A DNA stretch of 64,000 bases from an uncultured Gemmatimonadales bacterium (GTDB lineage Bacteria > Gemmatimonadota > Gemmatimonadetes > Gemmatimonadales > GWC2-71-9), in the NCBI GenBank assembly GCA_963812085.1, contig CAWETL010000003.1, forward strand, positions 346,642 through 410,641, read 5' to 3'. A model generated the notes under the pieces. The model was not told the origin of the DNA. It did not search any database and saw only the letters and a list, made by a program, of their open reading frames with translations. Shown one piece after another: positions 1 through 64,000 of this stretch; position 1 is the first letter of the stretch, and each line of letters opens with the position of its first letter. The translations under genes were made by a program, and so were the position numbers.

Positions 1-820
1 CGCGCAGGCGCCCGAGCCGCGCCGCCTTCTCGTGCTGGTCCTGGGCGGCCAGCTCCGCCGCGCGGCCCAGCGCCACCGCGCCGGCCACGTTTTCGGTGCC
101 GGGCCGGAGGCCGAACTGCTGGGTCCCGCCGTGGATGATGGCCTCGATGGCGGCACGGCTGCGGACGATGAGCGCGCCGATGCCCTTCGGGGCCCCGATC
201 TTGTGCCCCGAAATGGTGAGCAGGGCCGCGCCGGACGCCTCCACCGACACGGGAATCTGCCCGAAGGCCTGCACCGCGTCGGTGTGAAAGAGCGCGCCGG
301 CGGCCTCGCAGCGGCGGCCGATCTCGGCGACCGGCTGCACGGTGCCGACTTCGTTGTTGACCCACATCACCGAGACGACGGCGGGGCGGGCCGCGAGGGC
401 GCCGTCGAGCGCTCCAAGGTCGACCAACCCGTCCGCGCCGACCGGCAGGACCGTCTCCGTGCCGCCCATGCGCGTCAGGGCGTGGGCGGCCGCCAGCACC
501 GCCTTGTGATCGGTGGCGCACACGACGGCGTGCATTGGCCGGCCCGCCGCCCGCGCGGCGAGCGCCGCGCCCACGATGGCGAGGTTATCGGCCTCGGTGC
601 CGCCGGAGGTGAAGATGACCTGGCCCGGCTCGGCGCCGACGGCGGCGGCCACCTTGCGGCGGGCCTCCTCCAGGCCGGCGCGCGCCGTCCGCCCGAAGCG
701 GTGCGCGCTGGACGGGTTGCCGAAGGCCGCCGCCCCGAGGAAGGGCAGCATGGCCTCCAGCACCTCGGCGCGCACCGGCGTCGTGGCGGCGTGGTCGAGA
801 TAGACTGGTTGGGTTGCCAT
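1..820 (-). CDS. iscS: Cysteine desulfurase (IscS/NifS family), 3' end runs off the window
   Basis: Manual translation: MATQPVYLDHAATTP...FGNPSS.H...FTSGGTEADN...NNEVG...HTDAVQ...SGHK (PLP lysine)...RPGTENV. Not in the ORF track because it lacks a stop. TATGAT 7 nt upstream of the ATG. Confidence 0.9.
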   Translation of the reverse strand, partial: MATQPVYLDHAATTPVRAEVLEAMLPFLGAAAFGNPSSAHRFGRTARAGLEEARRKVAAAVGAEPGQVIFTSGGTEADNLAIVGAALAARAAGRPMHAVVCATDHKAVLAAAHALTRMGGTETVLPVGADGLVDLGALDGALAARPAVVSVMWVNNEVGTVQPVAEIGRRCEAAGALFHTDAVQAFGQIPVSVEASGAALLTISGHKIGAPKGIGALIVRSRAAIEAIIHGGTQQFGLRPGTENVAGAVALGRAAELAAQDQHEKAARLGRLR

Positions 821-834
821 CGGGGGAATCATAC

Positions 835-1551
835 CTACATGCTGGAGACGTCGAGCGTGAGCACGTCGTCCACCCGCACGGTTTCCTGGGTGAAGTACGG
901 CTCGCCGAACCGGGTGCGGATGAGCGAGCCGTAGTGCGCGTTCTGGGTCTCGACGAGCGAGTAGAGGTCCTGGCCGGTGGGGAAGATCTCGCCGGCGGCC
1001 TTGGCGCCGTCGAACTGGCTCGCGTAGCAGCGGATGGCGGCGAGCTTCCGGGCGAACTGGTCGCTGATGTCCACCACGAAGGTGGGCTTGACCGGGTCCT
1101 CCCGGTAGCTGAGGGCGTAGAGGAGCTTGTGGGGGCGGTGGGGCTCCCCGGGGGCGTCGTACTTGGCGAGCCCGGCCAAAAAGCAGGCGTCGCGCCCGAG
1201 CTCCGAGGCGATCCGGTGATCCGGGTGCCGGCCGATCGGGTAGGGGAGGATGACGACGCGGGGCCGGAAGTGCCGGATCTCCCCGACCACGATTCGCCGC
1301 GCCTCCTCCGAGTTCTGCAGGTGCGAGTCCGGGAGGCCCGCGTTCCGCCGCTCCCGGATGCCGAGGATCTTCGCGGCGGCCTCCGCCTCTGCCGCCCGGA
1401 GCGCCGCGCTGCCGCGGGTGCCGCCCTCCCCGGCCGTCAGGTCGAGGATGCCGGCGCTGTGACCCTGGTCCACGGCGCGGAGCAGGGTGCCCGCGCAGGT
1501 CAGTTCGACGTCGTCGCGGTGGGCCGCGATGGCAAGGATGTCAACGGTCAT
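835..1551 (-). CDS. bshB1: Bacillithiol biosynthesis deacetylase BshB1 (PIG-L/LmbE family)
   Basis: C-terminal part of ORF 835..3729: MTVDILAIAAHRDDVELTC...DLTAGEGGTRG...RHPDH...P.FVVDIS...K..AI.CY.SQF. Confidence 0.85.
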   Translation of the reverse strand: MTVDILAIAAHRDDVELTCAGTLLRAVDQGHSAGILDLTAGEGGTRGSAALRAAEAEAAAKILGIRERRNAGLPDSHLQNSEEARRIVVGEIRHFRPRVVILPYPIGRHPDHRIASELGRDACFLAGLAKYDAPGEPHRPHKLLYALSYREDPVKPTFVVDISDQFARKLAAIRCYASQFDGAKAAGEIFPTGQDLYSLVETQNAHYGSLIRTRFGEPYFTQETVRVDDVLTLDVSSM

Positions 1552-1574
1552 AGGCGCCAAAGGTAGGGGACGGA

Positions 1575-2816
1575 CTATTCGTGCCGCAACGCCTCGATCG
1601 GGTCCATGGCGGCGGCGCGGTTGGCCGGATAGAGCCCGAAGGCCAGCCCGATGCCCACCGAGACCCCGGTGGCGACCACCGCGCTCCAGAGGGGCACCGA
1701 CGACTCCAGGTCCAGCACCCGCTTCAGCACCTCGCCCAGCCCCAGCCCGACGAAGATGCCGAGGAGGCCGCCCACGAGGGTCAGTGTGGCGGCCTCGACG
1801 AGGAACTGGAGCATGATCTCCCGCCGCGTGGCACCCAGCGCCTTCCGGAGCCCGATCTCCCGGGTCCGGTCCGTCACGGAGACCATCATGATGGCCATCA
1901 CGCCGATGCCGCCCACCAGCAACGCGACGCCGGAGAGCGCCACCATGACCCCGAAAAAGGCCGACGTCAGGCTGCTGATCGTGTCGAGGATCTGGTCCTG
2001 GGTGAGCAGGTCGAAGGTGTTGGGGATGCCGGGCCGGAGCTTCCGCTCCCGGCGGAGCGCCACCGTGACCAGGTCCTGGGCGCGCGTGACGTCCACCTCG
2101 GGGCGTCCCTTGACCGCGATGAACAGCCCGTTGGTTTCGTCGTACCGGAGGTTGTACTTCGCGGCGCGGTACGGCACGATCCCGCCGGTCTGCTGGCCCG
2201 GCGGCTCGAAGATGTTCTGGGGCTTCTGGTAGACGCCGATGACGCGGAACGGAACCCCGTTGACGCGCACGATCTTGCCCAGGGGATCGATCCGGCCGAA
2301 GAGGTGGTCGGCCGTCTCCTCTTCCAGGACGATCACCTGTTCCCCCGAGAGTTCCGAGCGGGTGAAGAACCGCCCGCGGAGGATGGTGCCGCCCTGGATG
2401 TCCATGTAGTGGTCGTCGGCCGCCCAGACGAGGATGGTCTGGGTGCGGGTGCCCTGGTACTCGATCCGGGAAAAGACCTGGACCCACATCCCGGCGTACA
2501 GGATTTCGGGGATCGCCTTGATGGCGTCGGCGTCGCTCTCGCGGAGCACCGGCCGGATGCGGACCTCGTACGGCAGGTTGTCGGGGTTGAGCGGGGTCTG
2601 GGAAAAGTACCGCATGACGTAGAACGCCGTCGGGCCGGCGGTCTCGAGGGCGTTGAAGATCTGGGTGCGGACGCCCTGGACGATCGACGCCATGGTCATC
2701 ACGGTGGCCACGCCGATGATCACGCCCAGCACCGTGAGCGCGGAGCGCAGCTTGTTGGCGCGCATCGCGTCGAGGGCCATCAGGACGCCCTCGCCCACCC
2801 GGCTCAGCGGGATCAC
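1575..2816 (-). CDS. MacB/YknZ-type ABC transporter permease (type B copy 2)
   Basis: NKLRSALTVLGVIIGVA; GGIGVMAIMMVSVTDRTREIGLRKALGA; YPANRAAAMDPIEALRHE. Confidence 0.92.
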   Translation of the reverse strand: MIPLSRVGEGVLMALDAMRANKLRSALTVLGVIIGVATVMTMASIVQGVRTQIFNALETAGPTAFYVMRYFSQTPLNPDNLPYEVRIRPVLRESDADAIKAIPEILYAGMWVQVFSRIEYQGTRTQTILVWAADDHYMDIQGGTILRGRFFTRSELSGEQVIVLEEETADHLFGRIDPLGKIVRVNGVPFRVIGVYQKPQNIFEPPGQQTGGIVPYRAAKYNLRYDETNGLFIAVKGRPEVDVTRAQDLVTVALRRERKLRPGIPNTFDLLTQDQILDTISSLTSAFFGVMVALSGVALLVGGIGVMAIMMVSVTDRTREIGLRKALGATRREIMLQFLVEAATLTLVGGLLGIFVGLGLGEVLKRVLDLESSVPLWSAVVATGVSVGIGLAFGLYPANRAAAMDPIEALRHE

Positions 2817-2819
2817 GGG

Positions 2820-4064
2820 CTACTCGGCCCGGAGGGCGGTGATGGGGTCCAGCCGCGCCGCCCGCGTCGCCGGATAGACGCCGAAGAGGAGCCCGGTGCC
2901 GGCGCCAAGCGCGAGCGCCAGGGAGATCGACCATCCCGTGACCCGGGCGGGGAGCGGCGTGACGCTGGACACCAGCAGCGCCAGCGACCATCCCGCCATC
3001 ACCCCCAGGATGCCGCCGAAGAACGAGAGCGTGGCCGCCTCGATGAGGAACTGGCGCCGGATGTCCCGCCGGGTGGCCCCGAGGGACTTCCGGATGCCGA
3101 TCTCGCGCGTCCGCTCGTTGACCGTCATCAGCATGATGTTCATGATCACGATGCCCCCGACCACGATGCCGATGCAGACGACGGCCGGGATGATCGTGAA
3201 GAGGATCCGGGTCAGGCTCTTCCAGAACGCCACGAGGGCGTCCGCCTTGTCCACGGTGAAGTCGTCGGGCTCGTCGGGCCGGAGCCGGTGCGCCACGCGC
3301 ATCGCTTCCTGCGCGCGGGCCATGGCCGGCTCGACCTCCTCGGCATCTCGCATCTTGACCGACACCACGGTCGTCTTCCGGCGGCCGTACATCGACTCGA
3401 AGGTGGAGTAGGGGATGAGGGCAAAGCCGTCGAACGACTGCCCGAGCACCTTGCCCTTCTTGGCGATCACCGCCTTGACCGTGAACTCCCGGCCGGAAAT
3501 CCGGATCTTGCGGCCGATGGCCTGCGCGGGGTCGCCGAACAGCTTCTCGGCCACGTCGAAGCCGATCACCGCCACCATCCGGCGCTCGGTCACGTCCGGG
3601 TCCGTCATCTCCTCGCCGGCGGCAAAGCGGTAGTCGCGCACGATCTGGTAGGCGGGGGTGATGCCGAAGATGAGGACGTCGCCGACGTGCTGGTTCCGGT
3701 AGGTCACGTCGCTGGTCGGCGTCGGCCACCCCGACTGGTAGGCCACGGCCTCCGCGTCGGGGAGGGCGCGCCGGACCACCTCGGCGTCGGCGGTGGACAC
3801 CAGCGGCCGCTTGGCGATCGCCTTGACCTGCTCGTCGTCCATCAGGCCGACCGCGACCGGCGTCCGCCGGACCTGGAAGGCGTTGGTGCCGATCACCGCC
3901 CCGGTGATGTTCTCCTTCACGTACGCGTTCATCCCCTGGATGATGGCCACCACGGCCACCAGGAATCCCACCGAGACGATGATGCCCAGCAGGGTGAAGA
4001 ACGACCGGAGTTTGCTGCCGAGGATGGCTTGCAGGGCGAGACGGAAGGCTTCACGAAAGGGCAT
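2820..4064 (-). CDS. MacB/YknZ-type ABC transporter permease (type A copy 2)
   Basis: KLRSFFTLLGIIVSV; GGIVIMNIMLMTVNERTREIGIRKSLGA; LDPITALRAE. Confidence 0.92.
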   Translation of the reverse strand: MPFREAFRLALQAILGSKLRSFFTLLGIIVSVGFLVAVVAIIQGMNAYVKENITGAVIGTNAFQVRRTPVAVGLMDDEQVKAIAKRPLVSTADAEVVRRALPDAEAVAYQSGWPTPTSDVTYRNQHVGDVLIFGITPAYQIVRDYRFAAGEEMTDPDVTERRMVAVIGFDVAEKLFGDPAQAIGRKIRISGREFTVKAVIAKKGKVLGQSFDGFALIPYSTFESMYGRRKTTVVSVKMRDAEEVEPAMARAQEAMRVAHRLRPDEPDDFTVDKADALVAFWKSLTRILFTIIPAVVCIGIVVGGIVIMNIMLMTVNERTREIGIRKSLGATRRDIRRQFLIEAATLSFFGGILGVMAGWSLALLVSSVTPLPARVTGWSISLALALGAGTGLLFGVYPATRAARLDPITALRAE

Positions 4065-4078
4065 GACAGAAAACTAGT

Positions 4079-4142
4079 GGGGAGACGGGAAGGCGGGAAA
4101 GCGGGGAGGTGGGTGGACTTCCCCGCGTCCCCGTTTCCCCGC
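4079..4142. repeat. Octamer tandem repeats arranged as an inverted repeat (REP-like hairpin, G4-capable)
   Basis: ggggagac gggaaggc gggaaagc ggggaggt - gggtgg - acttcccc gcgtcccc gtttcccc. Confidence 0.65.
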
Positions 4143-4146
4143 TAGG

Positions 4147-5394
4147 TCACTCGTATCGCAGTGCCTCCACCGGATCCAGCTTGCTGGCCTTGCTCGCGGG
4201 GTACATCCCGAAGAGCACGCCGGTCACGATGGAGGCAAGGAGGGCCACCACCACCGACCAGAGGGGGACCACCGCGGGGATCGGCGTGAAGGCGTGGATG
4301 CCCCAGGCGATCAGTCCGCCCAGGAGGAGGCCGACGCCACCGCCCACGAGGGTCAGCGTGGCGGCTTCCACCAGGAACTGGAAGAGCACCTCGCGCCGGG
4401 TGGCGCCGAGGGCCTTCCGCACGCCGATTTCCCGGGTGCGCTCGGTCACCGAGATCATCATGATGGCCACCACGCCGACACCGCCTACCATCAGGCCCAC
4501 GCTGGAGAGCGCGAGCATCACCAGGAAGAACGCCCCGGTCACCTTGTCGAAGGTCTCCAGGATGCGCTCCTGGGTCACGAGGGCAAAGTTGTTCTCCTGG
4601 CCCGGCTTGAGTCCCCGCTTGGCTCGCATGGCCGCGACCACCTGGTCCTGCGCCTCGTCGATGCTCACGCCCGCGACCGGCATGACCGCGATGTCCATCC
4701 ACCCCTTCCAGTAGTCGGCCACCTTTTCGAACGTGGTGTGCGGCATGGCCAGGCGCTGATCGTCGCCGCCACCGAAGAGCGAGGCGGCCTCGACGTGCAG
4801 GCCGATCACCACGAAGGGCTGCCCGAAAATCTTGATCGTCTTGCCGATCGGGTCGAGGCCCGGGAAGAGCGTCTCCGCCAGCTTGTCGTTGATGACGCAC
4901 ACCCGCGCGCCGGCGGCGTACTCCATCGCGGTGAAATTCCGGCCCGAGACGATCTCCCCGCCGGTCACGTACACCCAGCTCGGCCCGAAGCCGGCGATGT
5001 TGACGCTGCCCAGGTCCACGTCGCCGTACTTGACCGGGCCGTTCGTCCCTTCGGACACCGACACGTCCTGGATGTACGGGAGCTGCCGGATCATCTCCGC
5101 GTCGGCCACGGTGAGCCAGGGATTCTTGCGCCAGGGCGAGAGCTCGTCCGAACCGTCGGAAATATTCAGCCCGCCCTGGAAGAACCGGTTGACGTAGAAG
5201 GTGCGCGGACCCGCGGACTCGAGCATCGCGGTGATGCTGCGGTTGATGCCGGTGATGGCGGATGCCATGGCGATGACCACCATGACGCCGATGGCCACGC
5301 CCAGGATGGTCAGCGCCGCCCGGACCTTGCTGGCCCGGAGGGAGTCGAGCGCGATGCCGACGCCTTCGACTGCGCGGCTGAGTGATTGGGACAC
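4147..5394 (-). CDS. MacB/YknZ-type ABC transporter permease (type B copy 1)
   Basis: GTG start at 5394 after AGGAGG; KVRAALTILGVAIGV; ISVTERTREIGVRKALGA; LDPVEALRYE. Confidence 0.9.
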   Translation of the reverse strand: MSQSLSRAVEGVGIALDSLRASKVRAALTILGVAIGVMVVIAMASAITGINRSITAMLESAGPRTFYVNRFFQGGLNISDGSDELSPWRKNPWLTVADAEMIRQLPYIQDVSVSEGTNGPVKYGDVDLGSVNIAGFGPSWVYVTGGEIVSGRNFTAMEYAAGARVCVINDKLAETLFPGLDPIGKTIKIFGQPFVVIGLHVEAASLFGGGDDQRLAMPHTTFEKVADYWKGWMDIAVMPVAGVSIDEAQDQVVAAMRAKRGLKPGQENNFALVTQERILETFDKVTGAFFLVMLALSSVGLMVGGVGVVAIMMISVTERTREIGVRKALGATRREVLFQFLVEAATLTLVGGGVGLLLGGLIAWGIHAFTPIPAVVPLWSVVVALLASIVTGVLFGMYPASKASKLDPVEALRYE

Positions 5395-5407
5395 GCTGCC
5401 TCCTGGG

Positions 5408-6649
5408 CTATTCGGCGCGGAGCGCGTCGATGGGGTCCAGCCGGCTGGCGCGGCTGGCCGGGTAGACGCCGGCCACCATGCCGACGACGATGCCCAGCCC
5501 GACGCCCACGCCAATCGACCACGGGGCCACCGCGGCGGGCAGCGGCGACAGCGCCCGGACGACGAAGGCGAGCCCGATGCCAAACACGATGCCCAGCGCG
5601 GCCCCCACGGTCGAGAGGGTGGCCGACTCGACGATGAATTGCGCGAGGATGTCCCGCCGCCGGGCGCCGAGCGCCTTGCGGATGCCGATCTCCCGGGTCC
5701 GCTCCGAGACCGCCATCAGCATGATGTTCATGATCACGATGCCGCCCACCACCAGCGAAATGGCCACCAGGCCCGGCAGGGCGGTGAAGAGGATCTTGGA
5801 GATCTTCTTCCACCCCTCGAGGGCCCCCTCGGCCGTCTGGAGGTGGAAATTGTTCTCCTGCGCCGGCTTGAGCCCGCGCCGCGCCCGCATCAGCGCCTCC
5901 ACCTCGGCCATCGCGGCCTGCATCTGGGTGGGGCCCGCGGTCTGGATGTCCACTTCGTCGAGGATGTTGATCGGGCAGATGTAGCGGCGCGCCGGGGCGG
6001 TGTAGGGCATCACGGCGAACTTGTCCATCGAGAGCCCGAAGAGGTTGCCCTGCTTGGCCACGACGCCGATCACGCGGTAGGGCAGCCCGTGGATCATGAC
6101 TTCCTTGCCGAGCGGGTCCTGCCCCGCGAAGAGCTTTTCGGCCACGAGGTCGCCGAGGACCACCACCGGGCTCGCGGCGCGCACCTCCTGGGGGGAGAAC
6201 GCGCGGCCGCTGACCACCTCGTAATTCTTGATCTTGAAGTAGGTCTCCTCGGTCCCGATCAGCGCGATGTCCTTCGCGATCTTCCCGTTGTAGCCCAGCG
6301 GCTCGCGGTCGGCGCAGTACATGGCAAAGGTGGCGGGCGTCGTCACCCGGGCCTTGATGTAGTCCGCGTCGGCGTAGCTGATGCGGGGGCGCCGGCGCCA
6401 GGACATCCAGGTCTCCCGGGTCACGTTCCCGGTGGTGAAGTCGGGCATCTGCCGCAGCTGGAAGGTGTTCAGGCCGATCAGCCGGTTCGCGAACTGGTCC
6501 TCCATGTACACGTTCATGCCCTGGACGATCGAGACGACCGCGATCAGGAACATGACGCCGATCAGGACGCCAATGAGCGAGAAGAAGCTCTTCAGCTTCT
6601 GCGCCCTGATGGTGCGGAGGGCCATCCGGATCGCCTCGATGATCGGCAT
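5408..6649 (-). CDS. MacB/YknZ-type ABC transporter permease (type A copy 1)
   Basis: KLKSFFSLIGVLIGV; MNIMLMAVSERTREIGIRKALGA; LDPIDALRAE. Confidence 0.92.
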   Translation of the reverse strand: MPIIEAIRMALRTIRAQKLKSFFSLIGVLIGVMFLIAVVSIVQGMNVYMEDQFANRLIGLNTFQLRQMPDFTTGNVTRETWMSWRRRPRISYADADYIKARVTTPATFAMYCADREPLGYNGKIAKDIALIGTEETYFKIKNYEVVSGRAFSPQEVRAASPVVVLGDLVAEKLFAGQDPLGKEVMIHGLPYRVIGVVAKQGNLFGLSMDKFAVMPYTAPARRYICPINILDEVDIQTAGPTQMQAAMAEVEALMRARRGLKPAQENNFHLQTAEGALEGWKKISKILFTALPGLVAISLVVGGIVIMNIMLMAVSERTREIGIRKALGARRRDILAQFIVESATLSTVGAALGIVFGIGLAFVVRALSPLPAAVAPWSIGVGVGLGIVVGMVAGVYPASRASRLDPIDALRAE

Positions 6650-6653
6650 CGGA

Positions 6654-7354
<701 letters not shown>

Positions 7355-7355
<1 letters not shown>

Positions 7356-8626
7356 CACTTCTTCTCGGCGGCGCCCGGCGCGGCCGGGGCCTTCATCTGG
7401 CGGACCCTGGCGCTGTCCTGGAGGTCGCGGATCGTCTGGTAGGTGCCGGAGACGATCGTGTCGCCCTGCTGGACCCCGGAGACGACCTCGAAGAACTCCT
7501 CGCCGGCGATGCCGACCGTGACCGGCACGAAGGTGGCCACGCCGCCGTGCACCACGAACACTCCCTCGGTGTCCTTCTTCTTGCCCGCGACCGTGTCGCC
7601 GGGCACGCTCTCGTTCGGCACCGCCTCGTGCTGCCGCACCGTCAGCGCGATGATCGGCACGCTCAGCACCTGGTGCCGCGTGTCGGTCACGATCTTGGCG
7701 GTGGCGCTCAGGTCCGGCCGGATGTCCTGCGGCGGGTTCGCGAGGGTGATTTCGACGTCGAAGTCCACCGCCTTGTCCGACGACCCGCTCGCGGTCGACG
7801 TGCTGGTGAGCTGCGCGCTGTTGCTGATCTTCGTGACGTGTCCGACGAATGCCGTGTCCGGGAAGGCGTCGATCGTGACGCGAACCGAGTCTCCCATGGC
7901 CAGGCGGACCACGTCGGTCTCGTCCACCTGCACCTTGGCCAGGATCACGGAGAGGTCGGCCACGGTCATGAGGAGCGCCGTCTCCTTCGAGAAGGTGCCC
8001 GGGACCGCGACTTCGCCGACCTCGACATTGAGCCGGGTGACCCGCCCGTCGAGCGGCGAGATCAGGCGGGTCTTCGAGAGCTGGTCGCGCGCGTCCTGCA
8101 GCGAGGCGCGGTTCTGCGCCATCTGGGCGTTGGCGGCGTTGAGATTGGCCTTGGCCACCTCGAAGGCGGTCTCGGCCTGCTCCACCGCCTCGGTGGAGAT
8201 CAGGTTCGGGCTGCTCGCGCTCAGCTCCTTGGCGCGCCCCATGGTGCGCTCGGCCTGGTCGTAGTTGGCCTTGGCCTGCACCTGCGAGGCGGTCGACGCC
8301 GAGAGCAGCGCCTCGGTCCGGGCCACGGCGGCCTCGTACTGGGCCGGGTCGATCTGGAGCAGGAACTGCCCCTTCTTGACCCAGTCTCCTTCCTTGACGG
8401 CGATCTGGGTGATGCGACCGGTGATGTCGGCGCTGATGTCCACCTTCGTCTTGGGCTCGATCCGCCCGCTCGCGGTGACCGACGCCACCAGGTCCTGCGG
8501 CTTGACCGTGTCGAGGCGGACCTCGACCGTCCCCTTGCCGCGCTTGGCGGCGGTGAGGAAGAACAGGCCGCCGGCCACGATGATCAGGATGGCGGCGAAG
8601 AGTCCGAACTTGGTGCGACGTGACAT
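7355..8626 (-). CDS. Efflux periplasmic adaptor subunit (MacA/YknX type)
   Basis: N-terminal TM anchor; ASG.IEP...V.ISADITG.I..I.VKEGD.VKKGQ.L; coiled coil; ISPLDG.V; VDETD. Confidence 0.9.
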
Positions 8627-8641
8627 GTGCATCCTCGGGAA

Positions 8642-10222
8642 TTAACGAAGGGGACGCCCGACCGCCTCTTCCAGCGCGGCCACGGCCTTGTGATATGCGT
8701 ACACGGCATCGACATACGTGCCCTCGGCCCGCTGCACGGCACCCTCGGCGTCCGAGAGCTCGAGCGCGGTGCCGTTGCCCAGCCGGTAGCGGTCCTGCGC
8801 CAGCCGGAGCTGGTCGTTCGCGGCGATGCGATTGGCCGTCGCCACGCCGATGGCCTCGTAGGTGGCGTTCACGGCCAGCATGCGGCTGGTCACCTGGGTG
8901 CGTACGAACAGCGCCTGGCCGCGCACCTGCTCGGTGGCGTCGTCCCGCTGGGCCTTGGCCTGCGAGAGGCGGGTTTCCCGCTGCAGGCCGGTGAAGAGCG
9001 GCAGCGACAGGCCGGCGAACACCTGGAACGGCTGGTTCGTGAACTTCCATGGGAAGACGTTGTTGCTGCTGATGATCTGGTTGGAGATCGCCGGCTGCAG
9101 CGCGGTGCCCGACGGATTGAGACCGGCGTAGGCGTTACAGTCGGGGATAATCCCACCGTTCGGCTGGCCCGGGATGCCGGTCGGGCCGTAGGTCAGCCCT
9201 TCGATCACCTGGTTCTGGAACGTGCAGTTGGACGCCGTCCCCAGCGCGCCGTTATAGGCCTGGTTCACCAGGCTGTTCTCGTCGGTGTACTCCTGGGTGT
9301 AGCCCGCCCAGTTGGCCTGCACCGTCAGGGAGGGGAAGAACTCGCCCTTCACGGCGCTGAGGTTGTACCCCGCCGCGTCGGACGAGGCCTCGAGGGCCTT
9401 GAGCGACGGATTGGTGTTCGCCGCCAGGGAGAGCAGGCTGTCGAGATTGTAGTCCGGCTTCACCACCGGAAACGAATCGGTGAGCGTCACCTGGTCGAGC
9501 GCCGCCGGGGCCGACACGCCCATCAGGCGGTAGAGTTCGAGCCGGGCGTCGTCGTTGTTCTGCTTGGCCACCAGCACGTCCACGTCGGACTGACCACGGG
9601 TCACCTCGGCCTGGCGAACATCCAGCATCGTGGCCTGCCCCACCTGGTACCGGGCCCGGGCCAAGTCGAGGAAGACCTGGTTCCTCGCCACCGCCTGCGT
9701 CGTGATGGCGATCCTCGCGTTGGTCTGCAGTACGGTCAGGTACTGGGTGAGCACCGCGGAGCGGAGCTGCACGTTGGCGGCGTCGATCTGCTGCTGGGTG
9801 GCGCGATAGTTCGCCTTGGACTGCCCGGGAGCCATCAGGACCCGGCCGTCGAGGCCCCACGAAAGGTTGACGTTGTAGCTCGAGCCGACCGAGGACGAGG
9901 TCTTGACCACGTTGGTGCCGCCGAAGTTCGACTGCCCCGAACCGGTGTAATTGAACCCGCCCGAGACCGTGGCCGATGGAATGAACGTGGCGTAGGCGCT
10001 CTTGACCGCCATGTTGGCGGGGCTCTCGTTGTTCAACTGCTGGCGATAGTCGGGGTTCTGGGCCAGCGCGGAGCTGAGCGCGTCGGCGAGGGACAGGGTC
10101 GCCGCCCCGCTCGCCGGAGCTGGCTGCAGCGTGGCCGTGGGCACCGGCGTGGTGGGCTGCTGTGCGTTGGCCTGGGTAGTGGCGAACAGACCCAGCACGA
10201 GCAGCCGCTTCCAATGCGTCAT
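8642..10222 (-). CDS. TolC-family outer membrane efflux channel
   Basis: Signal peptide, LSLADAL..AL.QNP, two OEP repeats (ARY.VG.AT.LDV..AE; DRYRLG.GT.LEL.DAE); heads the efflux operon. Confidence 0.88.
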
Positions 10223-10268
10223 GAATGCATCCTCGATTTTCGACCGGAATAAAGAGTTCGTGCCGCCC

Positions 10269-10296
10269 TTACGAAGCGGCGGCACTGAGAGTTTCA
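10269..10296 (-). promoter_or_regulatory. Putative ECF-sigma promoter for the efflux operon
   Basis: Minus strand TGAAAC-N17-CGTAA, about 47 nt upstream of the tolC ATG. Confidence 0.5.
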
Positions 10297-10315
10297 GCTT
10301 GGGACAATCAGAGAT

Positions 10316-10340
10316 AAACACGTTGCAGCACAACGACTTC
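10316..10340. promoter_or_regulatory. 25-bp dyad motif, copy 1
   Basis: AAA CACG TT GCAGCAC AA CGAC TTC; same geometry at 40876 and 60922. Confidence 0.45.
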
Positions 10341-10357
10341 ACTTTGGGCCTTCCGTC

Positions 10358-10993
10358 TTACCGGTTCTGACGAATCGCTGAAACTCCATCGGCCAGTACG
10401 ACCCGGGTCAGGTGCCCCGCGGCATCGACGGTCAGGGTGCCGGTCACGGCGCCCGTCAGGTCGATTTCGGTGGGAGAGGACTTGGTGGCGGTCAGCTGAC
10501 CCCGCCGGCCGCTTCGCGGAAAGAGCACGGGCAGCCGGGCCCCGGCGGCGGTCGCGCGCTCTGCGACCACGCCATAGAGGGCGAAGACGCTGTCGTCGAG
10601 GATGACGACGCCCGCCGTGCGGGGGTATTCGCGCACCGATTCCGCGGCGGGGGTGGTCTGGCGGATCGTGAGGTGGTCCTGGACCGCCGCGCCATACACC
10701 CGGCTCAGGCCGCTCGGTTGCCGGGTATCGATCTGCAGGGCGGCGACGGCGCCGTCGGGATTCCGCTCGAGCATCGTCTGGATCTGGACCGTCGGCCGGG
10801 TGGCCGGATACCGCACCAGCGAGGCGATCGTGATGCCCGCCGGCGAGCCGGCCGTCCCCTGCTGGACCGTGAACTCCTCGCGCCCTAGCACCGTTTCGCC
10901 GCGCACGATGTCCATGACCCCGCGGTCGAGCTCCTGGGCGGCCACGCGGGAAGCCGCGATGGAAACCAGCAGCAACACAGGAAGCGTGCGCAT
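10358..10993 (-). CDS. Exported hypothetical protein (beta-rich)
   Basis: MRTLPVLLLVSIAASRVAAQ signal peptide; GREEFTV motif; start overlaps the upstream stop. Confidence 0.7.
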   Translation of the reverse strand: MRTLPVLLLVSIAASRVAAQELDRGVMDIVRGETVLGREEFTVQQGTAGSPAGITIASLVRYPATRPTVQIQTMLERNPDGAVAALQIDTRQPSGLSRVYGAAVQDHLTIRQTTPAAESVREYPRTAGVVILDDSVFALYGVVAERATAAGARLPVLFPRSGRRGQLTATKSSPTEIDLTGAVTGTLTVDAAGHLTRVVLADGVSAIRQNR

Positions 10994-11637
10994 CACGACT
11001 CCGGGTTGAGGCAGCGGACCGCGATGCGGTCCAGGATGAGCTCGTACAGCCGTGCCCCCTTCTCGGCGGAGGCGAGGCTGGCCGTGTCGCCCGCCGCGTC
11101 GAGGCGCACCAAGGCCGGGGCGATGTGCAGCAGCAGAGACGTATCCAGTTCGCCTCCCTGAGGAGGAAGGCCCGGCTCGGCCAGCAGGTCGCCGAAATCG
11201 AGCGAGAAGATGTCCACGACCTGCACCCGTGCGTGCTGCACGAGCAGGGTGCTCAGCGCCTCCTGGTGCGCTTCGTGTCCTTCGGCAGTGAGGAGGAAGA
11301 ACTCGCGAATCCCCCCGCCGACTTCCCAGGCCTCGATCAACTCGTTCATCAGCCGGTGCAGCGTCTTCCGGCCGACCGGCGCGCTGCCGGGCAGCGGCCG
11401 GTGGGGATCGCGGTTGGCCCCGTACTCGACCGCCGGCGCCCGGAGAATCCCGTAGCGCGCGGAGAGGTCGTCGGCGATGCGTTCGACGAGGATCGTGTCC
11501 ACGCCCAGCGGCAGGTGCTTCCCGTGCTGTTCGGTGGAACCGACGGGGACGATCAGGGCGGAGCGCCTGGCCAGGCAGCGCTCCACCGCGTCCGGGGTGA
11601 GCTCCTTCAGCCGCCAAGGCGTGGTCGGGCTCGTCAT
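10993..11637 (-). CDS. Creatininase-family protein (divergent)
   Basis: LIVPVGSTEQHGKHLPLGVDT motif; PAVEYG; S.EKG. Confidence 0.8.
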   Translation of the reverse strand: MTSPTTPWRLKELTPDAVERCLARRSALIVPVGSTEQHGKHLPLGVDTILVERIADDLSARYGILRAPAVEYGANRDPHRPLPGSAPVGRKTLHRLMNELIEAWEVGGGIREFFLLTAEGHEAHQEALSTLLVQHARVQVVDIFSLDFGDLLAEPGLPPQGGELDTSLLLHIAPALVRLDAAGDTASLASAEKGARLYELILDRIAVRCLNPES

Positions 11638-11640
11638 CCT

Positions 11641-11653
11641 GCGTATAATACGC
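11641..11653. promoter_or_regulatory. Palindromic bidirectional -10 element
   Basis: GCGTAT-A-ATACGC; TATAAT (+) 6 nt before GTG 11656; TATTAT (-) 7 nt before ATG 11637. Confidence 0.7.
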
Positions 11654-11655
11654 GG

Positions 11656-14600
11656 GTGAACCGCTCCCCGCTCCGATGGTGGCTCCCGGGCGCCGCCCTG
11701 GCCGTTGTGGCGGCGGGGGAGTGGCTGCGCGCCCCCACGCTCCCCTGGCTGCTCCTCACGGCGCTCGGTTCCATCGCCGTCGCGTTCGGACTTCGGGCCG
11801 CCGGCTCCTGGCGCGAGCGTGCGCTGTCCGGCACGGCGATGCTGCTCGCCCTCGCCCCCCTGATCACGACCTGGCGACTGCATCAACTCGAGACTCGCTG
11901 GCCGGCCATCCAGCAGGCGCAGGTGGACCGCGCCACCGATCGGCTCGCCGGCGACCTCCACGCCGGCTACCTGCTGGCCAGCCAGTTGGCCGAGCGGGCG
12001 GCGGCGGCGCCCCAGGACCAGGTCGCCGCGTTCGAGGCCCTCGCCGACGCGGTGAGCGGAGCCAGCGTCGAGGCTGGGGTCGCCCTGCTCGGTTCAGACG
12101 GCCGGCCGTGGGCGTGGGGCGGCGCGCACCGGCTCGCGCCCCTGGGGGAGGGAAGGCCGGTTGCCACGCTGGACAATCCCTTCTACCTGGTACTCGAGGT
12201 GACTCGCGAGGCGCCGGCGGGCCGGCGCGCGGTGGGCAGCGTCGTCGTGTGGGCCTCGTCGGCCGTGCCCGAACGGGTGCATTCGGTCACCGAGGACTTC
12301 CGCGCCCGGACCGGCGTCGGTCTTCGCGTGTTCCCCGCCGGCACCGCGCCAGACCTCCCGACGGTCTTCGACTACACCGAACCGACGACCGCCGGGCCGC
12401 GCCTGCTCTTCAGCGTCGAGCCGCTGCCCCCGGCACTCGGTGACGCGACTGCCGCCGCGCGGGCCCTTGGCGCGTCCGCGACCGCCTGGATCCTCCTCGT
12501 GGTACTCCTGCTGGCCGTCGTGGTGGCGGGCGCCCCGATGCCACGGTACGGGCTGCTGCTGCTCGGCGTGGCCGTGTTCGCCCGGGCGCCGGTGGGGCAG
12601 TCGCTCGGATTCGACCTGTACTTCTCTCCCATCGCGTTCTTCCGTCCGGCCCTCGGTCCGCTCAGCAAGTCGGCGGGCGCACTCGCCGCGCTCGCGCTGG
12701 TCTTGACGCTGCTGTCGGTGGCGCTCTGGAACCACCCACCGCGACGCCGTTGGTTCTCGGTCCCGCTCGCCGTCGTGCTGATGCTGGGCTCGTCCGCGGT
12801 ACTGCGCTACCTCGCGAGCGGCATCACGCCGCCGCCCCAGGGCGCGTCGCTCGGCCTCTGGCTCGGATGGGAGCTGATGCTGGCCATGGCGGCGATGGCG
12901 CCCATCGTCGTGGCGGCGGCCCTGCTTCGTGGCGACGCGACGCAGGGCGGAAGGCCCTTGGTGACCTGGCTCGGCGTCGCGCTCGCCGCGCTCGCGGCAG
13001 CGGCGGGATTGTACGCGTGGCAGCCGGGCACCGGGTGGGAAGGCTGGTACGTGTTCCTCTGGCTCCCGGGACTGCTCCTGGTGACCCGCCCGGCGCAGCG
13101 GGGACTCGCGATCGCCGGCATCGCGGCCGTCGCCGGCAGCGCGGCGGCGCTGCTCACCTGGGGGACGACGGTCGAAAGCCGCCTCGAAATGGCCCAGCAG
13201 GACGCCATGCGGCTGGGACTCGCCGCCGATCCGGTCGTGGTGCCGTTGCTCGAACGGGCGGGCACCATCCTCGGCGCGGCGCCGGCGCCGCAGGATGCCT
13301 CCCAGCTTTTCATCCGGTGGCTCCAGGCCCGGAAGGGGCTCGAGCAGTATCCAGTGCGGCTCGCGCTCCGGGAACCGGACGCCCGGCTCCGCGTCTCCGT
13401 GCCGCTCGATTCCCTTGACCTGCCCGATTCCGCCGTCGCCCGCGTGGCCATTACGGCGGCGCGTCCCGGGGAGGTCACGGTCGTCTCGGTCCCCGGCGTG
13501 CCGGGCGTCTACCAGGTCCTCGCGCTGCGCCTGGAAACCGGCGATCTCCTGACGGTGACCGTGGGGCCGAGGACGCGGCTGCTGACCCCGGACCGGCTGG
13601 GGGCCCTCCTGCGTCCGGCCGACTCCTCGGCCCCCGCGTACGCGCTCGTTCTCTCGCCACCGGTGCAGGGCATGGAGCCTGACACGCGGCGGCTCAGGTG
13701 GCGGCGCGAGGGTTGGCTGATCCACGGCGAGCGCGCGGTCCTGGCGGCTGACGGCGTTCACATGGCTCACGCGGACGTCGATCTCCGGGGTCCGTTTCCG
13801 ATCGTGGTTCGCGGCGCGCTCGTCGTCATCCTCGATGCGGCCCTGCTTGCCGTGCTCTGGCTGCTCGCGGAGCGGATGGCGGGGCGACCGCTGCCGCTCC
13901 CCAGCTGGCGGCGCGCGGGACGCTCCTTCCGGGTCCGCGTGGCCCTGGCCCTGGCCGGATTCTTCCTCGTTCCCGCGGTGGGGTTCGCGGTGTGGGAGGT
14001 GTCCCGACTCCACCAGGAGGCGGACAGCCAGCGGGACGACGCCATCACGCAAGTCCTCCGCGATGTCGTGGCCGCCGCCGGCGAGCGTCGCCCTGATTCG
14101 CTCCCGCCGCTCGCGGCTCTCGATCAGCTCGGGGCCCGTTTTCGTGCCGAGCTCGTGCGCTATCGCGGCGGCGGGCAGGTGGCCGCCACCGACTCGCTAC
14201 TCGCGGCAATGTCGGTTTTGCCGCCGCTACAGGATCCGGAGGCGTTCCAGGCGCAGGCGTTCGGCGGCGAGATGGAATCGGCGGCCGACGAGCCGCTGCT
14301 CGGCCGGGGCGGGCGGATCGGCTACCGCGTCGAACAGGTCGGCGGACCGGCGCAGCTCGTCGTCCTGGGCGTCCCGCACGGCGGGTACACCTCCGGGCTG
14401 GCGGCGACCCAGGCCGATATCGGCTGGCTGCTCCTCCTCTCGACGCTTCTCGGCCTGGCGGCTGCCCTGAGCGCGGCCCGCGTGGCTGCGGAGGCGCTCG
14501 CCCGCCCGGTGGCCGATCTGCGGCGCGCGGCGCTGGCCATTGGCCGGGGTGCGGCTCCGCCCGCGCCGAGCGGACCGCCGCCGGCGGAGTTCGAGCCGGT

Positions 14601-15639
14601 GGTCGCCGCGTTCGCCCGGATGGCCGCGGACATCCAGCGGAGCCAGGCGGCGCTCGAGGAATCGCGCCGTCGGACGGCCTCGGTGCTCGCCACGGTGGCG
14701 ACGGGCGTGGTCGGCATCGGGCCGAACGGTGCCGTGCTCGTGGCGAATCCGCGAGCAGAGGAACTGCTCGGGCGATCCCTCGGGGAAGGGGCGGACTTCG
14801 CCCTCGCACTCGGGGAGGCGTGGCCGGCGCTCGTCGCGTCGGTCCGGGAATTCCTGGAGCAGCCCGGCACCTCGGTCACGCGCGCCGAACTCGAGGACGG
14901 TCCCCGCCGGCTGAGCGCGGCCCTCGCTCCGCTCGGGCCCGAGATCGGCGGCGCCGTGCTCGCCCTCAACGACATCACCGAACTCTCGCGCGCGGAGCGG
15001 GTGCTCGCCTGGGGCGAGATGGCCCGGCAGGTGGCGCACGAAATCAAGAACCCCCTCACGCCGATTCGCCTCGGGATCCAGCACCTGCGCCGGGTGCAGC
15101 GCGATCGTCCCGCGGCGCTCGGCGCGGCGCTGGGCGAAACCTCCGACCGGATTCTCGCCGAGATCGAGCGCCTGGACACGATCGCGCGGGCGTTCAGCCG
15201 CTTTGCCGCTCCCGCGGGAGATGCGACACCGCCCGACCGCCTCGACCTGGGCGCGGTGGCGGCGGAAGTCGTCCAACTCTACCGGCTCGCCGGCGAGGGG
15301 ACGGAGGTCGTGATCGAGGCGTCGGCCCCGGCGTGGGGACGCGCCCGGGCCGACGAGGTGAAGGAGGTGCTGGTCAACCTGCTCGAGAACTCCCGGCAGG
15401 CCGGCGCCCGCCGGACGGTGGTCCGGGTGGCGGAGCGACGGATCACCGTGCTCGACGATGGCCGCGGCATCCCGGAGGAATTGTTGTCCCGGGTCTTCGA
15501 GCCCCGGTTCTCGACGACCACCAGCGGCTCCGGGTTGGGGCTGGCCATCGTGAAGCGGCTGGTCGAGGGATGGGGCGGCGCCGTCGAGGTCGAGAGCACG
15601 GAAGGGCGCGGCACCACGGTGACGATCGCCCTCGCATAA
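11656..15639 (+). CDS. Large multi-TM sensor histidine kinase (HAMP-PAS-HisKA-HATPase, NtrY-like)
   Basis: AWGEMARQVAHEIKNPLTPI (H-box), NLLENS, DDGRGI, F.P.FST..SGSGLGLAIV; many TM helices. Confidence 0.88.
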   Translation: MNRSPLRWWLPGAALAVVAAGEWLRAPTLPWLLLTALGSIAVAFGLRAAGSWRERALSGTAMLLALAPLITTWRLHQLETRWPAIQQAQVDRATDRLAGDLHAGYLLASQLAERAAAAPQDQVAAFEALADAVSGASVEAGVALLGSDGRPWAWGGAHRLAPLGEGRPVATLDNPFYLVLEVTREAPAGRRAVGSVVVWASSAVPERVHSVTEDFRARTGVGLRVFPAGTAPDLPTVFDYTEPTTAGPRLLFSVEPLPPALGDATAAARALGASATAWILLVVLLLAVVVAGAPMPRYGLLLLGVAVFARAPVGQSLGFDLYFSPIAFFRPALGPLSKSAGALAALALVLTLLSVALWNHPPRRRWFSVPLAVVLMLGSSAVLRYLASGITPPPQGASLGLWLGWELMLAMAAMAPIVVAAALLRGDATQGGRPLVTWLGVALAALAAAAGLYAWQPGTGWEGWYVFLWLPGLLLVTRPAQRGLAIAGIAAVAGSAAALLTWGTTVESRLEMAQQDAMRLGLAADPVVVPLLERAGTILGAAPAPQDASQLFIRWLQARKGLEQYPVRLALREPDARLRVSVPLDSLDLPDSAVARVAITAARPGEVTVVSVPGVPGVYQVLALRLETGDLLTVTVGPRTRLLTPDRLGALLRPADSSAPAYALVLSPPVQGMEPDTRRLRWRREGWLIHGERAVLAADGVHMAHADVDLRGPFPIVVRGALVVILDAALLAVLWLLAERMAGRPLPLPSWRRAGRSFRVRVALALAGFFLVPAVGFAVWEVSRLHQEADSQRDDAITQVLRDVVAAAGERRPDSLPPLAALDQLGARFRAELVRYRGGGQVAATDSLLAAMSVLPPLQDPEAFQAQAFGGEMESAADEPLLGRGGRIGYRVEQVGGPAQLVVLGVPHGGYTSGLAATQADIGWLLLLSTLLGLAAALSAARVAAEALARPVADLRRAALAIGRGAAPPAPSGPPPAEFEPVVAAFARMAADIQRSQAALEESRRRTASVLATVATGVVGIGPNGAVLVANPRAEELLGRSLGEGADFALALGEAWPALVASVREFLEQPGTSVTRAELEDGPRRLSAALAPLGPEIGGAVLALNDITELSRAERVLAWGEMARQVAHEIKNPLTPIRLGIQHLRRVQRDRPAALGAALGETSDRILAEIERLDTIARAFSRFAAPAGDATPPDRLDLGAVAAEVVQLYRLAGEGTEVVIEASAPAWGRARADEVKEVLVNLLENSRQAGARRTVVRVAERRITVLDDGRGIPEELLSRVFEPRFSTTTSGSGLGLAIVKRLVEGWGGAVEVESTEGRGTTVTIALA

Positions 15640-15696
15640 GGCGTTCGGCCGCGTTCCGGCTTTCGGTTTCGTGCCTCGGCCCGTATGTTCATTCCC

Positions 15697-16113
15697 ATGC
15701 ATCGACGCCACTTTCTCGCCTCCTGCCTCGGCGTCCTGACCTTGGGTACGACGGGGGCCCGTCCGCTCTGGGCGGCCGGCCGGCGTTCGCTCCACGATCC
15801 GGGCCATCCAACGCCCCGCCCGGGGATCACCGCCGACAAGGTCCTGCCCGACTCCGACCTGGTCGACTACCCCTCCTGCAAGTCCGCGTTCGAGGCGGTG
15901 CGCAAGATTCCGCAAATCGTCGACGGCATCCGCTGCAATTGCGGCTGCGCCGAGCTGCCGGGGTTTTACTCCCTGCTCTCGTGCTACGAGTCGACCGGCA
16001 TGGCCCGCCTCTGCCCGATCTGCCAGGGGCAGGGTCGCATGGCCTATCGGCTGTTCACGTCCGGCAAGACGCTCGACGAAATCCGGGTGGCCATCGACGC
16101 ACGCTACGGCTGA
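15697..16113 (+). CDS. PCYCGC-like cysteine-rich protein with Tat-like signal
   Basis: MHRRHFL signal; IRCNCGC...SLLSCY...CPICQG; I..AIDARYG C-terminus. Confidence 0.75.
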   Translation: MHRRHFLASCLGVLTLGTTGARPLWAAGRRSLHDPGHPTPRPGITADKVLPDSDLVDYPSCKSAFEAVRKIPQIVDGIRCNCGCAELPGFYSLLSCYESTGMARLCPICQGQGRMAYRLFTSGKTLDEIRVAIDARYG

Positions 16114-16172
16114 TCGCCCCGCGCAGAAGCACACGACACGGTCGTTCAGTCAGTCCCCTCCTCGGAGCCGCC

Positions 16173-17075
16173 ATGCTCAACCCTCGTGCGCTGTCGTTTC
16201 TTCTCGTCGCCGGAGCCCTGGCGCCTGCCGGACTTCAGGCGCAGGTGCGCGCCAGCGAGCACGCCGTCCTGGCCCAAACGGTGGATGGGACGACCATCAC
16301 CGTGGAATATTTCCGTCCCCGGCTGCGGGACCGCCGCCAGATCTTCGGGAACGTGGTGCCCTGGGGCGAGGTCTGGACGCCGGGCGCGAACTGGGCCACA
16401 ACGTTCGAGACCACCAAGGACATCACGGTCAACGGCCACAAGCTCGCCAAGGGCACGTACTCGGTCTGGATGGAGGTCCAGCCGAAGGAGTGGACGGTGA
16501 TCTTCGACCCCCGGGCCAAGTTGTTTCATATGGAGCATCCCAAGCCCGACAGCGCGCAGGTGCGTTTCGCCGTCAAGCCTGAGGACGTGGACGGACCGGA
16601 GGTGCTGACGTGGTCGGTGCCCACACTCGGTCCGGCCGGCATGACGCTCGTCATGGCCTGGGCGGGCAAGCGAGTGCCGCTGACCATCGTCGTGCCGCCG
16701 TCGCTGCCGCTTACCACCGCGGCGGATATCGCGTCCCGCCTGACCGGGAGCTACGACTTCCATTGGGAGCCGAGCGACACCACGAAGGCGGCGGCCGATT
16801 CCGCCGCGAAGGACGTGTCCACCTGGAAGGTGACCTACACCACCGGGATGCTGCTGGTGGACTGGGTGCCGCCCCCCTTCGAGGAATGGTCGCACCTCGT
16901 GCTCATCAAGTACGGCGAGGACACCTTCTATCCCGGCTCGATGCTCAAGGGCGAACTGTTCGACGTCGAGATGGACCTTTCCATCGAATTCGCGGTCGAG
17001 AACGGGCGCGCGACGGGCTTCGTCGTGCGGCAAGAAGACGACAAGGTGATCGGGAAGGGCGTCCGAAAGGACTGA
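16173..17075 (+). CDS. DUF2911 domain exported protein with extra C-terminal domain
   Basis: QTVDGTTITVEY.RP....R.IFG.VVPWGEVWTPGANWATT. Confidence 0.8.
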   Translation: MLNPRALSFLLVAGALAPAGLQAQVRASEHAVLAQTVDGTTITVEYFRPRLRDRRQIFGNVVPWGEVWTPGANWATTFETTKDITVNGHKLAKGTYSVWMEVQPKEWTVIFDPRAKLFHMEHPKPDSAQVRFAVKPEDVDGPEVLTWSVPTLGPAGMTLVMAWAGKRVPLTIVVPPSLPLTTAADIASRLTGSYDFHWEPSDTTKAAADSAAKDVSTWKVTYTTGMLLVDWVPPPFEEWSHLVLIKYGEDTFYPGSMLKGELFDVEMDLSIEFAVENGRATGFVVRQEDDKVIGKGVRKD

Positions 17076-17090
17076 CCCCCGCCGACCCCG

Positions 17091-17115
17091 AGGGGCCCCG
17101 ATGCCGGGGACCCCT
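17091..17115. terminator. GC hairpin between convergent genes
   Basis: aggggccccg-atgc-cggggacccct; no U-tract. Confidence 0.4.
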
Positions 17116-19787
17116 CATTCCGCCCGCATGCTGGTGACCGGATCGATGCTGGTGGCGCGCCGGGCCGGGAGGTAGGCCGCCACCGCCGCGACGAGCCCCA
17201 TGAACGCGATGGCGCCGAGGAGCACCCGCGGATCGAGCGGGCTCACCTCGAAGAGGATCGATCTCATCAGCCGGGTCAGCGGCAGCGCGGTGCACACGCC
17301 GATGGCGATCCCCGCCCCCGACACGACGAAGCCCTGCCGAAGCACCATTCGCCCGATGTCGCCACGATCCGCTCCGAGCGCCATGCGGATGCCGAACTCC
17401 CGCGTGCGCAACTTCACGCTGTAGGACAGCACCCCGAACAGCCCGAGGGCGGAGAGCGCGAGCGCCACGGCGGCGAAGGTGAGCAGGATTCGCATCGTGA
17501 AGAGCCGCTGGGCCGCGCCCTGGCCGATCGCCTCGTCCAATGGCATCGGGTGGAACATCACCAGCTGCGGGTCGGCCTCGGAGAGTGCGCGGCGCGCAGC
17601 CGGTTCCAGCGCAGCGGCGGAGCCGGTCGTCGCCACGACCTGGGTCAGGGCCCAGTTCCGGTCGCCGGCGAACTGCCGGTGAGCGTGGTAGACGTAGGTG
17701 TCGGATCGTCCCTCGTTGTCGACCGCCACGTCGCCGACGACGCCGATGATTTCGCTGTCGCGACCGCCGGTGTGGAGCTTCTGACCGACCGCGTTCGTCC
17801 CTGGATAAAGCCGCTCCGCCAGGCTCTTGCTGACGACGACGCGGTCCGGTGCGCGGGCATCGTCGCCCTGGGTGAACGTCCGTCCGGCGAGGACCGGAAT
17901 CCCTGCGGCCTGGAAATACTCCCCCGAGACCGTCCGGTTCTGCGCGCCGATGTGCCCCCGCTGGGCATCCCCGGCGAGCGGGCCGCTAATCGCCGCCACT
18001 CCCCATTGATGATACGCGCCGGTCGCCGGCAGTTTCGAGATGCCGCCGGCGGCGCGGACCCCGGGAAGCGCCGCCAGGGCGGTCGCGATCTGTTCATAGA
18101 ACTGGGCGCGCGCCATGGAGTCGTACCGCGCCGAGGGCAGGTTGAGCTCGAACGTCAGGACATGGTCGGCCTTGACGCCGAGCGGGACCCGCTGGATGCG
18201 TGCAAACGAGGCGAGCAGCAGGCCGGCGCCGACGAGCAGGATCACCGCCAGCGCCACCTGCCAGGCGACCAGCCACTCGCGCACGCGGAGCGAGCGGCGC
18301 CCGCCGGTGGACGAGCGGCTCTGGTCCCGGAGCGCGTCACCCGGCTGCGTCCGGGCAGCCCGGATCGCGGGGGTCAGCCCGAACACCACCGCGCACCCGA
18401 CGGCCACGGCCAGCGCGAAGACCAGGAGCCACGGATTCAGCGAGAGTGAGGCCAGGCGCGGAATGGTCCCGGAGCCGAGGACGACGATCGCCGCCATGGC
18501 GAGACGGGCCACGAGGAGGCCGGCCATCGCACCGGCCATCGCCAGGGAGAGGCTCTCGACCAGCAGCTGCCGCACAATCCGGGTGCGTCCCGCGCCGAGC
18601 GCGGTCCGCAGGGCAAACTCACGACTGCGTTCGGATCCGCGGACCAACATCAGATTGGCGATGTTCACGCAGACCAGCAGCAGCACGAGCCCGACCGCCC
18701 CCATCATGATCTCGAGCGCGCGGCTCGAGGAGCCGACGATGTCTTCCTTCAGGGGATAGAGCCGGGCGCGCTCCTCCTTGATGCTCGGGTACTGTTCCGC
18801 GAGCCGGAGCGAGAGTCCGTCCAGTTCCGCCTGGGCGCGGGCGAGTGATGCGTCGCGGCGGAGCCGACCGACGACGGTCAGGTAGTGGTTGCCGGCCTCG
18901 TTCGGGTCCCTCGCCTGGGAGAGATCGAGCGGCACCCATGCGTCGACTGCGCCGGCGACCGGATCCTTGAACCCATCCGGCATCACGCCGGTCACGGTGT
19001 AGGCCACCCCATTCATCACCAGGGTCCGACCGACCGCGCCCGGATCGCCGTGCAGTTGATCCTGCCAGAACCCGTGGCTCAGGAGCACAACCGGCGCCGC
19101 GTCGACGTTGTCCTCGATGCCGGAGCCGTTTTCGTCCTCGGATTGAAATCCGCGGCCGAGTTCGGGCCGGGCGCGAAGCATGGCCAGGTAGTTGGCGCTC
19201 GTCGGAAGGACGCGGATCCGCCGCACATCCTCGCCGGCGCCCACGTCCGCTCCCTTCGTGTTGTAAGTCAGGATGGCCGCGACCGATTCGAGCGAGGGGA
19301 GCTGCTCGCGGTACGCCCCGAACTGGACCGGCGAGGAGAAGCCCCGGAAACTCAAGTCGTTCACGCTGGCGCCGTAGAGTCGGACCAGCTGTCCCGGTTC
19401 ATCGTAGGGCAGGGGGGCTAGGAGAACGGCATCGACGGCGCTGAAGACGGCCGTGGTGCCGCCAATGCCGAGGGCGAGCGTCAGGATCACCACCGCCGCG
19501 AAGCCCGGGTTCCGTGCCAAATTGCGCAGCGCATACTGCATATCTCCCAGCGACTCTTCCAGAAGCCGGGTACCCCGTGCGTCCCGCACCGTCTCTTTCA
19601 CCTGTTCCACGCCGCCGAGGGCAACCTGGCTGAGCCGTCGCGCCTCGTCCTCCTCCATGCCGGCGCTCACGTGCTGTGCGGCCTCCTGTTCGACATGGAA
19701 CCGGAGTTCTTCAGCCAGCTCTTCCTCGTCGCGTCGGCGGTGCCACAGGGCGCGGAATCGCTCGAGCAGATCGGACGCCAGGCTCAC
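17115..19787 (-). CDS. ADOP-type duplicated MacB-like permease
   Basis: [10 protein letters not shown]..., [27 protein letters not shown]; two FtsX repeats ([25 protein letters not shown]). Confidence 0.88.
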
Positions 19788-20134
19788 GTCTCCCCCAGGG
19801 CCCAGTGGGCGTTCAGGATGGCATTGATGGCGGTCGACGCCCGGAGCCACCCGGAGCGCTCCACGTGGAGCTGCTTGCGGCCTGCGGCGGTCAGTCCGTA
19901 ATACCGGGCCCGTCGGTTGTTCTCGGTGGTCCGCCACTCGGACGCCAGGAGGCCGCGTCGTTTCATCCGCACGAGGGCGGGGTAGAGAGATCCCTGGCTG
20001 ACCAGGAAGACTCGTCCGGACATCGACTCGATCCGGTGCGCGATCCCCCAGCCGTGCATCGGCTCGAAGGCCAGCGTCCGGAGGACCAGCATTTCGAGGG
20101 TGCCCTGCAGCAGTTCGCCGTCGGATTCGGCCAT
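19784..20134 (-). CDS. PadR-family regulator (Acidobacterial type)
   Basis: [14 protein letters not shown]...HGWGI...QGSLYPAL.R...[18 protein letters not shown]. Confidence 0.92.
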
Positions 20135-20145
20135 GGGTGATTCCT

Positions 20146-20164
20146 CCTTCAGTCAATCTGAAGG
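20146..20164. promoter_or_regulatory. Putative PadR operator
   Basis: Perfect inverted repeat CCTTCAG-N5-CTGAAGG abutting the padR SD. Confidence 0.55.
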
Positions 20165-20297
20165 TGGGATAGCCTCGGCTGGCAAAGGGTTGCATCCGGC
20201 GCCATGGCGTAGTTCCGCGCCCCCCGGCACTCAAACCGCCCCTGCACCCGGGCCCGCTGGCACTACCGTGAGTCGACCCCACGGAGGTGCCGCCCGC

Positions 20298-21860
20298 ATG
20301 CTTGCCCGGATCCGTTCCGCCGCCGTCCTCGGCATCGACGCCTACCTGGTCGACGTCGAGGTGGACATCACCAACGGCCTCCCCTCGGTCGCCACCGTCG
20401 GCCTTCCGCACGGCGCCGTCAAGGAAGGGCGGGAGCGGGTCAACGCGGCCCTGCTGAACGCCGGGTTCGTCTTTCCCCTCAAGCGCATCACGGTCAACCT
20501 GGCCCCGGCGGACGTCCGGAAGGATGGTTCCGGCTTCGACCTCCCGATCGCGCTCGGCATCCTGGCGGCGAGCGAGCAGGTGGACGGGAGCGGGCTCGAG
20601 GATCAGCTCGTGCTCGGCGAGGTCGGGCTGGAGGGAGACCTCCGCCCCGTGCGGGGTGCGCTCTCGATGACCATCGCCGCCCGGAAGGCCGGGCTCCGCG
20701 GGGTGCTCCTCCCGGCCGCCAACGTGCCCGAGGCCGCCGTGGTGGACGGCATCGAAGTGCGCGGCGCCCGGACCCTCGCCGAAGTCTGCGCCCATCTCGG
20801 TGCGGGGCCGGCACTGGAGCCGACCCGCGTAGACGTTCGGGCCCTGATGGCGCAGCGGGGCGCGGATGCGGTGGACTTCTCGGATGTGCGGGCCCAGGCG
20901 GGCGCCAAGCGGGCGCTGGAGGTGGCGGCCGCCGGTGCCCACAACATTCTGCTCGTCGGTCCGCCCGGGGCGGGGAAGACCATGCTCGCCCGGCGGCTCC
21001 CGACGATCCTGCCCGGCATGGCGCTCGACGAAGCGCTGGAGACCACCAAGGTGCACAGCGTCGCCGGACTGCTGGCACCGGGGCAGTCGCTCTGCGTCAC
21101 CCGTCCGTTCCGCTCCCCGCACCACACGATCAGCGACGCCGGCCTCATCGGCGGCGGGTCCACGCCACGCCCCGGTGAGGTGAGCCTGGCGCATGGAGGC
21201 GTGCTGTTTCTCGACGAACTGCCGGAGTTCCGCACCAACGTGCTCGAGGTGCTCCGGCAGCCGCTGGAGGACGGGAGCGTCACCCTCAGCCGCGCAGCCA
21301 TCAGCCTCAGCTATCCCGCGCGCTTCATGCTCGCCGCGGCCATGAATCCCTGCCCCTGCGGCTACCTCGGCGATCCGAGCCACCGTTGTCACTGCACACC
21401 TATGCACGTGGAACGGTATCTGTCCCGGCTGTCCGGCCCGTTGCTGGACCGGATCGACATCCACCTGGAAGTGCCGGCGGTGGCGTACCGGGACTTGGCG
21501 GCACCGGCACCCGAGGAATCGAGCGCGGCGGTGCGGGCCCGGGTGGAGGCGGCGCGGCTCCGTCAGCGGGAGCGCTTCCAGGGGATGCCAGGCCTGTACG
21601 CCAACGCCCACATGACGGCGCGCGAAATCCGGCGCTTCTGCCGGCTCTCCGAGGCGGTGGAACTGCTCCTCCGGAACGCCGTGGCGCGGCTGGGGCTCTC
21701 CGCCCGGGCGTATCACCGGGTCCTCAAGATCGGGCGCACCATCGCCGACCTGGCGGGCGCCGCCGAACTCGAGGTGGTGCACGTCGCCGAAGCGATTCAG
21801 TACCGGACGCTGGACCGCCGGCGAGTGACGCCCGCCGTGGCGGCGGCACCGCCTGGCTGA
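20298..21860 (+). CDS. comM: YifB/ComM Mg-chelatase-like AAA+ ATPase
   Basis: VGLP..AVKE.RERV; NLAPAD.RKDGS.FDLPIA; GPPGAGKT; PFRSPHHT; LFLDELPEF; AMNPCPCG. Confidence 0.92.
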   Translation: MLARIRSAAVLGIDAYLVDVEVDITNGLPSVATVGLPHGAVKEGRERVNAALLNAGFVFPLKRITVNLAPADVRKDGSGFDLPIALGILAASEQVDGSGLEDQLVLGEVGLEGDLRPVRGALSMTIAARKAGLRGVLLPAANVPEAAVVDGIEVRGARTLAEVCAHLGAGPALEPTRVDVRALMAQRGADAVDFSDVRAQAGAKRALEVAAAGAHNILLVGPPGAGKTMLARRLPTILPGMALDEALETTKVHSVAGLLAPGQSLCVTRPFRSPHHTISDAGLIGGGSTPRPGEVSLAHGGVLFLDELPEFRTNVLEVLRQPLEDGSVTLSRAAISLSYPARFMLAAAMNPCPCGYLGDPSHRCHCTPMHVERYLSRLSGPLLDRIDIHLEVPAVAYRDLAAPAPEESSAAVRARVEAARLRQRERFQGMPGLYANAHMTAREIRRFCRLSEAVELLLRNAVARLGLSARAYHRVLKIGRTIADLAGAAELEVVHVAEAIQYRTLDRRRVTPAVAAAPPG

Positions 21861-21918
21861 GCGAAGGAGCCGCGGGGCGGGTAGACCAGAGCGGGGATCT
21901 CGAGTACATTCGTCGCGA

Positions 21919-22302
21919 ATGAACGGCACGAGCGTCTGGTCCCGGTTCCTCTCGGGGGCGTTGGCGATCTGGTTCGGCCTTGTGATGGCCGCACCAGTCG
22001 TGCTGCACAGCTGTCCCCAGGCGCTGGCCAGCCGGAGTTCGTCGGCCCCGATGGCGATGCCGGATCACCACGGCTCGCATCATTCGTCCATGCCGAACGA
22101 CCGGGCACCGAAGGACTGCACCTGCCTCGGCCTCTGCAGGGGGCCGGCTCCGGCGGTGCTGCCGCAGGCCGCGGTCGGACCGATCGCCGTCCTCCTGCCG
22201 GTGGCCGCCGGCCCCGCGGCAGTCGCGATGCCGGTGTCGCCCGCCGCGCTCCCTGAACACAACCAGCCATTCGCCACCGCACCACCCCTTCCGCAGGCCT
22301 GA
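21919..22302 (+). CDS. Putative metal-sensing leader / arrest peptide (DUF2946/CruR/CutF-like)
   Basis: TM/signal, HSCP, His/Met-rich tract, CTCLGLC, Pro/Ala linker, C-terminal PFATAPP; upstream of a TonB receptor. Confidence 0.65.
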   Translation: MNGTSVWSRFLSGALAIWFGLVMAAPVVLHSCPQALASRSSSAPMAMPDHHGSHHSSMPNDRAPKDCTCLGLCRGPAPAVLPQAAVGPIAVLLPVAAGPAAVAMPVSPAALPEHNQPFATAPPLPQA

Positions 22303-22325
22303 TTCCCGCGCCACGGCGCGGAATC
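22301..22325 (+). promoter_or_regulatory. Hairpin overlapping the uORF stop codon
   Basis: gattcccgcgc-cacg-gcgcggaatc (one bulged C). Confidence 0.55.
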
Positions 22326-22460
22326 GCAATCACCCCACATAGCTGGAACACCGCGTCCCCGGGGCCTTGTCCCCGGGCCGCCCGACATTCTTAGTCCTCA
22401 GGCACGCCGGCCCCCGTTGGGGGCGCGCGGGTGTGCCCTGGGGCGGAAATCCACTGACTG

Positions 22461-24552
22461 ATGGCCCCAGCAGGTCCATCGAGCTTCACGCCACGCGTCA
22501 CGCGAACCCTCATTCGCGCGCTCTGGCTCTGCTGCTGCCTCGCGGCCGGCGCAGCCGTGGCCGCCGAGGCGCAGGCCGGGGCCAGGCCCGACTCCGCGAA
22601 GGCCAAGGTGACGGTGCTGTCGCCAGTGACCGTGACGGGCAGGCGGGAGCTCGCCGTCGCCCCCCCGGTGTCCACGATCGAGGTGACGCCGGAGGTGATG
22701 CAGCGGGCGCCGGCCTCGAACCCGTACGACCTCATCGGCCGGGCGGCCGGGATCGAGGTGCACCAGCAGGGACAGGGGCCGGGATTCGCTTCGGACGTCG
22801 TCATCGGCGGCTTCACCTCCGACCATTCCTCCGACGTGCTGCTCGTGCTCGATGGCGTCCCGATCAACTTGCCGATCCACGGGCACGTCGAGGGCTACGC
22901 CGACTGGAGTATCCTGTCGCCGGGGGCCATCAGCGCCACCCGGGTGATCCACGGCCCGGCCAGTCCGCTGTACGGGGATTTTTCGATCGGCGGGGTGATC
23001 GAGATGTACACCGGCGCCGATGCGAACGGACCGACCGCCTCGCTCGGCGTGACGAGCTTCGGCGACGTCCGCGGCTGGGTTTCCACCGGATTCCAGCACC
23101 CGAACGGCGGGGGGCTCGCCTCGCTCGCGCTCCAGCGGGAACAGGGGTGGCGTGACAACGCCGACTATTTCCTCGGCACCGGCGTGCTGCGCGGATGGCG
23201 GGCGGTCGGCACGGGGCGGATCGAGGGCGGATTCTACGCCTACGGCTCCGACTGGAATTCGCCTGGGTACGTGTCGGTCGCCGATTACAACCAGGGGCAT
23301 CTGACCGGCGCCACCGACACCACCGATGGCGGTGATGCACATCGCTACATCGCCAACCTGCGGTACGGCGCACCGCTCGCGGCCCGGACCACCCTGCAGG
23401 CGCAGGTGTGGGGTCAGCTCGGACACTCGACGGTGTTCCTGACCATTCCGGAAGACGGGGTGCTCGACCAGACCGGCGAACACGACGACCGGAGCGCGCT
23501 CGGATTCCAGGCCGAGGTCAATCGCGCCACGGACGCTGGTGAGTTCACCATCGGAATGAGCGGCAGGGCGGACTGGACGACGTACACGCTCGACCGGACC
23601 GAGGAGCGCGTCACGCTGGCGCCGCGCCAGGGCAACGACGGGCGCTACCAGGCCATCGGTGCATTCGCCCGCTGGCGCGGCATGCTGGGCTCGCACCTGC
23701 TGTACGACCTCGGGCTCCGCGCCGACGAGGTTCGCTATCAGAGCCTCGACAAACTCGACTCGCTGGCGACGTGGCAGGAGGCGACCGATCCGATGGTGAG
23801 CCCCAAGCTCGGGGCGCGCTACATCCTGTCGGATCGCGTGGTCCTGCTCGGGTCGCTGGCGCGCGGGTTCCGCGGCCCGGTCGGCGTGATCGCCGACCCA
23901 GGGCCTTCCACTGGTGACCGCCTGGGCGGGAGAGCTCGGGGCCCAGTATGCCGCCGGGCCGGTGCAACTGGGGCTGTCGTTCTTCCAGTTCAACGTGGCC
24001 AACGAACGGGTCAGGGACCCGGTCACCCTCGAGATCGTCGACGCGGGAACCAGTCGCCGCCGGGGGGCCACGCTCAACGCCACCTGGCGCCTGGGTCATC
24101 ACCTCTCGCTGCTGGCGGCCGGCACCGTCAACGACGCCACGGTGACTGGCATCGCTCAGACGGCGAACGTGTCGCTCGACCGCGGCGCCATCCGCCCGCC
24201 GCGGCCGAGTTTTCACGATGTGCCGCTCGAGCCCGGCGACCCGGTCCCCGGTGTGTCGAAGTATTTCGGCCGGATCGGCGCCGAGTACATCGTGCGGACG
24301 GGCCTCTCCGGGTACGGCCTGGTGCGGTTCACCGGGCCCTACACCCCCATCGGCGAGCCGACCATCACGACACAGCCCTATGCGGTCGTCGATGCCGGCG
24401 CGTCCTTCGGGCTCGGGCTGACCACGAGCCTCGACGTGGACCTGCTGAACATCACGGACGCGAAATACCCGGAGCTCCGCGCCTCCGGCTACATCAACCC
24501 CGGCGCACCCCGCAGCGTGCTGGTATCGGTGCGCCTCACCCGCCCGAATTGA
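22461..24552 (+). CDS. TonB-dependent receptor with a +1 frameshift near 23901 (sequencing error or pseudogene)
   Basis: Plug GFTSDHSSDV...DGVPINLPIHGHVEGYAD; SPKLGARY; barrel continues in frame 23914..24552 (NITD.KY...PGAPRSV.V.VR); removing one G of GGG 23901-3 restores a 696-aa protein. Confidence 0.82.
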
Positions 24553-24590
24553 ATCCCTGGCAAGCCAAACCCATCCAAGGAGATGCACTC

Positions 24591-25034
24591 ATGATGTTCC
24601 TGCACGGAAGCCGCGCTCTGGCGCGCCTGTCAGTGGTCCCGGCACTCGCCCTGGCCCTCGCGACGGGTGCCTGCAGCAGCAACGAGACTGGCCCGGGCCC
24701 TGACGCGCACGTGCCCACGTCCGCCAAGCTGTTCGTGAATGGCGCCGACGTGACGGCAAACCTGATCCTGCCCGCCGGCGCCACCACGCGAGTCCAGATC
24801 AAGTTCTACCTTGCCGACGGGTCGGAAGAGACGACGATCGAGACGACGCATTTTTCGTCGCTCACCTTTACGCCGACGGTACTCGCGACACCGGCGGGCG
24901 TGACCGACCACCGCTTCCAGTGGGATGTGACCGCGCAGGGCGCAGCCGGCACGGGCACTGTCATGGTCGGATTCGGGCATGACGACCTGGCCGATGAAGA
25001 CAGCTTCGGTCCGTTCCCCGTCACCGTGCAGTAG
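24591..25034 (+). CDS. Small His-containing lipoprotein
   Basis: AAGGAG SD; lipobox LATGA-C; GFGHDD near the C-terminus. Confidence 0.75.
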   Translation: MMFLHGSRALARLSVVPALALALATGACSSNETGPGPDAHVPTSAKLFVNGADVTANLILPAGATTRVQIKFYLADGSEETTIETTHFSSLTFTPTVLATPAGVTDHRFQWDVTAQGAAGTGTVMVGFGHDDLADEDSFGPFPVTVQ

Positions 25035-25051
25035 CCCCCGTAACCACGTGA

Positions 25052-25085
25052 GGGCCCGGGGCCGCCCTGGCGGCTCCCGGGGCCC
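25052..25085 (+). terminator. GC-rich hairpin after the TonB receptor operon
   Basis: gggcccggggccgcc / ggcggctcccggggccc imperfect stem. Confidence 0.4.
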
Positions 25086-25175
25086 CCTGACGGCACGGTT
25101 GCGCTTTCGTAGGGAACTGATGCAAGTTCGGCGGTTCCCGGAGTGCCACGCCGTACCCTGATCGAGGCCAGTCCC

Positions 25176-27986
25176 ATGCGATGCGTTGAATTCCGCCGGT
25201 CACCCGTGGTCCTGCTCCTCTTCCTCCTGGCGTTCGCGGCTCCGGCCGCCGGCCAGCAGCCGGCAACCAAGCCGGCGCGCCCAGCCCGCGCTGCGACGAC
25301 TGCCCCGAAGGCGGTCAAGGTCACGAGCGTCGAGGGGATCACCGAATACCGGCTGCCCAACGGGCTCCAAGTCCTCCTGTTGCCCGACCAGACCAAGCCG
25401 ATCGCCACGGTGAACATCACCTACCTGGTGGGTTCTCGGTACGAGGGCTACGGTGAGACGGGAATGGCGCACCTCCTCGAGCACCTGCTGTTCAAGGGGT
25501 CCACGCAGCACCCGAAGATCGGCGAGGAGATGACCGCCCACGGCGCCGACTTCAACGGCACCACCTGGTACGACCGCACCAACTATTTCGAGTCGTTTCC
25601 GGCCACCCCCGCCAACCTCGACTGGGCCCTGCAGCTCGAGGCCGACCGGATGGTGCACTCCTTCATCGCCAAGGCCGACCTCGAATCCGAGATGACGGTG
25701 GTGCGAAACGAATTCGAGATGGGGGAGAACGACCCGGGGAGCATCCTGGAGGAACGCCTGTTCTCCACGGCGTACCTCTGGCACAACTACGGCCACTCGA
25801 CGATCGGCGCGCGCTCGGACATCGAGCTGGTGCCGATCGGGCGGTTGCAGGACTTCTACCGGAAGTACTATCAGCCGGACAACTCGATGCTCGTCGTGGC
25901 GGGGAAGTTCGATGAGGCCGCGACGCTCAAGCGTATCGAGCAGCTCTTCGGCCCGATCCCGCGGCCGAACCGGGACGGCGCGAATCACCTCTGGGGCACC
26001 TATACCGTGGAGCCGGTCCAGGACGGCGAGCGCACGGTGACCCTGCGCCGGGTGGGGGACGAGCAGGTGATCCTCGCCGGGTTCCACATCCCGGCGGGAT
26101 CCGACCCGGATTTCGCCCCGATCAACGTCCTCACGCAGGTCCTCGGCTCGGCCCCGAGCGGGAGGCTCTACCAGGCGCTTGTCGAGCCCAAGCTGGCGGC
26201 CCGGGTCTGGTCATCCGCATACCAGCTCTACCAGCCCAGCATGCTCCTCGTGGGCGCCCAACTCCGCACGGAGGACACCCTCGCGGTCGCCCAGGCGGCC
26301 CTGCTCGCCGCGCTCGACTCGGTGACCACCCGGCCGCCGACCGACGAGGAAGTGGCCCGTGCCAAGCAGACCATCCTCAAGAACATCGACCTGAGCCTGA
26401 CCCAGACCGACCGGGTGGGCATCGCGCTGAGCGAGTGGGCCTCGCGCGGCGACTGGCGGCTCATCTTCATCAATCGCGACCGCGTCCGGGCCGTGACGCC
26501 CGCCGACGTGCAGCGGGTGGCCCAGGCGTACATCAAGCCGAGCAACCGGACGATGGGGGTCTTCGTCCCGACCCCGAAGCCCGATCGCGCCGAGATCCCG
26601 CCGCTTCCCGACATCGCGGCGCTGGTCAAGGACTACAAGGGCGACACCACGATGACCCTCGGGGAGGCCTTCGACGCCTCGCCGGCCAACATCGACGCCC
26701 GCACGGCGCGCAGTGCGCTCCCCAGCGGGATGAAGGTGGCGCTGCTCCCCAAGGCCACGCGGGGCCAGACGGTCAACGCCACGATCCAGCTCCACTTCGG
26801 CACCGAGTCCGCCCTGAACGGCCGGGCCACGGCGGCGTCGCTGGCCGGAGCGATGCTGATGCGCGGCACCACCGCGCACACCCGACAGCAGCTCAAGGAC
26901 GAGTTCGATCGCCTGAAGGCCCAGGTCAGCGTGTTCGGCACTGCGGAGGGCGCCACGGTGTCCATCTCGACCGTGCGCGCCAACTTCCCGGCGGTCCTCC
27001 GCCTCGCGGGCGAGGTGCTTCGCCAGCCGAGCTTCGATCCGGCGGAGTTCGCGACCCTGCAGCGCGAGATGCTGGCGCGCCTGGAATCACAACGGACCGA
27101 TCCGATCCCGCTCGCGCAGAACGCGCTGTCGAGGGCGATGCAGATCTACCCGCCGGGGCATCCCCGCTATGTCCCGACGATCGACGAATCGATCGCCGAG
27201 ACGAAGGCCGCGACGGTGGATGATGCCAAGCGGTTCTGGGTGGAGTTCTACGGGGTCGGCGCCGGGGAAGTGGCGATCGTGGGCGATTTCGACCCGGCGG
27301 AGGTCTCGCCGGTCGTGGCGGAGTTGTTCGGAACCTGGAAGAGCCCGGCCGCGTACGCGCGGATTCCCGACCGGTACAGCGACAAGCCCGCGGTGACCGA
27401 GCAGATCGAAACGCCAGACAAGGCCAACGCGATCATGCTGGCGGCCACCAGCCTTCGGCTGGGCGAGGACGATCCCGGCTTTCCCGCGATGGCGATCGGA
27501 GACTACATCTACGGCGGGTCGGCGTTCGACTCCCGGCTGATGATGCGCATCCGGCAGAAGGAGGGACTCAGCTACGGGGTCGGGAGCGCGCTCCGCGCGA
27601 GCCCGCTGGACCAGGCCGGACGGCTGTTCGTCTACGCCATCTCCGCGCCCGAGAACACCTCGAAAGTGGTCACGGCCTTTCATGAGGTGACCGATTCGGC
27701 GGTGTCCGGCGGCTTCACGCCGGCCGAGGTGACGAAGGGCAAGGCCGGCTACCTGCAGCAGCGCCAGCTGGCACGGGCGGACGACGGGAGTCTCGTCGAT
27801 GAGTTGGCGGAGGAGCTCTACCTGGGCCGGACCATGGCGTGGGACGCCAAGCTGGAGCAGGCCATCGGGGCCCTCACCCCGGAGCAGGTGAGCACCGGCT
27901 TCCGCAGCTTCGTGGATCCCTCGAGGATCACCGTGATCACCGCGGGGGATTTCGCGAAGGGGAAGGCGGCCCCGGCCCAGCCGTAG
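25176..27986 (+). CDS. M16 (pitrilysin/PqqL-like) zinc peptidase, exported
   Basis: Y.LPNGL.VLL; GMAHLLEHLLFKGS (HxxEH); NGTT.YDRTNY; RL...IR.KEGLSYGV. Confidence 0.92.
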   Translation: MRCVEFRRSPVVLLLFLLAFAAPAAGQQPATKPARPARAATTAPKAVKVTSVEGITEYRLPNGLQVLLLPDQTKPIATVNITYLVGSRYEGYGETGMAHLLEHLLFKGSTQHPKIGEEMTAHGADFNGTTWYDRTNYFESFPATPANLDWALQLEADRMVHSFIAKADLESEMTVVRNEFEMGENDPGSILEERLFSTAYLWHNYGHSTIGARSDIELVPIGRLQDFYRKYYQPDNSMLVVAGKFDEAATLKRIEQLFGPIPRPNRDGANHLWGTYTVEPVQDGERTVTLRRVGDEQVILAGFHIPAGSDPDFAPINVLTQVLGSAPSGRLYQALVEPKLAARVWSSAYQLYQPSMLLVGAQLRTEDTLAVAQAALLAALDSVTTRPPTDEEVARAKQTILKNIDLSLTQTDRVGIALSEWASRGDWRLIFINRDRVRAVTPADVQRVAQAYIKPSNRTMGVFVPTPKPDRAEIPPLPDIAALVKDYKGDTTMTLGEAFDASPANIDARTARSALPSGMKVALLPKATRGQTVNATIQLHFGTESALNGRATAASLAGAMLMRGTTAHTRQQLKDEFDRLKAQVSVFGTAEGATVSISTVRANFPAVLRLAGEVLRQPSFDPAEFATLQREMLARLESQRTDPIPLAQNALSRAMQIYPPGHPRYVPTIDESIAETKAATVDDAKRFWVEFYGVGAGEVAIVGDFDPAEVSPVVAELFGTWKSPAAYARIPDRYSDKPAVTEQIETPDKANAIMLAATSLRLGEDDPGFPAMAIGDYIYGGSAFDSRLMMRIRQKEGLSYGVGSALRASPLDQAGRLFVYAISAPENTSKVVTAFHEVTDSAVSGGFTPAEVTKGKAGYLQQRQLARADDGSLVDELAEELYLGRTMAWDAKLEQAIGALTPEQVSTGFRSFVDPSRITVITAGDFAKGKAAPAQP

Positions 27987-27991
27987 TCGGG

Positions 27992-28399
27992 CTAGTCGGC
28001 GCCGGGGGGCAGACGGCGCTCCGCCTTGGTGGCGGAGCGCCGTTTCTTCGCCTCCAGGCGGCGCTCGCCGGCGGAGCGGGGCGGCTTGGTCTTCTTCCTC
28101 CGCTTCGGCGGCACGAGCGCCTCGGCCACCAGTCGCTGCAACCGCTCGATGACCGCCTCGCGGTTCTGCAGCTGGCTTCGCGTTGCCGCCGAGACCAGCC
28201 GGAGCCCACCCCGCGCGTCGAGCCGGTGGCCCAGCACCGAGAGCAGCAGGGTGCGCTCCTCGGCGGTCAGGCTCGGGCTCCCGGCCGCGTCCCACCAGAG
28301 CTCGACCCGGGTGGACGAGGTGTTCACGTGCTGACCGCCGGGCCCGCCGGCCCGGGTGGCACGAAAGGTCAGTTCATGGAGCGGGATCGGCGCGGGCAT
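27992..28399 (-). CDS. arfB: Alternative ribosome rescue factor ArfB (YaeJ)
   Basis: RAGGPGGQHVN; RSQLQNR; basic tail PKRRKKTKP...RRLEAKKRRS. Confidence 0.93.
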   Translation of the reverse strand: MPAPIPLHELTFRATRAGGPGGQHVNTSSTRVELWWDAAGSPSLTAEERTLLLSVLGHRLDARGGLRLVSAATRSQLQNREAVIERLQRLVAEALVPPKRRKKTKPPRSAGERRLEAKKRRSATKAERRLPPGAD

Positions 28400-28461
28400 G
28401 GAGCAAAGATATCGTGGCGGGCGGTAGCCGGGGCGGAGGATGCCTCGCTACCTTTGTGCCC

Positions 28462-29274
28462 ATGCCGAACGTCGAGGAACTTGCGGCCCATCTCGGGGCC
28501 CTGCCGAGCGCCGTGCTGGGCTATTCCGGCGGGGTGGATTCCGCGGTGCTCGCCGTGGCGGGCACCCGGGCGCTCGGAGCGGGCCGGTTCCTCGCCGTCA
28601 TCGGCCGGAGCGCCTCGTATCCTGCCGTGCAGTGGGAGGCGGCGCTCGCCCTCGCGGCGCAATTCTCCATTCCGCTGCTCGAAGTGGAGACGCACGAGCT
28701 CGCCGATCCGTCCTACGCGGCGAATCCCCTGAACCGCTGCTTCTTCTGCAAGTCGGAGCTCTGGCGGGCGCTCGGCGCCGTGGCCGCGGAACGGGGGCTC
28801 GAGGTCCTGCTCGACGGCACCAACACCGATGACCTTCGCGAGCACCGGCCCGGCGCGGCCGCCGGTGCGGCCCGGCAGGTCCATTCGCCGTTCGTGAGCC
28901 TCGGCTGGTCCAAGGCGGACGTCCGCCGCGCGGCGCTCGACCTCGGCCTCCCGACCTGGGACGCGCCCGCGGCGCCCTGTCTCTCGAGCCGGATCCAGTA
29001 CGGCCTGGCGGTGACGCCGGAGCGATTGCGCCAGGTCGAGGCCGCCGAAGCGGTGATGCGGTCCGTCGGCGTGACCGGAGACTGCCGGGTGCGGCATCAC
29101 GGCGCCCGGGCGCGTGTCGAGGTGCTGCCAGCCGAGCGTGGCCTGGTCGAAGCGCACTGGAGCGACATTGCCCGGCGGCTGCTGGCGCTGGGCTTCAGCG
29201 AAGTCGAGCTCGACCCGCGGGGGTATCGGCGCGGGGCGCTGCTACCCCTCGCCGTGGTGCCGGGATCAGACTGA
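28462..29274 (+). CDS. larE: LarE-family ATP-dependent sulfur transferase
   Basis: YSGGVDS PP-loop; NRCFFCK; DGTN.DD...HRPG; PAAPCLSSRI.YG. Confidence 0.88.
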   Translation: MPNVEELAAHLGALPSAVLGYSGGVDSAVLAVAGTRALGAGRFLAVIGRSASYPAVQWEAALALAAQFSIPLLEVETHELADPSYAANPLNRCFFCKSELWRALGAVAAERGLEVLLDGTNTDDLREHRPGAAAGAARQVHSPFVSLGWSKADVRRAALDLGLPTWDAPAAPCLSSRIQYGLAVTPERLRQVEAAEAVMRSVGVTGDCRVRHHGARARVEVLPAERGLVEAHWSDIARRLLALGFSEVELDPRGYRRGALLPLAVVPGSD

Positions 29275-29925
29275 ATGATGGGGTGCCTTGCCCTCCCGTT
29301 CCGGCTCCTGGCGGTGGTCCTGCTCGTGGGGCTGCTGTATTTCGGCTGGACCGAGCGGGATCGGATCGCGCCGCTCTGGCACCAGCTCGTGGATCATCGG
29401 GCCGGGCCGGGCGCCGGCTCCACGGGGCGCGCCGGCAGCGCCGCGCTGGCGCGTGCACAAGGCAAGATCGACAGCCTCAACGGATGGCGGGCGGACTCGG
29501 TCGTGCTGACCCCCGCTGAGATGGCGTCGCTCGTGGGCGCCGGGCTCGAGGCACGGGTGCGTGGCGAACTCGATTCGCTGTCCGTGACCCTCGGGGACCA
29601 CCGCCTCACGGTCGCCGGGCGAATCAGGACAGCCGGGCTGCCGCGCGAGGTCCTCGGGCCGCTGGCGGGGGCGCTCGACGAGCGGGAGCCGGTCCGGGCC
29701 GCCGGGACGGTCACGGTCGTGGCGCCGGGGCTGGCGGCGTGGGCGGTGGACGAGTTCATGGTGCGGGACTTTCCCTTTCCGCGGGAGATGGTGCCGCGCG
29801 TCGTGGGCGTGGTGACCGGCAAGCGGGGAGGCGGCGTGGTGACGATCGCCATCCCCGCCGGCATCGGCGGCGTCCGGGTGCACCCGGACGGCGTCACGTT
29901 GTATCCTTCGGGCTCCCAGCCATGA
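29275..29925 (+). CDS. Hypothetical membrane-anchored protein
   Basis: N-terminal TM; coupled to both neighbours (adjacent to larE stop, ATGA overlap downstream). Confidence 0.7.
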   Translation: MMGCLALPFRLLAVVLLVGLLYFGWTERDRIAPLWHQLVDHRAGPGAGSTGRAGSAALARAQGKIDSLNGWRADSVVLTPAEMASLVGAGLEARVRGELDSLSVTLGDHRLTVAGRIRTAGLPREVLGPLAGALDEREPVRAAGTVTVVAPGLAAWAVDEFMVRDFPFPREMVPRVVGVVTGKRGGGVVTIAIPAGIGGVRVHPDGVTLYPSGSQP

Positions 29926-31304
29926 CTGCTTACCGCATCCTCGTCATCGACGACGAAGCCGGCGTCCGCGACGCCCTCAAGCAGGTGCTCGCCTACGAGG
30001 GCCACGAGGTCCGCGTTGCGGGCTCCGGCGGCGAAGGCCTGACGATCTACCCCGAGTTCCGCCCGCACCTGGTCTTTCTCGACGTGAAGATGGCCGGCCT
30101 CGACGGCCTCGACACCCTTTCCCGCCTCCGCGAACTCGACCCGGCCGCCACCGTCGTCATGATTTCGGGCCACGGCACCATCGCCACGGCGGTCGAGGCC
30201 ACGCAACGGGGCGCGTTCGACTTCCTCGAAAAGCCGCTCGACAGCGACCGCCTCCTCCTGACGGTGCGGAACGCCCTCCACCAGACCGCGCTCGCGGCCG
30301 AAAACCAGCAGTTCAAGCGCGCCGCGGACGAGCAGCACTCCATGATCGGCACCAGCCCGGCCCTCAAGTCGGTGCGCGCCCTCATCGACAAGGTGGGACC
30401 GACGGGAGCCCGCGTACTGATCACCGGGGAAAATGGCAGCGGCAAGGAGCTCGTGGCGCGCGCCATCCACGCCGCCAGCCCGCGACGCCAGGGGCCGTTC
30501 GTCGAGGTGAACTGTGCGGCCATCCCCGGGGAGCTGATCGAGAGCGAGCTCTTCGGGCACATGAAGGGCTCGTTCACCGGCGCGTTCGCCGACCGGCCCG
30601 GGAAGTTCGAGCTGGCGGACGGCGGGACGCTCTTCCTCGACGAAATCGGCGACCTCTCGTTGCCCGCCCAGGCCAAGATGCTCCGCGTGCTGCAGGAGGG
30701 AGAGGTCACGCGGGTGGGCGGCGCCAAGCCGATGCGGGTGGACGTGCGGGTGCTCGCCGCGACGAACAAGGACCTCGAGGCGGAGATCGAGGCCGGCCGT
30801 TTCCGAGAGGACCTGCTGTACCGGCTGAACGTCGTGCCGATCCACGTGCCCCCGCTTCGCGAGCGCTCGGCGGACATCCCGGAACTCGTGCGCCACTTCG
30901 CGCGGGGGCTGGCCTCCACGGCCGGGACTCCCGCCAGGGATTTCGACGCCGCCGCGGTGGAGCGGCTCCAGCGCCGCGCCTGGCCGGGCAACGTGCGCGA
31001 GCTGCGGAACGCCGTGGAACGGCTGATGATCCTCGCGCCCGGCAAGACGGTGGCCGTCAGCGACGTCGATCGGGTACTTTCCGGGGGGAACGCACACCCG
31101 GAGTCGCCGGCTGCCGCGACGGACGATCCCTTCACGGCGCCAACCTTCGAGGCGTTCAAGCTGGAGGCGGAGCGGGTCTTCCTGACTGCGAAGCTGCGGC
31201 AGCACGACTGGAACGTGTCGGAGACGGCGCGGGCGCTGGACATGCCGCGCTCCAACCTGTACAAGAAGATCGAACGCTACGGCCTGACCCGGGAGCAAGG
31301 GTGA
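29922..31304 (+). CDS. Sigma-54 interaction response regulator (NtrX/NtrC-like)
   Basis: REC (IDDE, FLDVKM, FLEKP); GENGSGKE; GSFTGA; LFLDEIG; WPGNVREL; HTH RSNLYKK. Confidence 0.93.
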   Translation: MTAYRILVIDDEAGVRDALKQVLAYEGHEVRVAGSGGEGLTIYPEFRPHLVFLDVKMAGLDGLDTLSRLRELDPAATVVMISGHGTIATAVEATQRGAFDFLEKPLDSDRLLLTVRNALHQTALAAENQQFKRAADEQHSMIGTSPALKSVRALIDKVGPTGARVLITGENGSGKELVARAIHAASPRRQGPFVEVNCAAIPGELIESELFGHMKGSFTGAFADRPGKFELADGGTLFLDEIGDLSLPAQAKMLRVLQEGEVTRVGGAKPMRVDVRVLAATNKDLEAEIEAGRFREDLLYRLNVVPIHVPPLRERSADIPELVRHFARGLASTAGTPARDFDAAAVERLQRRAWPGNVRELRNAVERLMILAPGKTVAVSDVDRVLSGGNAHPESPAAATDDPFTAPTFEAFKLEAERVFLTAKLRQHDWNVSETARALDMPRSNLYKKIERYGLTREQG

Positions 31305-31744
31305 GCGATCAGCCGCGCAATTGGGACCAGGAACTCGCCGCCATCGACAAGGTGATCGCCTCGGGCGCGGGGGCGCCGTCGTCGGTCCCGGCGGCCAGGC
31401 CGGGCGGTCCCGCCCCGGCGGGCGGCGGGGCGGCGCGTCCGCCTTCGCGCCGCGCCGCGGTCACCACCTGGGTGCGGGTAGTGCTCGGGGTGGCGGTGGC
31501 GGCCGCCGTGCTCCAATGGCCCTACGCGCACCGCTGCGGCCTTGGCCTCATGCTCTATCTCGGCTCGGCGGCCATGGTGGCCGTCGCCGGCGCCTGGGCG
31601 ATGCTGGTGAGCTGGCACCGTCGTCAGGGCTGGGCCCATTTCATCGGGCTGGGTGTGTTTCTCGGCGGCCTCGTCCTGGTGGCGATGGTCGTCCTTCCAC
31701 GGGTCGGCTACGCCGTCGGGCCGTTGCCCTGGATGTGCGAGTAG
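31301..31744 (+). CDS. Small membrane protein (3 TM)
   Basis: GTGA overlap; WD.EL..ID start; WPY...CG. Confidence 0.7.
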   Translation: MSDQPRNWDQELAAIDKVIASGAGAPSSVPAARPGGPAPAGGGAARPPSRRAAVTTWVRVVLGVAVAAAVLQWPYAHRCGLGLMLYLGSAAMVAVAGAWAMLVSWHRRQGWAHFIGLGVFLGGLVLVAMVVLPRVGYAVGPLPWMCE

Positions 31745-31777
31745 CCCGTTCGCTTTCCTCCGACTTCCGAAAGCCAG

Positions 31778-33271
31778 ATGCCAAAGACCTTCAAGAACTT
31801 CATCGCCGGGTCCTGGGTGGCGCCCTCCACCGGCACCCACTTCGAGAACCGCAATCCCGCCAATACCCGCGACCTGATCGGGCGTTTCCCCGATTCCGGT
31901 GCCGCCGACATCCAGGCCGCCGTCCGTTCCGCCAAGCGCGGGTTCGAGCGGTGGAGCCGCACGCCGGCGCCGGCCCGCGGCGACGTGCTCCGCCGCCTCG
32001 GCGACCTCCTCGTCCGCCACAAGGAAGAGCTGGCCGACGGCATGACGCGCGAAATGGGCAAGGTGCTCGCGGAGACGCGCGGTGACGTGCAGGAGGGCAT
32101 CGACACCGCCTACTACGCCGCCACCGAAGGCCGCCGGCTCTTCGGCCACACGGTGCCGTCCGAGCTCCGGGCCAAGTGGGCGATGAGCTTCCGGCGGCCG
32201 ATCGGCGTGGCCGGTCTCATCACGCCGTTCAATTTTCCGCTCGCGATCCCCACCTGGAAGATGTTCCCCGCGCTCCTCTGCGGAAACGCCGTGATCATCA
32301 AGCCTTCGGAGGACGTCCCCCACACGACGCACCGTCTCGTGGAACTCCTTCTGGAGGCCGGATTGCCGCCGGAGGTCATCCAGCTGGTGCACGGACGCGG
32401 TGCCTCGGCGGGCAAGGCGCTGGTCGAGCACCCCGACGTGCCGGTCATCTCCTTCACGGGCTCGACGGCCACCGGCTCCTTCATCGGCGAGACCTGCGGC
32501 CGCATGCACAAGCGGCTCTCGCTCGAGATGGGCGGCAAGAACGCCCAGATCGTCATGGACGACGCCGACCTCGACCTGGCGCTGGAAGGGGTGCTCTGGG
32601 GCGCCTTCGGGACCACCGGCCAGCGCTGCACGGCCACGAGTCGGCTGATCCTGCACCGCAAGATCCACGACCGCTTCCTCAAGCGCCTCGTGGAGGCCGT
32701 CGAGGGGCTTCGCTTGGGCGACGGCCGGGTGGACGGCACCGACGTGGGGCCGCTGATCCACGAGCGCTCCCGGCAGAAGGTGGAGTCGTACGTGGCCATC
32801 GGGCTGGAAGAGGGCGCGGAACTGGTGACCGGAGGCCGGAAGCCCGGCGGCGAGCGGCTGGGGCACGGCTTCTTCTTCCGGCCGACCATCTTCGCTGGCG
32901 TGACGCCGTCGATGCGGCTCGCCCAGGAGGAGATCTTCGGCCCGGTGCTGAGCGTCATCGAGGTCCGCAACTTCGACGAGGCGGTACGGGTCAACAACGG
33001 GGTCAAGTACGGCCTGTCGAGTTCGGTCTACACCCGGGACGTCAACCTCTCCTTCCGGGCCCTGCAGGAGCTGGACAACGGCATCACCTACATCAACGCC
33101 CCGACCATCGGGGCAGAAGCGCACCTTCCGTTCGGCGGCGTCAAGCAGACCGGGAACGGGCACCGCGAGGGCGGGTGGGAGGTCTACGAGTTCTACTCCG
33201 AGACGAAGGTCGGCTACGTGGACTACAGCGGCACCCTGCAGCGTGCGCAGATCGACAACTACGACGACTGA
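31778..33271 (+). CDS. Aldehyde dehydrogenase
   Basis: ITPFNFP; FTGS; LEMGGKN; GQRCTA; EEIFGPV; PFGGVK. Confidence 0.95.
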   Translation: MPKTFKNFIAGSWVAPSTGTHFENRNPANTRDLIGRFPDSGAADIQAAVRSAKRGFERWSRTPAPARGDVLRRLGDLLVRHKEELADGMTREMGKVLAETRGDVQEGIDTAYYAATEGRRLFGHTVPSELRAKWAMSFRRPIGVAGLITPFNFPLAIPTWKMFPALLCGNAVIIKPSEDVPHTTHRLVELLLEAGLPPEVIQLVHGRGASAGKALVEHPDVPVISFTGSTATGSFIGETCGRMHKRLSLEMGGKNAQIVMDDADLDLALEGVLWGAFGTTGQRCTATSRLILHRKIHDRFLKRLVEAVEGLRLGDGRVDGTDVGPLIHERSRQKVESYVAIGLEEGAELVTGGRKPGGERLGHGFFFRPTIFAGVTPSMRLAQEEIFGPVLSVIEVRNFDEAVRVNNGVKYGLSSSVYTRDVNLSFRALQELDNGITYINAPTIGAEAHLPFGGVKQTGNGHREGGWEVYEFYSETKVGYVDYSGTLQRAQIDNYDD

Positions 33272-33344
33272 TCCCCCGTTGCGCGGGTTCGGGGCGGCCG
33301 CTAAGGTTCCTGCGTAGCGGCCTGCCCACCCGAGGTTTCCGCCT

Positions 33345-34214
33345 ATGCGCCCACTCCAGGTCGGTTCCACGCGACGCGGCCCCACGTCCGACGAGGGGTC
33401 GCTCGACCAGTACCTCCGCGAGATCAGCCGCTATCCGCTGATCCCGCAGACGGAGGAGGTCACGCTCGCGCAGGGGATCCGGCGCGGCGACGCGGAATCG
33501 CTGGACAAGCTCGTCCGGAGCAATCTTCGCTTCGTCGTCTCCGTGGCCAAGAAGTACCAGAACCAGGGCGTGAGCCTGGCCGACCTGATCAACGAGGGCA
33601 ACCTCGGCCTCATCCGCGCGGCACACAAGTTCGACGAGACCAAGGGCATCAAGTTCATCTCGTACGCCGTATGGTGGATCCGCCAGGCGATCCTGCAGGC
33701 GCTGGCGGAGCAGAGCCGCATCGTCCGGGTGCCGCTCAACCGGGCGGGCACCCTGCACCGGATCGGCAAGAAGAGCTCGATGCTCCTCCAGGAGCTCGGC
33801 CGGGAGCCCACGCCGGCCGAGATCGCCGAGGGGATGGACATCTCGATGGAGGAGGTCCAGAAGACCCTCTCCATTTCCCAGGGGCATCTCTCCCTCGACG
33901 CTCCCATGACGCCGGGCGAGGACAACAAGCTCCTCGACTACCTCCCCGACACCCAGAACGCCGGCTCCGACAGCGACACCTTCGAGCACGCCCTGACCGA
34001 GGGCATCGAGGAGGTACTGGGCACGCTCAAGGAGCGCGAGGCGAAGATCCTGCGACTGTACTTCGGCCTCGAGGGTCCGGAGCCGATGACCCTCGAGGAG
34101 ATCGGCACGCTGCTCGGCATCACCCGTGAACGGGTGCGCCAAATCAAGGAAAAGGCGCTGAGCCGGCTCCGGCACGTCAGCCGGGCGCGCTCGCTGGAAA
34201 GCTTCCTCTCCTAA
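33345..34214 (+). CDS. RNA polymerase sigma-70 factor (RpoD/RpoS-like, lacking region 1.1)
   Basis: YLREI; NLRFVVSVAKKY; DLINEGNLGL; KFISYAVWWIRQ; TLEEIG...TRERVRQI. Confidence 0.93.
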   Translation: MRPLQVGSTRRGPTSDEGSLDQYLREISRYPLIPQTEEVTLAQGIRRGDAESLDKLVRSNLRFVVSVAKKYQNQGVSLADLINEGNLGLIRAAHKFDETKGIKFISYAVWWIRQAILQALAEQSRIVRVPLNRAGTLHRIGKKSSMLLQELGREPTPAEIAEGMDISMEEVQKTLSISQGHLSLDAPMTPGEDNKLLDYLPDTQNAGSDSDTFEHALTEGIEEVLGTLKEREAKILRLYFGLEGPEPMTLEEIGTLLGITRERVRQIKEKALSRLRHVSRARSLESFLS

Positions 34215-34268
34215 CCCCGGCGCGCGTGCTCCGCTGGCGCCGTCCCCTCTACCCGCAGACGTTTCCCC

Positions 34269-34775
34269 ATGGCCGCTGCCTCCTCGTTCGACATCTCCAC
34301 CGGCGCCGACCTCCAGGAGGTCGACAACGCCGTCAACCAGGCCCTGAAGGAGATCCAGCAGCGATACGACTTCAAGGGCACCCACTGCACCATCGAATTC
34401 GACCGGGACAAGGCGGAGATCCGCCTGGCCGCGGACGACGACTTCCGGATGAAGGGGCTGCTCGACGTGCTGCAGACCCGCCTGATCAAGCGCGGGGTCC
34501 CCGTCAAGAACCTCAAGACCGGCGATTTCGAGCCGGCCACCGGCTCGTCGGTGCGCTGCACCGTGTCGCTCACGCAGGGCATCGCAAGCGACGTGGCCAA
34601 GCAGATCACCCGCGCCATCAAGGACAACAAGAGCTTCAAGAAGGTCACCGCGAGCATCCAGGGCGATGAAATCCGCGTGTCCAGCCCGTCGCGGGACGAC
34701 CTCCAGGCCGTCATCGCCTTTCTTCGCGGCGAGGACTTCGGCATCGAGCTGACCTTCGGAAACTATCGCGGGTGA
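34269..34775 (+). CDS. yajQ: YajQ-family nucleotide-binding protein
   Basis: SFDI...DLQEVDNAVNQA.KEI..RYDFKG; IQGDE.RV...RDDLQ; F.NYR. Confidence 0.93.
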   Translation: MAAASSFDISTGADLQEVDNAVNQALKEIQQRYDFKGTHCTIEFDRDKAEIRLAADDDFRMKGLLDVLQTRLIKRGVPVKNLKTGDFEPATGSSVRCTVSLTQGIASDVAKQITRAIKDNKSFKKVTASIQGDEIRVSSPSRDDLQAVIAFLRGEDFGIELTFGNYRG

Positions 34776-36127
34776 TGCGGCAACTGACCGCCGTGCTCCT
34801 GGCCGGGGCCGCGACGGCCGTCGTGGCCGCCGCGTGCGGGCCGACACAGCCGGAGACCTCGCCATTCCCGCAGGGCGGGGCGCGTCCAGGTCCCGTGTCG
34901 GTGGCCGCGCCGGCGCCGGCCGTCGATTCCGGCCCCGGCGGACCGCCGCCGGTGCCCGCGCCTCCCGATACCGTCGTCAGCACGCAGGACATCCGCATCG
35001 GGCTGGCGGTCGGCGCCGCCGAGGTGACGCTCGGGGGGGCCGACCCCCTCGTGCTCACGAACCCCGCAGGAAGCCGCCTGCTGGACGTCATCGAGGGGAC
35101 GACGTGGCGGGTGCGGGCCAGCGGTGCCGGCATGACGCTCACGGGTGCGGGGGGGCTCGACGGTGGCCGGGTGGACGCGGTGGTCGCGACGCCACGCTAC
35201 CCGGGGCAGTTTGTCCGCGTCGACGGGCGGGACTATCGCGGCGAGGTGACCCTCATTCCCGGGCCCGGCGGCCTGACGGTGGTCAATCGCCTCGGGCTCG
35301 AATCGTACCTGGCGGGCGTCGTCTCGGCGGAGATGGGGAAGCGGGATCCGCTCGAGGCCCAGGCCGTCTACGCGCAGGCCGTCGTGTCCCGGACCTATGC
35401 GGTGCGCAACCAGGGAAAGCGGCGCGCGCTCGGCTTCGATCTGTACGGCTCGGTGGCGGACCAGGTCTACGGGGGCGTGTCGCTCGAGACACCGATGAGC
35501 TGGGACGCCGTGCGCGCCACCCGGGCACTCATCGTGACGTGGCAGGGCCGCCCGATCGACGCCTTCTTCTTTTCCACCTGCGGCGGCCGGACCGAGTCCG
35601 GCGTGGCGGTCTTCCAGCTGGCCGGCGACCCCTATCTCCGCTCGGTGTCCGACCTTGATCCCGACGGACTGGCCTACTGCCGGTTCTCGCCGCGCTATCG
35701 CTGGCGCGAGGAATACACCGGCGACAGCCTGGAGGCGATGCTGCGGCGCACCCTTCCCGGCGTGACTCAGCTGAGCCCCGCCGCGGTGACCGTCGTCCGG
35801 GACGTGCAGGTCTCCGGCCGCACCCAATCCGGACGGGCGGACGCCGTGCGGGTGCAACTGGCCGGCCAGGCGGTCACGGTGTCGGGGCAGAACGTGCGGC
35901 GGATCTTCCTGCTCTCGAACGGCGAGATGCTGCGGAGCACTTCGTTCGACATCCAGGAGCGCGCGGACGGCGCGCGCGTCAGCTGGCTGGCCATCGACGG
36001 CGCGGGCGCCGGGCACGGCGTCGGCTTCTGCCAGTGGGGCGCGGTCGGCCGCGCGCGCGAGGGGCAGGGGTACGAGCAGATCCTCGCGGCGTATTATCCT
36101 TCGACCGTGCTCGAGCGGCTGCAATGA
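34775..36127 (+). CDS. SpoIID/LytB-domain lytic transglycosylase-like lipoprotein
   Basis: AAACG lipobox; VN...LE.YL.GVV..EM; AQAV.SRTYA; DQVYGG; GHGVG.CQWGA. Confidence 0.88.
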   Translation: MRQLTAVLLAGAATAVVAAACGPTQPETSPFPQGGARPGPVSVAAPAPAVDSGPGGPPPVPAPPDTVVSTQDIRIGLAVGAAEVTLGGADPLVLTNPAGSRLLDVIEGTTWRVRASGAGMTLTGAGGLDGGRVDAVVATPRYPGQFVRVDGRDYRGEVTLIPGPGGLTVVNRLGLESYLAGVVSAEMGKRDPLEAQAVYAQAVVSRTYAVRNQGKRRALGFDLYGSVADQVYGGVSLETPMSWDAVRATRALIVTWQGRPIDAFFFSTCGGRTESGVAVFQLAGDPYLRSVSDLDPDGLAYCRFSPRYRWREEYTGDSLEAMLRRTLPGVTQLSPAAVTVVRDVQVSGRTQSGRADAVRVQLAGQAVTVSGQNVRRIFLLSNGEMLRSTSFDIQERADGARVSWLAIDGAGAGHGVGFCQWGAVGRAREGQGYEQILAAYYPSTVLERLQ

Positions 36128-36149
36128 ACCGCACTTCGGGGAGCGACGA

Positions 36150-37160
36150 ATGAGCGACACCCTTCGCGTGGCCGTGATCGGGGCCGGGGCGATCACCCAG
36201 GTGGCGCACCTGCCGGTCCTCAGGAAGCTCAAGGGCGTCGCGGTGAAAGCCATCTGCGACAACGATTTCGCGAAGGCGAGATCGCTGGCCGAGCGGTTCG
36301 AGGTCCCCGACGCCTACGACGACATCGAGGAACTGCTCAGCAGCACGGAGTTGGACGCGGTCGTGGTCTGCACGCCGAACCATCTCCACGAGGGGCACGT
36401 CCTCGCCGCCATCGGCGCCGGGCTCCACGTGCTGGTCGAACGGCCGCTGGCCCTCAACACCGCCAGTGCGCAGCGCATCATTCGCGGCGCCGAGAAGAAG
36501 GACCGCGTGGTGATGGTCGGAATGAACCACCGCTACCGCGCCGACGTGCAGATCGTCCGCAGCTTCGTCCAGACCGGGGAGCTCGGCGAGGTCGAGAGCG
36601 TCCGCGGCAGCTGGCATGTCTTCCGCCCGAGCCGCGCCCAGCTCGGCTGGCGCCTCCGGCGGGACCTGGCGGGCGGCGGGGCGATGCTCGATCTCGGCCT
36701 CTCCATTCTCGACCTCGGCCTCTGGCTCGCCGGGAACCCGAAGCCGGTGCGGGTCAGCGCCACGCTCGACCGCCCGGGTCGGGAGCGGGCGACCGAGCAG
36801 GCCGGCAGCGCGTTCGTCGTCTGCGAGGGTGGCGGCAGCATCTTCGTCGATGTCACCTGGCATCATCTCGGCGAAGGCGAGCGGTTCGGGATGGGACTCC
36901 GCGGCAGCAAGGGGACGGCCAGCATCAACCCGTTGAAGGTCTGGAAGGAAATGCACGGCTCGCCGATGGACATGGCGCCGACGGGGTCGGTCTCCAAGGA
37001 AAACAGCTTCACCGCGTCGTACCGGGCGGAGTGGGCACACTTCCTGGCCGCCATCCGGGGCGAGGCCAAGGCGCCGAGCCTCGACGAGCACCTGACGCTG
37101 CACCGCGTCATCGACGCCGTCTACAAGTCGGCGGACGACGGCCGCGACATCCAGTTGTGA
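36150..37160 (+). CDS. Gfo/Idh/MocA oxidoreductase
   Basis: VAVIGAG; D.VVVCTPN.LH; HVLVERP; GGG..LD.G. Confidence 0.9.
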   Translation: MSDTLRVAVIGAGAITQVAHLPVLRKLKGVAVKAICDNDFAKARSLAERFEVPDAYDDIEELLSSTELDAVVVCTPNHLHEGHVLAAIGAGLHVLVERPLALNTASAQRIIRGAEKKDRVVMVGMNHRYRADVQIVRSFVQTGELGEVESVRGSWHVFRPSRAQLGWRLRRDLAGGGAMLDLGLSILDLGLWLAGNPKPVRVSATLDRPGRERATEQAGSAFVVCEGGGSIFVDVTWHHLGEGERFGMGLRGSKGTASINPLKVWKEMHGSPMDMAPTGSVSKENSFTASYRAEWAHFLAAIRGEAKAPSLDEHLTLHRVIDAVYKSADDGRDIQL

Positions 37161-38437
37161 CGCACAGGCGCTGGCCGGCGCTGGCGTTGGGCGTATGGTG
37201 CCTGTCGTCCTCCGCCGTGGCGGCGCAAGCCGCCTCGACGACCCTCCCTCCGCCTCCGCGCGTTTCGATCATCACCATGGGCCCCGGCGGGCCCGTCTGG
37301 GAGCGCTTCGGTCACAACATGATCCGGGTGACGGACAGCGTCGCCGGGACCGACATCGCCTACAACTTCGGAATTTTCGACTTCCACCAGGAGCACTTCT
37401 TCTGGAACTTCCTCCAGGGCCGACCGATGTACGCCCTGGACGCCTGGGATGCCCAGGGCGCCATCGCCTCGTACATCAGGCACGGGCGATCCGTGGAAGA
37501 ACAGGTCCTGGCGCTCACGCCGGAGCAGGCGCGGTCGCTGGCGCAGAACCTGGCCCGGAACGCCGAGCCCGACGAGCGGATGTACCGGTACGACTACTAC
37601 CGGGACAATTGTTCCACCCGGGTTCGCGACGCGTTGAACGTCATCCTCGCCGGAACGCTCGACCGGGATCTCTCCCGCGTTCCGACCAGCCACGCACCTA
37701 CCGCTCGCGTAGCGCAGAGCTCACGGCGTACAATCCCGGCGTGGTACTTCGGCCTGATGGTCCTGCTCGGCCCGGCAACCGACCGGCCGCTGTCGGCCTG
37801 GGAGGAGTCGTTCATTCCCGGGGACCTGGCCCACTGGCTCTCCACAGTGCGAGTGGTGAGCTCCGCCGGCGACTCGATCCCGCTGGTGCTCGCCGAGTCC
37901 TCGCTCCCCGCGCGGGATGGGCAGGCACCTCTCTCATTCGCGGAGCTGTTCGCTCTGTGGCTGGCCCTCGGGGTCGTGGTCGGGTTGCTGCTGGCGTGGA
38001 CGGGTCAGCGCGTGGCGGCGGGGCGGGGACGGGGAGGCTTCGTGCTGCTCGGCGGGCTGTGGAGCCTGCTTTCCGGCTTCGCCGGGCTCATCATGGTCTA
38101 TCTATGGGCGTTTACCGACCACGTCGTGGCCTACCGCAATGAGAACATCCTGCAGGCAAGCATCCTCGGGCTGGCACTCTTCGTGGTGATGGCGGCCTGG
38201 GCCCGTCGCGGCGGTCCCGCGCCGCAATCGGTGCGGATGCTCTCGATGACGATCGCGGTGCTTTCGATTGCCGGGCTGGTCCTGCAGGTGCTCCCGTGGT
38301 TCTCACAGGTCAACGGCGTGGCGCTCGCGTTCTTCGTGCCTGCGAACCTTGGCATGGCCTACGGTGCCTCGCGGGCGGCACCGCCTCGCGCTGCGACGGC
38401 TACTGCACCGACCGGAGCCCCTCCTTCGCGGCCGTGA
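37157..38437 (+). CDS. DUF4105 / Lnb-like membrane protein
   Basis: T.GPG...W..FGH..IRV; YNFGIFDF; Y.YDY..DNCSTR; F.P; four C-terminal TMs; probable compensated frameshift 37690-37737. Confidence 0.8.
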   Translation: MTHRRWPALALGVWCLSSSAVAAQAASTTLPPPPRVSIITMGPGGPVWERFGHNMIRVTDSVAGTDIAYNFGIFDFHQEHFFWNFLQGRPMYALDAWDAQGAIASYIRHGRSVEEQVLALTPEQARSLAQNLARNAEPDERMYRYDYYRDNCSTRVRDALNVILAGTLDRDLSRVPTSHAPTARVAQSSRRTIPAWYFGLMVLLGPATDRPLSAWEESFIPGDLAHWLSTVRVVSSAGDSIPLVLAESSLPARDGQAPLSFAELFALWLALGVVVGLLLAWTGQRVAAGRGRGGFVLLGGLWSLLSGFAGLIMVYLWAFTDHVVAYRNENILQASILGLALFVVMAAWARRGGPAPQSVRMLSMTIAVLSIAGLVLQVLPWFSQVNGVALAFFVPANLGMAYGASRAAPPRAATATAPTGAPPSRP

Positions 38438-39080
38438 AGTCGGGCGCCAGCTTGAGGGCACGCTGGTAGTAGTCGGCCGCAGTGGCCTTGTCCCCCTGGT
38501 CCTGTGCCAGCACACCACGCCCAAACAGCACCAGCGCGTCAGTCGAGATTCGGCTGGCGGGCGGCGTCCCCGCCGGGAGGACCGGCAGCCGTGATCCCGA
38601 CATCAGTTGTGACGCGATGTCGGCGATCATCTGCGGAAGCTCGTTGCGCTGCCGCTGCCCGGTGGACACCACCTGCAGGATCGTGCCGTTGCCGGCGTCG
38701 ATGAGCCTCGCGTCGATGCGCACCTTGCCGTAGTAGTCCACGAACGTCCCCGCTACCACGTACGACGCCCCCAGCTGCTTGCCCACCTTCGCCGCCGCGG
38801 CGGCGTCGAGGCGGCCACCTTTTGCCGCGCCGGTCTGGTCCAGGGCCGCCTGCGCGCGCGCGCGATCGACGGTGGAAATGCCCGGGTTCCGGGCCAGGTC
38901 CGTGGTCAGCGTGGCCGGGATGGCGCGAGCGAGCCCGGCGAAGTCCAGCGAGTCGAGTCCGTACGATCCGCCGTTGTCGAACGTCAGGACCACGACCGTG
39001 GGCCGCGACGCCTGGGCCGCGGCCGGCGGAGGCGTGGCGCCGAAGCCCACCGCCATCGCCAGCAAGGCCAGGCGCGACAT
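38400..39080 (-). CDS. Exported CsgG/TolB-N-like protein with C-terminal TPR
   Basis: Signal; V.VL.FDN; V.R......L; A.KVGK.LGA.YVV.G; RIDARLID...G.I; A..YY.RAL.L.PDF..A. Confidence 0.75.
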   Translation of the reverse strand: MSRLALLAMAVGFGATPPPAAAQASRPTVVVLTFDNGGSYGLDSLDFAGLARAIPATLTTDLARNPGISTVDRARAQAALDQTGAAKGGRLDAAAAAKVGKQLGASYVVAGTFVDYYGKVRIDARLIDAGNGTILQVVSTGQRQRNELPQMIADIASQLMSGSRLPVLPAGTPPASRISTDALVLFGRGVLAQDQGDKATAADYYQRALKLAPDFTAAKEGLRSVQ

Positions 39081-39105
39081 CGTTCGTGTCCTGGGTGACA
39101 CCAGT

Positions 39106-39960
39106 CTACAGCGCAAGCGTCCATCCTTCCCGGGCGGCGTCGACGGCCAGCCCCTTGGCGGCTTCGGCCCTGGCTTCGGCCAGGAGCCCGTCCACCTGTT
39201 CGTCCTCGTGGTCCGGGTCGTGGTGGAACAAGATCAATTGCCGCACTCCCGCGGCGACTCCAAGAGCGACGGCTTCCGCGGCACTTGAATGGCCCCACCC
39301 GGAGCGCTTCGCCGCCTCGGTGCGCGTGTACATCCCGTCGTGAATCAGGAGCGAGGCACCCGACAGGAACGACTCGAGTTCTCGCCTCCACCCGCCGGAC
39401 ACCCGATCCGCGCCACCGGGGCCGAGTTCATTGTCGGTCACGTAGGCCACCGCCGGTCCACCGCCTGCCGGCGTGATCTTGAAGCCGAGGGCTCCCCCGG
39501 GATGGGAGAGCCGGCAGGATTCGACCACGAAGCCGGGAACTTCCACGGTGGCGCCTGCGGCGATCTCATCGACCGTGATCCGCGCCGAGCGGGCGGCGCG
39601 CGGCACGGGGAAGACGGCGGGATCCATCTGCCGCTCGAGCACCGATTGCAGTGAGACCCCCGCCGGCGTCGGGCCGTGGATCCGGATGTCGGAGCCGTCC
39701 GCGTAGAGCAGCGGAAAGAACGGCATCCCCTGGATGTGGTCCCAGTGGACGTGAGAAAGCAGCACGTCCACCCTCGACGGCGCCGCCTTGCGCAATTCGG
39801 CGCCGAGCCCGCGAATCCCCGTCCCGGCGTCGAGCACGAGGCAGCGGCCGGTGCTGTCGCGCACTGCGACGCAGGACGTGTTTCCGCCATAGCGCGTCGT
39901 CCGCGCCCCGGGAACCGGAATCGTGCCCCGTGTTCCCCAAAAAGTGATGGACAGGCTCAT
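39106..39960 (-). CDS. MBL-fold metallo-hydrolase (putative cyclic-nucleotide phosphodiesterase)
   Basis: FWGTRG.IP.PG..T.RYGGNTSC; DAGTG; SHVHWDHIQG; HPGG; TD.E; WGHS; LFHHDP. Confidence 0.88.
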   Translation of the reverse strand: MSLSITFWGTRGTIPVPGARTTRYGGNTSCVAVRDSTGRCLVLDAGTGIRGLGAELRKAAPSRVDVLLSHVHWDHIQGMPFFPLLYADGSDIRIHGPTPAGVSLQSVLERQMDPAVFPVPRAARSARITVDEIAAGATVEVPGFVVESCRLSHPGGALGFKITPAGGGPAVAYVTDNELGPGGADRVSGGWRRELESFLSGASLLIHDGMYTRTEAAKRSGWGHSSAAEAVALGVAAGVRQLILFHHDPDHEDEQVDGLLAEARAEAAKGLAVDAAREGWTLAL

Positions 39961-40037
39961 CGACGGTTCCCCATTGCGAGGCCAGTTCCGTGCCACCACC
40001 GGCCCATCGCAATAGGGTGCCGAACGGTCGTCATGGC

Positions 40038-40053
40038 TGTGACGGGCATCACC
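40038..40053. promoter_or_regulatory. Putative CRP box
   Basis: TGTGA-CGGGCA-TCACC (9/10 to TGTGA-N6-TCACA), overlapping the crp stop codon. Confidence 0.55.
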
Positions 40054-40726
40054 CCGGCTTGACCGCCGCCTCCAGCGCGGCGCGGTCGAGAATGGTGACC
40101 TGGCGACGGGCGATGGTGATCACGCCGCGCTCCACGAGGTGCCGCAACGTTCGGGAGACCGTCTCGCGGCTGGCGCCGATCATCTCGGCCATCGACTGGT
40201 GCGTCAGGCGGCGCGGGAAGGTGTCGCTGCCCGCCTCCGCGGCCTGCTGCAGGAAGAGATGGGCGACGCGTCCGTTCACGTCGAGCAGGCTGAGCGCGCG
40301 GATGCGGTCGTCGGCGCGCCGGAGCCGGCGCGACAGGCCGGCGAGGAGCGCCATGCAAAGGTCGGGAGAGGCGCGCAGCCGTTCGTGAAAGGCCGCGCGA
40401 TGGAGCGTGAGCGCGTGGACCGGGGTCATCGCGATGACGTGGGCCGAGCGCGGCTCGTCATCGAGCAGCGCCATCTCGCCGAACACGGCCCCGGCGCCGA
40501 GCACGCTCAGGATGACTTCGCGGCCCGCCTCACCGATCAGCACCACTTTCACCCGGCCCTCGATGAGGACATAGAGGGTGTCGCCGGCGGCGTCCTGGCG
40601 GAGGATGGCCTGCCCGGCAGGAAATGACCGCTCGCGGCACGCGGCGGCCAAGGCGACCAGATCGCTCTCCGGGACTCCGGAGAGGATGGGGACCTTTCGC
40701 AGGATCTCGAGCGGGGACTCGATCAC
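40049..40726 (-). CDS. Crp/Fnr-family regulator (cAMP-receptor type)
   Basis: FGEMALLD.EPRSA cNMP pocket; HTH GASRETVSR. Confidence 0.92.
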   Translation of the reverse strand: MIESPLEILRKVPILSGVPESDLVALAAACRERSFPAGQAILRQDAAGDTLYVLIEGRVKVVLIGEAGREVILSVLGAGAVFGEMALLDDEPRSAHVIAMTPVHALTLHRAAFHERLRASPDLCMALLAGLSRRLRRADDRIRALSLLDVNGRVAHLFLQQAAEAGSDTFPRRLTHQSMAEMIGASRETVSRTLRHLVERGVITIARRQVTILDRAALEAAVKPG

Positions 40727-40875
40727 GTGATCTCGATGTGGAAGTGATTGCGGGGATGTTACTTAGAGGGCCCGGCGGAGTCAATTCCAAACTCGCTGAC
40801 GGGTGCGTCGTCCGCACCCGGCCGGTGGCAGAGGTGGGGGCGCCGGCTGCGTACGTGCGGCTACCGCTCACCCTG

Positions 40876-40900
40876 TAACTCGTTTATCTTTACCCGCTTG
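40876..40900. promoter_or_regulatory. 25-bp dyad motif, copy 2 (contains a TATCTT -10-like hexamer for rpmE)
   Basis: TAA CTCG TT TATCTTT AC CCGC TTG. Confidence 0.45.
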
Positions 40901-40956
40901 CGAACCCTGGCCCACCCCGGGCCTCGGCGACCAACCGACGCACCCAGGAGCCCCAC

Positions 40957-41175
40957 GTGAAGCCCGACGTCCATCCCGTCTACCAGAAGCTGACGGCCAT
41001 CTGCGCTTGCGGGAATTCCTTCGAGACCCGCTCGACCGCCAAGTCCATCCACGTCGAAGTGTGCGCGCAATGCCACCCGTACTACACCGGCAAGCAGCGC
41101 CTGATGGACACGGCAGGGCGGGTGGATCGGTTCCGCCGCCGGTACCAGGCAGGCACCGACGCCGCCAAGGCGTAG
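40957..41175 (+). CDS. rpmE: 50S ribosomal protein L31 (Zn-binding form)
   Basis: K.DVHP.Y; CACGN.F.T.ST; [10 protein letters not shown]...DT.GRVDRF. Confidence 0.97.
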
Positions 41176-41178
41176 GAG

Positions 41179-42243
41179 ATGGAGGCACGCCTCCGCCAGG
41201 CATTGGCCCGAGCGGAGGAGGTGGCCCGGGAGTTGTCCGACCCGGCCACCGCGCGCGATTCGAAGCGCCTGACGGCCCTCGGACGGGAACACGCCCGTCT
41301 CGGGCCGATCGCCCGGCTGGCGGAACGGCTTCGGCGCCTGGAGGATGAACTCGCTCAGGCTCGGGAGATGGCCCAGGAGGCCGATCCCGAGCTTGTAGCT
41401 TTAGCCCGCAGCGACCTCGCGCGCCTGCCCGGCGAGGTCGACGTGCTGCGCGGCGAGCTGCACGAATTGTTGCTGCCGAGAGACCCGCTCGACGACCGCG
41501 ACGCGATCGTCGAAATCAGGGCGGGCACGGGTGGAGACGAGGCCGCACTCTTCGCGGCCGATCTCTATCGCATGTACACCAGGTATTGCGAGCGCCAGGG
41601 ACTTCGGGTGGAGCTCATCTCGGAGAGCGACGCCACGCTCGGCGGGTTGCGCGAGGTGGTCTTCGCCGTCCGCGGCGAGGACGCCTTCGGGCGGCTCAGG
41701 CGTGAATCCGGCGTCCACCGTGTCCAGCGGGTCCCCGCGACCGAGACACAGGGGCGGATTCATACCTCGGCAGCCACCGTGGCGGTGCTGCCGGAAGCCG
41801 AGGAAGTGGACGTCAAGATCGAGCAGCAGCACCTCAAGATCGACGTCTTCCGGTCCTCGGGGCCGGGTGGCCAGAGCGTGAATACCACGGACAGCGCGGT
41901 CCGGATCACACACCTTCCCACCGGGTTGGTCGTGAGCCAGCAGGACCAGAAGTCCCAGTTGCAGAACAAGCTGAAGGCGATGGAGGTATTGCGGGCCCGG
42001 CTGCTCGACCGCATGATCGCCGAGCAGGAGTCGGCCCGGGCACGAGACAGGAAGGCGATGGTCGGGACCGGCGATCGCTCCGCGAAGATTCGCACCTACA
42101 ATTTTCCGCAGAGCCGCGTCACGGATCACCGGATCAACCTGTCCCTGCACAACCTTTCCGACATCATGGACGGTCGGATCGAGGAACTGGTCGAGGCGCT
42201 CCGAGTCGCCAGCAGGCAGGAGGATGCCGCCAGTGGCAGTTGA
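41179..42243 (+). CDS. prfA: Peptide chain release factor 1
   Basis: [11 protein letters not shown]; [14 protein letters not shown] (PAT); GPGGQSVN; IRTYNFPQ. Confidence 0.97.
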
Positions 42244-43090
42244 GGCCGTGCTCACCGCCGGTTCGGCGCTGAACTCGGCCGCCGAGCGATTGGCCGGCTC
42301 GGGGATTCCCGAGGCCCGGCGCGAGGCGGCCCGGCTCGCGGAGGCCGCGTGGGACCTGCCCGCCGGCCAGGCGCGGCTGAGTCCCGACCGGGCGATCGCC
42401 GCAGAGGCACTGGATCGGTTGTCCGTGCTGGTTGGGCGCCGGGCTGCAGGCGAGCCGCTGGCGCACGTCGTGGGCCTGGCGGGCTTTCGGCGGCTGACGC
42501 TCCTGTCGGATTCGCGCGCGCTCATCCCGCGCCCTGAAACCGAAGGGCTCGTCGCTCTCGTCTTGGAGAGGATATCCACCGGTGTGGCGGCCGACGTGTG
42601 CACGGGCAGCGGGTGCATCGCGCTCGCCCTGGCGCAGGAGGGTCAATATGACCGGGTCATCGGCACCGACTGTTCCGGAGACGCCCTCGCGCTGGCCCGA
42701 CAGAACGCCGAGCGGACCGAGCTCCAGGTCGAGTGGAGGCAGGGGGACCTCACCGCCCCCCTGGGCAGCGAGCGGCTCGACCTGCTGGTGGCGAATCCGC
42801 CCTACCTGACGGCGGCGGAATACGCCACGCTGGATCGCTCGGTCGCCGACTGGGAGCCTGCGCTGGCGCTCGCGAGCGGCGCCGACGGACTCGCCATTAC
42901 GCGGCGCCTGATAGCGGAGGCGGCTACCGTCGTGAAGCCCGGCGGATGGCTGGCGCTGGAGGTGGACTGTACACGGGCGGCCGACGTGGCCGACCTCGCG
43001 GCGGGCTCCGGTTGGACGGAATCGGCCGTGTATCAAGACCTCTACGGCCGCGCGCGCTTCGTGCTCGCGCGGAGGAGTGAATCGTCGTGA
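42224..43090 (+). CDS. prmC: Release factor glutamine methyltransferase
   Basis: LIPRPETE; D.CTGSG.IA; NPPY; follows prfA; exact start uncertain. Confidence 0.93.
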
Positions 43091-43437
43091 TCTGGGAGAA
43101 GGCGCGCGACCTCGGCCGCATGATCGGCCAGGCCAACGAATACAAGACCCTCCGCCGCACCGAACAGGCGCTGCGGGAAGACGCTCCCACGGTGGCCAAG
43201 CTGGAAGCGATCCAGCTGCTCGCCACCAAGGTGGACCAGATGATGGCGGCCGGGCAGATGCCCGACCAGGAGACGACGACCGCCTACGAGACGGCCGTGC
43301 GGGAGCTCGAGGTGAGCCCCACGGGACAGGCGTACGCCGTGGCCCGCGCCAACTTCGAGAAGCTGATGACCAAGGTGAACCAGGAAATCAGCGACGGGAT
43401 GGAACAGGGCGCCACGAGCAGCATCATCACCCTCTGA
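43087..43437 (+). CDS. YlbF/YmcA-like helical protein
   Basis: I.EKA.DLG..I....EY..L; Y..A...F.KLM..VNQ.I pattern; coupled to prmC and tmk. Confidence 0.65.
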   Translation: MIWEKARDLGRMIGQANEYKTLRRTEQALREDAPTVAKLEAIQLLATKVDQMMAAGQMPDQETTTAYETAVRELEVSPTGQAYAVARANFEKLMTKVNQEISDGMEQGATSSIITL

Positions 43438-44072
43438 TGCATCGACCGGGGTCGTTCGTGGTGGTCGAAGGCCCTGAGGGCTCGGGAAAATCGACCTTGG
43501 TGCGGGGGCTGGCGGCCCGCATGCGGGCCGCCGGGACGGACCCGGTGGTGGTCAGGGAGCCGGGCGGCACTTCGGTGGCGGAATCGGTGCGGCAGGCGCT
43601 GCTGGAGTCCGATCACACGGTCTCGCCGGTGGCGGAGTTGTTCCTGTTCCTCGCCGCCCGGGCGGACCTCACGGCGCAGGTGCTCCGGCCGGCGCTGGAG
43701 GCGGGGCGGGTCGTCCTGGCCGATCGATTCACGCTCTCGACCGAGATCTACCAGGTCGTCGGGCGCGGGTTGGACGCCGGGCTGGTGGCCGCGGGCAACC
43801 AGGCGGCCACGGGCGGGCTCCGGCCCGAGCTCACCCTGGTGCTGGACCTGCCACCCGGAGTCGGACGCGGCCGGCAGGAGGCCGCGGGCAAGGCGCTGGA
43901 CCGCCTGGACCGCGAATCGACCAGTTTTCACGAACGGATCTGCGAGGCGTACGCGGCCGCCACGGGCGCGGGGCTTCGGCATCTCGATGGCACCTGGCCA
44001 AGCGAACGGTTGCTCGAGGCGGCGTGGACGGCCGTGACGGACGCTCGGCCTGACCTTTGGAGGAATTCATGA
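43437..44072 (+). CDS. tmk: Thymidylate kinase
   Basis: F.V.EG.EGSGKST; REPGG; E.FLF.A.RA; DRF..ST..YQ; P.LT..LD. Confidence 0.95.
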   Translation: MHRPGSFVVVEGPEGSGKSTLVRGLAARMRAAGTDPVVVREPGGTSVAESVRQALLESDHTVSPVAELFLFLAARADLTAQVLRPALEAGRVVLADRFTLSTEIYQVVGRGLDAGLVAAGNQAATGGLRPELTLVLDLPPGVGRGRQEAAGKALDRLDRESTSFHERICEAYAAATGAGLRHLDGTWPSERLLEAAWTAVTDARPDLWRNS

Positions 44073-45712
44073 AGCAGCGCTGGTGGCTCATGGTCGTGGT
44101 GGCAGGCATCTCGTTCCTTTCGGGCGGATGGCTGCTGCAGCGGAGCGTGAACAACGACGGCGGCGTCTACCAGGGCGCCCGCCTGTTCGACGACGTGCTT
44201 TCCCGGGTGCAGAATTTCTACGTGGACAGCGTCGGCGAGGCCAACCTGTACCAGAAGGCCACCGAGGGGATGCTGGACCAGCTCCACGACCCCTACTCGG
44301 TGCTGCTGCAAGGGGAGAACTACAAGCTCCTGACCGAGTCCACCACCGGCAACTACGGCGGCCTCGGCATCCAGATCGACGTGCGAGACGGGTGGATCAC
44401 CGTCGTGGCCCCGCTGCCGGACACCCCTGCCGAGGTGGCGGGGATCCAGACCGGCGACCAGATCACGGCGATCGACGGCACGAGCACGGAGGGCTGGGCC
44501 TCGGACAAGGCGGTGAGCACGCTTCGCGGCCCCGCCGGCAGCTCGGTGACGCTGACCGTTCGGCGGGCCGGGGTCGCCAGCCCGATGGAGTTCAAGCTGA
44601 CGCGGGCCCAGATCCACAACCGGTCGGTCATCTCGCCGATGATCTTCCCGAAGACCGTCGGGTACATCGCGCTGACGGTCGTCAGCCAGTCGTCGACCGA
44701 CGAGCTCAAGCAGGGCATCGACAGCCTGCGGAAGTCGGGCGCCACGTCCCTGATCCTCGACCTGCGCGGCAACCCGGGCGGATTGCTCGACGAAGGGGTG
44801 GACGTCTCCGACCTCTTCCTCAATCCCGGGCAGGAAGTGGTCTCCACGCGGGGCCGCGCTCCCGGTTCCTCGGAACAGTATTTCGATTCGAAGCCACAGG
44901 CCTGGCCCGCGATGCCGATCGTGGTGCTGGTGGACGTCGGCTCGGCGAGCGCCGCGGAAATCATCGCGGGCGCCCTGCAGGACCATGACCGGGCTCTCGT
45001 CGTCGGCGTGCCGACCTTCGGCAAGGGACTGGTCCAGTCGGTCTTCCGGATCGAGCCGGGCACCGCGCTCAAGCTCACCACGGCGCGGTGGTACACGCCG
45101 AGCGGCCGGACCATCCAGCGCATGGCGACGGACGAGCGCGACCAGGTCGCGCAGGCGATGCTGGCGGCGGACAACGGCGGTGTCGTGCCGGACTCCGTGC
45201 TGAAGGCGAAGGGCGACTCGTCCAAGCTGCCGCAGTTCAAGACCGACGACGGGCGCACCGTGATCGGCGGCGGCGGGATCGTGCCCGACCTGATCGTCCG
45301 GCAGGACACCCTGACCACGCCGGAGCGCGAGTTCGCCAAAGCGCTCGGCGCCAAGGTGCCGGCCTACTATGACGTGCTGACGACCTACGCGCTCGAGATG
45401 AAGAAAGCCGGCACGGTGACGTCGCCGGCGTTTTCCGTGACGCCGGCCATGCGGGCGGAGGTGTACCGTCGCCTCGAGGCCAAGGGCGTCACGATGTCGC
45501 AACCGGTGTTCGATGGCGCGAGCACCCTGGTCAACGACCAGCTTGGCTACGCGATCTCCCGGTACGTGTTCGGCCGCCCCGCGGAGTTTCGTCGCCGCGC
45601 CGCGGACGATCAGCAGCTCCAGGTGGCCATCGGGTTGCTGGGGAAGGCCGCGACGCCACAGGCGCTGATCGCCCTGGCGGCCGCGGAGCAGCCCAAGCCA
45701 GTCAAGCACTAG
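44069..45712 (+). CDS. S41 C-terminal processing peptidase (PDZ)
   Basis: LHDPYS; GGLGI; LDLRGNPGGLL; SASAAEI.AGALQD; TFGKGLVQ; LTTARWYTPSGR. Confidence 0.95.
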   Translation: MKQRWWLMVVVAGISFLSGGWLLQRSVNNDGGVYQGARLFDDVLSRVQNFYVDSVGEANLYQKATEGMLDQLHDPYSVLLQGENYKLLTESTTGNYGGLGIQIDVRDGWITVVAPLPDTPAEVAGIQTGDQITAIDGTSTEGWASDKAVSTLRGPAGSSVTLTVRRAGVASPMEFKLTRAQIHNRSVISPMIFPKTVGYIALTVVSQSSTDELKQGIDSLRKSGATSLILDLRGNPGGLLDEGVDVSDLFLNPGQEVVSTRGRAPGSSEQYFDSKPQAWPAMPIVVLVDVGSASAAEIIAGALQDHDRALVVGVPTFGKGLVQSVFRIEPGTALKLTTARWYTPSGRTIQRMATDERDQVAQAMLAADNGGVVPDSVLKAKGDSSKLPQFKTDDGRTVIGGGGIVPDLIVRQDTLTTPEREFAKALGAKVPAYYDVLTTYALEMKKAGTVTSPAFSVTPAMRAEVYRRLEAKGVTMSQPVFDGASTLVNDQLGYAISRYVFGRPAEFRRRAADDQQLQVAIGLLGKAATPQALIALAAAEQPKPVKH

Positions 45713-45716
45713 CGTC

Positions 45717-46574
45717 GTGTCGCTTCGCGTCGCCGTGATCGGCGCGGGCCGGATGGGCCAGGGCATTGCCCTGGCCCTTTCGCGTTCCGGGGCCTCGGTG
45801 ACACTGCTCGGGCGAGTGGAGAAACCGGTTCCGCCTCCGCTCACGTTGCGCATCGATCGGTGGGCGGAGGCCTGTGCATTGGCGGAGGTCGTCCTCATCG
45901 CGGTGCCCGACGCCGCCATCGGCGACGTGGCCAGTGAGCTGCTCCGGGGAGGGGCCGTCCGCCGCGACCACGTGATCCTCCACCTCTCGGGGCTGCTCGA
46001 CCGCGCGGCGCTCGAGGGACTGGCGCCTACCGGCGCCAGCCTGGGTTCCTTCCACCCGCTCCAGACGGTGGCGGAACCGCTCACCGCCGCGGAGCGCTTC
46101 CGCGGGGCATATGCCGGGGTGGAGGGCGATCCCGCGGCCGTCACCGCCGGGGAGCGGCTCGCCGGGCTGCTCGGGATGACGCCGGTCCGGATTCCCCCAG
46201 GCGCCAAGGTGGCCTACCACGTGGGCGCCACGCTCGTGGCCAACTACTCCGTCGCCCTCGTCGCGATGGCGGTTCGCCTGGCGGAGCAGGCGGGAATTCC
46301 CCCGGCCGCGGCGGCGAGGCTCTACCTGCCGCTCCTTCACGGGGCCGCGGACAACCTCGACCGGCTCGCCCCGGCCGCGGCGCTCACCGGCGCGATCCGC
46401 CGGGGAGACGCCGGCACGGTCGAGGCGCACCTCTCCGTGCTGAGCCCGGCGGACCGCGTCCTCTACGCGGCGCTCGGCCGGGAGGCGCTGGCGCTGGCGC
46501 GCGCGGCCGGGCTTCCCGCAGGGGCGGCGGAAGCGGTGGAGCGCGTGTTGGAGGCGGGAATCAGCGGTCGATGA
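45717..46574 (+). CDS. Rossmann + DUF2520 oxidoreductase (PanG-like)
   Basis: IGAGRMG; AVPD..I; H.SG; SFHPLQT; K..YH; LTG.I.RGD..TV..HL. Confidence 0.85.
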   Translation: MSLRVAVIGAGRMGQGIALALSRSGASVTLLGRVEKPVPPPLTLRIDRWAEACALAEVVLIAVPDAAIGDVASELLRGGAVRRDHVILHLSGLLDRAALEGLAPTGASLGSFHPLQTVAEPLTAAERFRGAYAGVEGDPAAVTAGERLAGLLGMTPVRIPPGAKVAYHVGATLVANYSVALVAMAVRLAEQAGIPPAAAARLYLPLLHGAADNLDRLAPAAALTGAIRRGDAGTVEAHLSVLSPADRVLYAALGREALALARAAGLPAGAAEAVERVLEAGISGR

Positions 46575-47214
46575 CCTTGACGCCCCTCGGGGGCGTGAAC
46601 ACGAAGGCGTCGGCTGGCAGGGGCGCGTTGGGCTTGAGATGGGAAAGGGTCAGGGTGCGGTGATTGCCGGAGCGTTCCGTGACCTCGATCCGGCGGGGCA
46701 GGGCATCGCTTCGCGCCAGCCAGAGGGTGGCCGAAGTGAACGGCAGGCCCTCCACGGTCGGCGTCAGCCCCAGGACATCCACCGCGGTGCCGTCCACTGT
46801 GTCCTTCCGCAGGTAGCTGGCGCGGTAGCGCTCCGCCGGACGGTCGAGCAGCCAGCCCAGCAGGTTGACCCCGTATCCCGACGCGCTCGCAATCGGGACC
46901 CGCAGGACCTGCCCCGGCGCCGTGCTCGGGGTGTAGATCCAGATGTAGGTGCCGTCGATGACGATGGCTTCGTTCTTCGGATCCGAGAAGCGCATGGCGA
47001 GCCGGGACGCCCCGGCCTGCGCGAGGGCGCCCCGGCTCCTGAAGGTGCCGATCATCTCGCTGCTCACGACCTGGTCGAAATCGGCGCCGAGAGACTGCAA
47101 CTGCCGGTAGCGGTCGGCGGTGCGCTGCAGGATGGCGGCCGCGTCCTGCGCGCGGGCGGCGGAGGCGGACAGCAGGAGCAGGAGGGAGCACAGGGCGAGC
47201 ACCCGCACCCTCAT
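46561..47214 (-). CDS. lolA: Outer-membrane lipoprotein carrier LolA
   Basis: Signal; L.ADF.Q; P....IV.DG..IW.Y.P...QV; F.F.PP.GV.VID. Confidence 0.82.
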
Positions 47215-48251
47215 GCGCGGGACCCCACCGGTTCGGCGATGCGCCGGCCGATCGCCTCGGCGATGAGCCGGAGCTCCCCCATCATCTTCTCGAACTGCTC
47301 CGGCCGGAGGCTCTGCGCGCCGTCGGAGAGCGCGCGGTCCGGGTTCGGGTGCACTTCCACCAGGATGCCGTCCGCGCCCGCCGCCACCGCCGCGCGCGCC
47401 ATGGCCGGCACCATGTCCCGTCGCCCGGTGCCATGGCTTGGGTCGGCGATGATGGGCAGGTGCGAGAGGCCGTGCACGATCGGGATGGCGCTCAGGTCGA
47501 GCAGGTTGCGGGTCTGGGTGTCGTAGCTCCGGATGCCGCGCTCGCAGAGGATGACGTCGGGGTTCCCCTCGGCCAGGATGTACTCGGCCGCCAGCAGCAG
47601 CTCCTGGATGGTCGCGGCGATGCCGCGCTTGAGCAGCACCGGCTTGCCGGCGCGGCCGGCCCGGCGGAGCAGCGAGTAATTCTGCATGTTCCGAGCGCCG
47701 ATCTGGACGATGTCGGCCACTTCGGCCACGTGGTCGACCCCTTCGGGGTCGACCGCCTCGGTGACGATCAGCAGGCCGGTCTCCCGGCGGGCGCGGGCCA
47801 GCAGCTCCAGGCCGGCGCGGCCGAGGCCCTGGAACGAGTACGGCGAACTGCGCGGCTTGAAGGCGCCGGCCCGCAGGATCGTGGCGCCCGCCTCCTTCAC
47901 CGCGTGGGCCGCGGCGAGAATCTGGGCCTCGCTCTCGACGGAGCAGGGTCCGGCCATCACCAGCACATCTTCGCCCCCGATGGTCAGGCCGCCGGGGAGG
48001 CGCACCACGGTGGACTCGGCCTTCCACTCCCGCGAGACCTGCTTGTACGGCTGGGTGATGTAGATGATTTCCTGCACCCCGTCGAGCGCCATGATGCGGG
48101 CGCCGTCCACGCGGCCGTCGTGGCCCACCAGGCCCACCGACGTCCGCTGCCGGCCGCGCATCGGGCACGCCTGGTAGCCCATCTCCTCGATTGTCTCGAC
48201 GACGCCCCGGATATCCTCCTCCCGGGCGTCGTGGCGCATCACGACCAGCAT
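47211..48251 (-). CDS. aroF: DAHP synthase (type I-beta, N-terminal regulatory domain)
   Basis: AGPCSVE; [14 protein letters not shown]; QIGARNMQN; LKRG; CERGIR; DPSH; EVHP; SDG.Q. Confidence 0.95.
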
Positions 48252-48340
48252 GCTAGGTCACTCGCAGGTGGCGAGACTGACGACTTCCATCGGAATTCAC
48301 CCTTCAATACTACCCCGGACCGGCTCAAACCGCCTCCCGG

Positions 48341-51300
48341 TCAGACCGCCGCCTCCCCGAGCCGGACGCCCACGATGGTGGACACTCCGGGTTCCTGCAT
48401 CGTCACGCCGTAGACCGCGTCGGCCGACTGCATCGTCCGCGGGTTGTGGGTGATGACCAGGAACTGGCTGCTGTGCTTGAACTCGTCCAGCAGCCGGGTG
48501 AAACGGCCGACGTTCGAGTCGTCGAGCGGCGCGTCCACTTCGTCCATGAGGCAGAACGGGCTCGGCTTGGTCAGGTAGATGCTGAACAGGAGCGACACGG
48601 CCACGAGGGTCCGCTCCCCGCTCGAGAGCAGGTGGATCCGCTGCGTGCGCTTGCCCCGGGGCGCGGCGTGAATCTCGATCTCGCTCTCCAGCGGATCGGC
48701 CTCGTCGGCCAGGCGGAGGTCGCACTCGCCGCCGCCGAAGAGGGTCTGGAAGACCGTCAGGAAGTTGGCGCGAACCGCCGTGAAGGTCGTCAGGAACATC
48801 GCCTCGGCGGTGCCGTCGATTTCGCGGATGGCCTGCTGGAGCGACTGCCGCGCGGCCACCAGGTCGTCCCGCTGCGCCGCGAGGAACTCGAGGCGCTTGC
48901 TCTCCTCCACGTACTCCTCGACCGCAAGCGGGTTCACCACGCCGATGCTTTCCAGCGCGCCCGCGATCCGCGCCGACTCGGCCTCGAGGGTCTCGAGGTC
49001 GAGGTCGAGGAAGGGCGCGCCGTCGAACAGCTGGTCGATCGGGCGCTTCCACTCCGTTTCCACCCGTTCGACGATTCGCCGCCGTTCCGCCCCGGCTTCC
49101 GACAGCTCGAGCTGGAGCCGGTGGTGCTCCTCGGTCGACCGCTCGAGGCCGTCACGGTCGTCGTGGAGCTGACGTTCGGTTCCGAGCAGGGCCTCGTCGG
49201 CGACCGACAGGGCGCCTTCCGCGTCGGCGGCGGCCGCTTCGAGCTCGAGCAGCGTCACCCGGCGTTCCGCGCGCTCCTCCTGCCAGACGTTCTGCTGGGC
49301 CCCGATCAGGGCCGCATCGTCTTCAAGCTGTGTCAACTCCCCGGCCAGGGCCGCCGCGGAGCCGGCCGCCTCGGTGCCGAGATGCTCGGCCCGGGCCAGC
49401 CGTTCGCGGGCGCCGAGCAGCCGGGCCTCGACGTGCGCGAGCTGTACCTGCCAGTGCACCCGCTGTTCACGGGCCGACTCCTGTTCGGCCTCGAGTTCCG
49501 CGAGACGGGCGCGGCCCTCGCCGAGCGATTCGTCCAGGCGGACCTTGGCGAGCTCACCTTCCGTGAGCGCGGTGTCCACGTCGCGGAGCCGCGCCTCGGA
49601 GGCAGCGAGCCGTTCCGAGACCCGGGCCACTTGTGCGTCCGACTCCTGGAGCTCGCGGGTGCGGGTCTCGACGAGGCGCTCGGCGTCCGCCCTGGCGGCG
49701 GCGCCCAGTCGCTCCGCCTCGCGGGCGCGGTCGGCGAGCTCGGTCGCCGAGGAGAGTCCGCGCTCGAGTTCGCCCAGCCGGGCCACCGTGGCGGACACGG
49801 CTGCCTCCGCCGCGGCGAGCGTCTCGCGCGCGCTGCGGAGGTCGCCGCCGAGCGATTCGAGCTCTGCCCGGCGCCGGAGGGGGCCGGAGGGCGCGCCGAT
49901 GCCGGAGAGCAGCACGGCGCCGTTGCTCCGCCGGAGCGCCCGGCCCGTCGGGTCGAGCACTTCGGAACCGCCCAGCAGCGCGCGAACCCAGCGGGCGGCG
50001 GAGGGATCTTCGACGCGGAGCACGTGCTCGAGGGGGTGCGTCCCGCCGTCACGGGCAGGCCCGCGCTCGGCCGAGAGCAGGACGATCGCGCCGGGGTCCG
50101 TCTCGGCGTGCCAGCGTTGCACATCGCGGACGGTCGCTTCGTCCCGGACCAGCACGGCGTGCACCCACTCGCCGAGGAGCTTTTCGGCGAGCTCGGCGTC
50201 GTCCGCGCCGGTGCGGAGGAAATCGCTGAGGGGGCCGAGCACCCCGCCGCCGAAGCGGGCCCGGGCCGCGAGGAGGGCCGCCGCGCCGGGGGCCAGGCCG
50301 ACGCGGTCGCGCTCCAATTCCGCCAGGGCCTCGTGCCGCGCCGCGTGCTGCGCCACGGTCTCCTCGGCCCGCCGCCGGTCGGACCGCGCCATGGCCTCGT
50401 GCTCACGCGTCTCCGCGAGAAGATGCCGAGCCCGCTCCGCCTCGGCGGCGGCCGACCGGTGCGCCGCCACGAGGCGGTCGGCTTCGGTGGCGAGCGCGTC
50501 GCGGCGGTGGGTGGCGGCGTCGAGCTCCTGGCGCAGGCTGTCGCGGAGGGCCGCCGCCTGGGTCGCCCGGTCGCGCAAGGCGACGAGGTCGGTCTCGAGG
50601 GCGGTCCGCTCCCCTTCGAGCGAGCGCAGCGTCTGCGCCTGGCGCTGGAGTTCCTCTTCCAGCTGGCGGACCTGGGCCCGCTGTTCGGTCAGGCGGCTCC
50701 GCACGGCGTCCTCGACGCTCGCACGGCCCTGCAGCTCGCCCTGGATCCGGTCGTAGTCGGCCTGCGCCGCGTCGCGTTCCTGCAGCGCCGCGTCCCGCTC
50801 GCGAGCCGCCTGCTGGGCGCGCTGCTCCATCGCCCCGCGTTCCTCGATGGCGCGGACCCGACGGTTCGACGCGTTCGCCAGCCGCTCCGCGGCGAGGTTG
50901 AGGTCCCCTTCGAGGCGTCCGAGGTTGACCCGCACTTCGCCCAGCCGCCGGGCGATGTCGGTGCGGGCGGCCTCGGCGGCCGCGCGGCGCCGGGCGGCTT
51001 CCTCGCGCTCGACCTCCACGGCGGCCAGCGCTTCGCGACGCTCGGGGAGGGTCCCCGACAGCTCGGCGTGGCGGGCTTCCTTGTCGCGCACCTCGCCGCT
51101 CAGCCGGTCGAGGTGCCGGCGCGCGAGCGTGAGCTGGACGGCGAACTTCTCCTCGGTGAGCTTCGCGTGGCGTTCGGCGCGCCCGCGCTGACGGGCCAGG
51201 CTCCGGAGCTGCGACTGCACCTCGGCCACCAGGTCCTCGACGCGCTGCAGGTCCAGCGCGGTCTCCTCGAGGCGCCGCTCCGTGCTGTGCTTCCGGTCGC

Positions 51301-51811
51301 GGTACAGGCCGATCCCCGCGGCCTCCTCGAACAGCGACCGCCGCTCGTCGGCGCGGTCGGAGAGGAGGAGGTCGATCATCTTGGCCTCGATCACCACCCC
51401 CGCGTCCCCGCCAAGTCCGGTGCCACGGAGCAGGTCCTGGATGTCGCGCAGGCGGACAGGGGCACGGTTGAGGAGGTACTCGCTGTGCCCCGACCGGGAG
51501 AGCCGCCGGGTGATCTGCACTTCCTGGTACGCGATCGGAAGCGTGCCGTCGCTGTTGTCGAGATAGAGGGACACCTCGGTCACGTTCACCGGGCGGCGTC
51601 CGGCGGCCCCCTGGAAGATGACGTCCTCCATCTTGCCGCCGCGAAGCAGCCGGGCCGACTGCTCGCCGAGCACCCAGCGCACCGCGTCACTCACGTTCGA
51701 CTTGCCGCAGCCGTTCGGGCCGACGATGGCGGTGACGCCCTCCTCGAACGTCAGGGTCACCGTGTCGGCGAACGACTTGAAGCCGGACAACTCGAGCTTG
51801 GAGAGCTTCAT
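48341..51811 (-). CDS. smc: Chromosome segregation protein SMC
   Basis: GFKSFAD; GPNGCGKSN; long coiled coils and hinge; LSSGE; DEVDAPLD; ITH. Confidence 0.96.
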   Translation of the reverse strand: MKLSKLELSGFKSFADTVTLTFEEGVTAIVGPNGCGKSNVSDAVRWVLGEQSARLLRGGKMEDVIFQGAAGRRPVNVTEVSLYLDNSDGTLPIAYQEVQITRRLSRSGHSEYLLNRAPVRLRDIQDLLRGTGLGGDAGVVIEAKMIDLLLSDRADERRSLFEEAAGIGLYRDRKHSTERRLEETALDLQRVEDLVAEVQSQLRSLARQRGRAERHAKLTEEKFAVQLTLARRHLDRLSGEVRDKEARHAELSGTLPERREALAAVEVEREEAARRRAAAEAARTDIARRLGEVRVNLGRLEGDLNLAAERLANASNRRVRAIEERGAMEQRAQQAARERDAALQERDAAQADYDRIQGELQGRASVEDAVRSRLTEQRAQVRQLEEELQRQAQTLRSLEGERTALETDLVALRDRATQAAALRDSLRQELDAATHRRDALATEADRLVAAHRSAAAEAERARHLLAETREHEAMARSDRRRAEETVAQHAARHEALAELERDRVGLAPGAAALLAARARFGGGVLGPLSDFLRTGADDAELAEKLLGEWVHAVLVRDEATVRDVQRWHAETDPGAIVLLSAERGPARDGGTHPLEHVLRVEDPSAARWVRALLGGSEVLDPTGRALRRSNGAVLLSGIGAPSGPLRRRAELESLGGDLRSARETLAAAEAAVSATVARLGELERGLSSATELADRAREAERLGAAARADAERLVETRTRELQESDAQVARVSERLAASEARLRDVDTALTEGELAKVRLDESLGEGRARLAELEAEQESAREQRVHWQVQLAHVEARLLGARERLARAEHLGTEAAGSAAALAGELTQLEDDAALIGAQQNVWQEERAERRVTLLELEAAAADAEGALSVADEALLGTERQLHDDRDGLERSTEEHHRLQLELSEAGAERRRIVERVETEWKRPIDQLFDGAPFLDLDLETLEAESARIAGALESIGVVNPLAVEEYVEESKRLEFLAAQRDDLVAARQSLQQAIREIDGTAEAMFLTTFTAVRANFLTVFQTLFGGGECDLRLADEADPLESEIEIHAAPRGKRTQRIHLLSSGERTLVAVSLLFSIYLTKPSPFCLMDEVDAPLDDSNVGRFTRLLDEFKHSSQFLVITHNPRTMQSADAVYGVTMQEPGVSTIVGVRLGEAAV

Positions 51812-51833
51812 GGGGGAGATCCCGGGGGAGCGA

Positions 51834-53249
51834 CTACGGTTGATAGATGAAGGACGGGCGGCCCAGCCGCCGGCCGGCCGATTCGGCCGCCTCGCGAGTG
51901 GGGTAGGGCCCCACCACGACGCGGAACGCTTCCTCGCCAGGCTTCGGGTCGAGGACGAGCGCCGGGAATCCGTTGCCCCGGATCTCGTCGGCCAGCGCGT
52001 GGGCCCATGCCGGGTTTTGCGACCGGCTCACCTGCAGGAACGTCAGGATCGCCGCCCCGGCTGGGCCGCTGGTGTCCGGGCCGGAGACGGCCGGGGCCGC
52101 CGGGCGAAGTGAATCGGGCGCGGCGCTCGTCGCGACGGCCTCGGCGGGCCGGTTGGCGGCGGGGAGCCACGGCACCGGCAGGTAGAGGTCGCCTGCGCCG
52201 CCCTTGATGCGCCCCACCTCGGGAAACCCCTCACTGTGGAGGTCGAGGGCCACGACGTCGCCGCCCCGTCGGACCAGGAGCGTGCCCTCACCCAGCACGG
52301 TGGGAAGATCGGCGTTCCACGGGGCCTCGATCTCGCCGGCGTATTTTCCGGTGGCGAGGTCGACGATCCAGATGGTGTCCCCCTTCTCGGGACGGGCCAG
52401 CAGCCAGGCGCCGTAGGGGGCCACCCGGAGGAAGGCGGCGGCTCCGGGTATCGATATGTCGTCGAGGCGGTTGCCGCTGTAGCGGTCGATCACCGCCAGG
52501 TCTTCGGATTCGCGACCGACGTAGATCCGGTGCCCGGACGCGGAGAATCTGATCACCCGCGGCGTGCCGCTGATCCGGACCCGCCGCATCGGGGTGCCGC
52601 TCTTGGGGTCCCACAGATACACCCCGCTCGACGCGGCCACGGCAAGGAGATCTCCCCAGGGGGATGCCGCCGTGACGGCGCCGGGAAGCGGCTCGCTGGC
52701 CCCGGGCTGGAGCCCGGCCACCAGCAGCGCCCGGGCACTGTCCCCACCCTCGACGGCGAGCAGCTGGCGGTCTCCCGTGCCATAGAGGGCGACCGGCCGG
52801 CCGGGGAGCGCGGCGTCGAGGCGGTCGGCGAACCGCCGCCGCACGCGCACCACGCCGTTCTGGTCGTCCACCACCCAGAGGGTGCCTTCCGGCCCGAGGG
52901 CGACGCCCCGCACGTCCTTGGTCAGGACCCGCGCCGTGCCCGTGGTCACGTCGAGCCCCTGCAGGTTCCTGGCGGAGTCCACCGCGTAGGCCAGTTCCTG
53001 GTCGAGGTCGAACCCGACGGCAAGCTGCATGGCGGGCAGGCGGCCGCGGGCACGCCAGCCCAGGTCGGCGAGCGCCGGCGTCGAGTAGAAACGCGGGTTA
53101 CCGCCGGCTCGCGGCAGGCGGAGCAGGCTGGTGCTGGGGACGGCTTGGGCGGCGGGCGGCAGGGTGCCGGCAGGAGCTCCGGTCCCTCCCTGGCAGGCCA
53201 TGAGGCCCAGCGCGAGGGTGGCGAGGCCGTGCAGTCGGGGGGATCTCAC
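51834..53249 (-). CDS. SPOR-domain lipoprotein with beta-propeller-like body
   Basis: LGLMAC lipobox; C-terminal FLQV...N..WA..L...FRVVVGPY.TRE.AE; TATTTT 6 nt upstream of GTG. Confidence 0.75.
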   Translation of the reverse strand: MRSPRLHGLATLALGLMACQGGTGAPAGTLPPAAQAVPSTSLLRLPRAGGNPRFYSTPALADLGWRARGRLPAMQLAVGFDLDQELAYAVDSARNLQGLDVTTGTARVLTKDVRGVALGPEGTLWVVDDQNGVVRVRRRFADRLDAALPGRPVALYGTGDRQLLAVEGGDSARALLVAGLQPGASEPLPGAVTAASPWGDLLAVAASSGVYLWDPKSGTPMRRVRISGTPRVIRFSASGHRIYVGRESEDLAVIDRYSGNRLDDISIPGAAAFLRVAPYGAWLLARPEKGDTIWIVDLATGKYAGEIEAPWNADLPTVLGEGTLLVRRGGDVVALDLHSEGFPEVGRIKGGAGDLYLPVPWLPAANRPAEAVATSAAPDSLRPAAPAVSGPDTSGPAGAAILTFLQVSRSQNPAWAHALADEIRGNGFPALVLDPKPGEEAFRVVVGPYPTREAAESAGRRLGRPSFIYQP

Positions 53250-53314
53250 GCGCCAAAAATAGGCGCCTTGCGGGGTGGGGGCCAGACCGCGGGGCGCCGG
53301 AGTTCCGGCTGGTC

Positions 53315-56300
53315 TCAGAACGGCGGGCCGATGCTGATGGTCCAGTAGGGCGGGATTCCCCGGCCTTGCGGGAACGCGTAGTCGGCCCGGAGGATCATGT
53401 AGCCGAAGAGGTTCATTCGCAGGCCGAACCCGAAGCTGGTGACGGGCGTCCTGGTCGCCAGCTGCTGCGCCGGCGTGTCCGAGGGATTCACCCGGAAGGC
53501 GACGGTGTTGAAGTTGTTCCAAGCCACGCCGTAGTCGATCCAGGCCACGCCGTCCACGTAGGGCAGGCCCCGGGGACCGATCCCGAGGTACGAATTGACC
53601 ACGGGGAACCGGAGTTCGAGGTTGCCCACCGCGATCTCGGTGCCGACCATCTGGTCCAGCGCGCGGCAGCCCGTGACCGAGTTGATGCCGCCGCTGGTGG
53701 TGGTGCATTCGTAGCGGTAGTAGGACCCGGACGTCCGCCCCCGCACGAGATCGGTGCTCCCGAGGAAAAAGAGCTGCTGGTCGGCCTCGGGTCCGCGGCG
53801 GCCGGAGTACAGCGCGCGCGCCGCCAGGATGATCGGGCCCTTGAGGGGGATGTACTTGCGGTAGTCCGCCAGGAGCTGCGAGACGTTCCACCCGCCCATC
53901 GTCCTGGCCACCTCGAGCCGGTACCGGGTGCCGAACAGCGGGCCGATCCACCCCATGAAGGTCGCGTCGTAGACCAGCGCGAGCGAGGGCACCAGGACCT
54001 TTTCGCCGGGGGCGTACACCGTGACCTGCTCGGGGTTGCGGCTCTGCGCCCCGGTGGCGGCGTAGTAGTACTGGATGTAGCTCAGCATGGCGTCGTCGAC
54101 CTGGCCGGCGCCGAGCCCCAGTTCGATCCGCTGGAACCGGTTCAGGTTGTAGAACGCGCGCCCGAAAATCGAGCGGTACGTGATGAGTCGCGTGCTCGTC
54201 ACGTAGGCGTTCTCCCCGGGCGTCGGCGTGTCGCGGAAGACGTAGGCCGGCTCGACGTAGTAGGACGGGGTCTGCTGGAAGCCGACCGCCCAGTTCAGCC
54301 GCCTCGACATGTTCGCGTACGCCGCCAGGAAGTCGCCCTGGTTGAGCGAGCCGTTGATATAGGCGGAGAGGATGATCTGCTCGTCCCCGAGGATGTCCCC
54401 GAAGGAGATCGCGCCGCCGCCGTAGATGCCGTTCCCGAAATTGTCGCGGGTGTAGCCCACCGACGGCCGCGCCGAGGTCTCCGGCGTGAATCGCCGCTCG
54501 TAGGGGCCGACGGTGAAGGCGCTCGTGTCCGGCAGGTCGAGGGTCGCCGAATCGAGCAGGGCCATCACCGTCAGCTCACCCTTGCGCCTGCCCGCGGTGT
54601 CGGTGACCACCGGGGCCGCGGCCGCCGCGCGGAACCCGGTGGGCGTCCGGTAGATCGAGCCACCTTCGCGCGCCTGGGGCACGCCCGGGACGACGGGGGC
54701 GGCCGCGGTATCCGCAGGGGACTTCACCGCGGCGGTGTCGCCGCGGGGCCTGACGGAGTCGGCCGGAGCCGGGGCGAGCGCCACCGCCGCCGGGGTGGTG
54801 TCCGGGCGGGCGGCCGCGACGGCGGCCGCCTCCGGCGCGCGGTAGGGCTCCCCTTTGAGCGCCCGGGGATTCTGGATGGTGTAGACGTCGTTGTTCTGAT
54901 TTTCGAAGTACACGAACGCCAGGCGGTCCACGTCGCGGGCCCAGCTGAGGGCGGGAGAGAGCGGCGTGGCGGACTGCGCCCCGGTGAACAGGTTGGTCAG
55001 CTGGTAGACGTCGCCGCCCAGCTCGTACAGGAAGATGTTGGCGATCCCGGTCCGGTCGGAGACGAACGCGAACGACTTCCCGTCGGGCGCCCACTGCGGG
55101 CTGATGTTGCGCCCGGCCTCCATGTGGGGCAGCAACTGGCGCTGGTCGGTGTCGAGGTCGAACAGCGCCACGCGGAGGTTGCCGAAGCTGAGGTCGGTGA
55201 AGTTCGTCTCCGGACCCTCGTCGGTCACGTATGCGATGGTGTGCCCGTCGGGCGACCACGCCGGCATGAGCTGGGCGTACTTGTCGTTGGTGAGCTGCCG
55301 GAGCCCGGTGCCGTCGGCGTTGACGACGAAGAGGTCCGAGATGCCGCCGTTCTGGCCGCTGAACGCCAGCTGCTTGCCGTCGGGGCTGAACACCGGCGAC
55401 GTGACCCCGTTCAGGTCCACGTGGATCCGCCGGACCGCCTTGGACTTCCTCGGGTCGAAGACGATGATGTCGTCGTAGTCCTTGGCCTTGGCCGCGAAGA
55501 CCAGGTACTTGCTGTCCGGCGACCACGAGGCGGTGCTGCTGAGATAGCGGAAGGTCTCGTAGTTGGCGTCGAAGACGGACTTGGCGAGGCGCTTGACGAC
55601 CTTGCCGGTCACGCCGTCGGCCAGGTAGAAGTCGATGAAAAAGAAATTCCGCTCGCTCAGGTACGCGATCTGCTTTCCGTCGGGCGAGAGGGCGGGCGCC
55701 ACGTGCAGGGTGCCCTCGGAAATCTCCTTCGTGAGGAGCGGCTTGCCCACCGCGGAGGCCAGCTGCTTGGAGGCCACGTCCGGGAGGTAGGTCTTCTGGA
55801 CCCAGTCGCGCCACTGGACCGAGAGCTGCGCCAGGCTGATGCCGAGCACCCGCTGGAACGCCCCTTCCACGCCGCCCCCGCCGAGCGTGGCCGCCAGGAT
55901 CGCGCCCACCGCCTCGTCTCCCCACCGCATCCCGATGTAGGCCCAGAGGGCGTGGCCGTACCGGTAGGGGAAGATGTAGGGGTCGTAGGTCAGCTGCTGG
56001 ATGGTCGGCAGCTTGCCCTGCAGCACGGCGTCCCGAAGCCACATCGCGGTTTCGGGGGTGATCTGGCCGAGCGAGAGGTACTCCGCCATGCCCTCGGCGA
56101 ACCAGAGCGGCGGGTTGACCTGGATGATCGTGGCGACGCCGGCGCCGGCCTTTCCGTGCGACCACACGTCGTACTGGAACTGGTGCACCATTTCGTGGGT
56201 GAGAACGTGCTCGAAGTCGCGGTAGGCGCCGGTGAACGGCATGATGGCGCGGTGCTTCATGAAGTCGGTCACGCCGCCCGTCGCCTCGCTGATGTCACCG

Positions 56301-56599
56301 CCGAGGGCGTTGGTCTCCGAGAAATCGGAGTGGGAGGCGTACAGGATGATCGGCTTCTTCTCGATGAACTGGTGGTTCAGGATCCGCGAGAGCTGGCCGT
56401 AGGCGCGCTCGGCCATCCGGCCCGCGTCGAGCGACGCCTCCCGCTCCCGCGGGTAGAAGTAGATGTCGAAATGCTGGGTGTGGATGATCTCGAACTCGAA
56501 CTTCTCGTACTTGACGCGGTTCTGCCCGAAATACTGCGCCGACGCGGTGGCCGGAAGGACCGCGAGCAGGGAGAGCAGAAGGATCGACCGCAGAGTCAT
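53315..56599 (-). CDS. Omp85/BamA-superfamily protein with N-terminal zincin-like domain and PD40 propeller
   Basis: YFGQNRV.Y; HEMVH...WF.EG.AEY; repeated P..SPDGK; G...VRG; N.ELRFP; G.GLR...LR.DYA; C-terminal F. Confidence 0.85.
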   Translation of the reverse strand: MTLRSILLLSLLAVLPATASAQYFGQNRVKYEKFEFEIIHTQHFDIYFYPREREASLDAGRMAERAYGQLSRILNHQFIEKKPIILYASHSDFSETNALGGDISEATGGVTDFMKHRAIMPFTGAYRDFEHVLTHEMVHQFQYDVWSHGKAGAGVATIIQVNPPLWFAEGMAEYLSLGQITPETAMWLRDAVLQGKLPTIQQLTYDPYIFPYRYGHALWAYIGMRWGDEAVGAILAATLGGGGVEGAFQRVLGISLAQLSVQWRDWVQKTYLPDVASKQLASAVGKPLLTKEISEGTLHVAPALSPDGKQIAYLSERNFFFIDFYLADGVTGKVVKRLAKSVFDANYETFRYLSSTASWSPDSKYLVFAAKAKDYDDIIVFDPRKSKAVRRIHVDLNGVTSPVFSPDGKQLAFSGQNGGISDLFVVNADGTGLRQLTNDKYAQLMPAWSPDGHTIAYVTDEGPETNFTDLSFGNLRVALFDLDTDQRQLLPHMEAGRNISPQWAPDGKSFAFVSDRTGIANIFLYELGGDVYQLTNLFTGAQSATPLSPALSWARDVDRLAFVYFENQNNDVYTIQNPRALKGEPYRAPEAAAVAAARPDTTPAAVALAPAPADSVRPRGDTAAVKSPADTAAAPVVPGVPQAREGGSIYRTPTGFRAAAAAPVVTDTAGRRKGELTVMALLDSATLDLPDTSAFTVGPYERRFTPETSARPSVGYTRDNFGNGIYGGGAISFGDILGDEQIILSAYINGSLNQGDFLAAYANMSRRLNWAVGFQQTPSYYVEPAYVFRDTPTPGENAYVTSTRLITYRSIFGRAFYNLNRFQRIELGLGAGQVDDAMLSYIQYYYAATGAQSRNPEQVTVYAPGEKVLVPSLALVYDATFMGWIGPLFGTRYRLEVARTMGGWNVSQLLADYRKYIPLKGPIILAARALYSGRRGPEADQQLFFLGSTDLVRGRTSGSYYRYECTTTSGGINSVTGCRALDQMVGTEIAVGNLELRFPVVNSYLGIGPRGLPYVDGVAWIDYGVAWNNFNTVAFRVNPSDTPAQQLATRTPVTSFGFGLRMNLFGYMILRADYAFPQGRGIPPYWTISIGPPF

Positions 56600-56615
56600 G
56601 GCGAACCGGTGGCGG

Positions 56616-56972
56616 TTATGGCCGCGGCGTGAAGGTCGGTGCATCGTCCCAGAGGCGCTCCAGCTGGTAGAACGCGCGCGCCTCGGGGTGGAACAGGTGG
56701 ACCACGAAGTCCACGAAATCGAGCAGTACCCAGCGGCCGCCCGGCAGCCCCTCGACGTGGTGCGGGTGCTGGCCGATCCGGCCCAGCGCGTCGAGGACGG
56801 CGTTGGCGATGCCGCGCACGTGGGCGTCGGAGGTGCCGGAGCCCACCAGGAAGAAGTCGGTGCCGTCCTGCAGGCCGCGCAGGTCCAGCACCACCAGGTC
56901 CCGCGCCTTCAGGCCGTCGGCCGCCGTGATCGCGGCGCGCAGCGCCGCGGGAAGGGCCTGCCCCCGCGTCAC
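56616..56972 (-). CDS. rsfS: Ribosome silencing factor RsfS
   Basis: KA.D.VVLDL; D.F...SG.S..HV..IA; EG....WVL.DF.D.VVH.F....R.FY.LE.LW. Confidence 0.95.
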   Translation of the reverse strand: MTRGQALPAALRAAITAADGLKARDLVVLDLRGLQDGTDFFLVGSGTSDAHVRGIANAVLDALGRIGQHPHHVEGLPGGRWVLLDFVDFVVHLFHPEARAFYQLERLWDDAPTFTPRP

Positions 56973-58810
56973 GCGGGACTCCTCGGGTTCGGCGGGGCGG
57001 GCGGGGTGCCGTCCTCGATCTGGTAGAACACCGCCCACGCCCCCTCGCCGACATGGGTGCCCAGCACCCCCGTGGCGAGCGACACGAAGCAGTCCCGCGG
57101 CTGGTAGGCGGCCACCAGCGCGTTCCGCACCCGCTCGGCCACGTCCGGCGCCATGGCGTGCACCACCCCGAAGCGCAACTGCCTGGGCCGAGGCTGGAGC
57201 CGCCGGTCGAGGAGCTCGAGCACCTTGGCCACCAGCTGCTCGCGTCCGCGCGCCCGATCGACCGGAACCACCTTGCCTGCACCGTCGAGGGAGAGGATCG
57301 GCTTGACGTCCAGGAGGCCGCCGATCCACGCCTTGCCGCGGCTCACCCGGCCGCTGCGGAGCAGGTTGTCGAACTTGTCCACCGTCAGGAACACGCCCGA
57401 CTGGTCCCGCACCCGCTCCAGTTCGGTCGCGATGGCCGCGGCAGGCCAGTCCTGCTCCGCCAACTCGGCCCCCCGAAGCGCCAGGAGCCCGGACCCCAGC
57501 GACGCGGAGCGGCTGTCGACCAGCCGGACGTTGGTGAGGCCCCCCGCGCGAATGGCCGCGGCACCGGAGCTGAACGTGCCGGAGAGCCCCGAGGAGACCA
57601 GCACCGCCACCACTTCGTCGGCCTGGTGCCGCGCCTCCCGGAAGACCCGGACGAAGTCGGCGACCGTCGGCTGCGAGGTCGAGGGGGGCTTGGCGGAGGT
57701 CCGCATCCGCCGGTAGAACTCCTCCGGCTTGAGCTCCACCCGGTCGAGGAGGACTTCATCGCCGAAGATGACCTGCAGCGGCACCAGTGAGATGCCGTGG
57801 CGGTCGAGCACGGCGTCGGGCAGGTCCGCGGCGCTGTCGGTCACCATCGCCACCCGCCGCTGGACGCCGTGCTTCAGGCCCCGGTGCTGGGCCCGCATGT
57901 CCTCGGCCTTCGACTTTTCCAGGGCTCCCCAGCGGGAGACAAAGGTAAAGACGGCGTCCGGGGTGTCGGTATGCACATGGGCATGGAGGATGTCGCCCAT
58001 GACCGCCACGACCAGCGATCCGCCGAACGGCCGCAGCGCGGCCCGGACCTCGTTGGCCGGCGGCAGTTGCTCCCCCCGGACGACCACCTCGGTGCAGAAC
58101 TGGAAGTCCCGTTCGGCGGCAACCTCCGCGTCGGCGGCGGGGATGGCGTACTCCCCCGTGGTCCCCGGCTCGACGGGCAGGATCGGGTCGCCGTCGATGA
58201 ACCGGACGACGCCCTCGATCATCCGCATGAAGCCCATGCCGCCGGCGTCGACGACGCCCGCTTCCTTGAGCACCGCCATCAGTTCGGGGGTCCGGGAAAG
58301 GGCCGCCTCGCCCTCCGCGTACATGCGGCGCATGAACTCCGTGAGGTCGGGGGAACTGGCGGCGGCCCGTTCCGCGGCGGCGGCGGCCTCCCGCGCCACG
58401 GTGAGGATGGTGCCTTCGCGCGGGTCGTCGAGGGCGCCGTAGAGCCTGTTGGCACCGTTGGTCACCGCCGCCGCCACGTCGGCCGGGGTAGCGGCCTCGC
58501 GGGCCCCGAGCGATTCGGCGAACCCCATCAGGAAATGGGCGAGCATCATCCCGGAATTGCCGCGGGCGCCGAGGACGGCGGCCCGCGCGGCCGTGGTGGC
58601 CGTCACCGGAAGCGGCGCGTCGCCGAGCGCCCGGAGGGCGTCGGCGACGGCACGGAGCGTCAGGCTGAAGTTGGTGCCCGTGTCGCCGTCGGGAACGGGA
58701 AACACGTTGATGCGGTTGATCTCTTCCCGCCCGGCCGCGACCCAGTCCGACGCCGCATAGAGCGACCGGGCGAGCCGGGGCCCGTCCATGTAGGCGATGC
58801 CTACACCCAC
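56969..58810 (-). CDS. DAK2 (FakA)-DegV (FakB) fusion, fatty-acid kinase-like
   Basis: IN.INVFPVPDGDTGTN; GARGNSG; EGTILTV; VVDAGG; CTE; H.HT; then DegV TDS.ADL, TSQP, SS.LSGT, DS, L.VKP, HVG. Confidence 0.9.
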   Translation of the reverse strand: MGVGIAYMDGPRLARSLYAASDWVAAGREEINRINVFPVPDGDTGTNFSLTLRAVADALRALGDAPLPVTATTAARAAVLGARGNSGMMLAHFLMGFAESLGAREAATPADVAAAVTNGANRLYGALDDPREGTILTVAREAAAAAERAAASSPDLTEFMRRMYAEGEAALSRTPELMAVLKEAGVVDAGGMGFMRMIEGVVRFIDGDPILPVEPGTTGEYAIPAADAEVAAERDFQFCTEVVVRGEQLPPANEVRAALRPFGGSLVVAVMGDILHAHVHTDTPDAVFTFVSRWGALEKSKAEDMRAQHRGLKHGVQRRVAMVTDSAADLPDAVLDRHGISLVPLQVIFGDEVLLDRVELKPEEFYRRMRTSAKPPSTSQPTVADFVRVFREARHQADEVVAVLVSSGLSGTFSSGAAAIRAGGLTNVRLVDSRSASLGSGLLALRGAELAEQDWPAAAIATELERVRDQSGVFLTVDKFDNLLRSGRVSRGKAWIGGLLDVKPILSLDGAGKVVPVDRARGREQLVAKVLELLDRRLQPRPRQLRFGVVHAMAPDVAERVRNALVAAYQPRDCFVSLATGVLGTHVGEGAWAVFYQIEDGTPPAPPNPRSPA

Positions 58811-58823
58811 CGCGGGACGGCCC

Positions 58824-59270
58824 TTATTCCGCAGCGACCGTAACGCGCACGTCGGCGTGCACCTCGGGATGCAGGCGGACGACGATCGTGTGCTCGCCGA
58901 GGGCCTTGATGGGGTGCGCCAGCTCGATCTTGCGCTTGTCCACCGTGTGCCCCTGGGCGGCGAGCCCCTCGGCGAGGTCCTGCGTGGTGATCGACCCGAA
59001 GAGCTTGCCCTCTTCGCCCGCCTTGCGGGTGAAGCTCAGCATGACGGCCGACAGCGCGGAGGCGACGGCCTGGGCGGCGTCCTTTTCCGCGGCGAGCCGC
59101 ACGGTGCGGGCCCGGTTCTCGGCCACGATGCGCTTCTTGTTGCCCTCGGTGGCCTCGTACGCGAGGCCCTTCGGCAGCAGGAAATTGCGGGCATACCCCG
59201 GCTTGACGCGCACGAGGTCTCCGGCCTTGCCGAGCGACTTGATGTCGTCGCGCAGAATCACTTCCATCAT
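58824..59270 (-). CDS. rplI: 50S ribosomal protein L9
   Basis: MEVIL..D...LG..GD.V.VKPGYARNFLLP.G; GKLFGSIT. Confidence 0.97.
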   Translation of the reverse strand: MMEVILRDDIKSLGKAGDLVRVKPGYARNFLLPKGLAYEATEGNKKRIVAENRARTVRLAAEKDAAQAVASALSAVMLSFTRKAGEEGKLFGSITTQDLAEGLAAQGHTVDKRKIELAHPIKALGEHTIVVRLHPEVHADVRVTVAAE

Positions 59271-60229
59271 CGGTCCAACCCTCCGGGAATCGGCGGCCTG
59301 CGCCGCCGGAAATCGAGCCAGGTATCCGCCAGGCCGAGGAGCGTGAGCCCGCCCAGCGCAAACGGGAACAGGAACAGGGAGCCGACGACCAGCATCCCGA
59401 CGAACAGGCGGGGCGCCCGCCCCACCGACGTGGCGAGCACCGCGGCCCCGCGCAACGCATACAGCCCGACGCCGAAGGCCAGCACGCTGGCGGCGGGGCC
59501 GGCCGCCGGCGTGGCGCCGGCGAAGAGCACCCCGACGAGGCCGAGGATCACGAGCCACACGAGGTGGTCGTTGTACCGGAACTCCCGAAACGGGCCGGGC
59601 GCTGGGGCGACCGACCGGCCGGCGATCCGGGGAGCGAGCATCGCCGCCAGGCAGAGCCCGGCGAACAGCACCAGCGCCAGGATCCCGGGGAAGTAGGGCG
59701 CGAACTGCACGAGTGCGTCGCCCACGGTGCGCAGCGATTCGAGCGTCGCCGCGTCAGGCGCCGTGCCGCCCCGGCTCAGGAACTGCTCGGCCAGCCGCTC
59801 CGACGCCATCCACTGCCGGCCGAACGCCATTTCCACGTCGTGCCACCGCAGGCCGACGATGGCGGCCAGCGCGGTCGTCCCCGCCGCCACGATGGCCGTG
59901 CCGCGGAGCGCGCGGGTGGACACCGGACCCGACCCCGTCATCAGGACCATGGCCCCGACCCCGGTGGCGAGCGCCGCCGCGGCCCGCGCCACCCCTTCCA
60001 GCAGCCCGCCCGGCAGTGCCGCCCACAGCGCCAGCCAGACCGTGAGCCCGACCAGCCAGATCCACACCCGGCGCCCTTCGGGGCGACTGGCCGCGACCAG
60101 CACGGTCAGGGGCCCGAAGAGAAACGCCGTCATGACGGGCCACGTGAACAGCACGTACGCCGCGACTGCCAAGCGAGCCCCGAGCGACAGCGCCTGCCCG
60201 CCCGGGGACCGCTCTGCGACGCTGGTCAG
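59267..60229 (-). CDS. DUF2232/YybS-like membrane protein; start uncertain
   Basis: Multi-TM; F..FR..D.L.W; Y.L.G..V; GL.DTW.DFR.R; between rpsR and rplI; CTG 60229 or TTG 60172 start. Confidence 0.78.
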   Translation of the reverse strand: MTSVAERSPGGQALSLGARLAVAAYVLFTWPVMTAFLFGPLTVLVAASRPEGRRVWIWLVGLTVWLALWAALPGGLLEGVARAAAALATGVGAMVLMTGSGPVSTRALRGTAIVAAGTTALAAIVGLRWHDVEMAFGRQWMASERLAEQFLSRGGTAPDAATLESLRTVGDALVQFAPYFPGILALVLFAGLCLAAMLAPRIAGRSVAPAPGPFREFRYNDHLVWLVILGLVGVLFAGATPAAGPAASVLAFGVGLYALRGAAVLATSVGRAPRLFVGMLVVGSLFLFPFALGGLTLLGLADTWLDFRRRRPPIPGGLDR

Positions 60230-60447
60230 CCGCCGTGACCCTTCAGGTAGGGCAGGAGGGCCAGCACCCGCGCCCGCTTGATCGCGGTGCTGAGCTGACG
60301 CTGATGCCGGGCGCACGTGCCCGACAGCCGGCTCGGCAGGATCTTGCCGCGCTCGGACAGGAAACGTGACAGGGTCCGCTCATCCTTGAAATCCACGACT
60401 CGCACGCCGGACTCGCAGATCGAGCAGGTCTTCTGTGGGCGCCTCAT
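60226..60447 (-). CDS. rpsR: 30S ribosomal protein S18 (Zn-ribbon form)
   Basis: C..C; DFKD...L..F.SERGKILP.R.SG.C..HQR....AIKRAR..ALLPY. Confidence 0.97.
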   Translation of the reverse strand: MRRPQKTCSICESGVRVVDFKDERTLSRFLSERGKILPSRLSGTCARHQRQLSTAIKRARVLALLPYLKGHGG

Positions 60448-60785
60448 TCGTCGTCCTCCCCGTCGCCCTTGTCGACGGTGGCGGGCACCGGCTGGGCGCC
60501 CTCGCTGACCACGACGAGGAACCGCAGCACACCGGCCTCGAGCTTTACCGCGCGCTCGAACTCCGGCAGTGCGTCGGGCGAGGTCTCCAGCTTGGCGATG
60601 ACGTAGTAGCCGGTTTCGTGCTTGTTGATCGGGTAGGCCAGGGTGCGCTTGCCCCAGTGTGCCAACTGCGGGGCCTCGGCGCCCGGACGCGCGAGCAGCG
60701 CGTGGAAGCGTTCGAGACGCTCATTGATCGCGGCCTCTTCGAGGGCAGAATCGAAGATATAGACCGCTTCATACTGACGGGTCAT
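60444..60785 (-). CDS. rpsF: 30S ribosomal protein S6
   Basis: R.YE..YI; WGKR.LAYPI.K...GYY; VLRFLVV. Confidence 0.97.
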   Translation of the reverse strand: MTRQYEAVYIFDSALEEAAINERLERFHALLARPGAEAPQLAHWGKRTLAYPINKHETGYYVIAKLETSPDALPEFERAVKLEAGVLRFLVVVSEGAQPVPATVDKGDGEDDE

Positions 60786-60847
60786 GACACCTTCCTTTGG
60801 ACTGTTGCCCCGGCCCTAGGTGTGGAGCCGAGGAGGAGATATGTGAG
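60786..60847 (-). promoter_or_regulatory. Putative S6:S18 autoregulatory leader RNA
   Basis: TATACT -10 at 60854-60859; leader CUCCU-CCUCGGCUC...GGGCCGGGG...GUCCAAAGGAAGGUG-AUG with stem, CCG motif and anti-SD potential. Confidence 0.5.
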
Positions 60848-60921
60848 CGGGAAAGTATAGCCGTGACGCGGACTTAAGTCAAAGGGACGCCTTCCGCGGA
60901 CGGCCGCGGCGAGTCCGGAGT

Positions 60922-60946
60922 GAACTCGTTATCTTGAAACGCCTTG
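60922..60946. promoter_or_regulatory. 25-bp dyad motif, copy 3
   Basis: GAA CTCG TT ATCTTGA AA CGCC TTG. Confidence 0.45.
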
Positions 60947-60998
60947 CGACCCTCCGGCACCGGAGGATCATCCCCACACCGTCACCCCGTGGAGCCCC

Positions 60999-61658
60999 AT
61001 GCACCTCGCTTCGATCCAGGTCGGTACACCGCGGTCCTACGGCGCCGAGGGCGCGGAGGATTCCCTCGACCGCCCATGGACCAGCGCGATCGCGAAGCAA
61101 CGAGTGTCCGGGGCTGTCTGGGCCGGGCGGCTGGGCATCGCCGGCGACATGCAGGCCGATCGCCAGGTGCACGGCGGGGTGGACAAGGCGGTGCTCGCGT
61201 ACGCCGCAGCGCACTACGCGCCGTGGCGGGAGCTCCTCGGCCGGGCGGATGTGGGGCCGGGCTGGTTCGGCGAGAATCTCACCATCGACGGCCTCGACGA
61301 AACCACCGTCTGTGTCGGCGACCGTTTCGCGATCGGCCAGGCGCACTTCGAGGTGAGCCAGCCGCGGCAGCCGTGCGCCACGCTCAGCCGCCGGTTCCAC
61401 CGGAAGGACATGGTCAAGCTGGTGCTGGAGCACCATCGCTACGGCTGGTACCTGCGGGTGCTGACCGAGGGGTGGGTGGAGGCGGGGATGCCGGTCACGC
61501 TGCTCGACCGGCCGTGCCCGCAGTGGCCGGTGCGCCTGGCGGCCCAGGTGATGGTGGAGCGGGCGGTTCGGCGGGAGGAGTGCGAGCGCCTGGCGGCCTG
61601 TCCGGCGTTGAGCGCGAGCTGGCGCGGCAGCCTGCTGGCCACCGCGCCCGCCCGATGA
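60999..61658 (+). CDS. MOSC-domain protein (YiiM-like)
   Basis: SAI.K; G..GD.QAD...HGG.DKAV; FGENLT; GD.F.IG; VSQPR.PC..L; GWY.RVL.EG. Confidence 0.92.
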   Translation: MHLASIQVGTPRSYGAEGAEDSLDRPWTSAIAKQRVSGAVWAGRLGIAGDMQADRQVHGGVDKAVLAYAAAHYAPWRELLGRADVGPGWFGENLTIDGLDETTVCVGDRFAIGQAHFEVSQPRQPCATLSRRFHRKDMVKLVLEHHRYGWYLRVLTEGWVEAGMPVTLLDRPCPQWPVRLAAQVMVERAVRREECERLAACPALSASWRGSLLATAPAR

Positions 61659-61661
61659 CCG

Positions 61662-62378
61662 TTACGAGTCGCGCCGGCCGAAGATGCGCAGGAGCGAAAT
61701 GAAGAGGTTGATGAAGTTGAGGTAGAGGCTGAGCGCGCCGACCACGGCGTGGGCGCCCGTCTCCCCTCCCTGCAGCTGGAGCGCCATGCTCCGCAGGCGC
61801 TGGGTGTCATAGGCGATCAGCCCCGAGAAGACCAGCACGCCGATGACGCCCATCACGAACTGCATCGCGTCGTTGTGCCAGAAGATGCTCACCACGCTGG
61901 CGATGACGAGTCCGATGAGCCCCATGAACATGAACCGGCCCATGCCGGTGAGGTCCCGCTTCGTCACGCTGCCGTAGACGGCCAGCGCGCCGAACGTCCC
62001 GGCGGCCACCACGAAGGCGTTGGCCACCGACGCGCCGGTGTACGCCAGCAGGATCAGCGAGAAGGTGACCCCGTTGAGCGCGGAATAGGCCAGGAACAGC
62101 GTGCCCGCCGTGGAGCTCGCCATCGTGGCCACCCTGGCGGACAGGTACACCACCAGTACCAGCTCGGCGATGATGATGCCGAAGAACAGGATCGGCGTGC
62201 GCACCAGGGTGCTGACGGCGGCCGGCGAGCTCGACACGACCAGGGCGACCACCGCGGTCACGCCGAGCCCAAGTGCCATCCACCAATAGACGCCGCGGAT
62301 GAACGCCGAGACCCGGGCCGCGTCCGCGTCGGACACGTACCCGGCGCGCTGCTGCGTGGCGCCGAAGGGGTTTGTCAT
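61662..62378 (-). CDS. Bax inhibitor-1/YccA-family membrane protein
   Basis: F...VY.WM..GL; TKRDL; F.GL.AYDTQ; GAL.LYL.FINLF. Confidence 0.92.
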   Translation of the reverse strand: MTNPFGATQQRAGYVSDADAARVSAFIRGVYWWMALGLGVTAVVALVVSSSPAAVSTLVRTPILFFGIIIAELVLVVYLSARVATMASSTAGTLFLAYSALNGVTFSLILLAYTGASVANAFVVAAGTFGALAVYGSVTKRDLTGMGRFMFMGLIGLVIASVVSIFWHNDAMQFVMGVIGVLVFSGLIAYDTQRLRSMALQLQGGETGAHAVVGALSLYLNFINLFISLLRIFGRRDS

Positions 62379-62392
62379 CTGAACGAATCCTC

Positions 62393-63490
62393 CTAGACGT
62401 TGAACCTGAACAACATGACGTCGCCGTCCTGGACGACGTACTCCTTGCCCTCGGCGCGCGCCAATCCCTGTTCCCGCGCCGCCTTCCACCCGCCCACCCG
62501 CACGAAATCGGCGTACGCCACCGTCTCCGCCCGGATGAACCCGTGCTCGAAGTCGGAGTGGATCACGCCAGCCGCCTGCGGCGCCCGGTCGCCCTTGTGG
62601 ATCGTCCAGGCGCGGACCTCCTTCTCCCCGGCCGTGAAGTAACTCTGCAGGCCGAGCAGGTGGTAGGCCGCGTGGGCCAGCCGGTCGAGCCCCGATTCGG
62701 TGAGGCCGAGCGACTCCAGGAACTCCGCCCGGTCGGCCGGGGCGAGTTCCGCCAGCTCGGCCTCGACCTGGGCCGAGAAGGTCACGACTTCGGCGGGTTC
62801 GCCGTCGCGCTCCAGCGCGGTGCGCAGCGCCGTGACGTGGGCGTTTCCGGCGGTGATCTCGTCCTCGCCGACGTTCGCCGCGTAGAGCACCGGCTTGGCG
62901 GTGAGGAGGTTGAAGCTCCGGAAGACGGCGGCTTCCTCAGCCGAGGGCGCCACGGAGCGCGCGGGCTGTCCGGCGGCGAGGGCGGCGCGGATCGACTCGA
63001 GGAGCCGCGCCTCCACCTTGGCCTGTGCGTCGCCGGACTTGGCGGTCCGGGCGGCCTTGTCGAGGCGCTTTTCCACCGAGGCCAGGTCGGACAGCCCGAG
63101 CTCGATGTTGATGATCTCCCGGTCGCGGACCGGATCCACCGAGCCCATCACGTGCTGGATGTCGTCGTTGTCGAAGCAGCGAACGACGTGCACCACCGCG
63201 TCGACTTCCCGGATGTTGGCGAGAAACTGGTTCCCGAGCCCCTCGCCCTGGCTGGCACCCTTGACGAGCCCGGCGATATCCAGGAACTCCACGGTGGCGG
63301 GGAGCACGCGTTCCGGCCGCACGAACGCCGCCATCGCCTCCAGCCGGGGATCCGGCACCTGGACCACGCCGGTGTTGGGCTCGATGGTGGCGAAGGGATA
63401 GTTCGCGACCAGCGCCCCGGCGGAGGTCAGGGCGTTGAACAGCGTGGACTTGCCGACGTTCGGGAGGCCGACGATACCGAGTCTGAGCAC
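62393..63490 (-). CDS. ychF: Redox-regulated ATPase YchF
   Basis: GIVGLPNVGKSTLFNALT; ANYPFATIEPN; DIAGLV.GAS.GEGLGN.FL; AAG.IHSDFE.GFIRAE. Confidence 0.97.
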   Translation of the reverse strand: MLRLGIVGLPNVGKSTLFNALTSAGALVANYPFATIEPNTGVVQVPDPRLEAMAAFVRPERVLPATVEFLDIAGLVKGASQGEGLGNQFLANIREVDAVVHVVRCFDNDDIQHVMGSVDPVRDREIINIELGLSDLASVEKRLDKAARTAKSGDAQAKVEARLLESIRAALAAGQPARSVAPSAEEAAVFRSFNLLTAKPVLYAANVGEDEITAGNAHVTALRTALERDGEPAEVVTFSAQVEAELAELAPADRAEFLESLGLTESGLDRLAHAAYHLLGLQSYFTAGEKEVRAWTIHKGDRAPQAAGVIHSDFEHGFIRAETVAYADFVRVGGWKAAREQGLARAEGKEYVVQDGDVMLFRFNV

Positions 63491-63601
63491 ACGGAATAAT
63501 CGCCAGAACGGGGCACCAATGGAAGCCGGGCGCTGGCGCCGTACGGCACGCCGTGGATACAATTGGGAGGCAGGTGCTCCCCAAACGCAAGGCGAGTCCT
63601 C

Positions 63602-64000
63602 ATGATTTCATCCACTGGCGTTCCCGGCGGCTCCAAGGCGACGGGCGTTCCCGAGGCGCGCGAGCAGGCCGTCATCCGGTTTGCCGGCGATTCCGGCGAC
63701 GGCATGCAGATCACCGGCAACCGGTTCACGGCGGAAACCGCGCTGGCCGGCAACGATCTCGCCACCTTTCCCGATTTTCCCGCCGAGATCCGCGCCCCGG
63801 TCGGCACCACGTTCGGCGTGTCGGCATTCCAGATCCATTTCGGGTCGGTCGAAGTGGCCACGGCCGGCGACGACCTCGACGTCCTGATCGCCATGAACCC
63901 GGCCGCGCTCATCACGAACGTCATGGACCTTCGGGTCGGCGGGACCCTCATCGTGGACAAGGGGGCGTTCACCGAACGCAACCTCCTCAAGGCCGGCTAT
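63602..64000 (+). CDS. korA: 2-oxoacid:acceptor oxidoreductase alpha subunit (5' part)
   Basis: Manual translation: VIRFAGDSGDGMQITG.RF...GND.ATFPDFPAEIRAP.GT..GVS.FQI.F; TACAAT at 63558. Confidence 0.9.
   Translation, partial: MISSTGVPGGSKATGVPEAREQAVIRFAGDSGDGMQITGNRFTAETALAGNDLATFPDFPAEIRAPVGTTFGVSAFQIHFGSVEVATAGDDLDVLIAMNPAALITNVMDLRVGGTLIVDKGAFTERNLLKAGY

Follow-up and report, generated by a model that had tools for sequence, protein, structure and literature searches.

A conserved leader ORF with fixed cysteine-to-proline spacing upstream of a TonB-dependent receptor gene in Gemmatimonadota: a candidate metal-responsive nascent-peptide switch

A 64,000 nucleotide stretch of DNA from an uncultured Gemmatimonadales bacterium (the window) carries a small open reading frame, the leader ORF, that lies directly upstream of genes for a TonB-dependent receptor and a lipoprotein (Table 1). 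The leader ORF is a real gene, and its conservation goes beyond chance. By analogy with the peptides CruR and CutF, the balance tips modestly towards the leader being a cis-acting, metal-responsive nascent-peptide switch for the two downstream genes, and the metal is probably copper. Rho is put forward, more tentatively, as the specific route of this switch. What we only infer in this scheme is that ribosomes stall at the leader locus, that the peptide binds metal, which way the response runs and that Rho takes part.

Table 1. Features of the leader ORF locus (positions in the window)
Feature	Position	Strand	Basis or comment
Promoter-like pair: −35-like TAGACC (21882-21887), 17-nt spacer, −10-like TACATT (21905-21910)	21882..21910	+	sequence
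Leader ORF, 127 aa, TGA stop	21919..22302	+	coding signal, homologues, motif conservation, structure model
Cys-cluster codons, C67-T-C69-LGL-C73 (CxCxxxC)	22117..22137	+	candidate metal-binding site; includes CutF-type CxxxC
C-rich, G-poor stretch (C>G bubble), broken by hairpin 1	22240..22357	+	candidate Rho-utilisation region
H114-N-Q-P-F-A-T-A-P122-P123 codons	22258..22287	+	candidate arrest/pause module
Hairpin 1; stem takes in last sense codon and TGA	22297..22327	+	−16.2 kcal/mol, z −2.24
Hairpin 2	22353..22381	+	−18.6 kcal/mol, z −1.45; helix 2, 91.7% of cells paired
Hairpin 3, long composite helix	22379..22445	+	−38.3 kcal/mol, z −1.24
TonB-dependent receptor gene	22461..24552	+	Plug (E 1.1e-16) and barrel domains
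Lipoprotein gene, 147 aa	24591..25034	+	present in 9/9 genus loci
Strong hairpin after lipoprotein gene	25039..25103	+	−43 kcal/mol, z −1.96

The GC3 of the leader ORF is 0.85 in frame, compared with 0.70 and 0.61 in the two other frames. There are 16 homologues with identities of 43-91%, and a match is present in 14 of 16 genomes of the same genus. At these genus loci the motif residues are invariant, with synonymous variation in their codons. The leader protein follows the order given in a sequence-only reading of this DNA, i.e. signal or transmembrane segment, HxCP, His/Met tract, CxCxxxC, Pro/Ala spacer and PFATAPP, and all of these elements are present. The N-terminal hydrophobic stretch follows Arg9 and takes up residues 10-29. 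HxCP is H30-S-C32-P33, and the His/Met tract, residues 45-58, reads MAMPDHHGSHHSSM. An Ala/Pro-rich spacer of 40 residues (74-113), fixed in length, follows the Cys cluster, and PFATAPP (residues 117-123) is followed by LPQA and the TGA. An AlphaFold model has a single N-terminal helix, residues 6-29 (pLDDT 84-95), with the rest of the protein as coil (pTM 0.33). The N-terminus is predicted to be an export signal or a membrane segment of N-in/C-out orientation.

The distance between cysteines and prolines behaves as a ruler. All 14 genus loci have 54 residues from the first Cys to PP, a tail of four after PP, and 46 residues between the last Cys and the four-residue motif. The intervening spacer shows 29% pairwise identity and zero gap columns. 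In 140 of 149 distant relatives, CxC is separated from PP by a median of 55 residues (sd 0.9, range 52-57). In contrast, the HxC-to-CxC distance in distant relatives ranges from 2 to 124 (sd 14.6). Measured from Cys motif to C-terminal motif, the spacing is 43-47 residues in 139 of 146 relatives, and in canonical DUF2946 members of the same phylum the Cys-to-proline motif spacing is 43-45. The leader family has the fixed Cys-to-proline spacing of ∼45 residues that is a mark of DUF2946 proteins. Across 150 aligned sequences C67 and C69 never vary, and at least 90% keep C73; the patterns found among 149 profile matches include CxCxxxC (67) and CxCxxxCC (43). CXXC is absent from the leader protein, where the CxCxxxC cluster holds a CxxxC.

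The C-terminal motif departs from that of known arrest peptides. The leader has TAPP followed by four residues and not the C-terminal RAPP of DUF2946, and the R-(A/G)-P-(P/G) core of RAPP-type arrest peptides is absent, with Thr120 at the Arg position and Asn there in most relatives. Among 146 relatives NGPP occurs 78 times, TAPP 36 times, RGPP once and RAPP not at all. As described in the part of the literature drawn on here, systematic mutagenesis found the Arg irreplaceable in the RAPP peptides ApcA, ApdA and ApdP, and AAPP or AGPP mutants of seven Streptomyces peptides lost arrest (PMC12992588). With the Arg missing, likeness to RAPP cannot be taken as given, and any pause would need other contacts or would be a weaker polyproline pause. 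The leader resembles ApdA, ApdP, ApcA and SecM (RAGP), as far as these are described in the same part of the literature, in being a small secretory or membrane protein with (A/G)PP near the C-terminus, encoded upstream of a presumed target. It differs from them in lacking Arg and in its conserved upstream residues, H-x-x-P-F-A. That source also reports TonB-related and copper-related genes downstream of RAPP/RGPP peptides.

P122 is encoded by the rare codon CCA. For the first proline of PP, 11 of 13 genus loci and 14 of 22 other loci use CCT or CCA; the baseline is 48 of the 302 remaining Pro codons in these 22 ORFs and 8.8% genome-wide. This codon choice suggests selection acting on translation, beyond the protein sequence. 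Perhaps H-x-x-P-F-A-(N/T)-(G/A)-P-P is a second kind of arrest module, one that works without Arg, with a rare CCU/CCA in the P site and a leaderless mRNA that locks the first ribosome to the polymerase, but this is a doubtful proposition.

The leader might instead function as a finished protein, a stable membrane-anchored metal-binding chaperone or receptor partner whose PFATAPP binds a protein, with no cis regulation. The hydrophobic segment and HxCP are strongly conserved (63% and 90% pairwise identity, respectively), many His and Cys residues are conserved, and the gene is always beside a receptor and, in the genus, also near a lipoprotein with three conserved His. An identity of 63% is unusual for a mere signal and thus leaves room for a role of the finished protein. 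On the other hand, the spacer retains its length and not its sequence, a binding motif would not be expected to select for a rare codon at the first proline of PP, and the model predicts no fold beyond N-terminal helices. CruR and CutF, relatives by architecture, are described in the portions of the reports used here as undetectable as proteins in cells (PMC9426467, PMC12914433; PMC9973294, bioRxiv 10.1101/2025.02.05.636593). A finished-protein role in place of regulation is considered unlikely. The two functions, finished protein and cis regulation, are mutually compatible.

The −10-like TACATT ends 8 nt upstream of the leader ATG at 21919, as the sequence-only reading had it. All 14 genus loci have TA(C/G)ATT exactly 8 nt upstream of the ATG, and most have T(G/A)GAC 17 nt further upstream. 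Elsewhere in the family, TANNNT ends 5-10 nt before the leader ATG in 14 of 22 loci; for ATGs of these loci in general the figure is 38 of 1,709. A generic consensus scan called no promoter-like sites; the promoter pair of the leader matches the consensus at 8 of 12 positions. The position of the −10 box, 8 nt from the ATG, implies a leaderless or nearly leaderless mRNA.

The spacer between leader and receptor is 158 nt in the window and 152-158 nt in 12 of 14 genus loci. The C>G bubble runs into it from the last ∼60 nt of the leader ORF. The best 60-nt window counts 33 C against 10 G, which 0.06% of genome windows reach, and in 13 genus loci C minus G is 20-26, within the top 0.02-0.2% of genome windows. 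The C-richness is partly dictated by the Pro, Ala and Thr codons. Rho is found in the genome (two matches above cut-off), and a scan of the leader-receptor spacer for intrinsic terminators called none. The pairing of a C>G bubble with Rho, as in CruR-type loci, is present here as a sequence signature.

A hairpin on the stop codon, followed by further hairpins, had been noted before, and the structures were recovered: hairpin 1 lies on the stop and two more follow. Hairpin 1 has a counterpart in 12 of 13 genus loci (−14.6 to −21.8 kcal/mol). Its GCGC core shows no variation across the genus loci, and its extended stem covaries weakly, equalled by 50 of 500 shuffles. A hairpin next to the stop is not general in the wider family, where z is −2 or lower in 2 of 22 loci. 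Taking the spacer hairpins together, 89.6% of cells are paired compared with 40-46% when partners are slid, and both-side changes occur in 14 of 23 pairs, which none of 500 shuffles equals; the test is biased to its own structure, since the 12 related sequences that it used had also supplied that structure. In hairpin 3 (helices 3-5), 11 of 13 pairs have both-side changes. The folding energy of the whole spacer is no better than that of shuffles (z 0.22).

These hairpins bear on a translational alternative, in which the pause would act as in CutF. The paused or terminating ribosome would reshape the spacer RNA, first at hairpin 1 and next at hairpins 2 and 3, and an SD-like stretch in the hairpin 3 base would be freed or masked without Rho. 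The 3′ strand of hairpin 3, which covaries, extends to a G-rich SD-like stretch 16-22 nt upstream of the receptor ATG. The receptor gene has no canonical SD at the usual distance, while the lipoprotein gene has AAGGAG 8 nt upstream, and CutF, in the parts of the reports cited here, offers a precedent in SD unmasking. The same authors, in these parts, limit such unfolding to short spacers (PMC9973294; bioRxiv 10.1101/2025.02.05.636593). Across a spacer of ∼155 nt, the receptor start region is out of reach for a ribosome that stands on PP. Pairing of the last 39 nt of the ORF with the receptor start is no better than shuffles (z −2.79 to +1.91, one of 15 loci below −2), and the loci with the best GGAG have no complementary CCUCC. 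The translational route is rated improbable.

The sequence-only reading placed an SD-less TonB receptor with the motifs DHSSD and PIHGHVEGY, and then a His-containing lipoprotein, after the leader. Both genes and the two motifs are there, and the receptor has Plug and barrel domains; the reading needs correction in that the assembly splits the receptor by a +1 frameshift near 23900 (frame A from 22461 to ∼23900, frame B 23914-24552). Contigs from all three other covering runs have one base fewer at 23900, and the frameshift is absent from them. Solved receptors match the window receptor in the plug region only (best BtuB, E 3.9e-10). The lipoprotein has a lipobox Cys28, invariant H87 and H130 and near-invariant H40; its model is an Ig-like beta-sandwich (pLDDT 84.4) that matches generic Ig-like structures only. 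The hairpin that follows is likely the 3′ end of the transcription unit; the terminator scan missed it because it has no T run.

The receptor is directly 3′ of the leader ORF in 13 of 13 genus loci, and the order leader ORF, receptor, lipoprotein, M16 peptidase is kept in all nine genus loci with long flanks. Across the family, a first set of 27 loci has a Plug-domain gene immediately behind the leader in 22 cases and a PCuAC gene in two. Copper genes are present in three of 17 family loci with long flanks: one has PCuAC and, further on, SCO1 and CtaG, a second has PCuAC, and a third carries CopC-CopD after its receptor; two of the three are the same loci as the two PCuAC cases of the first set. 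In heading a TonB receptor or copper genes, the leader family agrees with DUF2946 leaders. It is solely these neighbours of relatives that favour copper over Ni or Zn.

Methanobactin precursors are found beside TonB receptors, and a small Cys/His-rich gene adjoins a TonB receptor here, with an M16 peptidase gene kept two genes downstream in 9 of 9 genus loci. The leader could conceivably be the precursor of a metallophore, an exported, ribosomally made and Cys-containing metal-binding peptide that the M16 peptidase processes and the receptor reimports. This is very improbable. The locus has no modifying enzymes, a 127 aa protein with an N-terminal membrane helix is unlike known precursors, and the conserved parts are found from end to end of the protein, set to a fixed ruler. 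The lipoprotein and M16 genes have a strong hairpin between them, and among 35 downstream ORFs scanned in the 17 long-flank loci there were no M16 matches.

A profile of the leader family matched 1,700 cluster representatives, which have in common the N-terminal helix, HxCP, His tract, CxCxxxC and a C-terminal (N/T)(G/A)PP. The family occurs in 65 of 151 genomes of the phylum Gemmatimonadota, with up to four matches per genome. The earlier suggestion of a lineage-specific variant, if taken narrowly, is at odds with this breadth and with NGPP being commoner than TAPP; its proposed comparison of loci upstream of homologous receptors shows motifs and spacing kept in 14 of 14 genus loci. A comparison with DUF2946 (PF11162, gathering threshold 23.7 bits) had also been proposed, and neither the leader protein nor any of 150 relatives scores above the threshold. 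Sub-threshold matches (E up to 0.1) occur in 36 of the 150 relatives, the best at 21.3 bits, and are collinear end to end. The window protein matches no Pfam or NCBIfam family at E up to 1. CopL_fam (NF033807) gives weak matches in 34 of 150 relatives (best E 1e-4) and, at E up to 1, none to the window protein, which does not reach the NCBIfam cut-off. Profile alignment by hhalign against six canonical RAPP proteins from this phylum found no match (probability 0.8%). From sequence, the leader family looks like a divergent cousin of the DUF2946 (CruR/CutF) peptides, and the DUF2946-type resemblance claimed earlier finds support in architecture, gene order and fixed Cys-PP spacing.

CruR (Bp2923) of Bordetella pertussis, a DUF2946 protein, is the first gene product of cruR-bfrG(crtA)-bp2921. 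According to the portions of the CruR reports used for this comparison, 45 residues separate CXXC from RAPP, a distance kept within 1-2 residues; altered spacing breaks regulation, and the rut site was mapped to a C>G bubble of like layout (PMC9426467, PMC12914433). On that basis the two loci share a small exported Cys-containing ORF leading the operon with a TonB-dependent receptor next, an xAPP 3-4 residues before the stop, a length-conserved Cys-to-xAPP distance (46 here and, counted alike, 45 in CruR), a long spacer (158 nt here and 162 nt in B. pertussis) that a C>G bubble enters from the ORF end, high G+C and a protein predicted to be poorly structured. On the same basis the leader locus differs in having an Arg-less TAPP (NGPP in most relatives) in place of RAPP, CxCxxxC with HxCP and a His tract in place of CXXC, a His-bearing lipoprotein in place of PepSY_TM as third gene, and a promoter that implies leaderless mRNA, where cruR has its transcript start 45 bp upstream. 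Unlike CruR, the leader does not reach the Pfam DUF2946 threshold, and its receptor is not close in sequence to any solved receptor.

CutF of Rhodobacter capsulatus has the motif EGPPP and depends on EF-P. In the parts of the accounts cited here, copper induces a stall that turns on a detoxifying oxidase, and in a survey of CutF-like proteins the genes that most often follow include those for TonB-like proteins and PCuAC (PMC9973294; bioRxiv 10.1101/2025.02.05.636593). As there described, CutF shares with the leader an export signal, a CxxxC (C69-x-x-x-C73 here) and an Arg-less C-terminal proline motif; the leader family likewise precedes TonB receptors and PCuAC, and nascent-chain sensing, the mode of CutF, is proposed for it by analogy. 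By the same accounts, the CutF motif has PPP, its spacer is short and a stem-loop covers the SD of the next gene, whereas the leader has two prolines and a spacer of ∼155 nt. Since an importer and not a detoxifying oxidase lies behind the leader, the opposite logic would be called for. CopL acts only in cis on a downstream copper gene, as reported in the same portions (PMC9973294; bioRxiv 10.1101/2025.02.05.636593). The CopL family (NF033807) differs from the leader in its downstream gene, and the window protein is without a match to it.

The proposed switch would work as follows. Transcription would start at or next to the leader ATG, and with a leaderless 5′ end a ribosome would load as the RNA emerges and trail the polymerase closely. 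The N-terminal helix would insert with the C-terminus outward, so that HxCP and the His tract face the periplasm. Peptide-bond formation would slow once the ribosome is at A121-P122-P123, when CxCxxxC would be 49-55 residues behind, just beyond the exit tunnel. The paused ribosome would cover the C-rich, G-poor stretch and abut the hairpin that holds the stop codon; as long as the pause persists, Rho could not load and the polymerase would cross the ∼155-nt spacer into the receptor gene. Metal, most likely copper, on the nascent Cys/His sites would release the pause, the ribosome would terminate, the C-rich RNA would be bared and Rho would halt transcription. Release triggered by metal would mean that the importer is off when metal is plentiful.

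The leader-peptide principle is already known, and the gain is in breadth and mechanistic detail and not a new kind of system. If the switch works as proposed, the copper-sensing leader principle of CruR and CutF would extend to a phylum that is little studied and largely uncultured, and to a motif that lacks the Arg deemed essential for such arrest. Should the Arg-independent module prove true, these metal-sensing arrest peptides would form a class of their own and not a degenerate RAPP, and many Gemmatimonadota TonB receptors would be under such control, given the spread of the family in the phylum. The family would offer traits that can be tested at the bench: the 54-55-residue ruler, the rare codon in the presumed P site and the leaderless start. 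If the proposed switch is true, it would aid annotation of more than 1,000 'hypothetical' small proteins, and the substrate class suggested for the receptors would be copper or copper chelates.

The small open reading frame that lies ahead of the TonB-dependent receptor gene has the properties of a translated gene. The window is 70.2% G+C, and the G+C of this leader ORF at codon positions 1, 2 and 3 is 0.70, 0.60 and 0.85, which resembles that of adjoining genes. Its third-position G+C is 0.83–0.90 throughout its length, and the alternative frames show 0.70 and 0.61. A word-indexed search gives 16 homologous proteins of 113–129 aa with 43–91% identity, and a six-frame search gives matches in 25 of 61 related genomes, including 14 of the 16 other genomes of the genus. 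The possibility that the region is a non-coding leader RNA is ruled out by the third-position G+C and the conservation at the amino acid level. The host genome is 3.28 Mb in 18 contigs, and its nearest named relatives are Gemmatimonadales MAGs.

The sequence-only reading is confirmed in what it observed. All the leader features it listed are found: TACATT 8 nt 5′ of the ATG, a hydrophobic stretch, H30-x-C32-P33, the His/Met tract (MAMPDHHGSHHSSM), C67-x-C69-x-x-x-C73, an Ala/Pro-rich stretch, and PFATAPP followed by LPQA. Residues invariant across 16 leader sequences include W18, F19, G20, L21, H30, C32, P33, H51, C67, C69, C73 and H114, as well as the run P117-x-A-T-A-P-P-L124. The AlphaFold model of the peptide, made with 150 sequences, has a helix at residues 6–29, a short helix at 33–40 and coil thereafter (pLDDT 73.5, pTM 0.33).

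Features of the leader–receptor locus (window coordinates)
Feature	Position	Strand	Remarks
TACATT	21905–21910		
Leader ORF	21919–22302	+	ATG 21919, TGA 22300–22302; 127 aa
Receptor gene	from 22461	+	Plug and TonB barrel domains
Frame break in receptor gene	23895–23915		one extra base (+1 frameshift)
Lipoprotein gene	24591–25034	+	third gene; no Pfam or NCBIfam family
Hairpin	25039–25103		strong; between lipoprotein and M16 peptidase genes
M16 peptidase gene	25143–27986		947 aa

The distance between the cysteine cluster and the proline motif is fixed. In the window and its 13 same-genus counterparts (L009 and L010 being near-duplicates), the distance is 54 residues from the first Cys of CxC to PP and 46 residues from the last Cys to the four-residue motif, and the tail after PP is exactly 4 residues (14/14 loci). 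The 40-residue protein spacer between the Cys cluster and the proline module is the least conserved part, with 29% mean pairwise identity, yet it has zero gap columns; the His tract has gaps in 8 of 38 columns. When a profile built from 18 sequences is run against 1.84 billion representatives, it matches 1,700 proteins at E ≤ 0.001, of which 478 reach E ≤ 1e-10, and most of the best 150 of the 1,700 align near end to end. Among the 149 new relatives in this best 150, PP is within 8 residues of the C-terminus in 146, and the four-residue motif of these 146 is NGPP in 78, TAPP in 36, NAPP in 8, RGPP in one and RAPP in none. The distance from CxC to PP has a median of 55 (sd 0.9, range 52–57) in the 140 relatives that hold all three motifs, and the distance from HxC to CxC in the same proteins has an sd of 14.6 and a range of 2–124. 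Six canonical DUF2946 proteins (CxxC…RAPP) from the same phylum have spacers of 43–45 and tails of 2–5.

At the codon level, T120, A121, P122 and P123 are invariant but are encoded by several synonymous codons, and thus selection acts on the peptide. Of 13 genus loci, 11 encode P122 by CCT or CCA, codons that account for 8.8% of the Pro codons in 719 long ORFs of the genome, which has one tRNA-Pro gene for each of the anticodons CGG, GGG and UGG. Of 22 further family loci, 14 use CCT or CCA for the first Pro of PP, as against 48 of 302 Pro codons elsewhere in the same ORFs, counts that come from related loci and hence are not independent. Despite this kinship, a synonymous bias at one site is hard to explain by the function of the finished protein.

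The start of the ORF is also conserved. The ATG precedes HxC by 29 codons in 13 of the 14 genus loci and by 30 codons in the remaining one. TA(C/G)ATT is found exactly 8 nt 5′ of the ATG in all 14, most with T(G/A)GAC 17 nt further up. TANNNT ending 5–10 nt before an in-frame ATG with an "MRR…"-type N-terminus is found in 14 of 22 other family loci, compared with 38 of 1,709 for all ATGs there. A generic consensus promoter scan calls no promoter, and the −10/−35-like site matches 8 of 12 positions. Contigs from related populations have 7 nt, not 8, between the −10 box and the ATG (window 21911–21918; places 21915–21918). The leaderless-type start differs from that of the Bordetella pertussis cruR transcript, which, according to the cruR reports, starts 45 bp upstream (PMC9426467, PMC12914433).

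The association of leader with receptor, which had been proposed from this single locus, holds across the genus. The receptor gene is directly downstream on the same strand in all 13 fetched genus loci, with 68–73% identity, and the motif residues of the leader are invariant in these pairs; the small ORF itself has 37–49% identity only. The pair is also kept in four more distant loci (L015, L017, L018 and L020). The order leader ORF, receptor, lipoprotein and M16 peptidase is found in 9/9 genus loci having 4.5-kb flanks. This arrangement may resemble FusA/FusC and YddB/PqqL, in which a TonB receptor is likewise paired with a periplasmic M16 protease.

By sequence, the receptor has plug-level matches only to solved structures (BtuB, PhuR, Cir and ShuA), none of which is a copper receptor. 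In this assembly the receptor gene is read in two frames. The frame is intact in six orthologues, and the base at 23900 is missing in the contigs of all three public runs that cover it, which are from three different studies; one of these runs differs at only 3 other letters in 457, and a fourth run had no cover at 23900. Thus, the extra base probably reflects either a mistake in the assembly or an uncommon variant. The lipoprotein and its 35 homologues constitute a separate family, in which C28, H87 and H130 are invariant and H40 is near-invariant. It is confidently modelled as an Ig-like beta-sandwich (pLDDT 84.4), for which a fold search returns generic Ig-like domains only. Three conserved His residues on this modelled fold suggest that the lipoprotein may be a periplasmic metal-binding partner of the receptor.

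At the RNA level, the spacer between the leader stop codon and the receptor ATG measures 152–158 nt in all but two of the 14 genus loci, the exceptions being L007 (134 nt) and L012 (78 nt), compared with 162 nt in B. pertussis cruR, as given in the cruR papers (PMC9426467, PMC12914433). A 60-nt window in which C exceeds G by 20–26 is found in 13/13 genus loci, positioned either on the final ∼60 nt of the ORF or immediately past hairpin 1, a level equalled by only 0.02–0.2% of windows in the genome. The same papers describe such a C>G bubble in cruR, to which a rut site has been mapped (PMC9426467, PMC12914433). Rho is present in the window's genome (G000), with two RNA-binding-domain matches over the cut-off (G000:C13:28927-29148 and G000:C4:119053-119268, C denoting the contig); the open frames that hold them are 535 and 613 aa. 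A generic scan calls no intrinsic terminator in the RNA spacer, and the sole terminator-like site is within the receptor gene. Among the public runs listed as containing this locus, none is an RNA run.

Hairpin 1 takes in the last sense codon and the UGA. Of 13 genus loci, 12 have it with folding energies of −14.6 to −21.8 kcal/mol, and in 9 of these z is ≤ −2. A ribosome usually extends ∼13–15 nt past the first P-site base. Given this reach and the 4-codon tail, a ribosome positioned with P122 in its P site would have its leading edge at the base of hairpin 1. In the RNAalifold structure, which comprises the core of hairpin 1, hairpin 2 and a composite hairpin 3, 89.6% of cells are paired versus 40–46% with partners slid, and both sides change in 14 of 23 pairs, a count reached by 0 of 500 shuffles for a structure derived from the same 12 related sequences. 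Several other RNA properties were considered and rejected. The extended stop hairpin covaries only weakly (78% of its cells are paired, which 50 of 500 shuffles also reach), and a stop-adjacent hairpin is not general in the family (z ≤ −2 in only 2 of 22 loci). The RNA spacer is not an unusually stable whole fold (z 0.22), which leaves only local conserved hairpins. Pairing of the stall codons with the receptor start region at this locus is not upheld by RNAduplex (z −2.79 to +1.91, with 1 of 15 loci below −2).

The sequence-only reading took the leader to be a lineage-specific variant of the DUF2946-type leaders, such as CruR of B. pertussis and CutF of Rhodobacter capsulatus. The architectural kinship and the regulatory signatures are strong, but formal membership fails on two defining features. 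The window protein has no match to Pfam or NCBIfam at E ≤ 1 and is unmatched by the DUF2946 model (PF11162); the best relative reaches 21.3 bits, below the 23.7 cut-off. PF11162 matches at E ≤ 0.1 are found in 36 of 150 aligned family members, the best placing residues 12–135 of 137 on model positions 4–117 of 117, and CopL family matches in 34 of 150 (best E 1e-4). A protein-language search places Gemmatimonadota clusters nearest, and a cluster in which 12% of the members carry PF11162 is at rank 19. A profile–profile link to the six canonical RAPP proteins was not found by hhalign, a test limited by the small alignment. From these sequence comparisons, we regard the leader family as a sister family that falls narrowly beyond the Pfam DUF2946 model and not as a member. 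A weak DUF2946 match elsewhere in the genome (C4, E 0.003) is spurious and lies inside a low-GC radical-SAM/SPASM cluster. This locus (L021, G000:C4:512609-515794) is a low-GC stretch within a 70% G+C genome; it contains a 90-aa ORF and the genes for two radical-SAM/SPASM-like proteins, each ∼400 aa long, and looks like a foreign peptide-maturation cluster.

The leader family is found in 65 of 151 sampled phylum genomes (33 of 82 genera), with at most four matches per genome, and one of the 65 genomes (G101) is unpublished; canonical DUF2946 is over the cut-off in only 4 of 151. Canonical CxxC…RAPP leaders (L022–L030) coexist in the phylum with the Arg-less family, in far fewer genomes. Paired family members are found close together in four places (G031:C205:52972-53862, G028:C25:8496-12271, G164:C1:3633713-3634703 and G183:C93:4762-6131), and one pair is divergent, with each member facing its own receptor.

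A mutagenesis study describes the Arg of R-A-P in ApcA, ApdA and ApdP as irreplaceable, and arrest as lost in AAPP/AGPP variants of seven Streptomyces peptides (PMC12992588). In contrast, the leader family has Thr or Asn at this position. Stalling, if any, must therefore use other contacts, and the invariant H-x-x-P-F-A residues are candidates for contacts in the predicted stalling. Strong pausing that depends on EF-P is typical of APP and GPP motifs. Alternatively, the family may use an EF-P-sensitive polyproline pause resembling that at GPPP of CutF, as described in the CutF reports (PMC9973294, bioRxiv 10.1101/2025.02.05.636593). No paper joining Gemmatimonadota with CruR/CutF-type leaders was found among the papers listed by a literature search; the main text of the CutF paper does not contain "Gemmatimon", and its supplements could still list the leader family (PMC9973294).

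The genes adjoining the relatives bear on the metal, which had been proposed to be Cu, Ni or Zn. A survey of the gene directly downstream drew on 30 loci, 3 of which lacked a clear ORF; of the remaining 27, 22 have a Plug domain (five of these are of the same genus, the window included), two PCuAC, one an OmpL-like porin and two no family. Long flanks were obtained for 20 loci; 17 of these could be used, and 35 of the 63 same-strand ORFs in the 17 were scanned, receptors and short or overlapping frames being left out. Copper genes are found in 3 of the 17: one has SCO1 and CtaG after the PCuAC gene, the second a PCuAC–cytochrome c fusion and a second PCuAC, and the third CopC–CopD behind the receptor. 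Other long-flank loci have DM13 with an ECF sigma/anti-sigma pair, or BNR proteins. Because copper genes adjoin some of the relatives, copper is the best guess for the metal of the leader family and a candidate for that of the window locus. The sequence-only interpretation is partly supported, and a CruR/CutF-type regulatory function is predicted here from architecture and sequence signatures. The window leader would be a variation on the known CruR/CutF-type leader principle and not a new principle.
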